Of a stretch of DNA of 56,296 nucleotides, positions 1 to 56,296 are shown one piece after another. Source of the DNA: an uncultured Gammaproteobacteria bacterium (GTDB lineage: Bacteria > Patescibacteriota > Microgenomatia > PFEM01 > CAZTHI01); NCBI GenBank assembly GCA_964613135.1, contig CAZTHI010000001.1:14029-70324 (forward strand), written 5' to 3'. Numbering within the stretch: position 1 is the stretch's first letter; each line of letters opens with the position of its first letter. The position numbers and the translations under genes are program-made. The notes under the pieces were generated by a model that worked only from the letters and a program-made list of their open reading frames with translations, was not told the origin of the DNA and did not search any database.

Positions 1-265
1 CTTTCTCCGCTTTTCGACCGGAAATGTCAATCATTGGGCCGACAGAAAGATACGCCGCCGGCAGACAAGATTTAGCTCCGGTTCCGGCCCCGGCTTTGGT
101 AATTTTTTGTGTTTCTATCTGGGAACCCCACTCGCATATTGCCTTGCGACCCGGCGAAAAAGACATGGATTTGCCGGCGAGGAAAGAGATGGCTTTTTCC
201 TGGGAGAGTTTGAATCTTTTGAGGACTTTTATCGCGACACTGGCTAAAAAAAGCTTGAGATAAGA

Positions 266-622
266 CTATCGCTCTTTTCCTTGCGGTGTTTGACCAAACC
301 TTGCCCAATCACCGACCCTTGGTTCAATAAGGTGTTTCCAAGGCGCCGGCGTCATTAGCCTGGCGTTGGCAGGGAGTATTCCTTCCGGAAAATCTCTGCC
401 TGCGATAATTTTGCCGCCGACGAGATATTTTTGGCGGGGATTGGCAACTCGGGGGGCTTCGACCACGGAACTTTTATCGTCCTCATCGGGCTGGCCTTTT
501 CCTTCTAATAGCCCTTTTTGCTTTCGGAGAGTGCGACACGCTTCTCGGAGAAGAACACTACCATGGGGTAGTCCGGCGGGAGTATCTGCGGCCCAATCGG
601 CCCGATCCTTTCTTTTTGGCAT
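266..622 (-). CDS. unassigned ORF downstream of rpmG (only a weak NusG-NGN-like residue pattern)
   Basis: 118-aa ORF in the track. 'FPEGILP..W..L..PRVGDW' loosely recalls NusG 'FPGYVLV..W..V..TPGVTGF'. It stops at TAG, but the same frame stays open to position 1. No motif I can verify. Confidence 0.2.
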   Translation of the reverse strand: MPKRKDRADWAADTPAGLPHGSVLLREACRTLRKQKGLLEGKGQPDEDDKSSVVEAPRVANPRQKYLVGGKIIAGRDFPEGILPANARLMTPAPWKHLIEPRVGDWARFGQTPQGKER

Positions 623-646
623 ATTTCTCAGGCGGGTAGTCCAGCT

Positions 647-820
647 TCACTTAAACTTAGAACTTTCTTTGTGGACAGTCGTTTTCCGGCATTTGTGGCA
701 GTACTTATTAAAAACCAACTTCGCCGGATCATTAATCTTATTTTTTTGTGTCACGTAGTTTTGGCTTTTACAAACCTGACAGACCAAAGCCAACATTTGT
801 CGCGGACCGGTTTTTGCCAT
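647..820 (-). CDS. rpmG: 50S ribosomal protein L33
   Basis: Below the track's 60-aa cutoff. My translation is MAKTGPRQMLALVCQVCKSQNYVTQKNKINDPAKLVFNKYCHKCRKTTVHKESSKFK, which has the CxxC..CxxC pattern typical of L33. Confidence 0.85.
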   Translation of the reverse strand: MAKTGPRQMLALVCQVCKSQNYVTQKNKINDPAKLVFNKYCHKCRKTTVHKESSKFK

Positions 821-826
821 GTGATT

Positions 827-835
827 ATTTTAGCA
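827..835 (-). promoter_or_regulatory. extended -10 (TGCTAAAAT), 6 nt before the rpmG ATG
   Basis: The minus strand reads TGCTAAAAT-aatcac-ATG. Confidence 0.6.
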
Positions 836-1043
836 GTTCTCTTTCTCGTTGGCAATGCCCGCCATATTTACAAGAGTCGGCGCATCCCAGTTTTGAAGTT
901 GGTGGCACGCCGGCCACGAACGGGATTTCTCGGTCGCATCCAGGATAATCGATGACCGGAGTCAGCGAACCTTCTTTTTTTAAATCTCTGTTTTTTGGAC
1001 TAGAGGCAATGGGAAAGTTCAGTTTTATCATTTCATTTAATCT

Positions 1044-1119
1044 TGGAGCCTGAGTCGGGAATCGGACCCGAGACCTCGTCTTTACCAAAGACGTGCTCTG
1101 CCAACTGAGCTACCCAGGC
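1044..1119 (-). tRNA. tRNA-Thr (anticodon GGT)
   Basis: Cloverleaf folded by hand: acceptor gcctggg/ctcaggc, anticodon loop ttGGTaa, T-loop tccgatt, encoded CCA. Confidence 0.9.
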
Positions 1120-1151
1120 GGTTCGACTACGCTCACCGCCACAACCCTTCG

Positions 1152-1697
1152 CTATTTTAGCATAACGGCGTGATAGCTGACAATCGCGGCGGAAACGATG
1201 ACGTTCAGCGAGCGGTTGACGCCAAACATGGGGATTTCGACGACTTGGCCGGCCATTTTTAGAGTGGCCGGCAGAACGCCGAAAGTTTCGTTGCCAAAGA
1301 TTAGAGCAAGCGGTAACTGATATGTAGCTTTATAGTAAGGAATACTTTGATCGCTTTGTTCCACCGCCACACAATTTAATTTTAAATTTTCAATTTTCAA
1401 TTTTAAATTTAGATCGGCGATGGCTTCTTGAGCCGATCGCTTGTACTCCCAGGGCACGATTTTATACGTCCCGATCGAGGCCTTGGTAATTTTGGAGTTG
1501 GGCGGCGTCTCCATGTCGCCGCAGAGAAAGATTTTTGCGATGTTTAAGGCGTCGGCCAGCCGAAAAAGGCCGCCGATATTGTAGGTATCGTAGATATTTT
1601 CCAGAAGAAAATAAATTGGCTGGCGGGGACCGGCCATTAGTTTTTTAACGGTTTCGCTTTCCGGCAAATGTCTTAATTGTTGGGCGTTAAGTTTCAT
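1152..1697 (-). CDS. SpoU/TrmH-family RNA 2'-O-methyltransferase
   Basis: The C-terminal 'LIFGNETFGV..IPMFGVNRSLNVIVSAAIV' matches the SpoU methylase knot motifs. Confidence 0.8.
   Translation of the reverse strand: MKLNAQQLRHLPESETVKKLMAGPRQPIYFLLENIYDTYNIGGLFRLADALNIAKIFLCGDMETPPNSKITKASIGTYKIVPWEYKRSAQEAIADLNLKLKIENLKLNCVAVEQSDQSIPYYKATYQLPLALIFGNETFGVLPATLKMAGQVVEIPMFGVNRSLNVIVSAAIVSYHAVMLK
1154..1162 (-). promoter_or_regulatory. extended -10 (TGCTAAAAT) upstream of tRNA-Thr(GGT)
   Basis: The motif is formed by the last codons and stop of the trmH-like gene, about 28 nt upstream of the tRNA 5' end. Confidence 0.5.
1374..1412. repeat. heptamer tandem array (AATTTTC/TTTTNAA, about 5 units)
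   Basis: The array aatttaattttaaattttcaattttcaattttaaatttag encodes LNLKLKIENLKLN. Confidence 0.9.
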
Positions 1698-2140
1698 TGA
1701 AGGATGGTGGAGTCGCCGATCTTAAGATTTAATTTTTTGATTTGGCCGGCATTGATTTCTAAAACCTGATCGAACGGTTGGGCCACCACCACGGTTTGGG
1801 GTTCTTGGTTCGGGCCGGGGAAGGGGATGTTCTCGGCCAAGTTGATAACTTTTTGGCCCCGAATAAAGACAAAATCGAGATTAAATTTCATGTCCTTCAT
1901 CCAGAAGGTGTATTCATCGGCCTTCTTGAAGATAAATAACATGCCCGCGTTTTCCGGCAGTTTTTCCCGGCCGGAAAGCCCTTGGACGATTTTTGCCGGT
2001 GTATCGGCCATTTCCACTAAAATCGTTTGGCCATTGATCACAATTTGTGGTGCCGTGTTTTTAGGCGCCAAAAATTTTGCCCCCAGCAAAAGGCCGGCCA
2101 AAATGACCAAAAGGAAAAGTATTTTTAGCGTGGAAGACAT
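1694..2140 (-). CDS. DUF192 family protein with signal anchor
   Basis: 'GMLFIF..FWMKDMKFNLDFVFI' is the DUF192 pattern. I chose the ATG at 2140 because the track's TTG start at 2149 overlaps tRNA-Tyr. Confidence 0.7.
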   Translation of the reverse strand: MSSTLKILFLLVILAGLLLGAKFLAPKNTAPQIVINGQTILVEMADTPAKIVQGLSGREKLPENAGMLFIFKKADEYTFWMKDMKFNLDFVFIRGQKVINLAENIPFPGPNQEPQTVVVAQPFDQVLEINAGQIKKLNLKIGDSTILQ

Positions 2141-2143
2141 GGG

Positions 2144-2226
2144 TGCCAAGGCCAGGATTCGGACCTGGGAAGCCTTGCGGCTCCTCTTTTACAGAGAGGT
2201 GCGTTTGTCCACTTCGCTACCTTGGC
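2144..2226 (-). tRNA. tRNA-Tyr (anticodon GTA), long variable arm
   Basis: Acceptor gccaagg/ccttggc, anticodon loop ctGTAaa, class II variable arm, no encoded CCA. Confidence 0.9.
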
Positions 2227-2235
2227 TTGATGCTG

Positions 2236-2244
2236 ATTTTAGCA
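2236..2244 (-). promoter_or_regulatory. extended -10 (TGCTAAAAT) upstream of tRNA-Tyr
   Basis: TGCTAAAAT-cagcatc, followed about 3 nt later by the tRNA 5' end. Confidence 0.6.
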
Positions 2245-2259
2245 TAAAAAGAAGGGTTT

Positions 2260-2700
2260 TTAAACTTTAAGACGGAAAGACTTGCGGGTGGTCAGGCCGG
2301 AATTAAGCCTGGAGGTGACCACAAGGCGGGCAGCGGTAATGTTGGTGTGCCAGCGGCAAACATTTTTCGAGCAGGTGCCGAATAACAGCTCGCGACTAGC
2401 CGTGTTTGACGCGGTGCCGGAAACGGTACCGCGCGCTCCCTGGGGAATGCCGGCGGCGGTATAAGTTAGCTCATAAGTCACGGAAGTGGCGTTGTTCAGG
2501 CCGGAAAAACTGACAATGATGCCCAGTCGATTGGCTTTAAATTTGACCGAAGAGGCCACCCGGCCGGCGGTAGTCGTTCCTGAACTGACAGTCATGCTTG
2601 CTCCACGCGCAGTTCTGGCTTTGGCCGCCCAAACTGAGCTCGGCCAGACCAGTGGCACTGAGATTGCCAAGAGAACAAAAATGATGATTTTTGGCTTCAC
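2260..2700 (-). CDS. hypothetical secreted protein
   Basis: N-terminal signal peptide MKPKIIIFVLLAISVPLVWPSSVWA. GTG start 6 nt after a TATACT box at 2707-2712. Confidence 0.5.
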   Translation of the reverse strand: MKPKIIIFVLLAISVPLVWPSSVWAAKARTARGASMTVSSGTTTAGRVASSVKFKANRLGIIVSFSGLNNATSVTYELTYTAAGIPQGARGTVSGTASNTASRELLFGTCSKNVCRWHTNITAARLVVTSRLNSGLTTRKSFRLKV

Positions 2701-2716
2701 GATTTCAGTATACTAG

Positions 2717-2745
2717 TTGACATTGGGAAGTCAACCGGATATTGT
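2717..2745 (+). promoter_or_regulatory. sigma70-like promoter, TTGACA-17-TATTGT
   Basis: -35 at 2717-2722, -10 at 2740-2745, ATG at 2753 (7 nt after the -10). Confidence 0.6.
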
Positions 2746-2752
2746 AAAAATA

Positions 2753-3364
2753 ATGAAGAAAGGTTTGGCGATTGGCGCCGGTGTGGTGGTTTTGTTGTTG
2801 GCCGGTGTGGTAGGGGCGGTTAATTTAAAAAAATCTGCCTCGGTGTTCAGCCCGGCTGGCGGACCGACACCAACCGCGAGCGTGGCATTATTAATTTGGA
2901 CCGACCCGGCCGGCTTTAAGTTTGCTTATCCGGAAGCGGTTAAAATTAACGCCCATCCGGAAGATAAAATCAATTACGCCAATCTGGATTTAACGGCCGA
3001 AGGTAAAAATGGTGGGATTAAAATTTTAGTAGCCGACGATGCTTATAAAAGCTTAGAGGTTTGGGCTAAAAAGCAGCAAGCCGCCGGCGGTCAAATTTTG
3101 GATTCCACTTTAGGCGAGAAACCGGCGAAAAAAGCGATTTTTACCGCGCCGGCCAAAATGATCATCGCCACGATTGACGCTGAGGCTTTAGTAACTTTGG
3201 AGGCCGATTTGCAGGGAGGGGATTACTGGCCGACTGTTTTTACCGATCTGGCGGCGAGCTTTGAATTTATTCCTCTGGCCTCAGAACCCACTAGGGTTCC
3301 GGCCAAATCCGGCTCCTCAGCTGGCAGCGGTGTGATTGATGAGGGAGAAGAAGTGGTTGAGTAG
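2753..3364 (+). CDS. hypothetical membrane-anchored protein
   Basis: Start MKKGLAIGAGVVVLLLAGVVGAV (TM anchor). The TTG at 2717 in the track is the -35 box. Confidence 0.5.
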   Translation: MKKGLAIGAGVVVLLLAGVVGAVNLKKSASVFSPAGGPTPTASVALLIWTDPAGFKFAYPEAVKINAHPEDKINYANLDLTAEGKNGGIKILVADDAYKSLEVWAKKQQAAGGQILDSTLGEKPAKKAIFTAPAKMIIATIDAEALVTLEADLQGGDYWPTVFTDLAASFEFIPLASEPTRVPAKSGSSAGSGVIDEGEEVVE

Positions 3365-3367
3365 GGC

Positions 3368-4339
3368 ATGAGAAAAGTGATTTTAATAGTCCTCGGGCTG
3401 GGATTACTCATTCTTTTGCTTCCAAGTCGGGGGGCCGAGTTAATTTCCCCGTTTTTACCGGGACCCGCTAAACCCACGCCGCTTTTAAAATATTCTTTTG
3501 AAAATCTTCGTCAGCGGGAGTATCTCGGCAGCGAGATCAAGCTGGAAAAGATTATTAAAAAAGAGGCGGCCTACACTTCCTGGCTGTTTTCTTATCAAAC
3601 CGATGGCTGGAAAATTACCGGCATGGCCAATTTGCCTGCCGGGGAGGGAAAATTTCCTGTCATTGTCATGTTGCGGGGCTACGCCGACGACGAAATCTAT
3701 TTTACCGGCTTGGGCACGCGCAACGTGGCGGCTAAATTTGCCGAAGCCGGTTTTATCACTTTGGCCCCGGATTTTTTGGGCTTCGGCGGTTCGGATTCGT
3801 CCTCCAAAGACATTTTGGAAACACGCTTTTACCGGCCGGTCGAGGTACTAAACCTGCTGGCTTCGATTGGTGGCTTGCCACAAGCTAACCCGCAGCGGGT
3901 CGGCTTGTGGGCTCATTCCAACGGCGGCCAGATCACGATTTCGGTTTTGGAGATTAACCGCCGGCCGCTGCCGACTGTTTTGTGGGCGCCGGTGACGGCC
4001 GGTTTTCCGGAGGCGATTTTAAACTACCTCGGCGAACTGGATGATCAAGGCTTGAAAGTTAAAACAGCGATTGATAATTTTTCGGAAACTTACGATCCCA
4101 AGAGCTATTCCATCACCAATTACTTTGCCGATATTGCCGCTCCTCTCCAGATTCATCAAGGCCTGGCCGACCCGTTAGTGAAAGAGGAGTGGACCACCGA
4201 ATTTGTCGATAGGCTGCACTCGGCTGGTAAAAACGTCACTTACTACCAATATCCCCGCAACGACCATAATTTGAAACAAAGTTGGGATTTAGTCGTTGCT
4301 CGCGATTTGGAATTTTTTAAGAAAAGTTTAGTTAATTGA
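3368..4339 (+). CDS. secreted alpha/beta hydrolase (S9 peptidase / dienelactone hydrolase-like)
   Basis: Signal peptide, nucleophile elbow 'WAHSNGG', C-terminal 'DH' region. Confidence 0.7.
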   Translation: MRKVILIVLGLGLLILLLPSRGAELISPFLPGPAKPTPLLKYSFENLRQREYLGSEIKLEKIIKKEAAYTSWLFSYQTDGWKITGMANLPAGEGKFPVIVMLRGYADDEIYFTGLGTRNVAAKFAEAGFITLAPDFLGFGGSDSSSKDILETRFYRPVEVLNLLASIGGLPQANPQRVGLWAHSNGGQITISVLEINRRPLPTVLWAPVTAGFPEAILNYLGELDDQGLKVKTAIDNFSETYDPKSYSITNYFADIAAPLQIHQGLADPLVKEEWTTEFVDRLHSAGKNVTYYQYPRNDHNLKQSWDLVVARDLEFFKKSLVN

Positions 4340-5120
4340 CTTTCAAGACCTCATCCAGATATTTTTTTAAGATCTTTTGCCATTTTTTGCCGTAACGAGC
4401 GTATTTGCCTAAGAATTCACGAATAAATCGGTTTCTGAACGCCAGCGCCTCTTTGCCCTTGATGCCTTCTTGGCGGGCCAGCTCTTTGGAAATCTCTAAC
4501 GCCTCCTTGAAATACAGCCTAAAAGTTTGGTAAGACAAACCGGTTTTTTTCTCTTTTGGCGGCTGAAAGGCACCCGAAAGTTTAGCAATCACCGTTTTTT
4601 TGTCTTTAAATTCATGGTTTAAAAAAACCTCCAGGCCATACCCCAGGTTTTTCATTTTGGGCAGAAGCGGCAAAAGATCGTCTCTAAAATAAATTCTTTC
4701 GCCCGTAAGAAAATCATATTTGATTAATTTCCTGGTTATTTTATCAAAGAGACGGTAAACATTACCGTGAGCATCCAAATTGCCCAGAACAACGCGGGTG
4801 TTTTTCTTTTTGAGAAGCTCAACCATTTTAGTTATATGAGCTGGTTTTAGGCCAGCAAGGTCGGCATCCATCAAAAGAACCAAAGTTCCCTTGGCCTTTT
4901 TAATGCCGGCGACAACGGCCGTCGATTTTCCGTGATTCTTTTTAAAATTTATTAGTTTTATTTTCTGGCCGAAGGAATGTAAAATTGCCAAACTGTGGTC
5001 GATCGAGCCGTCATTAATGGCAATGACTTCTTTAATCTCCGGACTAGCCAGAAGTGTATCGATGACGTTTTTTACCGATTTTTCTTCATTAAAACAAGGA
5101 ACAATCGCAGAAATAGTCAT
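4332..5120 (-). CDS. family 2 glycosyltransferase
   Basis: 'SAIVPCFNEE...INDGSID...LLMDADL' are GT2 motifs. Confidence 0.8.
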   Translation of the reverse strand: MTISAIVPCFNEEKSVKNVIDTLLASPEIKEVIAINDGSIDHSLAILHSFGQKIKLINFKKNHGKSTAVVAGIKKAKGTLVLLMDADLAGLKPAHITKMVELLKKKNTRVVLGNLDAHGNVYRLFDKITRKLIKYDFLTGERIYFRDDLLPLLPKMKNLGYGLEVFLNHEFKDKKTVIAKLSGAFQPPKEKKTGLSYQTFRLYFKEALEISKELARQEGIKGKEALAFRNRFIREFLGKYARYGKKWQKILKKYLDEVLKVN

Positions 5121-5126
5121 AAATTT

Positions 5127-5135
5127 AGTATAGCA
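5127..5135 (-). promoter_or_regulatory. extended -10 (TGCTATACT), 6 nt before the GT2 ATG
   Basis: The minus strand reads TGCTATACT-aaattt-ATG. Confidence 0.55.
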
Positions 5136-5160
5136 TAATCTTTAACTCTGGAGCTCCTTG

Positions 5161-5169
5161 TGATACTAT
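5161..5169 (+). promoter_or_regulatory. extended -10 (TGATACTAT) before the ATG at 5179
   Basis: TGATACTAT-agggctgaa-ATG. Confidence 0.5.
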
Positions 5170-5178
5170 AGGGCTGAA

Positions 5179-6677
5179 ATGCCTAATCAAGAAATAACCA
5201 GAAGAAAATTTTTGGCTCTAACCGGCAGTACTTTAGTTTCTGCCGCCCTGGCAGCCTGTGGTTCTCGGATGACACCAACCCCGACACCAACCCCGACACC
5301 ACAACACCAGCGCCGAGTGGGGAAGCACCGCAAGCGGCACCCACAGTAACTCAAGTTCCGCCGACAGAAATGCCTGCTTTTGCGGAAGTGCCTACCGCTA
5401 TGGCTCAACCGACCGAAATCGGAACGGTGGTGCCTAAAACTTCCACACCAGCCGCTGCGGATAATGGTCTTGGGCCGGAGAGACGTCGAGCTCCCGAACA
5501 AAAAGAAAGCCGTCTTTTCAATATTTTATTAAGGCCCTTTATTCAAGAGGCTGAGGTTCGCCGGACCACAAGAGCTAGCCAAGACTCTGAATATTTGAAA
5601 CGGGTGGACCAAGATTTAAATACGGAGAGAGTTAATTTTCTGGTATTTGGCTGGGGAGAAACTTTTGAACCGCCGGTAATTACCGAGCCGGGAACGATTA
5701 TTGGCTCACCGAGCATCATTTCCATTAATTATAAGACTGGCGAAATACAGATTGTTTCTTTAACTCACGATATTCGGGCTCCCGAGGTCGAGAAGGCCCT
5801 GGGAACTTTAGGCAAGCGTTTGCCCAATAGTGCCAAAAAAATCGACCAGGCATATCTTGATTCGAAAGTAGGCAGTCTAGATTTAATGAGGCTAACTTTG
5901 GAAAACGCGACCGGTCTTTCCGTTGACTTTCAGTTTGCTTTTAGTGATATTGCCATTCAAAAATTAATCGATAATATTTTCCAGAGCATAGAAGTCGATG
6001 TGCCGGTTGAAATGGAATTGGCGCCTTATTATCATCGGGGAACGTTGTGTGATGAGCAGAAACGTCGCTTTTCTAAGGGGAAAATTAAACTCAATGGGCG
6101 AGAGGTGGTCGGATTTATTAAGGCCATTCCCACAGTTAATCCTGGTGAGAAAATCACCGATGGCCGACCTCCGTATTCGCCCTTGATGGAGCATAATAAA
6201 CGCAAAATGAATGTGATTGAGGGCTTTCTGAGCGCGGCCAGAAAAAAACTTTCACCTGGTCTTTTGAAAGCAATCAACGATTATTTAGACGAAGAGGCAA
6301 AAATAAAAGAAATGGAGTTTGATTTTAACTATAAAGAGCTACTGGTCAAAAGTTTACTTAACACGATCGGGGAGTGGACTAAATCGAATTTGCCCGGCGG
6401 TAAGCCCTTGGATGTTAGTATTCCGGAAATTACCGGTGAGCGCTATTTGGTTGATCGCTGCTGCAGCACTGACCCGGAAAAGACGCCTGTCCACTGGGAC
6501 TTCTGGTCCCAAAAGGCTCTCGGCGAAGATGAACTTAAAAAAGATTATCAATCCGGAGTTTATAATCCCAAAATGGCTTTTGAGGTTCCCTACAGAGGCA
6601 ATCCTTACGGAGATTTAATTGATGATTACTGGGTTGGAGTTCGAACTTATATTAAAGAATTTCTTCTAAAAAAATAA
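5179..6677 (+). pseudogene. LytR-CpsA-Psr (LCP)-like protein, frameshifted in its Thr/Pro linker
   Basis: 5179-5349 encodes MPNQEITRRKFLALTGSTLVSAALAACGS (twin-Arg plus lipobox) followed by TPTPTPTP and a stop. The body (5370-6677) is in another frame that is open from 5187. The body has an LCP-like pattern: VNFLVFGWG..SIISIN..IVSLTHD..VDFQFAFSD..VDVP. Confidence 0.5.
5271..5300. repeat. 12-nt tandem repeat gacaccaacccc x2.5
   Basis: Read directly. It lies where the two LCP reading frames must join. Confidence 0.85.
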
Positions 6678-6678
6678 T

Positions 6679-6753
6679 TGGAGCCGACGGTCAGATTTGA
6701 ACTGACGGCCTAGTGTTTACAAAACACTTGCTCTACCACTGAGCTACGTCGGC
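6679..6753 (-). tRNA. tRNA-Thr (anticodon TGT)
   Basis: Acceptor gccgacg/cgtcggc, anticodon loop ttTGTaa, T-loop ttcaaat, encoded CCA. Confidence 0.9.
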
Positions 6754-6782
6754 CCCTCGATCGACTCGGGGTAAACTACTCT

Positions 6783-6791
6783 CATTTTAGC
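6783..6791 (-). promoter_or_regulatory. extended -10 (TGCTAAAAT) upstream of tRNA-Thr(TGT)
   Basis: Same 9-mer as at 827, 1154 and 2236. Confidence 0.55.
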
Positions 6792-6813
6792 ACAAAAGGG
6801 ATGATTTGGGGAG

Positions 6814-6834
6814 AAAAAAGTCCCGCCAAGCGGG
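6814..6834 (-). terminator. intrinsic terminator
   Basis: The minus strand reads cccgc-ttg-gcggg followed by acTTTTTT. Confidence 0.6.
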
Positions 6835-6967
6835 TTGACCGTAATCTTATTCCTGTATGACTAACAGGTGGGTGCTCTGGTCCGAAGCCCACGGGCTCCG
6901 AGACACTCCGAGCTCCCGAGAATGCTTAGAGGAAAAAGCTTTTACGGCTTGCCCTTCTCAGCAGGAC
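6814..6967 (-). ncRNA. candidate small RNA, about 150 nt, family unknown
   Basis: Bounded by TTGACA-17-TAATCT (6974-7002) and a hairpin plus T6 terminator (6814-6834). No minus-strand ORF of 60 aa or more lies inside. Confidence 0.35.
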
Positions 6968-6973
6968 AACTTC

Positions 6974-7002
6974 AGATTAGCAAAAAGATTTTTCCTTGTC
7001 AA
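6974..7002 (-). promoter_or_regulatory. sigma70-like promoter, TTGACA-17-TAATCT
   Basis: The -35 overlaps the TGA stop of the 6999-7721 gene. Confidence 0.5.
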
Positions 7003-7721
7003 GGGGCTTGGCTGCCGAGAATTATTTCTTTTAATTCGGGGATCTCAAAAACTTTTTCTATTTGCCAATGGTTCTTTTCGTAAACGAGTTTGGGTGTTGT
7101 ATAAAAAGCTTCTGGAATAACAGTGGTTTTTAACAGTGGACGGAGATTTCGTAAAAATCGAAGCCTTCTCTCCGGAGAACACAGGATGGCATCTTCGATA
7201 CCCGTATGGAATGCGCCTATCACAGTGACAAGGTTCTGATTTTTTCTCAACAAGTTTTCGGCAACCCATTCTTCTTTATGGGCAATGACGGTATTTCTTA
7301 GGGCCAGTCCCATAAGATTCAATTCAGGATGTGCCCGATGAAACAATTTATCTAATTTCAATGTTCCGGCGACTCCTTTATCCAAAACAAGGGGTATTGT
7401 TGTTACCATCTCGATCGGCAGTGGGGTGAGTAACCAAAACGCCACTAGGCCGGTTACCCCTATTTTTAAAAAATCACGGCGGGAAATTGGTTTTTCCCAT
7501 GAGATTTTCCGTAATGCCTCATATCCGAGAAGCAATTCTGTTGTTGGTAACAGCATATCGCTCACGCTCAAGGCAAATAAGCCAGAATCCAAAAAACTCA
7601 GGTCCGGAAGATAAACGGGAATTTGTTTTTCTTCCAATGACGGTCGGAGTTTTTGGTAGGGGTAGGCAGAAGGGAAAACGTCCAGCCCTGGTAGTTTCAT
7701 GGAATTCCCCTCGAGAAACAT
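6999..7721 (-). CDS. hypothetical protein
   Basis: 240-aa ORF with an internal 'RRDFLKIGVTGLVAFWLL' hydrophobic segment. The frame stays open 58 codons upstream of the ATG. Confidence 0.5.
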   Translation of the reverse strand: MFLEGNSMKLPGLDVFPSAYPYQKLRPSLEEKQIPVYLPDLSFLDSGLFALSVSDMLLPTTELLLGYEALRKISWEKPISRRDFLKIGVTGLVAFWLLTPLPIEMVTTIPLVLDKGVAGTLKLDKLFHRAHPELNLMGLALRNTVIAHKEEWVAENLLRKNQNLVTVIGAFHTGIEDAILCSPERRLRFLRNLRPLLKTTVIPEAFYTTPKLVYEKNHWQIEKVFEIPELKEIILGSQAP

Positions 7722-7921
7722 GGCGGTGGTTTCTCTGGGGATTATTCTTGGACCCTCCTGCTTTAAATGGTGGGTATAGATTACGGTGTAGACGTTTCCG
7801 TCTTTGTAAAGACGAACAACGTTGCCTTCCCGCTCGAGGCGGTTAGGTAAAGTATTATTTTCTCGAGAAGAAAATTGCCCTTCTATAGTTATAGGTTAGT
7901 ATTATACCAGTTTTGGGGAAT

Positions 7922-8569
7922 TTAAATCAAGGGAGTCCCGGGAAGAAGAATGGCCAGAATGAGGCTGATAATGGGGGAAATGATGACGTTAACCAGGGAA
8001 AAGCCAAAGATCGGGAAAATCAGCAATAAAATAATAATCAGGCCGTATTGGTTTAAAATGGCTTCCCATTTGTCGGCCAAATCCCAAGGGAGAATGCCGA
8101 TTAAAATTTTGCCGCCGTCCAGAGGGTGAACCGGCAAAAGATTAAAAATGGCCAGCATCACCGATAGGCCCAGAATTGGCGTCAAGACCAGCTCGACGAG
8201 GTAAGCCGGCGAGCCCAGAATCAAATGAGCCAGACGGATAATCACTGCCAGAACCACGGCCAAAAGCAAATTTGAGGCCGGTCCGGCAAAGGAGATCAGG
8301 GCGGCATCACGCCGGGGAGAGCGCAGATTATACGGATCAAAAGGCACGGGTTTGCCCCAACCAAAACGGAAAAGCAAAAGCATCAGCGTGCCCAAAGGAT
8401 CAAGATGGGCCAGGGGATTAAGCGTCAGCCGGCCGGACAAACGGGCAGTGGGATCGCCCAGCCGATCGGCCATCCAGGCATGGGCGTATTCATGAACGGT
8501 AATGGCGATCAGTAAGGCGCCAAACCAGAGGCCGAACGAAACCGGACTGGTAAAAAGGCTTTCGAGCAT
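7922..8569 (-). CDS. peptidase M50 (site-2 protease family) membrane metalloprotease
   Basis: HEYAHAW (HExxH) and NLLPVHPLDGGKI motifs. I chose the start at M45 (MLESLF) to avoid overlap with rpmB. Confidence 0.75.
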   Translation of the reverse strand: MLESLFTSPVSFGLWFGALLIAITVHEYAHAWMADRLGDPTARLSGRLTLNPLAHLDPLGTLMLLLFRFGWGKPVPFDPYNLRSPRRDAALISFAGPASNLLLAVVLAVIIRLAHLILGSPAYLVELVLTPILGLSVMLAIFNLLPVHPLDGGKILIGILPWDLADKWEAILNQYGLIIILLLIFPIFGFSLVNVIISPIISLILAILLPGTPLI

Positions 8570-8590
8570 GTATAATGTAGTATAGCAAAT

Positions 8591-8821
8591 ATGGCCTACC
8601 GATGTGACGGGTGCGATAAAAAAAGACTGTATAGCCGCAAGGTGGCTCACAAACCAGGCGTGGCCGGCGGTCAGTGGAAAAAAAGAGCGCCCAGCACCCA
8701 CAAGATCAGCTTACCGAATCTGCATGCCTACAAGGGTCAGCGCTTGTGTACTAAGTGTCTTCGTCGCGCCAAAAAGTTGGCCCCGGTAGTCAGAACTTCG
8801 CAGAAAACCAGCCAAGAGTAA
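8591..8821 (+). CDS. rpmB: 50S ribosomal protein L28
   Basis: 'MAYRCDGCDKK...VAH...LPNLH...LCTKCLR' is an L28 pattern that includes the PNLH motif. Confidence 0.7.
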   Translation: MAYRCDGCDKKRLYSRKVAHKPGVAGGQWKKRAPSTHKISLPNLHAYKGQRLCTKCLRRAKKLAPVVRTSQKTSQE

Positions 8822-8822
8822 T

Positions 8823-9272
8823 ATGATCAAATACAAACCGCTGGAACAATTGGATGATTTTTGTGGGCCGGCGACCCTGAAAATGGTTTTCGATTATCAT
8901 GGCGTGATTAAATCCCAGCAAGAATGGGCCCGGCTTTCCGGCACCACTCATCGGGACGGCGTTCAAAACGAGGGTATGTTTAAGGCGATTAAAGCGGTGG
9001 GTTTTGATTATCAATTAATCAAAGAGACTTCTTTTGCCGAAGTCAGAAAATTAATTGCCGAAGGCCAGACGATCATTGTCATTTGGTGGTCGGAGAGTTG
9101 GGGACATTACAGTCCGGTGGCGGATATCAGCCACAAAACTATCACCTTGGCCGATCCGGAATTCGGCAAATTTCGTCGCGTGGGCTTGCAGCGCTTTGAT
9201 CATTTTTGGTTTGATTTCGCGCAGGATTTTAAGAGGAAGGCGAGCGATCTCCAGCTGCGGAATCTTATTTAG
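8823..9272 (+). CDS. stand-alone C39-like (papain-fold) cysteine peptidase domain
   Basis: 'FCGPATLKMV' (Cys nucleophile context) and 'WGHYSPV' (His). Confidence 0.6.
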   Translation: MIKYKPLEQLDDFCGPATLKMVFDYHGVIKSQQEWARLSGTTHRDGVQNEGMFKAIKAVGFDYQLIKETSFAEVRKLIAEGQTIIVIWWSESWGHYSPVADISHKTITLADPEFGKFRRVGLQRFDHFWFDFAQDFKRKASDLQLRNLI

Positions 9273-9296
9273 GTTTACAAACCTCAAAAATAACTT

Positions 9297-9788
9297 TTAA
9301 GCTTGAGGGAAAACTGGCGGTTGCTGCTCCAGGCGGGTAATTCTTTTTTCGTGATTTTCGAGTTTGTCACCCAGGTTTTCTTCAAACCGGTCAAACCTTT
9401 TTAAGATACTTTCTTCGACTTTTGTCACCAAGACACTGTCTGCCTTTCCTTCCAGAGTTTTTCCAATCGTTTCCAGTTCAGCATCCATTGATTGTGTTTG
9501 TTGATTAAGTGATGCCACATCCTCTTTTAACCCAGAAACGTCATGCTTTAATCCGGTGACATCCGCTTTCAGTCCCGAAACATCGCTTTTCAGTCCCGAA
9601 ACGTCCTTCTTTAATCCAGAGACATCGCCCTTGAGCCCGGAAACATCTTTTTTCAGCCCCGAGACGTCATTTTTGAGAGTAAATATTGGTTCAATAACAT
9701 GTTTTTCCAAAAACTCACTGATCTGGCCAATAATGGTTTTTTCCTGCTGTTTTAACGCTTGTTGAAGATCGGCCTTAGTCAAAGTCAT
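9297..9788 (-). CDS. coiled-coil protein with 8 DVSGLKx heptads
   Basis: KNDVSGLKKDVSGLKGDVSGLKKDVSGLKSDVSGLKADVTGLKHDVSGLKEDVASL. Confidence 0.6.
   Translation of the reverse strand: MTLTKADLQQALKQQEKTIIGQISEFLEKHVIEPIFTLKNDVSGLKKDVSGLKGDVSGLKKDVSGLKSDVSGLKADVTGLKHDVSGLKEDVASLNQQTQSMDAELETIGKTLEGKADSVLVTKVEESILKRFDRFEENLGDKLENHEKRITRLEQQPPVFPQA
9507..9668. repeat. 21-nt tandem repeat x8 (coding)
   Basis: The copies differ mainly at synonymous positions. Confidence 0.85.
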
Positions 9789-9838
9789 ATTTCTATTATT
9801 GGTTTTATTAGGATTTTTGTCAACCGCCTATTTTTACT

Positions 9839-9886
9839 TCCGGGTGGCCCTCGCAGAATTGTTTGAAACTGACGGGTTTTTTGCCC
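9839..9886. repeat. 48-bp copy of the fmt 3' end (direct repeat, left copy)
   Basis: 41/48 identical to 11564-11611. Encodes GKKPVSFKQFCEGHPEVKIGG* on the minus strand. Confidence 0.8.
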
Positions 9887-10002
9887 CTAAGCTTCTATGA
9901 ATTTTTCTTTTTCTATGCCTGCTTCCTTTAAGAGCGAAGATAATGTTCCTTAAGGTGGCTACCGGTTTTATGGTCCTCAACGAAACCAAATTTTTTTAGC
10001 TT
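9887..10002 (-). pseudogene. hicA: hicA toxin remnant
   Basis: KLKKFGFVEDHKTGSHLKEHY..stop, then LLKEAGIEKEKFIEA* in another frame. The N-terminus and the middle of the protein are missing. Confidence 0.45.
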
Positions 10003-10015
10003 CTAGATAACCTTT

Positions 10016-10273
10016 TTAGGCGTGAACGAGGGTAGCTTCGGCATAGGTGAGATCTACAAAAGTGATAAAAGAAGCATCATCGGTCGGGACGGGTTTGCGG
10101 TGTTTCTTTAAGCTTTGAACATAGCCCCCAATTGCGTCTTTAACCATTGTTTGGGCGGTGGTTAAATCTTTTCCGTAAGTAATACATCCGGGCAAAGTAG
10201 GAACAGTGGCGGTAAATCCGCCCTCTGGCTCAGATCGGAAAATCACATTATATTTTAAAACTTTCATTTTCAT
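10016..10273 (-). CDS. hicB: HicB-family antitoxin
   Basis: 'YNVIFRSEPEGGFTATVPTLPGCITYGKDLTTA' is the UPF0150/HicB fold signature. Confidence 0.75.
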   Translation of the reverse strand: MKMKVLKYNVIFRSEPEGGFTATVPTLPGCITYGKDLTTAQTMVKDAIGGYVQSLKKHRKPVPTDDASFITFVDLTYAEATLVHA

Positions 10274-10282
10274 ATTAAGATA

Positions 10283-10311
10283 AATTTAACAAATTTATAA
10301 GCTTTAGTCAA
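10283..10311 (-). promoter_or_regulatory. promoter TTGACT-17-TAAATT (with TGt extension)
   Basis: The minus strand reads ttgact-17 nt-taaatt, with the ATG 9 nt later. Confidence 0.5.
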
Positions 10312-10322
10312 CCATTAAATCT

Positions 10323-10676
10323 TTACTGAGCCGGGCAGTTGCCCCAGTGAAAGAGCAAAATACTGTAATCCAGAGCATTAACAACCCCATTGCCGTTTAA
10401 GTCAGCTGCTTGACAACCGGTTGCGACGGAACCGAGCGGATTGTAACAACGATTAACCTCGGTCAGATCCGCCGCATCCACTTTCCCATTACTGTCGCCG
10501 GTTTTGATAATATCCCAGGGACAGGCAGATTCGAAAAATCTGATGGTTGGTGTTTCTCCTGCAAAGAACTGCATTTGCAAAACCGCGCTGTCAAGCCAGG
10601 CGAAATAACGACGACCACCGGTATTAAATTCTAAGAGGGCCAGGAGTAAAATTCTTTTAGTGCTTTCATAGGGAGG
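10323..10676 (-). CDS. dockerin-like module, in frame with the upstream protease across one TGA
   Basis: 'GDSNGKVDAADLTEV' and 'DLNGNGVVNALDYSILL' are two dockerin/EF-hand-like repeats. The 32 sense codons from 10581-10676 connect it to the TGA at 10677-10679. Confidence 0.45.
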   Translation of the reverse strand, partial: PPYESTKRILLLALLEFNTGGRRYFAWLDSAVLQMQFFAGETPTIRFFESACPWDIIKTGDSNGKVDAADLTEVNRCYNPLGSVATGCQAADLNGNGVVNALDYSILLFHWGNCPAQ

Positions 10677-11540
10677 TCAAAAAGGCGAAAGCGCGGTATA
10701 TTCGTCATTAATTTGAGAATAGGGAAGCAATCCGTCGGTGATTGATTTGGGGAAGGATTTTTCGCTTAACAACTTCATCGGGGTATGGCCATTGCCAATG
10801 GTATTGGTCAGGTCGGGGTAATAGATCGTGACTTGTCCGTTTACCGCTTGACCATCAGGCAGGTAAAGTTTTATTTGATCGGGCACGTCGCGGTATATTT
10901 CTGATTGCACTAATTCAGGAGGCGTCGAGCCGACCAGATCTCGGCTTCTGTTAATGATCTCTTGCGCGTGATTTAAATACCGACCGGTTTGTCCTGAGCC
11001 CATGAAATCGCCGATAAAAGGAGATTGGTAGGAACAATGACAAATGTCTGTTTCTTGAGCTGACCAAAGGTCATCGTAATGAAGACTGAACCCCAACAAG
11101 TGGCCCAATTCGTGGAAAAGGACAAAATAGGGAAAATCCGGATTGGAATAGTTTCCCACTTCCACATTTCTGCCAAAATGACCGCCACCCGGGAAATTAT
11201 GAAAAATGGCAATCGCCATCTCAGTACCCTCCGGAAGATTACAGAATTCGTCCGGAGCATAAAAATCCGGTGGATATCTTAAGCAAGTGGTCGCGGCTGC
11301 TTGGTCGAATACCACGACTTCTCCCTGAAAGGACTTGTTGATCCCATTTTGGGCCAATTTCGTGTTAATTTTGGAAAGAATATTGTCCGGCGTGGCAAAA
11401 TTGGAGTCAACTTGGTTGGCAATAAAAATTTTTACCGAAAATACCCGCGGGAAGGGAGGGTTGATGGCACTGGCCAGCCGGGGGAAAAATAAAACGGCGA
11501 CCAACAAGCCAATAAAGATTGTTATTTTTTTAAGCGACAT
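10677..11540 (-). CDS. secreted zinc metalloprotease (HExxH)
   Basis: Signal peptide MSLKKITIFIGLLVAVLFFPRLASA and 'FHELGHLLGF'. The ATG at 11540 is preferred over the track's TTG at 11549. Confidence 0.6.
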   Translation of the reverse strand: MSLKKITIFIGLLVAVLFFPRLASAINPPFPRVFSVKIFIANQVDSNFATPDNILSKINTKLAQNGINKSFQGEVVVFDQAAATTCLRYPPDFYAPDEFCNLPEGTEMAIAIFHNFPGGGHFGRNVEVGNYSNPDFPYFVLFHELGHLLGFSLHYDDLWSAQETDICHCSYQSPFIGDFMGSGQTGRYLNHAQEIINRSRDLVGSTPPELVQSEIYRDVPDQIKLYLPDGQAVNGQVTIYYPDLTNTIGNGHTPMKLLSEKSFPKSITDGLLPYSQINDEYTALSPF

Positions 11541-12318
11541 TATGATCAATGGGTAATTTTAGTTTCGGGTAGCCTTCGCAAAACTGCTTGAAGCTGACGG
11601 GTTTTTTGCCCTCCAACTGGACTTGATCGATAACGAGAGACGTGAGATGTGAGATGTGAGACGGTTTTTTCTCAAGATGAGCCCTTAAGATTTTCAATCT
11701 GCGTCTCTCGTATCCCGTATCACGTTTTACCCTTATTGGGGTCCACGCTCCCGGCCAGGGGGACATGGCGCGGATAAAACGCTCCAAATACTCGGGTGGT
11801 TTTTGCCAGTCAATTTGGCCGTCTTCACGAGTCAACCTTTTGGTAAAAGTGGCCCACCAGTGTTCTTGGGGCCGTAGTTCAATTTTTCCCGCCAGATAAG
11901 CGGGGAGGATTTTGAGTAATACGACAGCGCCGGCGGTAAAAGCTTTGCTTAAAAGCGTTTGGCTGGTGTCGTCGGGCGCGATGGGTAGTTTAATTTGCGC
12001 CACGATTGGCCCGTGATCGACTTTTTCGTCCAATTTAATAATGGTCACGCCGGTTTCGGTTTCCCCGGCCAGAATGGCACTGGGTACCGGGGTGGCGCCA
12101 CGGTATTTGGGTAGTAATGAAGGATGGATATTCAAAATGCCCTTACGGGGAGCGGCGACTGCCTCAGCCGACAAAATTTTGCCGTAAGAAGCCAAAACGC
12201 CCACCTCGGCTTTGGCCGGGTTGGTGACCAGATCAAAGCGGCCGTCTTTTTTGAGGGCGGCCAGAACTATTTCCGAACGGCTATCTGAACCGAAAAAAAC
12301 GATTTTTGGTTTTATCAT
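11530..12318 (-). CDS. fmt: methionyl-tRNA formyltransferase
   Basis: 'KIVFFGS...ILNIHPSLLPKYRGATP'. Start at MIKPKI. Confidence 0.85.
   Translation of the reverse strand: MIKPKIVFFGSDSRSEIVLAALKKDGRFDLVTNPAKAEVGVLASYGKILSAEAVAAPRKGILNIHPSLLPKYRGATPVPSAILAGETETGVTIIKLDEKVDHGPIVAQIKLPIAPDDTSQTLLSKAFTAGAVVLLKILPAYLAGKIELRPQEHWWATFTKRLTREDGQIDWQKPPEYLERFIRAMSPWPGAWTPIRVKRDTGYERRRLKILRAHLEKKPSHISHLTSLVIDQVQLEGKKPVSFKQFCEGYPKLKLPIDHNVA
11564..11611. repeat. 48-bp fmt 3' end (direct repeat, right copy)
   Basis: Pairs with 9839-9886. Confidence 0.8.
11635..11662. repeat. heptamer array GTGAGAT x4
   Basis: The array gagagacgtgagatgtgagatgtgagac encodes PSHISHLTS in fmt. Confidence 0.85.
11702..11729. 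repeat. heptamer array CGTNTNN x4
   Basis: The array cgtctctcgtatcccgtatcacgtttta encodes KRDTGYERR in fmt. Confidence 0.75.
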
Positions 12319-12823
12319 ACTGGTAAAGCGATCCTTTTTGCGCCAAAACCCGGTCGGTGAACAGTATGCCGTCCAGATGATCGGTTTCGTGCTGAACGAC
12401 CACACCGGTAAAGCCTTTGAACTTACGAATGACGGTTTGGCCGGTCGGCGTTTGGTAGCGGACTTTAACCACCGAAAAACGCCTGACCTTGCCCCATATT
12501 TTCGGTACTGATAAACAGCCTTCGAAGGGATTTTTACGACCGGCCACCCCGAGATGGGTGCGTTTGGAAGTCCAGATAATTTCCGGATTAATCATGGTCA
12601 GAAACTTGCCCGACCCGGCGGACCAGACGAGGATAAGGCGCACCAACTGGCCGATTTGGGGAGCGGATAAACCAACGCCGACGCGCCCGCCGCCTTCGCC
12701 TTTTTTGATAAACTCCAGCATCTGATTTGCTAGTTGACTAACCGAGCCATTGATTTTGGCCACCGGCCACGATTTTTGCCGCAGCAGGGGATGGGGGACG
12801 GTTAAGATTTTTAGTTTTGCCAT
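12281..12823 (-). CDS. def: peptide deformylase
   Basis: GVGLSAPQIG, EGCLSVP and HETDHLDG motifs. I chose the second ATG because it lies 6 nt after the -10. Confidence 0.85.
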   Translation of the reverse strand: MAKLKILTVPHPLLRQKSWPVAKINGSVSQLANQMLEFIKKGEGGGRVGVGLSAPQIGQLVRLILVWSAGSGKFLTMINPEIIWTSKRTHLGVAGRKNPFEGCLSVPKIWGKVRRFSVVKVRYQTPTGQTVIRKFKGFTGVVVQHETDHLDGILFTDRVLAQKGSLYQYDKTKNRFFRFR

Positions 12824-12829
12824 AGCCAT

Positions 12830-12838
12830 ATTTTATCA
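12830..12838 (-). promoter_or_regulatory. extended -10 (TGATAAAAT) for def
   Basis: The minus strand reads TGATAAAAT-atggct-ATG. Confidence 0.5.
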
Positions 12839-12854
12839 CACCGCTTGTGATATA

Positions 12855-13055
12855 ATGTTTGAAAACGTGGGCACAAAAAAGGAAGCACCAACCGCCATCA
12901 GAGAGGGAACTCACCTAAGGGGCAAGGACCCGAAGGGTAATTCTGTGGACGGCGAAGTGAGGGGAAAGAGAGATGAGGAAGATGGCTCCACGACCATAAC
13001 GGTGGTTAATCAAGACGGCAAGGCTGTCGATCTCAATGACGGTTCTCGCCATTAG
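12855..13055 (+). CDS. small hydrophilic hypothetical protein
   Basis: ORF segment MFENVGTKKEAP.... TGATATAAT overlaps the ATG, so the GTG at 12867 is an alternative start. Confidence 0.3.
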   Translation: MFENVGTKKEAPTAIREGTHLRGKDPKGNSVDGEVRGKRDEEDGSTTITVVNQDGKAVDLNDGSRH

Positions 13056-13073
13056 GGTAAGCGGCCAAGCCTC

Positions 13074-13102
13074 TTGACATCCCAAGGTCAATATCCTATA
13101 AT
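13074..13102 (+). promoter_or_regulatory. perfect consensus promoter TTGACA-17-TATAAT
   Basis: Read directly. The ATG at 13109 begins 6 nt after the -10. Confidence 0.75.
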
Positions 13103-13108
13103 ATTGGC

Positions 13109-13477
13109 ATGAGTAGGACACCCGAGTCATCTAGTCTTGTCTTTCCGAAAGATTTTAAATCAGAAACAAGAGTTAAATTACAATTTCTTAGAAACCCCGA
13201 TGTTGTCGGGCTTGATGACCTTCGGGTACAGCGAGTTTTAGGAGGAATCTGGTCTTTTGCCTCATTTTTTTTGGAAAGAGCAGGAGACGAAGAATTACAA
13301 ATTTCGGCGCCGACGAAAACCCTGATTAAATGGGGGCTTGTTTCCGAAACCACCGCTGGCCAAATTAAGAGGCGGGTAAGAAGAAAAGCCCAGTTGATCA
13401 TCTTCACGCGCTTAAAAGGATTTGGGGGCCGCTTGGCGAGGACAGCGTCACCGCAGGCTGTCAAGAATTACCGATAA
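13109..13477 (+). CDS. hypothetical protein (leaderless), or a non-coding transcript
   Basis: 122-aa ORF starting at the predicted TSS. An antisense ORF of nearly identical span (13096-13464) makes coding status uncertain. Confidence 0.35.
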   Translation: MSRTPESSSLVFPKDFKSETRVKLQFLRNPDVVGLDDLRVQRVLGGIWSFASFFLERAGDEELQISAPTKTLIKWGLVSETTAGQIKRRVRRKAQLIIFTRLKGFGGRLARTASPQAVKNYR

Positions 13478-13555
13478 CCGGCCGACGGCTTGACACTACC
13501 CTGGGAATTTTGGCCGCTTGGTATCAAGAGTGGCGGGGGATCAAGCGGCTCATGC

Positions 13556-14575
13556 TTAACCTTTAATGTTAAGGTCTTCGCCGCAAGCGGAACAATGGCC
13601 CTTTTTATCGACTCCTAAAATTTTGACCTGATAGCCCGTTCTTTGGATCGCCAAATTTTGGCACTTAGGGCAGTTGGTATTGGGCTGAGAATAATTGGAA
13701 GACGGGGCCCAGACATAGACAAATTGCAGACCGGATTTGCGGCCGATTTCCGCGGCCTCGGCCATTTGGATGGTGGGGGTGTAGGGGATTTTCCGAAATT
13801 CCTTATCGGGGGCCAATTTGGGATCGTATTGGGAAAGATGCCAGGGAGTTTGGGGGCCGAGATTTTTAACTATCCAGGCCGTCATTTCTGCCAGTTCCTG
13901 TTGGTCGTCATTGATGGTGGGGATAAGCAAGGTGGTGATTTCCAGAAAAATGTGATGTTTTTTTTGCGCGTAAGCCAGCATGGCGGGAATTTCGCCAAAA
14001 AAGCCGCCCTGCCTGGCGTAAGTTTCCGCAGAAAAGCCCTTGAGGTCAACGTTGGCGGCATCCAGGTGCGGGCCGATTTTATCCAGCGTCTCTTTGCTCC
14101 AGGAGCCATTGGTCACGTAAACGGTAAACATCTTTTCTTTTTTGGCCAGTTTGGCCACGTCCAAAACATAATCGGCCCAAACTGTTGGTTCATTATAAGT
14201 AAAGGCGATGCCCTGGTGGCCCAATTTTTTGATTTCTTCAACCAGCTCTTTGGGAGAGATAATCGAGGCCTCATTGCCCTTAATAACGCCCTCTAAGGTG
14301 GACTTGGCCGGCTCGCCCCAGGAAGACCACCAATTTAAGCATTGTTTGCAGCGGAAGTTGCAACCATAACTGCCTATAGAGGGCACCAGAGAGCCGGGCC
14401 GGAAATGAAAAAAGGGCTTTTTTTCAATCGGATCAATCTGGATGCCCTGAATCAAGCCGTAGTTGGCGCTGAAAAGCTTGCCCTTCCGGTTGATTTTGGT
14501 TTGGCAAAAGCCGATCTGGCCGTCGGCCAGCGAACAGCGCCTTTGGCAAATAGGGCAGGTGATGGTTTTAATCAC
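13556..14575 (-). CDS. radical SAM enzyme, AmmeMemoRadiSam / PFL-activase-like
   Basis: 'GCNFRCKQCLNWW' (CX3CX2C) and an N-terminal 'CPICQRRC..GFC' motif. Confidence 0.75.
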   Translation of the reverse strand: MIKTITCPICQRRCSLADGQIGFCQTKINRKGKLFSANYGLIQGIQIDPIEKKPFFHFRPGSLVPSIGSYGCNFRCKQCLNWWSSWGEPAKSTLEGVIKGNEASIISPKELVEEIKKLGHQGIAFTYNEPTVWADYVLDVAKLAKKEKMFTVYVTNGSWSKETLDKIGPHLDAANVDLKGFSAETYARQGGFFGEIPAMLAYAQKKHHIFLEITTLLIPTINDDQQELAEMTAWIVKNLGPQTPWHLSQYDPKLAPDKEFRKIPYTPTIQMAEAAEIGRKSGLQFVYVWAPSSNYSQPNTNCPKCQNLAIQRTGYQVKILGVDKKGHCSACGEDLNIKG

Positions 14576-16605
14576 TTTTTCTCCAACATATCTTTTATTT
14601 TTTGATTTTGCGGGTCGATTCTCAAGATTTCCTCAAGCTGTTGGCGGGCCTCATCTTTACGGCCAATCTGCCGGTAAAGAAGAGAAAGAGCGTAACGGAC
14701 ATCGATATAATTTGGTTTCAACTTGACGGTTTCTTCCAGGGTGGTGATGGCCGTTTCGGTTTGGCCGAATTGAGCGTATAACAGGCCGAGGTTGTATTTT
14801 ATTTTCGGATCGGTGGGCGCCAGCTGTTCCGCCTGCAATAAAGTGGCCAAGGCCTGCTGATAATATTGACCGTCGACTTCACCGAGTCGGTAAAAAATTT
14901 TGATCCGGTTTTTCCAGAAGTTAAGATTAAAAGGGCTGATTTTTAAAGCCTGAGTTGATTGCTCGACGGCCATTTTAGCCAGCTGGGCGGAGAGGGTGGC
15001 GGTTTTGTCGTTTTGAGCCAAGGCGGCGAGCCCGGCCAGATCCAACCCCAGCTCGTCGTGATAGGAGGGTTCGAATGGCCGCAGGCTAACGGTACTGCTG
15101 GCGGCGCCATAGGCCAAATTGTATTGGCCGGCCTTGCCCAACTTTTCTGCTTTAGAAAATTGCGCGTCAGCGTACCAATATTTCAAAATTAAAAGTAAAA
15201 AGTAAAAAGTAAAAAGTAAAATACCGGCGCTTATCAGCCGCTGACTAGCGAAGATTTTTGGATTTTCTTTCGTCTCACGTATTTCGTCTTTCGTATCACT
15301 GATCGTCACTGCAAAAGCGGGGAATAAGAAAAACAGCAACGAAACCGGCACGACCGAGAAACCGAAGAAATTGGTAACGGCAATGCTGGTGAAGCCGGCG
15401 GCTAACGCCGAACTAATGACTGATAACTGACAACTTATAACTTTTTTAACGCTCCAGACGAGAAAACTGCCGATCAGAATTAAGTAGGCCACTAACCCAA
15501 GCGTACCGGTGGTGGCGGCGTAATTCAGATATTCGTTGTGGGCTTTGTTGTAAAGGAAATCCCATTCCGAAAGATCGTTATGTTCCCGAGGTCGATACCA
15601 GTAATAAGAGTAGGCGAAAGTTTCCGGACCGGTGCCGAACAGCGGATGATGGCGCCAGATATCAATGGCTCCTCGCCAAACTACCTTACGGATATCTGCT
15701 GACTTCGAACCACCCGCGTTTACCATTTGCGGAGTAATTTCTACTTTGTCGGTAAAGCCCAAAACGTAACGGATGTCTTGGCGGTTCCGATCCCACAATA
15801 TTTTGCCGCCAATTAGACCGACTCCCGCCAAAATGACGATGGTCACTGGCCAAAAACGTTTGAATCTGGGCGCGAGCTGTAAAGCCACTAAAACGCCGAC
15901 ACTAATGGCCGCCGCCATCAGGCCGGAACGAGACTTGGTATACCAAAGACACAAGAAACTGATAACTAAGAACAAATAACTAATGACTTTTTTTAGTTTA
16001 AAGTTATAAGTTGTAAGTTCTAAGTTAACCGCGAAGGCCAGGCCGAGCGGCAGAAGCGCCGCCAGCCAGGCGGCCAGCCAGTTGGGTTGACCCAAAGTCG
16101 AAAAGACGCGATTTTTAACATCTTGGACCCAATACTGGGCATCAATACCGAAATGCTCGGCGATGCCGTAGGCGGCGACAAGCGCCGCCGAAGCTAACGT
16201 AATACGTAATACGTGATACGTAATACGGGAATTGATATTGGAAACGAACGCCCAATACAACAACAAATAACTGATAACGGACAACAGGCCGCCGTTAAAG
16301 CGGGAGTAATAACCCCAAAAAGAAGTCTGCCGGTCGATTGAGAACAGATAACTGATAACTTGCGACAAGAAAAACAAAACCAGTGGCCAGTCCCAAAAAG
16401 AACGCCGAAAAATTACTTTTTTGGCTAAGACTATTTTTATCAGCCAAGCGCCGGTAATAACGGCGGTTAAAGCGTAAACGACTAACATTTTGTTAAACTC
16501 AAACAACTCAAAATTAAAAGGGCTAAACGCGAGTGGCGTTAAGAAAAAAAGAGCGTAAAAGGCGAATTCAATGATACGATTGCAGACATGTCCCGGGTTC
16601 TTCAC
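14572..16605 (-). CDS. O-antigen ligase-like polytopic membrane protein with C-terminal TPR repeats
   Basis: Many TM helices and a TPR tail (YNLGLLYAQFGQTETAI...). The GTG at 16605 lies 7 nt after TGTTATACT. The track's longer N-terminus overlaps mreB. Confidence 0.6.
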   Translation of the reverse strand: MKNPGHVCNRIIEFAFYALFFLTPLAFSPFNFELFEFNKMLVVYALTAVITGAWLIKIVLAKKVIFRRSFWDWPLVLFFLSQVISYLFSIDRQTSFWGYYSRFNGGLLSVISYLLLYWAFVSNINSRITYHVLRITLASAALVAAYGIAEHFGIDAQYWVQDVKNRVFSTLGQPNWLAAWLAALLPLGLAFAVNLELTTYNFKLKKVISYLFLVISFLCLWYTKSRSGLMAAAISVGVLVALQLAPRFKRFWPVTIVILAGVGLIGGKILWDRNRQDIRYVLGFTDKVEITPQMVNAGGSKSADIRKVVWRGAIDIWRHHPLFGTGPETFAYSYYWYRPREHNDLSEWDFLYNKAHNEYLNYAATTGTLGLVAYLILIGSFLVWSVKKVISCQLSVISSALAAGFTSIAVTNFFGFSVVPVSLLFFLFPAFAVTISDTKDEIRETKENPKIFASQRLISAGILLFTFYFLLLILKYWYADAQFSKAEKLGKAGQYNLAYGAASSTVSLRPFEPSYHDELGLDLAGLAALAQNDKTATLSAQLAKMAVEQSTQALKISPFNLNFWKNRIKIFYRLGEVDGQYYQQALATLLQAEQLAPTDPKIKYNLGLLYAQFGQTETAITTLEETVKLKPNYIDVRYALSLLYRQIGRKDEARQQLEEILRIDPQNQKIKDMLEKK
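15191..15218. repeat. heptamer array AAAAGTA x4 (perfect)
   Basis: Encodes LLFTFYFLL. Confidence 0.9.
15262..15306. repeat. heptamer-periodic tract (TTTCGTC/TCACGTA...)
   Basis: The tract tttcgtctcacgtatttcgtctttcgtatcactgatcgtcac encodes SDTKDEIRETKEN. Confidence 0.7.
15406..15447. repeat. heptamer array AACTNAT-like x5
   Basis: The array aactaatgactgataactgacaacttataactttt encodes KKVISCQLSVISS. Confidence 0.75.
15952..16026. repeat. two adjacent heptamer arrays in inverted orientation (AACTNAT / AAGTTNT)
   Basis: aactgataactaagaacaaataactaatgac-ttttttt-agtttaaagttataagttgtaagttctaagtt. Confidence 0.8.
16197..16227. repeat. heptamer array ACGTAAT x4
   Basis: The array acgtaatacgtaatacgtgatacgtaatacg encodes RITYHVLRIT. 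Confidence 0.9.
16255..16287. repeat. degenerate heptamer tract (ATAACTG/ATAACGG)
   Basis: Encodes LLSVISYLLLY. Confidence 0.55.
16336..16365. repeat. degenerate heptamer tract (AACAGAT/AACTGAT/AACTTGC)
   Basis: Encodes SQVISYLFSI. Confidence 0.55.
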
Positions 16606-16612
16606 TGATACA

Positions 16613-16621
16613 AGTATAACA
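16613..16621 (-). promoter_or_regulatory. extended -10 (TGTTATACT), 7 nt before the GTG at 16605
   Basis: The minus strand reads TGTTATACT-tgtatca-GTG. Confidence 0.5.
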
Positions 16622-16628
16622 TGGGTTG

Positions 16629-16637
16629 TGCTAGAAT
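16629..16637 (+). promoter_or_regulatory. extended -10 (TGCTAGAAT), 7 nt before the mreB ATG
   Basis: TGCTAGAAT-tgatttg-ATG (16645). Confidence 0.6.
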
Positions 16638-16644
16638 TGATTTG

Positions 16645-17688
16645 ATGCTGGAATCTCTTTTTTCTTTTCTCACTTACGATCTGGGTATTGATATGGGGAC
16701 CGCCAATACTTTGGTTTTGGTTAAGGGCAAGGGCATTGTGATCCGCGAGCCGTCGGTGGTGGCCAGGCATAAAAAAACCAAGCAAATTATTGCCATTGGC
16801 GGCCAGGCCAAAAAAATGATCGGCAAAACGCCGCTAACCGTGGAGATCGTCCGGCCGCTTAAAGACGGCGTCATTGTCGATTTTGACGCTACCGAGGTTT
16901 TGTTGGCGCATTATATTCAGGAAGCGCAACGACCGCCCAAAATTCCCAAGCCTCGAGTTGTGATCGGCATTCCTTCTGGTGTAACTGAAGTGGAAAGGCG
17001 AGCAGTTCAGGAAGCGTGTTTGGCCGCCGGGGCGCGCAAGGCTTATCTGATTGAGGAGCCGATGGCAGCGGCGATCGGGCTGGGTTTACCGATTGACCGG
17101 CCGGAAGGGGCCCTGTTGGTGGACATCGGCGGCGGTACCACCGAAATTGCCGTGATATCGTTGGGGGGCATTGTGGTAGAGCGGTGTTTGCGGGTGGCCG
17201 GGGCTGAGATGGACGAAGCCGTGATGGCTTTTTTACGCCTGAAATACTCGATTTTATTGGGTGAAGCCACCGCGGAAGATATTAAAATTCAATTAGGCTC
17301 GGCGATGCCGCTTGGCAGCGTGGAGAAAGAAAATCACCTGATTGTCCGTGGCCGCGGTTTGGAAACCGGCCTGCCGAAGTCCATCAAAATTAGCGCTAGC
17401 GAAGTTAGAGAAGCGATCGCCCCGATTGTCCAGCAAATTCTGGAAACTATTACCGGTGTTATTGAAGAAACGCCGCCGGAGTTGGTGGCCGATATTGTCG
17501 CCCGGGGGATCATCCTTTACGGCGGGACCGCCCAGCTGGCGGGTTTGGACAAATTGATCGCCGAAGAAACAAAGATGCCGGTTTGGCTGGCCGACGATCC
17601 CATGACGGTGGTGGTCCGCGGTTGCGGCAAACTTTTGGCAGACGAAAAACTACTCGCCCGCGTCCGGGTGACCGGAGGGTTAAAATAG
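16645..17688 (+). CDS. mreB: rod-shape protein MreB
   Basis: 'DLGIDMGTANTLV...DIGGGTTEIAV' are actin-fold motifs. Confidence 0.9.
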   Translation: MLESLFSFLTYDLGIDMGTANTLVLVKGKGIVIREPSVVARHKKTKQIIAIGGQAKKMIGKTPLTVEIVRPLKDGVIVDFDATEVLLAHYIQEAQRPPKIPKPRVVIGIPSGVTEVERRAVQEACLAAGARKAYLIEEPMAAAIGLGLPIDRPEGALLVDIGGGTTEIAVISLGGIVVERCLRVAGAEMDEAVMAFLRLKYSILLGEATAEDIKIQLGSAMPLGSVEKENHLIVRGRGLETGLPKSIKISASEVREAIAPIVQQILETITGVIEETPPELVADIVARGIILYGGTAQLAGLDKLIAEETKMPVWLADDPMTVVVRGCGKLLADEKLLARVRVTGGLK

Positions 17689-17690
17689 CG

Positions 17691-18836
17691 ATGGTGAAAA
17701 GAATAGAAAAACTTTCTCCATCTCCGACTTTAGCTTTAGATGCGAAAGTGAAACTTCTTCAGGCCAAAGGGATTAAGATTATTAACCTTGCGCTCGGCGA
17801 GCCTGATTTCGAGACACCCTTGTCTATTAAAAGAGCCGCCATCAAAGCCATAAAAGACGGGTTTACTCATTACACCGCCACTTCGGGAATTTCCGAGCTG
17901 AAGGAGGCGATTTGTCGGAAGTTAAAAAGAGAAAATAACCTGGATTATCAGACTGAGGAAATTATCGTCAGCGTGGGTAGTAAGCAGGCGCTTTTTAATG
18001 CCTTTATGGCTTTATGCGATAAAGGCGATGAGGTTCTGGTGCCTATTCCCACCTGGAGTACCTATGTCGAACAAATAAAACTGGCGGAAGGTAAACCGGT
18101 GTTAATTCCACTTAGAGAACCCTTTAAGTTAACTGCCAAAGATCTTCTTAAAAAAATCTCGCCGAAAACCAGAATCTTAATTCTTAATAATCCTGCCAAT
18201 CCAACGGGTGCGGTCATTGAAAAGAGTGAACTTGAGGAAATTGCCAAAATCGCGGTCAGTAAAAATATTTGGATAATTTCGGATGAAATTTACGAAAAAA
18301 TAATATATGGCATTAAACATTTTTCAATCGCTTCCTTAAACGGAAAAATCAAAAATAAAACGATAACGATTAACGGCCTTTCCAAATCTTATGCGATGAC
18401 TGGTTGGAGAGTTGGCTATGCCGCCGGCCCGCAAGAGATTATTAAGGCGATGGAAGCGCTTCAAAGTCAGACGACCTCAAACACGTCTTCTATTTCCCAA
18501 ATGGCCGCCGTCGAGGCTTTAGAGGGCAGCCCAAAAGACCTTCGGCTGATGGTTAAAGAGTTTCAGAAAAGACGTCAATTTATCTGCCAGAAACTTTCAG
18601 AGATTAAATCGCTCTCCTTCACCGTCCCGGAAGGAGCCTTTTATGTTTTCGTAAATATTGGGAAAAAAGATTCTGCCTCCTGGTGCGAAAAACTTTTGGA
18701 AAAAGAGCAAGTCGCCGTCGTCCCCGGCGAAGCTTTTCTTCATTCGGGATATTTCCGTTTAAGTTTTGCCCTTTCGCTGAGCAATCTCAAGGAGGGAGTC
18801 AAAAGGATTAGATCTTTTTGTCAAAATGATAACTAG
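17691..18836 (+). CDS. PLP-dependent (aspartate-type) aminotransferase
   Basis: 'LALGEPDF..', 'NPANPTG', 'SKSYAMTGWRVGY'. Start at MVKRIEKL. Confidence 0.85.
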   Translation: MVKRIEKLSPSPTLALDAKVKLLQAKGIKIINLALGEPDFETPLSIKRAAIKAIKDGFTHYTATSGISELKEAICRKLKRENNLDYQTEEIIVSVGSKQALFNAFMALCDKGDEVLVPIPTWSTYVEQIKLAEGKPVLIPLREPFKLTAKDLLKKISPKTRILILNNPANPTGAVIEKSELEEIAKIAVSKNIWIISDEIYEKIIYGIKHFSIASLNGKIKNKTITINGLSKSYAMTGWRVGYAAGPQEIIKAMEALQSQTTSNTSSISQMAAVEALEGSPKDLRLMVKEFQKRRQFICQKLSEIKSLSFTVPEGAFYVFVNIGKKDSASWCEKLLEKEQVAVVPGEAFLHSGYFRLSFALSLSNLKEGVKRIRSFCQNDN

Positions 18837-20334
18837 AAAGATCCCCTCGACGATGGCCTCACAGCACCCAGACCACGCCGGAAGGCCTTATTGGAATAAT
18901 GAGGAGTTTATTAGCACCAACCAGGAGACAAAAGAGTGTTACTTAATGTATTCGGAGTTGGGGATACCGGAGTATAAATGGGATTGGGAAGGAAAATTAG
19001 TTGATGAGTCGGTTATCGAGAGGCTTTGGGGAGAACATTTTGACTATTTTAAAAAAAACCAGCTTGGCAAGGAAAAGTTTTTAACTTTTCGGTTGCCAAA
19101 TCCAAAAGTGGAAACGGAATTTAGACTAGGCCGGGCCTTTATGGGCATCTTAAGTGCCGCCGGTTTGGCTAAGCAAGTGGGGATAAACTGTCCGCCTATT
19201 TTTGAAGTCATTCTGCCCATGACGGAATCCGCCGAAGAAATGATGGCGATTCAGGAGGCTTTTGAAGAGATCGCTTCGTTAAAACACCCTTTATATAATT
19301 TTGAAAACCAGATGCGGCAAATCGAGGTGATTCCTTTGTTCGAACAGGTAGAAATAATTTATCATTCTGACAAAATTATCGATAAATATCTTACTTTGCA
19401 CCGAAGAAAATTTGGCGCCAAACCCCCTTATCTACGACCATACTTGGCCAGATCCGATCCGGCTTTAAATTCCGGACTCGTTCCCACGGTCCTGGCGATA
19501 AAAGTGGCTCTTTCCCAATTCCGAGATTTTGAGGAGAGAAAAGGGATAAACCTTTATCCCATTATCGGTACCGGTTCTTTGCCTTTCCGCGGCGGCTTAA
19601 CTCCGGAAACGACAGAGTCATTTCTTCAGGAATACGGAGGAATAAGAACCGCTTTAATCCAAAGCGCTTTTCGATATGATTTTGAAAAAGATAAAGTAAT
19701 CAAAGCGATTAAAAGATTAAATACCGCCCTGCCAAAGACCAGAACAAAGAAAGTTTCTCCAGCGGAAAAGAAGAAAATTCCGGAATTAATCACTAACTTT
19801 GAAACCTATTACCGCCGGACAATTGAAGAGGTCGCTCCCTTAATAAATCACGTTGCCGGCTATTTACCAAGAAGAAGGGAGCGGGTTTTACACATCGGTC
19901 TTTTTGGTTATTCGCGGGGGGTGGGAAGAGTCAAGCTTCCCCGAGCGATTGGCTTTACGGCGGCGTTATATTCATTAGGAATACCGCCGGAATTAATCGG
20001 AACTGGTCATGGCCTAAGGCAGGCAGCCCGTTTAAAGAAACTAGGTTTGGTGGAAAAATACTACCATGGGCTGAAAAGTGATCTTTTGCGGGCGGGAAGA
20101 TTTTTAAATAAAGAAAATTTACGAAAGCTTGCCTCTCGATCGTCTGGCTGGGAGTCCGTAATTAAAGACGTAAAAGAGATTGAGAAATATTTAGGCGAAA
20201 GTTTATCGCCGGTTACGGATGAGGAAGTCGAACATCAAAAAATTACCTCAAGAATTTACCAAAAGATGAAAAGTGACACCCCCGTTGGTAAAGACATTCA
20301 AAGAGCGGCTGTTTTGCGAAAGAGTCTCGGCTAA
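18826..20334 (+). CDS. archaeal-type phosphoenolpyruvate carboxylase
   Basis: 'IPSTMASQHPDHA...EYKWDWEGKLVDE' is the N-terminal signature of PepcA-type enzymes. Confidence 0.7.
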   Translation: MITRKIPSTMASQHPDHAGRPYWNNEEFISTNQETKECYLMYSELGIPEYKWDWEGKLVDESVIERLWGEHFDYFKKNQLGKEKFLTFRLPNPKVETEFRLGRAFMGILSAAGLAKQVGINCPPIFEVILPMTESAEEMMAIQEAFEEIASLKHPLYNFENQMRQIEVIPLFEQVEIIYHSDKIIDKYLTLHRRKFGAKPPYLRPYLARSDPALNSGLVPTVLAIKVALSQFRDFEERKGINLYPIIGTGSLPFRGGLTPETTESFLQEYGGIRTALIQSAFRYDFEKDKVIKAIKRLNTALPKTRTKKVSPAEKKKIPELITNFETYYRRTIEEVAPLINHVAGYLPRRRERVLHIGLFGYSRGVGRVKLPRAIGFTAALYSLGIPPELIGTGHGLRQAARLKKLGLVEKYYHGLKSDLLRAGRFLNKENLRKLASRSSGWESVIKDVKEIEKYLGESLSPVTDEEVEHQKITSRIYQKMKSDTPVGKDIQRAAVLRKSLG

Positions 20335-20356
20335 AAATCTGTGTTAAAATGACTTC

Positions 20357-21088
20357 ATGCGGCGGTTTTTGTTTTTACTGTTTCTTTCTCTCTTTTTGAT
20401 TTTAGCCGACAAAAAAAATTGGCTGACCTCGCCGAAATCGTTGCTGGAACGGCCGTTGCTTTGGGCGGAAGAAATAATTTTTACCGCTTTCCGCCAAACT
20501 GAAGAAATTTCTCCGGTTGCCGGTGATGAACGGCAGCAATTGACAGTGAGTCAAAACGATTTAAGCAGTTGCCGCGAGGAGAACGAAAAAATGCGTAAAC
20601 TGTTGGGCGCGCCCTTACCGCCCCAATGGAAATTTATGGACGCCCGCGTCATTGGTTTGGTTTCCGGACAGCTGAGGATAAATAAAGGCCAAAGTGAGGG
20701 AGTTAAAGACGGGGCCAATGTCATTTACGAGAATATTTTAGTCGGCAAAGTGGTCAGCTTGGGCGTTCACGATGCTTGGGTGCAGACGGTTTCTTCTGCG
20801 GAGAGCAAAATCCCGGTGGTGGTTAAAAAAATTGGTTCGTCAGGCATTCAAGCCAGGGGATTGCTGGTTTGGCAGGGCAACGAATTAATTTTAGATCGGG
20901 TCCTGCAGTCCGAGGATATTCAAAAAGGTGATTTGATCGTCACCGCCGGCGAGGCTGATTGGTTACCGGAGCTTTTGATCGGCACAATTGCTGAAGTTTC
21001 ACCAAAAACGCCGGAGGTTTATCAGAAAGCCAAGGTCGAACCGTTAATAGATTATGGGAAATTGAGAATCGTATTTGTTGTCCGATGA
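20357..21088 (+). CDS. mreC: rod-shape protein MreC
   Basis: Follows the mreB region. TM anchor, coiled segment and beta-rich C-terminus (GDLIVTAG). Confidence 0.7.
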   Translation: MRRFLFLLFLSLFLILADKKNWLTSPKSLLERPLLWAEEIIFTAFRQTEEISPVAGDERQQLTVSQNDLSSCREENEKMRKLLGAPLPPQWKFMDARVIGLVSGQLRINKGQSEGVKDGANVIYENILVGKVVSLGVHDAWVQTVSSAESKIPVVVKKIGSSGIQARGLLVWQGNELILDRVLQSEDIQKGDLIVTAGEADWLPELLIGTIAEVSPKTPEVYQKAKVEPLIDYGKLRIVFVVR

Positions 21089-21393
21089 TTTTTTTAGTGG
21101 TTTTAATTTTTAGCTTATTGCAGGCCACTTTTTTGCCGTTAAATTTAGTTTTATGGCTGGTTATTCTCTGGTCCGCCCGCCGGCCGGAAGAAAAAAGTCT
21201 TTATCTGGCGGTTGGCGCCGGCCTGATTTTGGATTTAGCCAAAGGCGGGATCCTGGGTTTTTCCAGTTTATTGTTCTTAGTTACTCGTTATTTGTTAATT
21301 TTGTACTCCCGGCGCTTCAACTCTTTGCATCCGGCCTTCCTAATTGCTTTTATGCTGATGGCGACTTTTGTTTACGCCTTCTTTATTAAATGA
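21085..21393 (+). CDS. mreD: MreD-like small membrane protein
   Basis: 102 aa and polytopic. Positioned between mreC and mrdA with overlapping stop/start codons. Confidence 0.5.
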   Translation: MIFLVVLIFSLLQATFLPLNLVLWLVILWSARRPEEKSLYLAVGAGLILDLAKGGILGFSSLLFLVTRYLLILYSRRFNSLHPAFLIAFMLMATFVYAFFIK

Positions 21394-22946
21394 AAATTAG
21401 AATTTACTTTTTTTACGGCTTGTTGATTTTGGGCTTTTTATTGTTGACCGGCCGGCTGGTGGAGTTGCAAATTATTTTGGGCGCCCGCAACCGGCAGTTG
21501 GCCGAGGGTAACCGGATCAAAAAAATTATGGTGCCTGCGCCCCGGGGCATCATTTACGGCCGCAGCGACCAACCACTGGTGAGAAATGTGCCCGTTTATC
21601 GCTTATGCCCTGACGAAACTGACTGCCAAACGATTACTCGCGAAGAGGCGTTGAAATTAGAAGCGGCCGGCCAAACCGGCGAACTGAAAACGAATATCGG
21701 CCGGGCCTATCTTTACGGACCGGCCTTGTCGGCTGCCCTCGGCTATTTGGGCGAGGCCAATGAAGAAGAGGTTAAAAACGGCCAGCGGGAATTGGGCGAT
21801 TTATTGGGCCGAGCGGGAATAGAACAACGGTATGATGCCATTTTGCGGGGCAAAGACGGCGGCGAATTGATCGAAGTTGACGCGCGGGGCCGGCAAATCC
21901 GGGCCATTGGCCAGATCGCCCCCGAGTCGGGTAAAGATCTGCAACTAACGCTGGACGCCAAACTTTCTCAAGTCGCTTACAACGCCCTGGAAGGCAAAAA
22001 AGGGGCGGTGGTGGTCAGCGAGGTTAAAACCGGCCAAATTTTGGTGCTGGTTTCTTCGCCGTCGTTTGATCCGGAAAAAATTACCGCCAAAGATTTAACC
22101 GGCCCCGACCAGCCCATGTTTAACCGGGCGATTGCCGGCGCTTACCCGCCGGGCTCCACTTTTAAAATTGTGACCACGGCCGCCGGCGTCGAAGAAGGCA
22201 AAATTGACCAAAATACTCTTTTTGAAGACACCGGCCAAATTACGGTGGGCGATTATACCTACCGCAACTGGTATTTTACCCAGTACGGCAAGACCGAAGG
22301 CAAGATCGATGTTGTTCGGGCGATTAAGCGTTCGACCGACACTTTCTTTTATAAGGTAGGGGAATGGGTCGGCCCGGAAAAATTGATGGCCTGGGCCAGG
22401 GAATTCGGTTTGGGCAAGCAAACCGGCATTGATATCGGCGGTGAAGCCGCCGGTTTAGTCCCGGATCCCACCGGTCAGCGGTGGTTTTTGGGTAACACTT
22501 ATCATGTTGCCATTGGCCAGGGGGATTTGTTAACGACACCGTTGCAAGTAAATCTGATGACAGCGGCGATTGCCAACGGCGGCAAATTATGTCAACCCAC
22601 AATCGTAAATTCCCAATTACAAAATCCAAATTCTAAATCAGAGTGCCAGGATTTAAAATTAAAACCGGAAACATTGCGTCTGATTAAAGAGGGAATGAAA
22701 GCGGTTTGCGCCACCGGCGGGACGGCTTTTCCTTTGTTTGATTTTAATCCTCAGGTTGCTTGCAAGACGGGAACCGCCGAATTCGGGGATCCGCAAAACC
22801 GCACTCATGCTTGGCTGACCGCGTTTGCGCCTGTTGATGATCCTGAAATTTCTGTAACGGTTTTGGTGGAAGCCGGCGGCGAAGGCTCTTACGTGGCTGC
22901 CCCGATTGCCAAAAAGGTTTTGGAGCAATATTTTAAAGTTGACTAA
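21390..22946 (+). CDS. mrdA: penicillin-binding protein 2 (transpeptidase)
   Basis: 'PPGSTFKIVT' (SxxK) and 'KTGTAE' motifs. Confidence 0.85.
   Translation: MKIRIYFFYGLLILGFLLLTGRLVELQIILGARNRQLAEGNRIKKIMVPAPRGIIYGRSDQPLVRNVPVYRLCPDETDCQTITREEALKLEAAGQTGELKTNIGRAYLYGPALSAALGYLGEANEEEVKNGQRELGDLLGRAGIEQRYDAILRGKDGGELIEVDARGRQIRAIGQIAPESGKDLQLTLDAKLSQVAYNALEGKKGAVVVSEVKTGQILVLVSSPSFDPEKITAKDLTGPDQPMFNRAIAGAYPPGSTFKIVTTAAGVEEGKIDQNTLFEDTGQITVGDYTYRNWYFTQYGKTEGKIDVVRAIKRSTDTFFYKVGEWVGPEKLMAWAREFGLGKQTGIDIGGEAAGLVPDPTGQRWFLGNTYHVAIGQGDLLTTPLQVNLMTAAIANGGKLCQPTIVNSQLQNPNSKSECQDLKLKPETLRLIKEGMKAVCATGGTAFPLFDFNPQVACKTGTAEFGDPQNRTHAWLTAFAPVDDPEISVTVLVEAGGEGSYVAAPIAKKVLEQYFKVD
22607..22641. repeat. 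degenerate heptamer tract (AAATTCC/CAATTAC/AAAATCC/AAATTCT/AAATCAG)
   Basis: Encodes NSQLQNPNSKS in mrdA. Confidence 0.6.
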
Positions 22947-23704
22947 AGATCGACGACCAGGCTCAAATCTACTTTCTTCAGCGGCTGGCCAAGTTTGCCG
23001 AAATAAAGCGAAAGACCGTTTTCCAGCGCCAACCATTTGGAAAGATTGGCTCCGTATGAAATTCTGGATAAACGGTATAAATGATATTGCTGTTGAAGCT
23101 CTTGCTGAGTATCTTTGATGCCTTTATCTATTTTTTGGGGATTGCCGTTGTCCGGCGTAACCGTCGTTTTGACCGCCATGAGAATGCCTTTATTAAAGAC
23201 TACCACCTCAGCGACATTTTCCTTTTTAAGAAAACCACCAATATCTGCGCCCGCCAAAGTTTCGGCGATTGTGCCCTCAACACCGGACGGATGGGAGTGG
23301 GCGCCCAAAACTCTTTTTTGTTTGGCATCGGTTTTAAGATCGGGAGGAATGTAGGCATTGACGTGATCTTTCCCACCCACTTTTATCGGGGTTTCGATTA
23401 ATTTTCCGGTGGTCAGTCCCGCGTAGTAATTGACGGCTCTTTCGTTGCCGTCGGCATTGGTGGCAGCCATCATTTTACTCATAGTTTGGCCGAGCGGGCC
23501 GAGATCAATTTCATTAGGGGTGGCGGTGGCGGGGACATGGCCGCCGGTTAAGCCCAGATAAATGAGAACCGAGCGGAAAGTTTGGTAAGGCCAAGCGGTT
23601 TTGCCTTCCAATTTTTGCCGCAAATCTTCTTGCGCCCGCAGCTGCCAATCCTCTCGTTTTTTATACGGACCTTCGCCCAACAAATCGCCGAAATCCAAAG
23701 CCAT
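22943..23704 (-). CDS. hypothetical protein with a RadC/JAB-like 'HSHPSG' motif
   Basis: 'VLGAHSHPSGVEG' resembles the JAB/MPN 'HxHPSG'. The downstream SxxD is not evident. Start at MALDFG. Confidence 0.4.
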   Translation of the reverse strand: MALDFGDLLGEGPYKKREDWQLRAQEDLRQKLEGKTAWPYQTFRSVLIYLGLTGGHVPATATPNEIDLGPLGQTMSKMMAATNADGNERAVNYYAGLTTGKLIETPIKVGGKDHVNAYIPPDLKTDAKQKRVLGAHSHPSGVEGTIAETLAGADIGGFLKKENVAEVVVFNKGILMAVKTTVTPDNGNPQKIDKGIKDTQQELQQQYHLYRLSRISYGANLSKWLALENGLSLYFGKLGQPLKKVDLSLVVDL

Positions 23705-23715
23705 ATTAATATGTA

Positions 23716-23724
23716 TGGTAGAAT
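23716..23724 (+). promoter_or_regulatory. extended -10 (TGGTAGAAT), 6 nt before the ATG at 23731
   Basis: TGGTAGAAT-aaaaac-ATG. Confidence 0.55.
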
Positions 23725-23730
23725 AAAAAC

Positions 23731-24414
23731 ATGGCCGAAGCAACTGCGTCGTTCGAAGTGCCTCAATTTTCCCCGACGGTGGAGTCGGCCGCCAAAGTTT
23801 TATTCCCCGATCAAAATGCCATTTGGACGGCTCTTCGTCAGGCGCCTGCCAAGACGGGGGAGCTAACAGCGCCGGTTCAGGCGGCTTATCAATGGGTTGA
23901 TTTTCAATTAAATCGCTTTAGTAATTTAGACAATAATCCTTTGGCTTTGCCCGCTTATCGCTGGGATGGTTCGGTGCCGCCGGGTGGCGTGGTCAAAGGT
24001 AGACTAGGACTGCCCGGTATAAAAAGAGGATATCATCCCGGACCTATCGGTCGTAACGACGCGATTGATCCGCCGGTGCCGCCGGAAAAAATTAAAAAAA
24101 GATGGGAAGCGGCCTCCGCGGAAGTCAAAGCCAAAATTCAGGCCGAAGCCGAGCAGATTGATCGGCAAAGAAAGGAAATGCAGCCGGTTTTGGCCGGTTT
24201 TGAGAAAGCGCTTCAAGATTTAAAACTGACCGACATTAGCGGTCGGGATCTTTGTGTCGCTTACAATTATCGGCAATATCGAACCAGACAAATTAGTGAG
24301 AAATCTTATTATCGGTATTTTACCGGCCGGTGGGGATTGGTGCCCGACGGTCGCCGCGTTTCGATTGAAATGGCGGTTGATAGAGTGCTTGATAAAAAGA
24401 AGGATTTGAGATAA
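23731..24414 (+). CDS. hypothetical protein
   Basis: 227-aa ORF, divergent from the JAB-like gene. No recognisable motif. Confidence 0.45.
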   Translation: MAEATASFEVPQFSPTVESAAKVLFPDQNAIWTALRQAPAKTGELTAPVQAAYQWVDFQLNRFSNLDNNPLALPAYRWDGSVPPGGVVKGRLGLPGIKRGYHPGPIGRNDAIDPPVPPEKIKKRWEAASAEVKAKIQAEAEQIDRQRKEMQPVLAGFEKALQDLKLTDISGRDLCVAYNYRQYRTRQISEKSYYRYFTGRWGLVPDGRRVSIEMAVDRVLDKKKDLR

Positions 24415-24423
24415 ACTAGTCTC

Positions 24424-24651
24424 ATGAAGAAAAAACAATTATTTATTCAGGAACAAAAAACCTTGTCAACAAAATGGAATCGGTATAAGGGGAAAATTGT
24501 GGCCGTCATGGGCGACAAAATTTTTACCGCGACCACCGGCGCCAAGGCTAAAATCATGATCCAAAAATTAGAAAAAAAACACGGTAGGCCACCCTTAGTG
24601 ACTTATGTTCCCAAGGCCGACACTTTAATTTTGTTCTTGCATGGCCATTAG
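24424..24651 (+). CDS. DUF5678-like small protein
   Basis: 'YKGKIVAVMGDKIFTA..' pattern. Overlaps the next gene by 11 nt. Confidence 0.45.
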   Translation: MKKKQLFIQEQKTLSTKWNRYKGKIVAVMGDKIFTATTGAKAKIMIQKLEKKHGRPPLVTYVPKADTLILFLHGH

Positions 24652-25063
24652 TTTTGCTTTTAAAAAAGAAACCTCGTCTTTATTGGGAACGATTTATCGG
24701 CCGATTGCTACCGTCTTTTTCCTAAACGCAAAAACCAAGATTTTTAAACCTGTCACCATGATTGTTGACACCGGTGCCGACTATACTTTATTGCCCCGCT
24801 TTTTAGCAGAGAGCTTGGGAATCGATTTAAAAAGTGATTGCCGAAAACTGGATACCGAAGGGGTGGGCGGAAAGGAAACAGTTTTCTTTTGTAAAAGGAA
24901 AATCACGGTTAGGCTAGGGGATTGGCAAAGAAAAATTCCTTTGGGATTTTTAGACAATGATTTTATCCCGCCCTTGTTGGGCCGTCACGAATTTTTGGAA
25001 ACCTTTGAAACCGTTTTTGATAACCGGCAATTAACTTTTACCAAAAGCTTGCCCTTGGGATAG
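24641..25063 (+). CDS. retropepsin-like (clan AA) aspartic protease
   Basis: 'MIVDTGADYTLLP' is the DTG active-site motif. Confidence 0.7.
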   Translation: MAISFAFKKETSSLLGTIYRPIATVFFLNAKTKIFKPVTMIVDTGADYTLLPRFLAESLGIDLKSDCRKLDTEGVGGKETVFFCKRKITVRLGDWQRKIPLGFLDNDFIPPLLGRHEFLETFETVFDNRQLTFTKSLPLG

Positions 25064-25138
25064 CCTCTGGTTTGGGTTTACTTCGGCTGCGTGAAAACGG
25101 GAACGAGTGCTAAACCGCCGGGTAATTAAATTGTTCAG

Positions 25139-25168
25139 TTGACATCTGCGGCAGGATAAGCCTAAAGT
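25139..25168 (+). promoter_or_regulatory. promoter TTGACA-18-TAAAGT, 7 nt before the topA ATG
   Basis: Read directly. Confidence 0.55.
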
Positions 25169-25175
25169 AAAAGGC

Positions 25176-27266
25176 ATGAACTTAATTGTGGTTGAGTCAC
25201 CCACGAAAGCCAAAACTCTATCTAAGTTTCTGGGAAGCGGATTTAGTGTCCTGGCCACCATGGGCCATATCCGCGATTTGCCGGAAAGAAAAATCGGCAT
25301 CAAAATAGTTAAAAGCGGTGAGCCGCCTGCTTACAAATTTACGCCCGAATATGTCCTGATGCCGAAAAAGCAAGAAGCGATTGAAGCCTTGCAGGCGGCG
25401 GCAAAAAAAGCCACCAAGATCTATTTGGCGACCGACCCTGATCGGGAGGGTGAGGCAATCGCCTGGCATGCCGCGCAAATCTTGCGCGAAATGGAGAATG
25501 GAAAATGGAGAATGGAAAATGGAAAAAAGAAAAAATTATCAATTGCGAAGCAACAAGCTCCGCTTATTCTCAATTCTCAATTCTCAATTCCGAACATAGT
25601 TCGTATTACCTTTCATGAGATTACCAAAACAGCGATTGAAAAAGCGCTTGCTAATCCCGGTCAAATCGACCGGCAATTAGTGGACGCCCAGCAAGGCCGC
25701 CGGATTTTGGACCGACTGGTGGGTTATAAATTGTCGCCGTTATTGTGGTTTAAAATCCGCCGGGGACTTTCGGCCGGCCGGGTGCAATCGGTGGCGGTAC
25801 GCTTAATTGTCGAGCGGGAAAGGGAAATCGATAAATTCGTGCCGGTGGAATATTGGGAAATCGCCGCCGAATTACGCCGGCATATTGGCGGCCTTAAAGA
25901 GGGCGTGCCTACTTTTTTGGCCCAGTTGACCAAGATTAACGGTCAAACAGCCAAGATTACTTCTCAGGACGAAGCTTCGCCAGTGATATCAGAGCTGAAA
26001 GAAGCGGCTTATGAAGTTGGCCTGGTGGATAAAAAAGAGGCTTTCCAAAGTCCGGTGCCGCCGTTTACTACCTCCACATTACAGCAGCGGGCCGTCGGTA
26101 AATTGGGCTTTTCCAGCAAAAGGACCATGCGGGCGGCCCAGGGGCTTTATGAAAAAGGCTTGATTACTTACCACCGCACCGATTCTTTAAACATGGCCAC
26201 CGAGGCGGTCGAAGCTATCCGCTTATATATTAATAAGGTCTACGGCGAGAGATATTTGCCGAGCTCAGCTCGGTTTTATAAAACCAAATCCAAGGTCGCT
26301 CAAGAAGCGCACGAGGCCATCCGTCCTACGGACGTCGAGTTGAAAATTGAAAATTTAAAATTGGAAATTGGGGCCGACGAAATGAAGCTCTATGAGCTCA
26401 TTTGGCGGCGAACGGTGGCTTGTCAAATGGCGCCGGCGATTTGGGACCAAACCAAAATTGAAGTCCGGGCGGCCGGGAGTAAAAATATTTATGTTTTGAC
26501 CGCCGAAGGCAAAATCATCAAGTTTGACGGCTGGTTGAAAGCCTACGGTGACACGGCCCACGCCACAAGCAACACGACAGAGAATCAACTACCGGAATTA
26601 AAACAAAGTGATGATTTGGATCTCGTTAAACTCGATCCGGAGCAAAAGTTTACGGCGCCGCCGGCGCGCTACAACGAAGCCAGCTTAATTAAAACCTTGG
26701 AAGAGCTGGGCATCGGTCGGCCGTCAACCTACGCTCCGATTGTTTCCACCATTCAAGACCGGCAGTATGTCGAAAAACTGGAGGGCCGCTTTCAACCCAC
26801 CTCTTTGGGGATCACCGTTAACGATTTCCTGATGGAATATTTTCCGGATGTTTTTGATTATCAGTTTACCGCCAAAATGGAGGATGAGCTGGACGACATT
26901 GCCCGGGGAAAACGTCTTTGGCAGCCGGTGGTGGCGGATTTTTGGGGGCCGTTTGAACAAAAGTTGACCAGCGTTTCCAAGGTGGCCGAGCGGGTGGCGG
27001 TTCCCGTCGAGGTGACGGGCGAGAGCTGTCCTTTATGTAAAGAGGGCCAGCTGGTCATCCGGGTGGGTCGGTTTGGCAAATTCATTTCCTGCTCGCGCTT
27101 TCCGGCCTGTAAATACACCGCCCCCTTTGCCCAAAAGCTGGAGGGAGTTAAATGCCCCAAGTGCGGTGGCGATGTGGTAATTAAGAAAAGCAAAAAGAGC
27201 AAACAATTTTACGGCTGTAGTAATTATCCAAAATGCGACTGGGCAAGCTGGCGAAAGCCAAAGTGA
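25176..27266 (+). CDS. topA: DNA topoisomerase I
   Basis: TOPRIM 'LIVVESPTKAKT', 'TYHRTDS', C-terminal CxxC zinc ribbons. Confidence 0.9.
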   Translation: MNLIVVESPTKAKTLSKFLGSGFSVLATMGHIRDLPERKIGIKIVKSGEPPAYKFTPEYVLMPKKQEAIEALQAAAKKATKIYLATDPDREGEAIAWHAAQILREMENGKWRMENGKKKKLSIAKQQAPLILNSQFSIPNIVRITFHEITKTAIEKALANPGQIDRQLVDAQQGRRILDRLVGYKLSPLLWFKIRRGLSAGRVQSVAVRLIVEREREIDKFVPVEYWEIAAELRRHIGGLKEGVPTFLAQLTKINGQTAKITSQDEASPVISELKEAAYEVGLVDKKEAFQSPVPPFTTSTLQQRAVGKLGFSSKRTMRAAQGLYEKGLITYHRTDSLNMATEAVEAIRLYINKVYGERYLPSSARFYKTKSKVAQEAHEAIRPTDVELKIENLKLEIGADEMKLYELIWRRTVACQMAPAIWDQTKIEVRAAGSKNIYVLTAEGKIIKFDGWLKAYGDTAHATSNTTENQLPELKQSDDLDLVKLDPEQKFTAPPARYNEASLIKTLEELGIGRPSTYAPIVSTIQDRQYVEKLEGRFQPTSLGITVNDFLMEYFPDVFDYQFTAKMEDELDDIARGKRLWQPVVADFWGPFEQKLTSVSKVAERVAVPVEVTGESCPLCKEGQLVIRVGRFGKFISCSRFPACKYTAPFAQKLEGVKCPKCGGDVVIKKSKKSKQFYGCSNYPKCDWASWRKPK
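25490..25524. repeat. heptamer array AATGGAR x5
   Basis: Encodes MENGKWRMENGK. Confidence 0.9.
25566..25593. repeat. heptamer array ATTCTCA x3 plus 1
   Basis: Encodes ILNSQFSIP. Confidence 0.9.
26340..26370. repeat. heptamer array TTGAAAA-like x4
   Basis: Encodes LKIENLKLEI. Confidence 0.85.
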
Positions 27267-28153
27267 AACCATTTTTAGTTTTTGGGGTAATTAATTTAGC
27301 TCTTCTGGGGTTTATTTTGATGGCTTGGCGGGCAATTGGCAATTTTCGTCCAGCAGCACCGGCGACAGGTCCTAAAACCGCCACTCAATCCGGTTTTTCG
27401 ACGGCGATTGAAGAAGCAGAAAAGAAGGCGGAAGAATCCCGAAGACTAGCAGAAGAAGAACAGCGCAAAGTCGCCGAGACGCGGCAATTTATTGCCCAAT
27501 ACGGCCCCTGCAAAAACATCCCTATCTTAATGTATCATCACGTGGGCGATAACCCACCCTCAGGGGCTTGGCTCTATGTCCGGCCGGCGATTTTTGCTCA
27601 ACAAATGGATTTTTTAATCGGTAAAGGCTATACCGCCATCACGCTGCCGGAAGTGATGGCGGGCCTCGCTGGCGGCGCCTTGCCGGCCAAGCCGGTGGTC
27701 ATTACTTTTGACGACGGCTATGCCGATATTTTTACCCAAGCCTATCCGATCCTGCACCAAAAAAACCTGAAAGCAACGGTTTTCATCATCACCCAACTTT
27801 TGGAAGGCAGCGATTACATGACCTGGGAGCAGCTGCGGGAAATGAACAGCAGCGGCATTATGACCATTGGCAACCACACTTTGTCGCACCGGGCTTTGCC
27901 GAAATTAACCGAAGAGCAAGTGCGGGACGAAATTGTTTCCGCCCGGGAAATTTTAAACTCCCACCTGGGGATCAATGTTAATACTTTTGCCTATCCCTTC
28001 GGCAACGCTAGCCCGACGGCCACCAAAATTTTAGGGGAAATCGGCACGGCTGCGGCGGTGACCGCCAGTCGGGGATTGGCTTGCGCTAAACTTCCCTATG
28101 CTCTGCCCCGCATTCGCATTGGCAATGGCAGTCTTTCATCATATGGATTGTAA
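27233..28153 (+). CDS. polysaccharide deacetylase (NodB domain)
   Basis: 'VVITFDDGYAD..' and 'GNHTLSH'. An alternative GTG start at 27262 overlaps the topA stop. Confidence 0.8.
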   Translation: MRLGKLAKAKVKPFLVFGVINLALLGFILMAWRAIGNFRPAAPATGPKTATQSGFSTAIEEAEKKAEESRRLAEEEQRKVAETRQFIAQYGPCKNIPILMYHHVGDNPPSGAWLYVRPAIFAQQMDFLIGKGYTAITLPEVMAGLAGGALPAKPVVITFDDGYADIFTQAYPILHQKNLKATVFIITQLLEGSDYMTWEQLREMNSSGIMTIGNHTLSHRALPKLTEEQVRDEIVSAREILNSHLGINVNTFAYPFGNASPTATKILGEIGTAAAVTASRGLACAKLPYALPRIRIGNGSLSSYGL

Positions 28154-28167
28154 TTGAAGAAAAGTTT

Positions 28168-28176
28168 TGTTATCCT
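28168..28176 (+). promoter_or_regulatory. extended -10 (TGTTATCCT), 7 nt before the dcd ATG
   Basis: TGTTATCCT-ttcggca-ATG (28184). Confidence 0.45.
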
Positions 28177-28183
28177 TTCGGCA

Positions 28184-28747
28184 ATGATACTCTCGGACAA
28201 AGATATTCTTAAAAGGATTAAAAAAGGAGAAATTAAAATTCAACCTTTGGATAAAAACTGCGTCCAACCATCAACAATAGATCTTTATTTATCTGATCAA
28301 GTGAGGATTTTTGACAACTGGCAGATCGGAGTCGTTGATGTTAAAGAAAAATCGGAAACCTCCCGCCTGGTTAAGCTTGAAAAAGAAGGTTTTATTATTC
28401 ACTCCGGCGAGTTTTTACTTGGGGCAACGGTCGAAAAAATTAGCCTGCCCGATGATGTGGCTGCCAAGCTAGAGGGCCGAAGTTCTTTGGGGCGGTGGGG
28501 ATTGATCATTCATGCGACGGCCGGTTATGTGGATCCCGGTTTTTCTGGCTGGTTGACTTTTGAACTTTCTAATTTATCACGCTTGCCGATTAGAATTTAT
28601 CCGGGAATGAAAATCGCCCAGATTTGTTTTTTCCAAATGTCAAGCAAGGTTTTGCATCCCTACGGCTCCAAAAAATTAGGGAGTAAATACCAGGGTCAAA
28701 AAGGCCCAACTGCCTCCCGAGCCTGGATGGATTTTAAGAAGAATTAG
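28184..28747 (+). CDS. dcd: dCTP deaminase
   Basis: 'MILSDKDIL...VQPSTIDLYL...GRSSLGRWGL..HATAGYVDPGF'. Confidence 0.85.
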   Translation: MILSDKDILKRIKKGEIKIQPLDKNCVQPSTIDLYLSDQVRIFDNWQIGVVDVKEKSETSRLVKLEKEGFIIHSGEFLLGATVEKISLPDDVAAKLEGRSSLGRWGLIIHATAGYVDPGFSGWLTFELSNLSRLPIRIYPGMKIAQICFFQMSSKVLHPYGSKKLGSKYQGQKGPTASRAWMDFKKN

Positions 28748-30393
28748 ATTAATCTTGAAGGGTATTCCTCGGTTTTTTTATCCCATAAAGGCTGGCCGCA
28801 GTATTTTTCGCCTTCGGGACAAAAAGGCGTGTTGTGAGCTGACCAGCGGATGCCGCAGGGAGCCAATAACCAACGGCTAATTTGCGGATGGACTTGGCTT
28901 ATCTGTTGGGTTTCTTGAACCGAGGCCTGCCAAATTTCTTCCTGGGCGTTAAAACAAAGCCGCATCCGGTATTTATGATGAAGGTTTAAAAGATCACTGG
29001 ATTCGGTAAAACGAATCGGAAAGGCATTAGGCAGTCGGTATAAAGCAAATTCAGCCGGGACCCCGAGTTCTAAAAGACGATTAATAGTGGCAAAAGTTTT
29101 TTCCATAATTTCTTGGTATAAGGCAAGAGCTTTTGGGTTTTGACTGATTAAAGTAGGGACGATATAGTCCGGTTCTCCCGAATAATGAGTGCTTAGAATC
29201 GGCCGAGCGGCAGGGGTCATCCGGTGGCGTTGGTCTTGGGAATCAGCCGTATGGCTGATTTTTTTCTCAAAAGTATAAGAAATAGCATGAAGCGCTTGGC
29301 TTAACTTATGAAGCGTCGTTAGATTTAAAACATCGCCTAAAACTTTATTTTTGGCCGGGTTCAAAACCAGCTCAATCGCCTCGGCGTCTGGCAATCGGCC
29401 GGAATCCATTCCCAAAACATTTCTGACCGCGCTCGCTAAGGTTTGCGGGGCATTGACCGGCCAGTCAACTAATTTGGAATTAATGCCTCCTAATTTATGA
29501 TCGAATTCCTGATTAAAGGCTTTAGCCGCTCGGTAATCGATTGGTTGTCTTAATGAAGCCAATGCTTGGAATTCTGGGGTTTGGTTTAGCGGATAAGGAT
29601 CTTCCAGTTCATTGAAAAAATGAGGATCAAGTTTGGCGACTTGGTTAACCATCTCGTAAACGACTAATTTTGCCTCGAGCGGGACATCAGCCATGGAACA
29701 AGTCCGAAAGTAACGCATGAGAGTTAAGGCGCTAACAGTATGATAAAGATAAGAAAAAGTATCAACACCTAGAACATAGCGGGCGACCTCCTGGGCTTTT
29801 TTCTCAACTACGCCAGCATTGGCCTTTTGCCATTTTTCTCCTTTCCTTGCCGGAAAAATGCTTAAATATTCTTCTGCTACCGCCGGCTCGAGAGTTTCTT
29901 TTAACTGTTGGTAGGCGGCCATTTGTTCTTGGGCGTTTCGCAAATAAAGTTCTAAGGCTTGGCCTTCTAAAGGAGGAATAAAAAAATTGCCTTCTTTAAC
30001 GGCGACGTATCTTTGACTGACCTGTTCGGAGTTATAAAACGGATGAGCATGGAAAAAAGCCCAAAGCAGTTGGCGAGAAACATTGGCCAGGCCAAAGACG
30101 ATTTCAAAATGTTGGCGGGGGGTGAGATGACCGGCTTTTCTGGTTGATTCAATAACCTGGTCGGTAATCGGCCGATGCTTGGGATTAAGATAATCTGCCG
30201 GGCGGTAGATTTCTTTACCGGAATAGCAAGTTCTGGCGGACTCACCGGCAAAAACCGTTGGTGATGAAGCGATGCCGGCGTTTCCGGTACTTTCGGGAAC
30301 GGTGGTAATGCCTAAAATTTCGACTTGAGGCAAGGGAGAGAGGGGCAGTTTTTCAATCCCGTGATTTTTTAGCTCAGATTCCGGCCTGCCCAT
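28744..30393 (-). CDS. thyX: long ThyX-like FAD-dependent thymidylate synthase (pseudo-dimer)
   Basis: The second half carries 'DQRHRMTP'. The first half carries a degenerate 'SEQVSQRYV' (ThyX RHR..S..RY motif). Confidence 0.55.
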   Translation of the reverse strand: MGRPESELKNHGIEKLPLSPLPQVEILGITTVPESTGNAGIASSPTVFAGESARTCYSGKEIYRPADYLNPKHRPITDQVIESTRKAGHLTPRQHFEIVFGLANVSRQLLWAFFHAHPFYNSEQVSQRYVAVKEGNFFIPPLEGQALELYLRNAQEQMAAYQQLKETLEPAVAEEYLSIFPARKGEKWQKANAGVVEKKAQEVARYVLGVDTFSYLYHTVSALTLMRYFRTCSMADVPLEAKLVVYEMVNQVAKLDPHFFNELEDPYPLNQTPEFQALASLRQPIDYRAAKAFNQEFDHKLGGINSKLVDWPVNAPQTLASAVRNVLGMDSGRLPDAEAIELVLNPAKNKVLGDVLNLTTLHKLSQALHAISYTFEKKISHTADSQDQRHRMTPAARPILSTHYSGEPDYIVPTLISQNPKALALYQEIMEKTFATINRLLELGVPAEFALYRLPNAFPIRFTESSDLLNLHHKYRMRLCFNAQEEIWQASVQETQQISQVHPQISRWLLAPCGIRWSAHNTPFCPEGEKYCGQPLWDKKTEEYPSRLI

Positions 30394-30401
30394 AGGAAAA
30401 T

Positions 30402-30407
30402 AGTATA
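30402..30407 (-). promoter_or_regulatory. -10 box TATACT, 8 nt before the thyX ATG
   Basis: The minus strand reads TATACT-attttcct-ATG. Confidence 0.4.
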
Positions 30408-30532
30408 GAGCTTTATTTCAGAAAATCAAGAGGAATATAATTTGATCTGGTTGTTGCCAGTTGACAGGAAAAGCCGGTAATGTTATTTCTAAATCAGAGC
30501 AGGCCTGCCCCCGTTGGTTTTTTTGTCGGAAA

Positions 30533-31168
30533 ATGAAAATTCATAACTATCCCGGTTTTTTTGTGGATATTGAGGGCTTAGATGGTAGCGGTGCCAGTAC
30601 CCAGGTGGCTTTAGTTTCTCAAAAAATGAAAGAAATGGGAATTCAGCCTTTTGCCACCAAAGAACCGACGAATGGCCCGGTGGGAGAATTAATCCGCAAG
30701 ATTCTCAAAGGTGGTCATAAGAATATTTCCCCCGTGTCTTTAAGATTGCTTTTTGCCGCTGATGGCGGATTTCATTTAGACCAAGAAATTATTCCCCGCT
30801 TAAAGAAGGGGAGAATGGTAATTACGGACCGATATGCCTGGTCTTCGGTCGCTTTTGGCTCGGTTGATTTGTCTAAAGAGTGGCTTTTTGAATTAAATAA
30901 AGATTTTATTCTTCCCGACTTGACTTTCTTTATCGAAGTTGAACCCGATGTTTGTCTGGAGCGTTTAGTTGAAGAAAAGAAGGGAGTCGCCCTTTTTCGT
31001 AAAAAGGAAGAGCTGATGCATACTTGGGATACCTATCGCTGGCTGGCGGAGAAATACTGGTGGGCTCAGATCACGATGGTTGATGGCGAAAAACCAGAAG
31101 AAGAAGTGGCGGAGGCGATTTTGGCCCGCCTCAAAGTTCACCCCAAATTCAAAAAAATGTTAAAATAG
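30533..31168 (+). CDS. tmk: thymidylate kinase
   Basis: 'FVDIEGLDGSGASTQ' (P-loop variant) and 'ITDRYAWSS'. Confidence 0.8.
   Translation: MKIHNYPGFFVDIEGLDGSGASTQVALVSQKMKEMGIQPFATKEPTNGPVGELIRKILKGGHKNISPVSLRLLFAADGGFHLDQEIIPRLKKGRMVITDRYAWSSVAFGSVDLSKEWLFELNKDFILPDLTFFIEVEPDVCLERLVEEKKGVALFRKKEELMHTWDTYRWLAEKYWWAQITMVDGEKPEEEVAEAILARLKVHPKFKKMLK
31158..31166 (+). promoter_or_regulatory. extended -10 (TGTTAAAAT), 7 nt before the glyA ATG
   Basis: Formed by the last tmk codons: TGTTAAAAT-aggcttc-ATG. Confidence 0.55.
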
Positions 31169-31173
31169 GCTTC

Positions 31174-32484
31174 ATGGACGATATTTTTGCGTTGATTAAA
31201 AAAGAAGAAAAGCGGCAGAAAGAGGGGCTAGCATTAATCCCCTCGGAAAACTATGTCAGTCAAGCGGTACGGCGGGCAGTTGGTTCGGTTCTGGAAAATA
31301 AATACGCCGAGGGCTACCCCCGCAAGCGCTACTACACCGGCAACGAATTTGTCGATCAAATCGAGGCCTTGTGTAGACAGCGAGCCAAAGAAGTGTTCAG
31401 CGTTCCCTATGTTAATGTCCAACCCTATTCCGGCTCGCCGGCAAACCTGGAAATATTCGGAGCCATTTGCAAACCAGGAGACTTGGTACTTTCGCAACTG
31501 CTTTCTCACGGCGGCCATTTATCGATGGGCCAAGCAGCCAGCTACACCAGCCGCTATTACCGGGCCGAGTATTATCACCTGACGGCCGGGGGTGAAATTG
31601 ATTTTGCCGAGCTGGAAAAACTGGCGCAAAAATTGCGACCCAAGATTATCTGGTCGGGCGGCACCGCTTACACCAAAATTTTTAATTGGCAAAAATATGC
31701 CGAAATTGCCGATCAGGTCGGAGCGTATTTTGTGGCCGATATTTCCCACATTGCCGGTTTGGTGGCCGCCGGAGTTCACCCCAGCCCGGCTGCTTTTGCC
31801 CACGTGATCATGACGACGACTCATAAAACTTTGCGCGGACCGCGGGGGGCCATGATCATGGTCACCGCCAAAGGGCTTAAAAAAGATCCCGAACTGCCGC
31901 AGAAAATTGATTTCTCGGTTTTCCCCGGCCACCAAGGCGGGCCGCATATTAATAAGATCGCGGGGATTGCCGTCGCCCTTCGCGAAGCTCAGGGCAAGCC
32001 TTTCGCGGAGTATGCCGCGCAGATTATTAAAAACGCTAAAATGTTGGCGCAAGAGCTGAAAAAAGAGGATTTTAATTTAGTCGGCAACGGGACGGCCAAT
32101 CACATGATTTGGCTTGATCTACGCAATAAAAATATCGAAGGTTGGCACGCCCACGTGACTCTGGAAGCGGCCCACATTTACGGCAATAAACAAACAATTC
32201 CTTTTGACCCCCGGCCGCCTTTTTATCCCTCCGGCTTCCGGATTGGCACGCCGGCAGTGACGACCCGGGGCATGCAAGAAAAAGAGATGAAAACCATCGC
32301 CGGATTTATCAATGAAGGTGTGGAGATTGCCCGACAACTGAACGTGGCCGGTATTGGCAGCCCCGATAAAGCGATTGACCAGGCCGCCCGGAAAAAATTT
32401 AAAGATCGTCTCAAAAAAGACCCGCAAATTACCAAGCTGCGCCAAAAAGTGATCAAATTTGCCCAGAAATTTCCGGTTCCCTAA
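31174..32484 (+). CDS. glyA: serine hydroxymethyltransferase
   Basis: 'LIPSENYVS', 'TTTHKTLRGPRG'. Confidence 0.9.
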   Translation: MDDIFALIKKEEKRQKEGLALIPSENYVSQAVRRAVGSVLENKYAEGYPRKRYYTGNEFVDQIEALCRQRAKEVFSVPYVNVQPYSGSPANLEIFGAICKPGDLVLSQLLSHGGHLSMGQAASYTSRYYRAEYYHLTAGGEIDFAELEKLAQKLRPKIIWSGGTAYTKIFNWQKYAEIADQVGAYFVADISHIAGLVAAGVHPSPAAFAHVIMTTTHKTLRGPRGAMIMVTAKGLKKDPELPQKIDFSVFPGHQGGPHINKIAGIAVALREAQGKPFAEYAAQIIKNAKMLAQELKKEDFNLVGNGTANHMIWLDLRNKNIEGWHAHVTLEAAHIYGNKQTIPFDPRPPFYPSGFRIGTPAVTTRGMQEKEMKTIAGFINEGVEIARQLNVAGIGSPDKAIDQAARKKFKDRLKKDPQITKLRQKVIKFAQKFPVP

Positions 32485-33992
32485 TGATGAACGAGACACC
32501 ACGCGAAGAGTGCGGCCTTTTCGGGATATATTTTAAAAGGCCTTTGCTGACCAAGGATTTAGTGGGGATTGCCCTTGCCGGCCTTTTGGTAAACCAACAT
32601 CGGGGAGAAGAATCGGCCGGAGTTTGCCTGGCCAATGGGCAAAAGGTTTTCCTCCCCTTTAAAAAGATGGGTTTAGTTAGGGGTTTATATCAAGCTTATC
32701 TCAAGGGAAATCAAAAGAGAAGAAAACAAAAGGGGCTGGCGGCGATTGCTCACACCCGTTATTCCACTACCGGCTCCTCCAATATTGCCAACGCGGCTCC
32801 TTTCTTGTTTCGTTTAGCCAAGCTGGGGAGCCTGGCGGTTGCCCATAACGGCAATATTACCAATGCGCTGGGCTTAAAAAAAGAACTGCAGAAAAAAGGT
32901 TACCGCTTTTCTAGCACCACCGACAGTGAGGTGATCGGTAATTTAATTTTAAGCTGTTCTGGCCGTTCCTGGGAGGAGAAAATGGTTCAGGCTTTAAACA
33001 AGCTTCAGGGTTCTTTCAGCTTGCTTTTGCTGACCAAGGATGCGGTTTTTGGCGCCCGCGACCCAATGGGCAACCGGCCCTTATCTTACGCCGAATTTTT
33101 AAAAGACGGGCTGGTTGGTTATGCCTTGTCATCAGAGACGCCCGCTTTTGACAGTCTTGGTATTCATTACCAAAGGGAAATTAAGCCCGGGGAGTTAATT
33201 AAATTTTCTCAATCCGGCTTGCGATCCAGAAAATTTTCCCAAAAGATCGCGCCGGCCTTTTGCGCCTTAGAAATCGCCTATTTAATGCGGCCCGATTCCC
33301 GGATCCAAAAAATTCAGCTTGATACTCTCCGGCGGCGGTTGGGGGCAATTTTAGCGAAAAGCCATCCGGCTCCTAAAAACGTGGCTTGGGTGACCTACAT
33401 TCCGGAATCGGCCAGGTCGGCCGCCGAGGGGTTTGCTGAAGAAACGGCCAAAATATCTGCTCAGCCGCTTTCTATGAGGACCGCGATGTTAAAGGGACGT
33501 TACGGAACCATTGACGGGGCGATCAGAGGCTTTATCAACCCCCGTAAAACCGTCAGAAACGCCGTGGCGCACACCAATTATTTCCCTTTTGACTGGCTCA
33601 TCGGCAAAAAAATTATTTTGGTTGACGATTCTATTATTAGGGGAACCACGACGGGAGCGGTGGTGGGTATGTTGCGCGATAAAGTAGGGTATTTGCGCAA
33701 CGCTGGAGCCACCGAAGTGCATGTCAGGATTATTTTTCCGCCGGTGAACGGCCCTTGTCCCTTAGGCACAGACATTAATGAACAAGATTTTCTGATTGCC
33801 AGAGAGTTAAAAAAGGAAAGGAAAATTGCCCGTTATCTGGGGGCGGAGTCTTTGGCCTATTTATCGGTGGCCGAATTTACCGCCGGCGTCAAAGAAGTTC
33901 TGGGAAAGGATTTTGGTTTATGTTTAGGCTGTACGACCGGAAATTATTCGGTCACCGGTTTTGCGGCCGATAAAAGTATCTTTGAAAAATGA
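32484..33992 (+). CDS. purF: amidophosphoribosyltransferase
   Basis: N-terminal 'CGLFGIY' and the PRTase loop 'ILVDDSIIRGTT'. Confidence 0.85.
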   Translation: MMNETPREECGLFGIYFKRPLLTKDLVGIALAGLLVNQHRGEESAGVCLANGQKVFLPFKKMGLVRGLYQAYLKGNQKRRKQKGLAAIAHTRYSTTGSSNIANAAPFLFRLAKLGSLAVAHNGNITNALGLKKELQKKGYRFSSTTDSEVIGNLILSCSGRSWEEKMVQALNKLQGSFSLLLLTKDAVFGARDPMGNRPLSYAEFLKDGLVGYALSSETPAFDSLGIHYQREIKPGELIKFSQSGLRSRKFSQKIAPAFCALEIAYLMRPDSRIQKIQLDTLRRRLGAILAKSHPAPKNVAWVTYIPESARSAAEGFAEETAKISAQPLSMRTAMLKGRYGTIDGAIRGFINPRKTVRNAVAHTNYFPFDWLIGKKIILVDDSIIRGTTTGAVVGMLRDKVGYLRNAGATEVHVRIIFPPVNGPCPLGTDINEQDFLIARELKKERKIARYLGAESLAYLSVAEFTAGVKEVLGKDFGLCLGCTTGNYSVTGFAADKSIFEK

Positions 33993-34831
33993 CTCTTATT
34001 TTTGACGGCAGAAAATTAGCAGCGGAAAAAGAGAGAAAGCTGGCTTTGGCGGTGGCGGAGTTCAAAAAGGCTCACGGATTTAGCCCGAAGTTAGTCAGTA
34101 TTTTGATTGGCGATAATCCGGCCAGCGTCAAATATTTGGCGATTAAAAAGGCGGTCGGCGAGCGGGTGGGGATGGTCGTGGAAGAGGTGAAGTTTGGGGA
34201 AGAGGTCGAACCTACGGCGATTACCGCGCTCATCGAGGCCAAAAATAAAGAGACAAGGGTTCACGGAATTATGATCCAGATGCCCATCCCGAAGAAATTT
34301 TCAATTTTCAATTTTCAATTTTCAATTGCTCCAGATAAAGACGTGGATTGCCTGACGGCGGAAAACCTAAGACTACTCGCTGAGGGCCGACCGCGGTTTT
34401 TGCCGGCAACGACCGCCGCCATCATGGCGGTGATTGATCATTTTTCCAGGATCGGAGATACGATTCCGATCCAGGATCAGAAAATCATGGTAGTAGGTAA
34501 TCGGGGTTTTGTGGGGGAATCATTATTTGCTTATTTGCAAGGACAAAAGTTGAATGTTGTGGGGGTGGACAAAGAAGTTGCCGACCTTGGCAGCATCATC
34601 CGGCAAGCCGATATTTTGATTTCTTGCACCGGCCGGCCGGGTTTAATTAAAAAAGAGATGGTTAAAAAAGGCGCGGCGGTGATTGACGTTGGTTATCCGA
34701 GGGCAGATGTTGATTTTGCCGAGGTAGCCAAAATAGCTTCTTTTATTACCCCCGTTCCCGGCGGCGTCGGCCCCCTGACCGTCATTTCGCTTTTGGAAAA
34801 TGTTTTGCTGGTAGCCAACCACTTGTTTTAG
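33989..34831 (+). CDS. folD: methylene-THF dehydrogenase/cyclohydrolase
   Basis: 'HGIMIQMPIP...DKDVD', 'PVPGGVGPLT'. Confidence 0.85.
   Translation: MTLIFDGRKLAAEKERKLALAVAEFKKAHGFSPKLVSILIGDNPASVKYLAIKKAVGERVGMVVEEVKFGEEVEPTAITALIEAKNKETRVHGIMIQMPIPKKFSIFNFQFSIAPDKDVDCLTAENLRLLAEGRPRFLPATTAAIMAVIDHFSRIGDTIPIQDQKIMVVGNRGFVGESLFAYLQGQKLNVVGVDKEVADLGSIIRQADILISCTGRPGLIKKEMVKKGAAVIDVGYPRADVDFAEVAKIASFITPVPGGVGPLTVISLLENVLLVANHLF
34296..34327. repeat. heptamer array AATTTTC x4
   Basis: Encodes FSIFNFQFSI. Confidence 0.9.
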
Positions 34832-34842
34832 TAAAATAATTT

Positions 34843-34851
34843 TGATAGAAT
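34843..34851 (+). promoter_or_regulatory. extended -10 (TGATAGAAT) for rpsB, with a leader of about 68 nt
   Basis: The leader carries the hairpin ctgtcag(34869-75)/ctgacag(34893-99). Unlike most genes here, rpsB is not leaderless. Confidence 0.5.
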
Positions 34852-34925
34852 AACACCATTACACACATCTGTCAGGGCCCTTCTGATCACTTCTGACAGG
34901 TGGCGGGACAAGAAGGGCAGCCAAA

Positions 34926-35645
34926 ATGGTAAAGGCAAAAAAAGAAATCAAAAAAGTCGCCCAAAAAGTTGAAATCGACCTCAAGGAGCTCTTAGAGGCC
35001 GGTTGTCATTTCGGTCATCAGGCCCAGCGCTGGAATCCCCGCATGCGGCCCTATATTTTTGATGTCCGCGGCGGCGTCCATATTTTTGATTTGGCTAAAA
35101 CCAAACTTGGCTTAGAGGAGGCGACCGCTTTCGCCAAGACAACCGCAGCCAACGGCGGCAAGATTATTTTTTTGGGGACAAAGCGGCAATCTCAGGAAAT
35201 TATCCGGGAAGCGGCTAAAAAAGCCGGCATGCCTTATATCGCCGAGCGGTGGATGGGTGGTTTGCTGACCAATTGGGAACAAGTCAAAAAGAGCATCGAC
35301 CGGCTCATTAAGATGAAAGAAGATCGGACAGCGGGCGCCTTTAAAAAATACACTAAAAAAGAGCAGCTATTAATGGATCGGGAAATTGCCCGTCTGGAAA
35401 AATTTTTCGGGGGATTGGTGGATCTTAAAGAACTGCCAGCCGCTCTTTTTATTGTCGATGTTAAAAAAGAGGGGTCAGCGGTGCGGGAAGCCCAAAGAAT
35501 GAATGTGCCCATCATCGGCTTGGTCGACTCCAATTGCGACCCGACGCCGATTGACTGGGTCATTCCCGCCAATGATGATGCTGTCGGCTCGATTCAATTT
35601 GTGGTCGATAAAATGGCCGAGGCCGTGATGGGAGCTAAAAAATGA
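34926..35645 (+). CDS. rpsB: 30S ribosomal protein S2
   Basis: 'LLEAGCHFGHQAQRWNP'. Confidence 0.9.
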   Translation: MVKAKKEIKKVAQKVEIDLKELLEAGCHFGHQAQRWNPRMRPYIFDVRGGVHIFDLAKTKLGLEEATAFAKTTAANGGKIIFLGTKRQSQEIIREAAKKAGMPYIAERWMGGLLTNWEQVKKSIDRLIKMKEDRTAGAFKKYTKKEQLLMDREIARLEKFFGGLVDLKELPAALFIVDVKKEGSAVREAQRMNVPIIGLVDSNCDPTPIDWVIPANDDAVGSIQFVVDKMAEAVMGAKK

Positions 35646-36106
35646 CCAAAATAACTTTAGCGGATGTCGTCGCCTTACGGAAAAAAACCAAGGCCGGCGT
35701 CATGGATTGTCGGAAGGCGTTGGAGCAATCCGGTGGTGATATGGCCAAGGCTCAGGCTTGGATTCGGGAAAAGGGCATTCAAAAGGCAGCTAAAAGGGTT
35801 GATCGGGAGGTGGCCCAGGGGATGATTGAGGCTTATAGTCACGCCGACGGTAAGATTGTCGCGGTGGTGGAACTGCGGTGTGAGACCGATTTTGTCGCTC
35901 GCAACGCGGATTTCCGGAACTTGGCTCACGAAATTGCCTTGCAAGTGACCTCCATGAACCCCAAAACCGTAGAGGAATTGCTAGAGCAGTCCTGGATCAG
36001 AGATGAGAGCCGAAAAATAGGTGATTTGGTGAAAGAGACCGTGGGTAAATTTGGCGAAAACATCGTGGTGGCCAAAATCGCCCGGTTTGAGTTAGGGAAA
36101 AAGTGA
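35642..36106 (+). CDS. tsf: elongation factor Ts (short form)
   Basis: 'LRKKTKAGVMDCRKAL' (UBA-like N-terminus), 'ELRCETDFVARN'. Confidence 0.8.
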   Translation: MTKITLADVVALRKKTKAGVMDCRKALEQSGGDMAKAQAWIREKGIQKAAKRVDREVAQGMIEAYSHADGKIVAVVELRCETDFVARNADFRNLAHEIALQVTSMNPKTVEELLEQSWIRDESRKIGDLVKETVGKFGENIVVAKIARFELGKK

Positions 36107-36107
36107 T

Positions 36108-36659
36108 ATGGATGTAAACGAAACCAGGTCGAGGATGACGAAAGTTATTTTGCTGCTGGCCGAAGAACTGGCCGGGCTAAAGGCGGGCCGGGCCAATCCG
36201 GCGATGATTGAGCGGATTCTAGTCGAGGCCTATGAAACCAAAATGCCCTTGCTTGAGCTGGCCACGATTACGATGGCGCCGCCAAATCAGCTGTTAATTA
36301 CGCCTTTTGATCAAGCGATTATTAGAAACATTGAAAAGGCCCTCAATGTGGACCGCAATTTAGGGTTAAGTGTTTCGGTTGACGGGCCAACCATCCGGGT
36401 GGGCGTGCCGTCTTTAACCCAGGAGCGTCGGGAGCAATTTGTCAAAATCTTAAATCAAAAATTGGAATCCGCCAAGATCATGATCCGGCAGGTCCGCCAC
36501 GAGGTAATGACGGAGATCAAACGATCCGCCGAAGCCAAGGAAACCAACAAGGATGAGCGGTTTGACCAAGAGGAAGAGCTTCAGAAAATAACCGATGAGT
36601 TTGTGGGAAAAATTGAGGAAATGGGGAAGGCGAAAGAAGCGGAATTGCTACAAATCTAG
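36108..36659 (+). CDS. frr: ribosome recycling factor
   Basis: 'LKAGRANPAMIERILVEAY', 'PSLTQERREQ'. Confidence 0.85.
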   Translation: MDVNETRSRMTKVILLLAEELAGLKAGRANPAMIERILVEAYETKMPLLELATITMAPPNQLLITPFDQAIIRNIEKALNVDRNLGLSVSVDGPTIRVGVPSLTQERREQFVKILNQKLESAKIMIRQVRHEVMTEIKRSAEAKETNKDERFDQEEELQKITDEFVGKIEEMGKAKEAELLQI

Positions 36660-36662
36660 TTT

Positions 36663-37838
36663 ATGTTATTAACTCTCGTTACTTTCTTGTTTGTTTTGTC
36701 GTTGTTGGTTCTGGTCCACGAAGGTGGTCATTTTTTGGCGGCCAAAAAAGCGGGGATTAGGGTGGAAGAATTCGGCCTGGGCTACCCCCCGAAAATTTTT
36801 GCCAAAAAAATCAAGGGTACGATCTATTCGCTTAACGCCATTCCTTTCGGCGGCTTTGTTCGGCTTTTGGGAGAGGAATTGGAAGAAAGTTCAAAGTTCA
36901 AAGTTCAAAGTTCAAAGTTTTCTTTCGTGGCTAAAAGTAAAAAAGCCAGGGCATTGGTGATTGTGGCCGGCGTGACGGCGAACTTTTTGCTGGCGATTTT
37001 GGCTTTCTCGGTTATTTACGTTGTTTCCGGTATTCCTACCAAAACTGCCCTGGTCAAAGTTGTTGGCGTTTTGTCGGATTCACCGGCCCAACAAGCGGGG
37101 ATTAAAGAAGGCGATGTCATTTTGGCGGTGGATGAAGAAAAGATTGATAATTTGGAAAAATTTACCAACCTGGTCAAGGAGAAAAGTGAGCAACAGATCA
37201 GAATGACTTTGGCCAGGGCAGTCGCCAATCCTTGCGCGGCAAAAGTTTTTGGCGGCGGGACCGGCTTTAGCTGCCAGGACGGGAATTTAATGTTGTGGTT
37301 GACGCCCCGCAGTAGTCCGCCTGATGGTCAAGGACCATTAGGGGTGGTGGTTTCCGATGTGGAGATGAAGAAATATCCTTTTTGGCAAATGCCCCTTCGG
37401 GGTTTAGCCGAGGGAGCCAAAGAAACCTTTGGTTGGGTCAAATTGACTTTGACGGGCTTGGGCACGATGCTGAGCGATTTGTTTAGACATGGGGCGGTGC
37501 CCAAAGATATGGCTGGGCCGGTGGGGATTTTACAAATTTCCGGTCTGGCGGCTCAATCGGGATTTTGGGCGGTGTTGCAGCTGATCGGTATTTTATCGGT
37601 TAATCTGGCGGTTTTAAATATTTTGCCTTTTCCGGCCTTAGACGGCGGCCGGCTGGTTTTTATTGTCTATGAGGCGGTTTTCCGGCGCCGGCCCAAAGCC
37701 TCGTTTGAGCAGGTGATTAACACCGCCGGCATGGCGCTGTTACTCTTTTTAATTACCCTAGTGACGATCAACGACATCGGTCGGATTTTGGAAGCCAATA
37801 ATTTTCTTTCTCGTCTCCGCACCCTCTGGCCGTTTTAA
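36663..37838 (+). CDS. rseP: RIP metalloprotease RseP (M50, PDZ)
   Basis: 'HEGGHFLAAK', 'NILPFPALDGGRL'. Confidence 0.85.
   Translation: MLLTLVTFLFVLSLLVLVHEGGHFLAAKKAGIRVEEFGLGYPPKIFAKKIKGTIYSLNAIPFGGFVRLLGEELEESSKFKVQSSKFSFVAKSKKARALVIVAGVTANFLLAILAFSVIYVVSGIPTKTALVKVVGVLSDSPAQQAGIKEGDVILAVDEEKIDNLEKFTNLVKEKSEQQIRMTLARAVANPCAAKVFGGGTGFSCQDGNLMLWLTPRSSPPDGQGPLGVVVSDVEMKKYPFWQMPLRGLAEGAKETFGWVKLTLTGLGTMLSDLFRHGAVPKDMAGPVGILQISGLAAQSGFWAVLQLIGILSVNLAVLNILPFPALDGGRLVFIVYEAVFRRRPKASFEQVINTAGMALLLFLITLVTINDIGRILEANNFLSRLRTLWPF
36887..36919. repeat. heptamer array AAGTTCA x4
   Basis: Encodes SKFKVQSSKF. Confidence 0.9.
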
Positions 37839-37892
37839 CCAGAGGTGTGCTACCTGACACACCTCTAAGGTGTGAGAAATGAAAAATGACCC

Positions 37893-37921
37893 TTGACAAA
37901 TTTTCCTCTTGGTGTTAACAT
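37893..37921 (+). promoter_or_regulatory. promoter TTGACA-17-TAACAT (TGt extension)
   Basis: The ATG at 37932 is 10 nt after the -10. Confidence 0.6.
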
Positions 37922-37931
37922 GTGTATACAT

Positions 37932-38186
37932 ATGTTGAATAAGCGCACTCAGATTTTATTTGATAATGATTTTTGGAGCGAGCTTTTGGTTTTGGCTAAA
38001 GCCAGGCAAATGTCCGTGGGGGAATTGGTGAGAAATGCTTTAAGAGAAACCTATTTTGCTGGTAATGACAAACAGAAAATGGCTAAAGAAAGAGCTTTTG
38101 AAAATATTTTAAACTTGAAAAAAACAATTAAGCCCATTAGCATTGAAAAGATCGGGCAGCTTATTAATTATGGCCGGAAGTATTAA
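37932..38186 (+). CDS. ribbon-helix-helix antitoxin (VapB-like)
   Basis: 'KRTQILFDNDFWSELLVLAKARQMSVGELVRNAL'. Confidence 0.6.
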   Translation: MLNKRTQILFDNDFWSELLVLAKARQMSVGELVRNALRETYFAGNDKQKMAKERAFENILNLKKTIKPISIEKIGQLINYGRKY

Positions 38187-38559
38187 AAAATGTTTTGTGG
38201 TGGAGGCCTCTTTTGTTTTGAGTTTTCTTCTAAGAGAAGAAGAGGCTCTCGCAGAGATTTTTAAAGATTATGTTAACGGCAGAGTAGAATTTGTCACCAG
38301 CGACCTCTTAAAATACGAGGTCGGCAATGGTTTAAGATCGGCCGTTCTAAAAAAAAGGATAAGCTCCAAGACCGCCAGGGCTATTTACCAAGAATTTTTG
38401 GTCCTGGGAATCAGTGAGGAAGTGCCCGGCCCGCTACAGACCCTAAAAATTGCCCTTTTACGAAAGATCAGTTTTTATGATGCTTCGTATTTAGCCTTAA
38501 GCCGGCAAAAAGGCTGGCCTCTTTTAACTAGAGACAAGGCACTAGAGTTATTAAAATAA
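38170..38559 (+). CDS. PIN-domain toxin (VapC-like)
   Basis: 'FYDASYLALS', 'LLTRDKAL'. The first acidic residue is E ('VVEASF'). Overlaps the antitoxin by 17 nt. Confidence 0.6.
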   Translation: MAGSIKKCFVVEASFVLSFLLREEEALAEIFKDYVNGRVEFVTSDLLKYEVGNGLRSAVLKKRISSKTARAIYQEFLVLGISEEVPGPLQTLKIALLRKISFYDASYLALSRQKGWPLLTRDKALELLK

Positions 38560-38574
38560 TCTTGACAATTTAAT

Positions 38575-38814
38575 AAAAGCGATGAAGGGGTTTCCCACCC
38601 CTTTAACCCTGAGCGAAGTCGAAGGGGGAGCTGCCAGCGAAAAGCTGAGCCGGAAGCCGAACCGTCAAATACGGACGCTGATATTGGCGTAAAGCATAAA
38701 GTCAGCTATTAAGGTCTCGATGGCAACATTGAGGCAAAACAAAGTGGTACCGCGAGAAAACTCGCCTTTGTTTCTCACTGGAAAGTGGGGAATGGAGGCG
38801 AGTTTTTTTATTTT
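38575..38814 (+). promoter_or_regulatory. T-box leader upstream of proS
   Basis: The conserved T-box core 'AGTGGTACCGCG' lies at 38743-38754, directly followed by a terminator. A GNRA-capped helix (cagc-gaaaa-gctg) lies upstream. Confidence 0.6.
38758..38814 (+). terminator. T-box terminator
   Basis: aaactcgcc...ggcgagttt stem followed by TTTTTTTATTTT. Confidence 0.6.
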
Positions 38815-38860
38815 AGTGGCTAGAAAAGAGAGAATGTGATAAAGTAAAAGAGGTTTTATA

Positions 38861-40297
38861 ATGAACAGCGCGAATTTTCAGAAAAAAGAAATCCAGAAAA
38901 AGTCCCAAGACATTGCCGCTTGGTACACTGATGTTATTTTAAAATCGGAGTTGGCGGATTACGCGCCCGTTAAGGGCGGCATGGTCATCCGGCCTTATGG
39001 TTATGCCCTCTGGGAGAAAATCCAAGAATATCTGGGCGGACTGATTAAAAAGCGCGGGGTCAAAAACGCCTATTTCCCGCTTTTTATTCCCGAAAGCTAT
39101 TTACAAAAAGAAAAAGAGCACGTGGCCGGCTTTTCGCCGCAAATGGCGGTGGTTACTTTTGCCGGCGGCGAGGAATTAAAAGAAAAGCTGGTCGTCCGGC
39201 CCACCTCGGAAACAATTATGTATGAGATGTATAAAAAGTGGACCCAGAGCTGGCGGGACTTGCCGATTCTGATTAATCAATGGAATAATGTCGTCCGCTG
39301 GGAAAAACGAACCTATCTGTTTTTGCGCACCTCCGAATTTTTATGGCAGGAAGGCCACTGCGCCCATGCCACTCATGAAGAATCAAAGGCCACCGTTTCG
39401 TGGGCCTTGAAGTCTTATGTTGATACTTATCAGAACTTATTGGCCGTTTATGGCATTTCGGGAGCCAAAAGCGAGGCGGAGAAATTTGCCGGCGCCGACA
39501 AGACTTATACCTACGAAATTTTGATGCCCGACGGCAAGGCGCTCCAGGGCTGTACTTCCCATGATTTGGGCCAAAAATTTGCCAAGGCTTTTGCTTGGAC
39601 GGTACCCGATCAGGCCGGTAAGCCGCTTTATCCTTGGCAAAACAGCTGGGGTTTTTCCACCCGGAGCATTGGCGCCTTAATCGCGGTTCATGGCGACGAC
39701 AATGGGCTGATTTTGCCGCCTCAAGTTGCCCCCATCCAAATTATTATTGTTCCCATTCCCGGTTCAACCAAGGCGGCGGAATATGCCAAAATTGTCCAGG
39801 GTAATCTTGAAAAAGACTATCGTTGCGAGACTGACAACGAAGAGGGCAAAACCGCCGGCTACAAGTTTAATAAATGGGAATTAAGGGGCGTGCCGTTGCG
39901 AATCGAAGTGGGCGAGCGGGAAGCCAATAATCAAAAAGTGACTTTGGTGAGGCGAGATAAAGGCGAAAAGGCGACTGTTTCTCTGGAAGCGCTAACGGGC
40001 GAGGTGGGTAATTTATTAACCGAGATTCAAGATAATCTTTTGGGTCGCCACCAAAAATTTACCCAAGAAAATACCCATGAAGTGAATGCTTATGAGGCCT
40101 TTAAGCAGATTATGGCCGCCGGCCGGGGATTTATCGCCGCTTTTTGGTGCGAGAATCCCGCTTGCGAGGCGAAAATTAAAGAGGAAACCAAGGCCTCGGT
40201 CCGCTGTTTGCCTCTAGATGCCAAGAAGGCGAATGGTAAATGCATTTATTGCGGCAAGGAAGCCTTTCATCGCTGGCTTTTTGCCCAGTCTTATTAG
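38861..40297 (+). CDS. proS: prolyl-tRNA synthetase (archaeal/eukaryote-like type)
   Basis: 478 aa, class II motifs, C-terminal 'CIYCGKEA' zinc motif. Confidence 0.9.
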
Positions 40298-40301
40298 TTT
40301 T

Positions 40302-40310
40302 TGTTAGAAT
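40302..40310 (+). promoter_or_regulatory. extended -10 (TGTTAGAAT), 7 nt before the ATG at 40318
   Basis: TGTTAGAAT-accctca-ATG. Confidence 0.6.
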
Positions 40311-40317
40311 ACCCTCA

Positions 40318-41332
40318 ATGAAAAAACGGCCGAAGATTGTGGTGCTGGGTGGGGGAACGGGAACGTACGTGGTACTTTCCGGTTTGCGGGATTTTCTGGT
40401 TGACTTAACGGCGATTGTTTCCATAGCAGTTTAGCAAACTGATATATCGAACTCCGTTCGCTATGGCCGATTCGGGCGGTTCTTCCGGTCGGCTGCGGGA
40501 TGAGTTTGGGATTTTGCCGCCGGGTAATGTCCGGCAGGCGCTATTGGCGCTTTCGGCCCTACCTCTGGAAAAAACCAAACTCCGCCAGCTTTTTGATTAC
40601 CGGTTTAGCAATGGCAACGGTCTGGCCGGTCATTCTTTCGGCAATCTTTTTTTAACCGCCCTGACTCATATCACCGGCCGGGAAGATTTGGCGATTAGGG
40701 AGGCGGCCAAAATTTTGGATGTCCAAGGCCAGGTTTTGCCGGTGACCATGGATCACTCTCATCTAGGGGCTAGGCTGGAGGACGGTACGATTATTAAAGG
40801 GGAAACCAATATTGACATCCGCCGCGTGCGACCTGATTTAAAAATTTTGGATGTTTTTCTGGATCCGCCGGCCAAAGTTTACCCTGAGGCGCGCAGGGCC
40901 ATTTTGGCGGCCGACTTGATCGTTTTGGCGCCGGGCGATCTTTATACCTCGCTGGTGCCTAACCTTTTGGTCGAGGGTGTTAATCAGGCGATCGTCAAAT
41001 CAACAGGGAAGCTGGTTTACGTTTGTAATTTAATGACCAAGCATGGGGAAACCGACGGCTTTGCCGTTTCCGATTATGTTGCGGAGGTAAAACGGTATTT
41101 GGGCAAGGCCGCTAAAAAGCTAACCCATGTTTTGGTCAATAACCAAACCGGCAAAATTCCCGCTACGCTTTTGCGCCGCTACCGGCAAGAAAGATCATTT
41201 CCGGTGAAAATTGATGAAGACAAATGCCAAAAATTGGAAGTAGAGCTGGTGGTTAAGCCCTTGGCCGCCGTCGGCCAATTGCTGCGCCACGATCCGGCCA
41301 AATTGGCGCGGGAAATTTCAAGACTCCTGTAA
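40318..41332 (+). pseudogene. YvcK/CofD-like (UPF0052) gene split by a 40-nt insert
   Basis: '[24 protein letters not shown]' ends at a TAG at 40432. 'MADSGGSSGRLRDEFGILPPGNVRQAL' resumes at 40463 in the +1 frame. Joined, they give the contiguous family motif IVSMADSGGS. Confidence 0.65.
40423..40462 (+). other. 40-nt structured insert inside yvcK
   Basis: atagcagtttagcaaactgatatatcgaactccgttcgct contains two hairpins (cagttt/aaactg and cgaac/gttcg), closed by ccatag/ctatgg. Confidence 0.7.
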
Positions 41333-41344
41333 TCACATTAACTC

Positions 41345-41373
41345 TTGACAAAGTTAATGTAAAATGATAGATT
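41345..41373 (+). promoter_or_regulatory. promoter TTGACA-17-TAGATT (TGa extension)
   Basis: The ATG at 41383 is 9 nt after the -10. Confidence 0.6.
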
Positions 41374-41382
41374 TAATGCAAG

Positions 41383-41655
41383 ATGAATTATTTGGTTTCC
41401 ATCACCTCGCAGGGTCAAATCAGCATTCCGGCGCCGATCAGACGGGAATTGGGGTTATTGGTTAAAAGAAAAGCTCTGGTAACGACTGATGGTCAAAGGG
41501 TTCTGGTTGAACCGGTGGAAGACCTTTTTTCTTTAGCCGGTGCTTTTAAGCATAAGGCAATGAGGGGTAAAACCATGCAGGAGATTATCGAAATTGAAGA
41601 ACAAGCGTGGGAAAAGGAAGCCGTAAAGCGCTATCTTAAAACTCTTAAGCAATGA
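41383..41655 (+). CDS. AbrB/SpoVT-family antitoxin
   Basis: 'SITSQGQISIPAPIRRELGL'. Confidence 0.65.
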   Translation: MNYLVSITSQGQISIPAPIRRELGLLVKRKALVTTDGQRVLVEPVEDLFSLAGAFKHKAMRGKTMQEIIEIEEQAWEKEAVKRYLKTLKQ

Positions 41656-42047
41656 AAACGCTGATTGCTGACACCAATTTTTATTTAAGATTTATTCTTC
41701 AGGATAATCCAAAACAATTTAAGATTGTCAACGAATTTCTGCGAAAAGCCCAGCAAAGAAAAATAAAAATCGTTTTTTTAAGTGAAGTTATTTTAGAAAT
41801 GGAGTTTGTTTTGCGAAGCGTTTATTTGTTCTCTCGGCCTGAACTGACCAAGGCTTTGGCCGGTTTGTTAAAGGTGGATTATCTGGCGATTGAAGAAAGA
41901 GATCTCTGGCTGGAGACTTTTGAAATTTTTTCCAAAAGTTCTCTTTCGCTTTTTGACATCTTTTTGTTTTTTAAGGCCAAAAGCCGAAAAGCTGAAGTTT
42001 TGACTTTTGATAAGGATTTTCGCAAGCTAGCCAAAATTTTGCCGTGA
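41652..42047 (+). CDS. PIN-domain toxin (VapC-like)
   Basis: 'LIADTNFYLRF', 'VLTFDKDF'. Confidence 0.65.
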   Translation: MKTLIADTNFYLRFILQDNPKQFKIVNEFLRKAQQRKIKIVFLSEVILEMEFVLRSVYLFSRPELTKALAGLLKVDYLAIEERDLWLETFEIFSKSSLSLFDIFLFFKAKSRKAEVLTFDKDFRKLAKILP

Positions 42048-42895
42048 AGAAAATCATCACCCATATTAATCCCGACACCGACGGCATTATTGCCGCCTGG
42101 CTGCTTAAAAAGTTCTTACCTGGTTGGGGAGAAGCGGAAATTGGTTTTGCCCAAGCCAACGAAGAAACCGTCCAAAAAGCGCAAGCGGCTGACGCGGAGA
42201 CACTTTTTGTGGATGTGGGCCGGGGCCAATTGGATCATCATCAGGCCGATAAAATTGTTTCCGCCGCTTCCTTGTGCTGGGAGTATATTAAGCAAAGCCG
42301 GCTACAGCAGCCGTTTAAAGAGTTGGACGATAAAGCGGTGACAATACTGGTTAACATTGAAACGGAAATCGACAACACCCGTGATCTGCATTGGCCGGAA
42401 GTGGGCGAGTATCGGACCGCCTTTTATTTCCAGAATATTATCGAAAGTCTGCGAGGCATGGCGGAAACTGATGATCAGGTAATGACGGTGGGGTTGAGAT
42501 TGACCGAAGCAATTTTTTTGAATCTGCAAAATAAAATTAAGGCGCGGGAAGAATTGGAAACCGGGACTAAATTTGTGACGCCTTGGGGGAAGGGGATCGG
42601 CATCGAAACCGGCAATAAATATGTCGGTTGGGAGGGCGAAGTGGCTGGCCTAGTGGTGATCATTCAGAAAGATCCGAAAAAAGGCGGCGTGCGGATTTAC
42701 GCCCGCTGGGACACCGGCGCCGATTTGACTGAGGTGTATAATAAAGTCAAGGCGGTTGACGGCGAGGCTAATTGGTTTTTGCATGCCAGTAAAAAACTAT
42801 TATTAAACTGGGCCTCGGTTAACAAGAGCATGAGGCCGACTAAACTTAGTTTGGAAGAGCTAATCCGAATTTTTGAAAATTTGAAAGGAGAGTGA
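42044..42895 (+). CDS. DHH-family phosphoesterase-like protein
   Basis: 'HINPDTDGIIAAW', 'VDVGRGQLDHHQ'. Confidence 0.55.
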   Translation: MKKIITHINPDTDGIIAAWLLKKFLPGWGEAEIGFAQANEETVQKAQAADAETLFVDVGRGQLDHHQADKIVSAASLCWEYIKQSRLQQPFKELDDKAVTILVNIETEIDNTRDLHWPEVGEYRTAFYFQNIIESLRGMAETDDQVMTVGLRLTEAIFLNLQNKIKAREELETGTKFVTPWGKGIGIETGNKYVGWEGEVAGLVVIIQKDPKKGGVRIYARWDTGADLTEVYNKVKAVDGEANWFLHASKKLLLNWASVNKSMRPTKLSLEELIRIFENLKGE

Positions 42896-42904
42896 AATAT
42901 CAAC

Positions 42905-43087
42905 ATGGCAACGATTGTTAAAAAAACCCCCGGCGAGACCGATGACCGGTTAATTGCCCGTTTCCGGAAAAAAGTCATTCAGGATGATGTCTTGAATGAT
43001 TTGCGGGAAAGGGAATTCTACAAGCCACCCTCATTACGTAAAAAAGAGCGCCTAGCAGTGCTAAGACGAACAAGGAGAAAATCGTGA
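42905..43087 (+). CDS. rpsU: 30S ribosomal protein S21
   Basis: 'DDRLIARFRKKV...FYKPPSLRKKER'. Confidence 0.85.
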   Translation: MATIVKKTPGETDDRLIARFRKKVIQDDVLNDLREREFYKPPSLRKKERLAVLRRTRRKS

Positions 43088-51198: not shown

Positions 51199-51212
51199 AC
51201 AAAGTATATAAT
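51185..51212 (+). promoter_or_regulatory. promoter TTGACA-16-TATAAT
   Basis: The third ATG (51220) lies 7 nt after the -10. Confidence 0.65.
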
Positions 51213-51219
51213 GATGAAT

Positions 51220-51516
51220 ATGGATACCGCCGTCATTAATATCAAAATTGATTCTCGGACTAAACTTCAGGCTCAGCGAGTGGCTGCCGGCTTGGGTTTT
51301 AGTTTAAGCGCGCTGATTAATGGTTATTTAAGGCAATTAATCAGAGTAAAGGCGATTAATTTCAATTTAACCAGCGAAGAGCCGAGCGAATATCTGATTC
51401 AAGCTCTGAAAGAATCGGAGGCCAATCGCAAGGCCGGCCGCTTTACTTCTTTCCGGTCCGCTGACGAAGCCTTGGGATTTTTGGACAAGATCATTGATGA
51501 AAACAAAAAGAATTGA
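51220..51516 (+). CDS. RelB/DinJ-family antitoxin
   Basis: 'INIKIDSRTKLQAQRVAAGLGFSLSALINGYL'. Confidence 0.65.
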   Translation: MDTAVINIKIDSRTKLQAQRVAAGLGFSLSALINGYLRQLIRVKAINFNLTSEEPSEYLIQALKESEANRKAGRFTSFRSADEALGFLDKIIDENKKN

Positions 51517-51769
51517 TTATTCTAAAAGATTTATCAAAGACTTCCGCAAGGCCCCTCAGAAAGTTAAAATTGCTTTTCGCCACCGGTTGGAAATTTTTTT
51601 GAGCGACCAACATCACCCGATTTTAAATAATCATGCCTTGGCCGGCCAATACCAAGGCTACCGTAGTCTTAATATTACCGGGGACTGGCGGGCAATTTTC
51701 CGGGAATTGGAAGACGGGAAGGTTTTTTATTTTGATTTGATCGGCACTCACAGCCAGTTGTATCGCTAG
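51494..51769 (+). CDS. RelE/YafQ-family toxin
   Basis: 'DYSKRFIKDFRK...LAGQYQGYRSLNITGDWRAIF'. Confidence 0.7.
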   Translation: MMKTKRIDYSKRFIKDFRKAPQKVKIAFRHRLEIFLSDQHHPILNNHALAGQYQGYRSLNITGDWRAIFRELEDGKVFYFDLIGTHSQLYR

Positions 51770-51780
51770 GTTTGAAAAGG

Positions 51781-51789
51781 TGATATCAT
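51781..51789 (+). promoter_or_regulatory. extended -10 (TGATATCAT), 7 nt before the ATG at 51797
   Basis: TGATATCAT-tgggtta-ATG. Confidence 0.5.
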
Positions 51790-51796
51790 TGGGTTA

Positions 51797-52405
51797 ATGC
51801 TCAAAAAGCTGGCGCTCGCTACTTCGGTGACTTTCTCACTTTTGCTTCTTGCTTCTTTAATCAGTTATGTCATTTGGTTTAATTTAACCAACGATAAATA
51901 CGTGCAACTTTCCCGGCAAAATGAGGAAACGCCGCTGGCGGGGGCTCTGATCCCCAGCCAGGTTTTGGCCGGCCAGGCCGGATATAATCGCCAAAAAATT
52001 ACTCTCAGAGGCAGGGTTAGCCCCGAACTGGTGGTTTGCGAGCGGAAAACATGCCCGGCGGAAGATGTCTGTTGTGGTTGCCCTCCGGAAAGAAATTTGA
52101 GAATTGATGATGCCGGAGCCAGTTTAATTTCCGGTGCCGGCGGCCAGAAAATCTTAACCATCGCCGACGCTCAGGGAGGTGCTTTCTGCCGGCGGTCAAC
52201 CATTAGCTGTGATTACGATTGCCAGGACTGGCTTTTGGGGGGAGTTTATGATGTGCGGGGCACTTTTTTAACGAATACCTTTCAGGTGGAAGCCAAGGTC
52301 TTGGTTAAAAAACCAAGCCTGACGGATTCGATCGGAAACTTCTTTTCGGACCTTAAAAAGAAGATGGGCGGTTTGCGCACCTCCGGCTCCTACGTGCTCC
52401 AGTAG
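51797..52405 (+). CDS. hypothetical membrane-anchored Cys-rich protein
   Basis: TM anchor followed by 'CERKTCPAEDVCCGCPP'. Confidence 0.45.
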   Translation: MLKKLALATSVTFSLLLLASLISYVIWFNLTNDKYVQLSRQNEETPLAGALIPSQVLAGQAGYNRQKITLRGRVSPELVVCERKTCPAEDVCCGCPPERNLRIDDAGASLISGAGGQKILTIADAQGGAFCRRSTISCDYDCQDWLLGGVYDVRGTFLTNTFQVEAKVLVKKPSLTDSIGNFFSDLKKKMGGLRTSGSYVLQ

Positions 52406-52407
52406 TA

Positions 52408-52413
52408 TATAAT
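52408..52413 (+). promoter_or_regulatory. -10 box TATAAT, 7 nt before the typA ATG
   Basis: TATAAT-acttccc-ATG. Confidence 0.5.
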
Positions 52414-52420
52414 ACTTCCC

Positions 52421-54241
52421 ATGGACCAACTAAAAATACGGAATGTGGCGGTCATCGCCCATGTCGATCACGGTAAAACCACCCTGATTGACGCTTTTTT
52501 AAAACAAACGCACGTCTTCCGCGCCAACGAGGAAGAGATGACCGAGGTCTGCATCTTGGACAGCAACGAGCTGGAAAGGGAAAAGGGGATCACTATTCTC
52601 GCCAAAAACATCGCCATTAAATACAAAGGCATCAAGATCAATATCATCGATACGCCCGGCCACGCCGATTTTTCCGGCGAAGTCGAAAGAACGCTGGGTA
52701 TGGCCGACGGCGCGCTTTTAATCATTGATGCCCAAGAAGGGCCGATGCCGCAAACTCGTTTCGTTTTGAAAAAGGCCTTAGAGCTGAACTTAAAAATTAT
52801 CGTGGTGATCAATAAAATCGACAAGCCGTTTGCCCGGATTTCTGAAACGCTGGCCAAGACCAATGATTTATTTTTGGAGTTGGCCACCGAAAACCAGCAC
52901 TTGGAATTTTCCGTTCTTTTTGCCGTCGGCCGGGACGGCAAGGTTTTTAAAGAATTGCCACAAGACATTTCGGTGCCGGCCGATGTTACCCCCTTGCTGG
53001 ACGAAATCATTGGCCAAATTCCGGCGCCGACCAACGACACTGCCGGCCCATTCAAAATGCTCATTTCGTCGCTGGACTATAATTTGCACACCGGTCGCAT
53101 TCTGGTGGGCAAGATTTTCCGCGGTAAATTAGCGATGGGCCAAAAAGTCAATTTGACTCACGACCAAAATACGACCTACCTGATCGACGGCATTTACATT
53201 TCCGATGGTTTAACCAGAAAGGCAGTGACGGAGGCTTTCGCCGGCGATATTGTCGGAGTGACCGGCGTGGCCGAAGGCAACATTGGCCAGACCATTGCCG
53301 AACCGGGCGACACGGAGAGTTTACCATCCAGCGTCATTTCCGAGCCGACCTTGCGCATTGATATCGGTCCCAACTCTTCCCCCTTTTCCGGCCAAGAAGG
53401 CCAGCTTGGTACCAGCCGCCAAATTGAAGAGCGGTTGAAAAAAGAGCTGGAGACGAATTTAAGTTTAAGGCTGGAAAAAATCAGCGGCGGCCGCTTCCGG
53501 GTGGCCGGCCGGGGAGAGTTACACCTGGCGATTCTATTGGAGACGCTCCGGCGCGAGGGATTCGAAATGGAAGTCGGTCGGCCCGAAGTTATCACCAAAA
53601 CCGTGGCTGGTCAAGTCTCGGAGCCCTACGAAGAGGTGACCATTATCGTTTTAAACGCATATCAGGGGACGATTATTCAGGAGATGGGCAAAAGGCAGGG
53701 GGAAATGTTGAAAATGGAGCCGGTTTCGGATCAGGAGATTAAGCTGGTCTACAAAATTCCGACCAGAACCACTATCGGCCTGAGAGGGGTGTTGATGACC
53801 AACACTAAAGGCTTGGCGACGTTAAGCTCGGAGCTGATTGGTTTTGAGCCCATCGGTGAAATTCTGCCCAAAATCAGAACCGGCGTGTTAATCGCTTCCG
53901 AAAACGGTCCGGCCATCGCTTATGGACTCAACGCGGCCCAGGGTCGGGGCATCACTTTTATCGATCCCGGGGTTAATGTTTACGAAGGCATGATTATCGG
54001 CCAAAATAGCAAGGAAGAAGACATCGAAATCAACGTCAATAAGGGTAAAAAATTGAGCAATATGCGCTCCAAAACTTCCGACGGCATTATTCAGCTGGTG
54101 CCGCCGCTCAAATTCAGCCTGGAGCAATCGCTGGGGTTTGTCGAAAATGACGAGCTGTTGGAAATCACGCCCAAATCCTTGCGCTTCCGCAAAAAGTTTT
54201 TGACTGCCCTGGACCGCCGCCGCCAAAGCAGGATGGCTTAA
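52421..54241 (+). CDS. typA: translational GTPase TypA/BipA
   Basis: 'IRNVAVIAHVDHGKTTL', 'DTPGHADF', 'NKID'. Confidence 0.9.
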   Translation: MDQLKIRNVAVIAHVDHGKTTLIDAFLKQTHVFRANEEEMTEVCILDSNELEREKGITILAKNIAIKYKGIKINIIDTPGHADFSGEVERTLGMADGALLIIDAQEGPMPQTRFVLKKALELNLKIIVVINKIDKPFARISETLAKTNDLFLELATENQHLEFSVLFAVGRDGKVFKELPQDISVPADVTPLLDEIIGQIPAPTNDTAGPFKMLISSLDYNLHTGRILVGKIFRGKLAMGQKVNLTHDQNTTYLIDGIYISDGLTRKAVTEAFAGDIVGVTGVAEGNIGQTIAEPGDTESLPSSVISEPTLRIDIGPNSSPFSGQEGQLGTSRQIEERLKKELETNLSLRLEKISGGRFRVAGRGELHLAILLETLRREGFEMEVGRPEVITKTVAGQVSEPYEEVTIIVLNAYQGTIIQEMGKRQGEMLKMEPVSDQEIKLVYKIPTRTTIGLRGVLMTNTKGLATLSSELIGFEPIGEILPKIRTGVLIASENGPAIAYGLNAAQGRGITFIDPGVNVYEGMIIGQNSKEEDIEINVNKGKKLSNMRSKTSDGIIQLVPPLKFSLEQSLGFVENDELLEITPKSLRFRKKFLTALDRRRQSRMA

Positions 54242-54262
54242 GAAATTTAAATTAATTCGCGA

Positions 54263-54268
54263 TATAAT
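54263..54268 (+). promoter_or_regulatory. -10 box TATAAT, 6 nt before the ATG at 54275
   Basis: TATAAT-aagtcc-ATG. Confidence 0.5.
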
Positions 54269-54274
54269 AAGTCC

Positions 54275-54919
54275 ATGCCTAAGGTGATAAAGACTTGCGC
54301 TTTTATTGATGCTTCCAATCTCTTTTATGGTGGGGAAAAAAGCCTGGGGTGGAAAATAGATTATAAAAAACTGATGGGCTATCTGAAAACTAAGTATGGT
54401 GTTACCAAAGTTCTGTATTTTGGAGGCGTGGAAATATATAGTTTTCCATATAGCTATTTAGAAAACGATAGCGTTCCCCTGGGGCTCCTAGAGAAATATT
54501 TGGGGAAATATGTTCGTGATGAGGGAAAAAAATTAGACGAAGCAAAACTATTGCTTCTTTCCAAACATTTACAAAGAATTCGCTTTTACATGAAGCTAGA
54601 AGAATTTGGATACAAATTATATCTAAAGCCCGTAAAGCTTTACCATCAAGGCGACGGCACGACGCAGAGAAAGGCAAATTGTGACGTTGAAATGGCTTTT
54701 TACTTAATGAAAGAAAAAGATAATTTTAATAAGTTGATTTTTCTCTCCGGAGACGGGGATTTTTTACCCGTACTAAAACATTTAAGGGCAATCGGCAAAA
54801 AAATAACCGTCTTGTCCAGGGGTGAAAGAACGGCCAGGGAAATTCGCCAGTTTGCCGGCAACGACTTTCGGGACTTTCACTATTTAAGAGAATTATTGAA
54901 GTTTAAGGAGAAAAAATAA
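54275..54919 (+). CDS. NYN/LabA-like nuclease-domain protein
   Basis: 'CAFIDASNLFYGG' and 'FLSGDGDFLPVLKHLRAIGKKITVLS'. Confidence 0.75.
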   Translation: MPKVIKTCAFIDASNLFYGGEKSLGWKIDYKKLMGYLKTKYGVTKVLYFGGVEIYSFPYSYLENDSVPLGLLEKYLGKYVRDEGKKLDEAKLLLLSKHLQRIRFYMKLEEFGYKLYLKPVKLYHQGDGTTQRKANCDVEMAFYLMKEKDNFNKLIFLSGDGDFLPVLKHLRAIGKKITVLSRGERTAREIRQFAGNDFRDFHYLRELLKFKEKK

Positions 54920-55143
54920 AGGAGACTCATATAGAATCTCCTTCATGTTTAGTAACTAAATATTAGCACTTAAGATATTAAAAGTCAATGTCACTTAGTG
55001 TCGGGATTCACTTTTCACCGTCCCACAATTTGATTTCTACTTCAAGGTAGTGCTTCCGAGAGCCAGAAAAGAAAGAGAAATTATCGAAAGGGATTATTTG
55101 GGGAGAATTGTAGCCTCCAAGGTTCCGGATCTACCAATTTCAT

Positions 55144-55728
55144 ATGCCCAATAACAAGCTTGCAAAACCAAAAACAATAGAAGAGATAAAGCAGGCCATT
55201 AGTAGCTCAGCCACCGGCTTTGATGCATGGTACATACTCCGACAAGCAGATAAAGAAATTAAGGATTTGAAAGAACCCAAAGAATTTACATTAGATTCAA
55301 ATTACTATAAGGCAATGACCCTGTTTGAATTTGATAAGGGAGTTTTGCTATTAAACGCAACCTCTAAGCTTCACGGGGTTTTTGCCCTGGAATTTAGTAA
55401 GAATCTTCAGACGGAATATGGCTGTAGTACCCCAAGTGAGAAATCTATAGCCGAAATAGTATCTCTTAATTTTGTGAGGATTTTGGAAATTCAAAGAAGG
55501 ATTAAGGACACTTTGGGAAGCATAAAAACCAGATACGATGTACAGTATTTAGCTGTTTTGAGCAAGGAGCTGGATAGGGCAGAGAGGCATTATTTGGCCT
55601 CGCTACAAGCCCTTAAAATGCTTAAATCACCTTCTTTTGAAGTAAATATCAAGACAAACACTGCCGTGGTGGGCCAAAATCAAATAGTTCAAGCAAATAA
55701 CGGGCAAAATAACCCTAATGATTCTTAG
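55144..55728 (+). CDS. hypothetical protein
   Basis: 194-aa ORF in an AT-rich segment. No motif recognised. Confidence 0.4.
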   Translation: MPNNKLAKPKTIEEIKQAISSSATGFDAWYILRQADKEIKDLKEPKEFTLDSNYYKAMTLFEFDKGVLLLNATSKLHGVFALEFSKNLQTEYGCSTPSEKSIAEIVSLNFVRILEIQRRIKDTLGSIKTRYDVQYLAVLSKELDRAERHYLASLQALKMLKSPSFEVNIKTNTAVVGQNQIVQANNGQNNPNDS

Positions 55729-55754
55729 TAATTGTTAGTGATTTCGGTAGAAAT

Positions 55755-56198
55755 ATGTTTATGCACTCTTTTGATAAAAGGCCACTTGTAGAAAACTCTC
55801 AGCGCGTAAGCGCGGGTGTGTTTGCCAGAAATTTTTATTTAAAACTCAAACAAAAAGCCTCAGATGATAAGAAAACCTTGCTTGATCCCAAGAATGAAGG
55901 GTTTGTTAGAGATTTGATAGAAATGATTGAGAAAGGATCAACTATCAATTTAAAACAAGAAACGAATGGAAAGATTGAATTTACGGATCAAAACCAAGTC
56001 CGAATGACCTATACAAGGTCTAATTTGGGCAGGGGATTTGTCTTTTGGTTTATTTGCGGGGTGTGTGGAAGGAAAGTTCGCTATCTATATATTCCGCCCA
56101 ATTCTCAAGTTTTGGCATGCCGGACTTGCCATAGACTTGCCTATGATCAGCAAAATGATAATAAAAGATCTCGAAGCCTCAGGGCGCTTCTCAGATAA
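55755..56198 (+). CDS. hypothetical protein with a CxxC..CxxC zinc ribbon
   Basis: 'CGVCGRKVRYLY...CRTCHRLAY'. Confidence 0.4.
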   Translation: MFMHSFDKRPLVENSQRVSAGVFARNFYLKLKQKASDDKKTLLDPKNEGFVRDLIEMIEKGSTINLKQETNGKIEFTDQNQVRMTYTRSNLGRGFVFWFICGVCGRKVRYLYIPPNSQVLACRTCHRLAYDQQNDNKRSRSLRALLR

Positions 56199-56296
56199 TT
56201 ATCCAGTAGCAATTCACCATTTCCATTATTAAGTTCTTTAGGTGTTTGACTACGATACGTTGTCAGAGTATATTTACTGACAATGTATTTAAGGAT

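Follow-up and report, generated by a model that had tools for sequence, protein, structure and literature searches.

A recent orphan insertion of 40 bp has most probably made a young pseudogene of yvcK (glmR), a cell-wall-metabolism gene of the CofD superfamily, in an uncultured Microgenomates (CPR) bacterium, and does not represent a new mode of gene reading. The insert really exists, and it is fixed in the population as sampled, restricted to that lineage and single-copy wherever it was searched for. We propose that a 40-bp piece of DNA entered a CCATGG site at codons 35/36 of the gene in a recent ancestor of one population, after which ribosomes would yield only a 38-residue N-terminal stub and, at best, also a separate 289-residue C-terminal piece from the ATG at 40463. 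From the sequence data, we infer that the function of the gene is lost or largely lost; it would now be drifting as a young pseudogene, the event being too recent for its ORFs to have broken up, and the hairpins would simply have come with the inserted DNA and would not serve to remove it. The features of the locus are collected in Table 1, with positions referring to the whole stretch of DNA analysed (56,296 nt, hereafter the window).

Table 1. Features of the interrupted yvcK locus
Feature	Position	Strand	Basis
Promoter-like site of yvcK, TTGCCC-18-TAGAAT, TG before the -10	40281..40310	+	consensus match only
yvcK/glmR 5′ segment, codons 1-35, including the GGGTGT loop	40318..40422	+	ORF, Pfam/TIGR match, alignment
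SNP C/T, T16M in the GGGTGT motif; T in L003, L006, L007, L010 and L018	40364	+	contig comparison
SNP T (window, Leu27) / C (L014, Pro27)	40397	+	contig comparison
5′ arm CCATAG of the closing inverted repeat, partner CTATGG at 40461-40466	40421..40426	+	predicted fold
40-bp orphan insertion (40424-40463 or 40425-40464 equally good placements)	40423..40462	+	sequence, empty-site comparison
Hairpin 1, CAGTTT-AGC-AAACTG	40427..40441	+	predicted RNA/DNA fold
TAG stop in the 5′ frame; N-terminal fragment ends ...TAIVSIAV	40432..40434	+	sequence, ORF
Hairpin 2, CGAAC-TCC-GTTCG	40448..40460	+	predicted RNA/DNA fold
3′ arm CTATGG of the closing inverted repeat; holds ATG 40463 of the 289-aa ORF	40461..40466	+	ORF, predicted fold
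yvcK/glmR 3′ segment, codons 36-324 and stop, 289-aa ORF intact	40463..41332	+	ORF, Pfam match
SNP A (window, Asn57) / G (L014, L015, L018, Asp57)	40526	+	contig comparison
SNP A/G, M131V in L018; also removes the second CCATGG site of the gene	40748	+	contig comparison

The insert and the gene it interrupts

A first-pass annotation, made from the DNA alone, had described a palindromic element interrupting a yvcK/cofD-like gene, with removal of 40423-40462 restoring the contiguous family motif. When these bases are deleted in silico, the resulting 324-aa protein covers Pfam CofD from one end to the other (1-289/290, one unbroken stretch, E 2e-91), scores 311 bits against TIGR01826 (YvcK; cut-off 196), and matches PDB 2HZB and 2O2Z with E 2e-72. 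The same product is obtained if 40424-40463 or 40425-40464 is deleted instead, because AT is repeated at both junctions, as had been recognized. As it stands, the 5′ frame (ORF 40240..40434) closes at the TAG, and since 40 bases equal 13 codons plus one (3n+1), the downstream frame is shifted by +1; both the stop and the shift had been ascribed to the insert and both are confirmed. The 3′ ORF begins with MADSGGSSGRL and is intact over its 289 aa, and, the insert aside, the two ORF pieces contain zero extra stops or frameshifts across 975 nt. In an alignment to PDB 2HZB, the insert site follows strand beta-2 and precedes the conserved (A/F)DSGGSSGRLR loop. The promoter-like site ends 8 nt 5′ of the yvcK ATG, implying that the leader is very short or absent.

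The empty site is seen in the closest intact relative (L013), which reads ...GGTTTCCATGGCGGAT... at this position and carries TTTCCATGGCG; the interruption at a CCATGG palindrome is thereby established. The next relatives (P0002 and P0003, with 87 and 88% amino acid identity, respectively) show the empty site TCC-ATG-GC; they are contiguous across the insert site, like all others, and none of 109 homologues has a residue inserted between positions 35 and 36. Two 288-aa homologues (P0036 and P0041) that start at the same Met were considered as carriers of an insert at the same site; no insert is present in their contigs (L011 and L012), and the two are, judging from these contigs, only start-codon miscalls.

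Positions 40421-40466 read CCATAGCAGTTTAGCAAACTGATATATCGAACTCCGTTCGCTATGG, and the G+C content of the insert is 40%, as opposed to 51.6% for the gene. The RNA fold predicted for this segment (hairpins at 40427-40441 and 40448-40460, with a closing stem of 40421-26/40461-66) is identical to the two hairpins and ccatag/ctatgg stem that had been claimed. The 46-mer alone folds better than shuffled sequences, both as RNA (z = -2.35, 5 of 200 shuffles as good) and as DNA (z = -3.6, 0 of 200), while the significance is lost once 10-nt flanks are added (z = -0.66). The old target CCATGG is present as CC and ATGG at the outer ends of the closing repeat. Alternatively, the same sequence can be read as a 40-nt block that is bounded by 4-bp terminal inverted repeats (TAGC...GCTA) and lies at the dyad center CCA^TGG with no target duplication; the junctions fit a 2-bp AT target duplication and a blunt insertion at the palindrome center equally well. 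CCATGG occurs 7 times in the window compared to 13.2 ± 3.3 expected, and a restriction-related origin through avoidance of this site was set aside, as the deficit is mild and non-significant.

Pfam scanning of ~60 of the 70 window ORFs of at least 70 aa revealed no second yvcK copy. In Bacillus subtilis, YvcK/GlmR is essential only conditionally, on gluconeogenic carbon sources (PMC6171935, PMC7525490), and its loss is therefore plausible. The ybeY and alkD-like genes of the window also look truncated, so that gene decay appears not to be unusual in this genome.

Occurrence and polymorphism in the population

Thirteen further contigs, from JGI, ENA (MEGAHIT and SPAdes) and Logan assemblies, carry the identical 40-mer at this site; they represent at least three assembly pipelines and several samples. 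All 14 assembled sequences of this population thus bear the insert, which is restricted to this one population (at least 99.4% identity), and no 324-aa match with at least 90% identity, as expected of an intact allele, was returned from a protein set of 5.8 billion clusters. Four haplotypes bear the insert and all four gametes are seen for sites 40364 and 40526, indicating recombination; the insert is therefore older than the present diversity.

The four SNPs in yvcK among the insert-bearing contigs (T16M, P27L, D57N and M131V) are all nonsynonymous, with no synonymous change. Position 16 is Thr in 96 of the 109 homologues and Met in none, Pro27 is the ancestral state (81/109), and D57, in the PPGDVR motif, is Asp in 109/109. 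Based on site counts, four nonsynonymous changes out of four would have a chance of ~0.001 at the historical dN/dS of yvcK (0.075, relative to L013) and ~0.32 under neutrality. No SNP is found in the 3 kb downstream of yvcK, and in the ProRS gene upstream most SNPs are synonymous (all 8 of those in L001-L005 and most of the L014 tract). Constraint on yvcK thus looks relaxed, though in a small sample of four SNPs.

A relative-rate count of unique amino acid changes gave 15 for the window lineage, 17 for P0002 and 15 for P0003, i.e. no long-term acceleration of YvcK in the window lineage. This is compatible with a recent event, and neither supports nor refutes a recent pseudogene. As the ORF pieces are intact and there is no excess of amino acid change, a young pseudogene and a still-expressed gene are not separable on these grounds.

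The locus resembles ordinary insertion pseudogenes of reduced or uncultured genomes, where a conserved gene has received a short insertion with a stop and frameshift while close relatives keep intact orthologues, and likewise shows protein-changing polymorphisms at conserved residues and other truncated genes nearby. A disrupted ORF whose family match is restored by deletion, the lack of an intact allele among 14 sequences, and relaxed constraint, in a small sample, are the features of such a pseudogene found here. It differs in the nature of the insert, which is a structured orphan 40-mer at a CCATGG palindrome and not a duplication, a homopolymer slip or a recognizable IS.

Origin of the inserted DNA

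The insert may have arisen through a single capture of filler DNA when the palindrome was broken, or it may be a rare mini-element. It has more structure than shuffled sequences do, which is unexpected for random filler. It is rather unlikely that the insert belongs to an active, MITE- or PATE-like type of miniature mobile element, with yvcK as one of several insertion sites and other copies lying in the rest of the genome. Short terminal inverted repeats (TAGC...GCTA, or CCATAG/CTATGG if the target is included), a possible 2-bp AT duplication, and the internal hairpins with their DNA fold score would be in keeping with such an element, and the search for copies within this genome covered 56 kb only. 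The 4-bp repeats and the possible duplication are too short to be separated from chance. Hairpins 1 and 2, on the other hand, are dissimilar, unlike the ends of IS200/IS605 elements. An element of this kind concerns the origin of the insert only, and is compatible with the pseudogene verdict.

Searches for other copies of the 40-mer, as called for in the first-pass annotation, returned none, neither in the window nor in the collections covered. Neither the whole insert nor either hairpin recurs in the 56 kb, from exact matches up to 3 mismatches, and word-7 blastn within the window also found no other copy. The two-hairpin pattern has no match in 185,579 GTDB species genomes, JGI metagenome contigs or IMG/VR; the pattern itself works, and the metagenome contig collection missed the known locus itself and is thus evidently without samples of this organism. 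No copy of the left half was found in the GTDB species genomes or of the right half in the metagenome contigs, and blastn of the insert against phages and plasmids gave none. The two halves matched only two homologous phage contigs in the viral collection, through a common 18-mer; these have no second hairpin and no matching flanks, and the match was judged to be due to chance. There is no transposase or other mobile-element gene among the Pfam-scanned window ORFs and no endonuclease gene near the insert. Of the suggested MITE-like insertion giving a pseudogene, the pseudogene half stands, with a disrupted ORF, no intact allele on record and only nonsynonymous SNPs, while the MITE half finds no support in a second copy or a transposase.

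Bacterial MITEs, REP/REPIN sequences and Rickettsia palindromic elements are likewise small palindromic DNAs able to enter genes, and short terminal inverted repeats and a possible 2-bp target duplication are seen in the insert too. These families are, however, many-copy, whereas the 40-mer is single-copy wherever searched; the Rickettsia elements lie in frame and lack stops, whereas the 40-mer is 3n+1 long with an in-frame TAG; and REPs are extragenic, whereas the 40-mer lies inside a gene. Inspection by eye for a tRNA fragment, a hammerhead core (CUGAUGA...GAAA), an integron attC site or a dif/lox-like site revealed nothing that fits, nor does a terminator or promoter inside the insert (by eye and promoter scan).

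Can the gene still be read?

A split but functional gene of two cistrons, in which the 38-aa peptide with the GGGTGT loop and the 289-aa protein pair non-covalently, or the large piece works alone, is unlikely. The 289-aa piece would be re-initiated at ATG 40463, 28 nt past the TAG. In keeping with this, both pieces are intact ORFs, the ATG lies at the conserved Met36 directly 3′ of the insert, the break falls between secondary-structure elements and the protein has not changed faster in the long term. Only 7 of 34 starts in this genome are preceded by a Shine-Dalgarno sequence, and yvcK itself seems nearly leaderless; the missing Shine-Dalgarno sequence before 40463 is therefore no obstacle, and independent translation of the 289-aa piece is conceivable. 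On the other hand, SNPs alter conserved residues of the stub (T16M and P27L) as well as of the large piece (D57N), synonymous SNPs are lacking, pairing within the 6-bp closing stem of the predicted fold hides the ATG, and no such split is seen in any of thousands of relatives.

Translational recoding that keeps yvcK whole is very unlikely, although three routes are conceivable. (a) Peptidyl-tRNA-Ile could hop from AUA (40423-25) to AUG (40463-65), giving ...TAIVS-I-ADSGG; (b) a shorter hop over hairpin 1 could start at AUA 40423 and land on AUA 40442, for a gain of 7 residues; (c) the frame could be shifted by +1 at GUU-UAG-C (40429-35), for a gain of 13 residues. The predicted junction-spanning peptide is TAIVSMADSGGSSGR for excision or an exact hop and TAIVSIADSGGSSGR for the AUA-to-AUG hop, while the frameshift would give LIYR and TPFAMADSGGSSGR. 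A nascent-peptide signal would have to lie in the upstream peptide, which is the ordinary YvcK N-terminus and is also found in relatives without the insert.

Several features of the insert invite such a reading. The bypass blocks (byps) of mitochondria span 27-55 nt, and the 40 nt of the insert lie within this range. They also lie within the range of the gene 60 clades, where bypass blocks of 20-50 nt have been described (Manning and Atkins preprint 10.1101/2022.08.31.505936). The duplicated AT makes the take-off and landing codons alike at two of three positions, and mitochondrial byps are reported to have imperfect codon matches of this sort (PMC5009743). Six of the 109 homologues have Ile at position 36. 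AUA and the next codon, GCA, are both rare (5.6 and 4.7 per 1000), resembling a ‘hungry’ A-site, and the take-off codon is followed by a hairpin with UAG in its loop and then directly by a matched AUA. In the predicted fold this hairpin begins 2 nt after the first AUA, which itself lies within the closing stem, and use of the AUA/AUA pair is what would add the 7 residues of route (b).

The signals needed for recoding are nevertheless poorly represented. Exact restoration requires the codon pair UCC/GCU, which is unmatched, and AUA and AUG are read by different tRNAs. [quoted passage not shown] The insert contains no GAG, GGG, GGA or AGG, and hence no mini-Shine-Dalgarno sequence 5-7 nt before the landing site. 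Route (c) has no upstream Shine-Dalgarno sequence and poor re-pairing of GUU to UUU, and routes (b) and (c) add residues where 0 of 109 homologues tolerate any. Finally, there is one instance only, with no conservation beyond the one population, and the polymorphisms point to relaxed selection.

Comparison with known systems leads to the same view. The insert is like the T4 gene 60 block in being a short non-coding block in a conserved gene, with a UAG, a stem-loop near its 5′ end and a change of frame, but it is without the mini-Shine-Dalgarno sequence of that cassette, its AU-rich tract followed by a correctly spaced landing codon, and the associated MobA homing-endonuclease element. It is, moreover, not conserved across lineages and its host gene is under relaxed selection. 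The byps of Magnusiomyces capitatus (PMC5009743) are likewise short inverted-repeat blocks in protein genes, sometimes flanked by codons matched at only two of three positions, as AUA/AUG are here; they are, however, present at 81 positions in one mitochondrial genome, compared to one copy in the 56 kb and the collections, and need an unused A-site codon and relaxed mitochondrial decoding, whereas the code here is standard with no unassigned codon. The order of a sense codon, a stop and then C (GUU UAG C) recalls the CUU UGA C of prfB, and a +1 shift at it would join the two frames, but the upstream Shine-Dalgarno stimulator of prfB is lacking, re-pairing of tRNA-Val on UUU is poor, and 13 foreign residues would end up in a conserved loop of the protein, an arrangement seen in no relative. 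It is highly doubtful that the 40-mer does in a bacterium what byps do in mitochondria, with an AUA-to-AUG hop over 40 nt yielding YvcK with Ile36. The candidate bypass element proposed in the first-pass annotation is very unlikely to hold, as its testable defining signals are missing and the insert is confined to one near-clonal population; that annotation had named a single copy with no structural conservation as grounds against the exciting readings, and on these grounds they fail.

It is extremely improbable that the 40 nt are removed at the RNA level as a miniature intron, whether a host endonuclease and ligase acted at the foot of the closing stem, as for archaeal bulge-helix-bulge introns, or the RNA cleaved itself. 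Precise excision would restore the gene, and the predicted stem brings both splice points together. Yet the local 301 nt give no Rfam match at the gathering score or at E up to 10, and the insert, as had been pointed out, is far smaller than group I or II introns. Both junctions fall within a 6-bp helix that is perfect in the predicted fold and has neither a bulge-helix-bulge motif nor 3-nt bulges, and bulge-helix-bulge splicing of mRNAs is not known in bacteria. Here too there is a single instance, in a gene under relaxed selection.

There is next to no chance that the insert is an assembly or sequencing artefact, as had also been suggested: chimeric reads can give palindromic inserts, and three contigs end 25-34 nt 5′ of it (L008 and L009 at 40389 and L015 at 40398), but the same insert is present in the 13 other contigs on four SNP backgrounds, and the breaks lie at or between SNPs 40364 and 40397, where strain bubbles account for them.

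Implications

Only junction-spanning peptides or spliced transcripts would lend the insert importance, as the first non-phage bacterial bypass element or mini-intron. The byps-like reading, if true, would make it the first bypass element on a bacterial chromosome, phages aside, and would suggest that the small CPR ribosome tolerates hopping. As it stands, the young pseudogene that we favor matters little beyond documenting that one Microgenomates population has recently lost yvcK/glmR. A structured insert of 40 bp can mimic a recoding signal, which calls for caution in scans that flag ‘interrupted but otherwise perfect’ genes, and population SNPs from independent assemblies can tell a young pseudogene from programmed recoding without the need for expression data.

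Results

The insert interrupts an otherwise complete yvcK gene

The sequence at 40408-40434 reads ACG GCG ATT GTT TCC ATA GCA GTT TAG, ending the 5' ORF of yvcK in ...TAIVSIAV*, and continues from ~40460 as GCT ATG GCC GAT TCG GGC GGT, where a 289-aa ORF opens with MADSGGSSGRL. The insert contributes the TAG and, because 40 nt equal 13 codons plus one base, a +1 frame shift. With 40423-40462 deleted, the 5' and 3' pieces become one 324-aa protein, and deletion of 40424-40463 or 40425-40464 gives the identical product, since AT is repeated at both junctions. The repaired protein covers positions 1-289 of the 290-position Pfam CofD profile in one unbroken stretch (E 2e-91), scores 311 bits with the YvcK model TIGR01826 (cut-off 196) and aligns over its full length with the YvcK structures 2HZB and 2O2Z (E 2e-72); the insert therefore breaks a gene that is otherwise complete. 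The predicted RNA fold has two hairpins and a CCAUAG/CUAUGG closing stem. The 46-mer alone is more stable than shuffled sequences (RNA z = -2.35, DNA z = -3.6), an excess that is gone once ten flanking bases per side are added (z = -0.66). The first-pass annotation, which had reported the interruption, the family motif restored by removal of 40 nt, the TAG with its +1 shift, the duplicated AT and the closed pair of hairpins, is confirmed: the feature is real and was accurately described.

Coordinates of the features discussed (window positions unless stated otherwise)
Feature	Position	Strand	Remark
fmt ORF	11530-12405	-	125-nt overlap with def
ThyX ORF	28744-30393	-	549 aa
Toxin-antitoxin pair 1	37893-38559		unknown protein + PIN
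ProRS 5' end, variable tract	38911-39127		L014 2950-3300
yvcK promoter-like site	40281-40310		TTGCCC-18-TAGAAT with TG
SNP	40364		T16M, GGGTGT loop
SNP	40397		P27L
CCATGG site 1	40421-40426		40-bp insertion at dyad centre
Insert	40423-40462		
Hairpin 1	40427-40441		
Hairpin 2	40448-40460		
3' ORF of yvcK	40463-41332		289 aa
SNP	40526		D57N, PPGDVR motif
CCATGG site 2	40746-40751		A>G SNP at 40748 in L018
SNP	40748		M131V
Toxin-antitoxin pair 2	41383-42047		MazE-like protein + PIN, directly downstream of yvcK
ybeY	43582-43875	+	overlaps dnaX start at 43820; apparent 3' truncation
23S-rRNA-intervening-sequence-family protein	46322-46687		
Fic/DOC protein	47441-48169		
AlkD-like DNA_alkylation gene	50688-51198	+	profile 84-213 of 213 matched
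40-aa ORF	50688-50810		other frame, just upstream of the AlkD-like match
Toxin-antitoxin pair 3	51211-51769		RelB/YafQ
18-mer of hairpin 1	L016 7062-7079; L017 9334-9351		phage contigs

The insert is shared by all fetched contigs of one recombining population

Fifteen public contigs encode exactly this 289-aa product; ten of them were fetched, and two sister proteins from its 90% cluster led to three more. In all 13, drawn from JGI, ENA MEGAHIT, ENA SPAdes and Logan assemblies, the 40-mer is identical in sequence and position; some were probably re-assembled from shared raw data, yet the set spans several samples and three or more pipelines. This recurrence, across four haplotypes, excludes the assembly artefact that had been among the original candidates. 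At 99.4-100% identity to the window, the contigs form one population. Their yvcK haplotypes are T16/P27/D57/M131 (L014), T16/L27/N57/M131 (the window), M16/L27/N57/M131 (L003, L006, L007 and L010) and M16/L27/D57/V131 (L018). All four combinations of sites 40364 and 40526 are present, and the population is therefore recombining, with an insert that predates its present diversity. Three independent contigs begin 25-34 nt upstream of the insert, L008 and L009 at window position 40389 and L015 at 40398; these breaks fall at or between SNPs 40364 and 40397 and are probably due to strain bubbles, the assembly graph being heterogeneous there. The 5' end of ProRS shows dense differences between haplotypes (7 in L001-L005, 34 in L014), mostly synonymous and spaced in multiples of 3, as might be seen after recombinational import of a diverged allele. 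In L014, this tract includes TGG>TAG at codon 21 and a compensating indel pair, and ProRS is called 40 aa shorter.

A search of the repaired protein against about 5.8 billion protein clusters found no intact allele above 90% identity. Its closest relatives, P0002 (87%, 324 aa) and P0003 (88%), and all others (<=75%) are contiguous across the insert site, which on the contig of P0002 is empty and reads GGTTTCCATGGCGGAT; P0008 (73%) carries the name 'Microgenomates group bacterium'. None of 110 aligned family members has an extra residue between positions 35 and 36. Taken together, these observations make the insert specific to one near-clonal lineage. Two 288-aa homologues starting at the same Met were rejected as further cases, their contigs being free of the insert and their starts being start-codon artefacts.

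The 40-mer is an orphan in the collections searched

No second copy was found in the 56-kb window (up to 3 mismatches, each hairpin alone, or word-7 blastn). A pattern of hairpin 1 plus the hairpin-2 stem had no match in 185,579 GTDB species genomes, JGI metagenome contigs or IMG/VR; the same pattern recovers all fetched insert copies, so the scan works and the metagenome collection is without these samples. Each half of the insert alone was likewise unmatched in genomes and metagenomes, as was the insert in phage collections, plasmid collections and Rfam. In viral contigs the halves gave a single match, the hairpin-1 18-mer GCAGTTTAGCAAACTGAT, which lies inside a conserved stretch of two related IMG/VR phage contigs, where the second hairpin, matching flanks and the remainder of the element are absent; chance alone would be expected to give about three hits of this kind, and we regard these as chance. 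Pfam searches of about 60 of the 70 window ORFs of at least 70 aa revealed no transposase, integrase, homing endonuclease or second CofD-family protein. As far as is searchable, the 40-mer is an orphan.

Selection on yvcK appears to have relaxed recently

Compared with the nearest intact relative, yvcK has a dN/dS of 0.075 (dS about 1.06) and, by this measure, is a gene strongly constrained through most of its history. Private amino-acid changes number 15 in the window lineage against 17 and 15 in two intact relatives, and the lack of an excess speaks against long decay and for a recent lesion. Within the insert-bearing population, all four SNPs in yvcK are protein-changing. Of 109 homologues, all have Asp at position 57, 96 have Thr and none Met at position 16, and 81 have Pro and one has Leu at position 27. 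With the site counts of the dN/dS comparison, the probability of four nonsynonymous changes out of four is about 0.001 if the historical constraint still held and about 0.32 under neutrality. The same contigs have zero SNPs in the 3 kb downstream, and the upstream ProRS SNPs are mostly synonymous (8/8 in L001-L005, the majority in the L014 tract). Although the numbers are small, this is the pattern that a gene freed from constraint after the insertion would show. The first-pass proposal of a MITE-like insertion creating a pseudogene is supported in its second half, by the disrupted ORF, the lack of an intact allele on record and the four SNPs, and unsupported in its first, no second copy having been found in the window or the collections scanned.

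Discussion

A split yet functional yvcK, re-initiating at ATG 40463, is conceivable, given that few starts in this genome have an SD (7/34 in a crude count of SD-like tetramers up to 20 nt upstream of the assumed starts of long ORFs) and that the yvcK promoter-like site terminates 8 nt 5' of the gene's own ATG, a spacing that points to an mRNA with little or no leader. However, both pieces are losing conserved residues, and ATG 40463 lies inside the closing stem. Of the recoding routes, a +1 shift at GUU-UAG-C would add thirteen residues; a hop from AUA 40423 to the matched AUA at 40442, directly after hairpin 1 and in frame with the 3' ORF, would add seven. Both additions fall where no family member carries extra residues.

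Translational bypass like that of T4 gene 60 or the yeast mitochondrial byps was another first-pass candidate; a bacterial byp-like element, in which the ribosome would hop the insert, is very improbable. Bypass of the gene-60 type features a single tRNA reading the take-off and landing codons, a stop or hungry codon immediately 3' of take-off, a take-off stem-loop, a mini-SD (GAG/GGG/GGA/AGG) 5-7 nt 5' of landing, and constraint across diverged hosts (Manning and Atkins, preprint 10.1101/2022.08.31.505936). Exact restoration would require a hop from UCC to GCU, which are unmatched. The duplicated AT supplies AUA (40423) and AUG (40463), equal at two of three positions, and a hop between them yields Ile36, natural in 6/109 relatives, but the two codons are decoded by different tRNAs. 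AUA and the following GCA are both rare (5.6 and 4.7 per 1000), as would equally be expected of non-coding filler. In contrast to the gene-60 type, the 40-mer holds none of the four mini-SD triplets, and it is confined to one near-clonal lineage. Mitochondrial byps tolerate two-of-three codon matches, occupy 81 sites per genome and employ an unused codon (PMC5009743); neither of the latter is true of the 40-mer. An intron removed from the RNA lacks positive support: the size is at odds with known classes, Rfam gives no match, and the junctions lie within a perfect helix without bulges. The recoding and splicing readings are each without positive support and conflict with the signal of relaxed selection.

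Both CCATGG sites of the ancestral yvcK are altered, and the window holds 7 such sites against 13.2 +/- 3.3 expected; the two alterations may be a coincidence or a hint of targeting (restriction/modification).

Elsewhere in the window, the 97-aa ybeY ORF covers just 30-83 of the 129 positions in the Pfam YbeY profile and runs from ...ELIIHG directly into the dnaX start (TTCATGGCT); none of the three frames holds the remainder of its HGxLHLxGYDH zinc motif. The AlkD-like gene also appears truncated or frameshifted, the second such case, and the 40-aa ORF may be a remnant of its N-terminus. Met30 (MIKPKIVFFGSD...) is the probable true start of fmt. The formyltransferase domain at the N-terminus of Fmt, matched from profile position 74 onward, falls ~40 residues short of the Pfam profile, which probably reflects a naturally compact protein rather than a lesion. 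The ThyX ORF, which matches the Thy1 profile in two stretches and has about twice the usual length, may encode a tandem-fused ThyX. Three toxin-antitoxin pairs sit amid the housekeeping genes, and proteins of the 23S-rRNA-intervening-sequence and Fic/DOC families are also encoded.

For yvcK, we envisage one insertion event in which 40 bp of DNA, either foreign or filler, separated codons 35 and 36 at the CCATGG palindrome. Its junctions are compatible with a 2-bp staggered cut (AT duplicated) and equally with blunt cleavage at the dyad centre and 4-bp inverted termini TAGC/GCTA; the source may have been a rare mini-transposon or a short fragment captured in break repair. The consequence would be a truncated product and lost YvcK/GlmR function, after which the allele would have spread through the population and neutral changes would now be accumulating. 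YvcK/GlmR is essential only conditionally in Bacillus subtilis (PMC6171935, PMC7525490). We consider it likely that yvcK is an ordinary young pseudogene produced by an orphan 40-bp insertion; with ybeY and the AlkD-like gene also apparently truncated, gene loss would not be exceptional in this genome.
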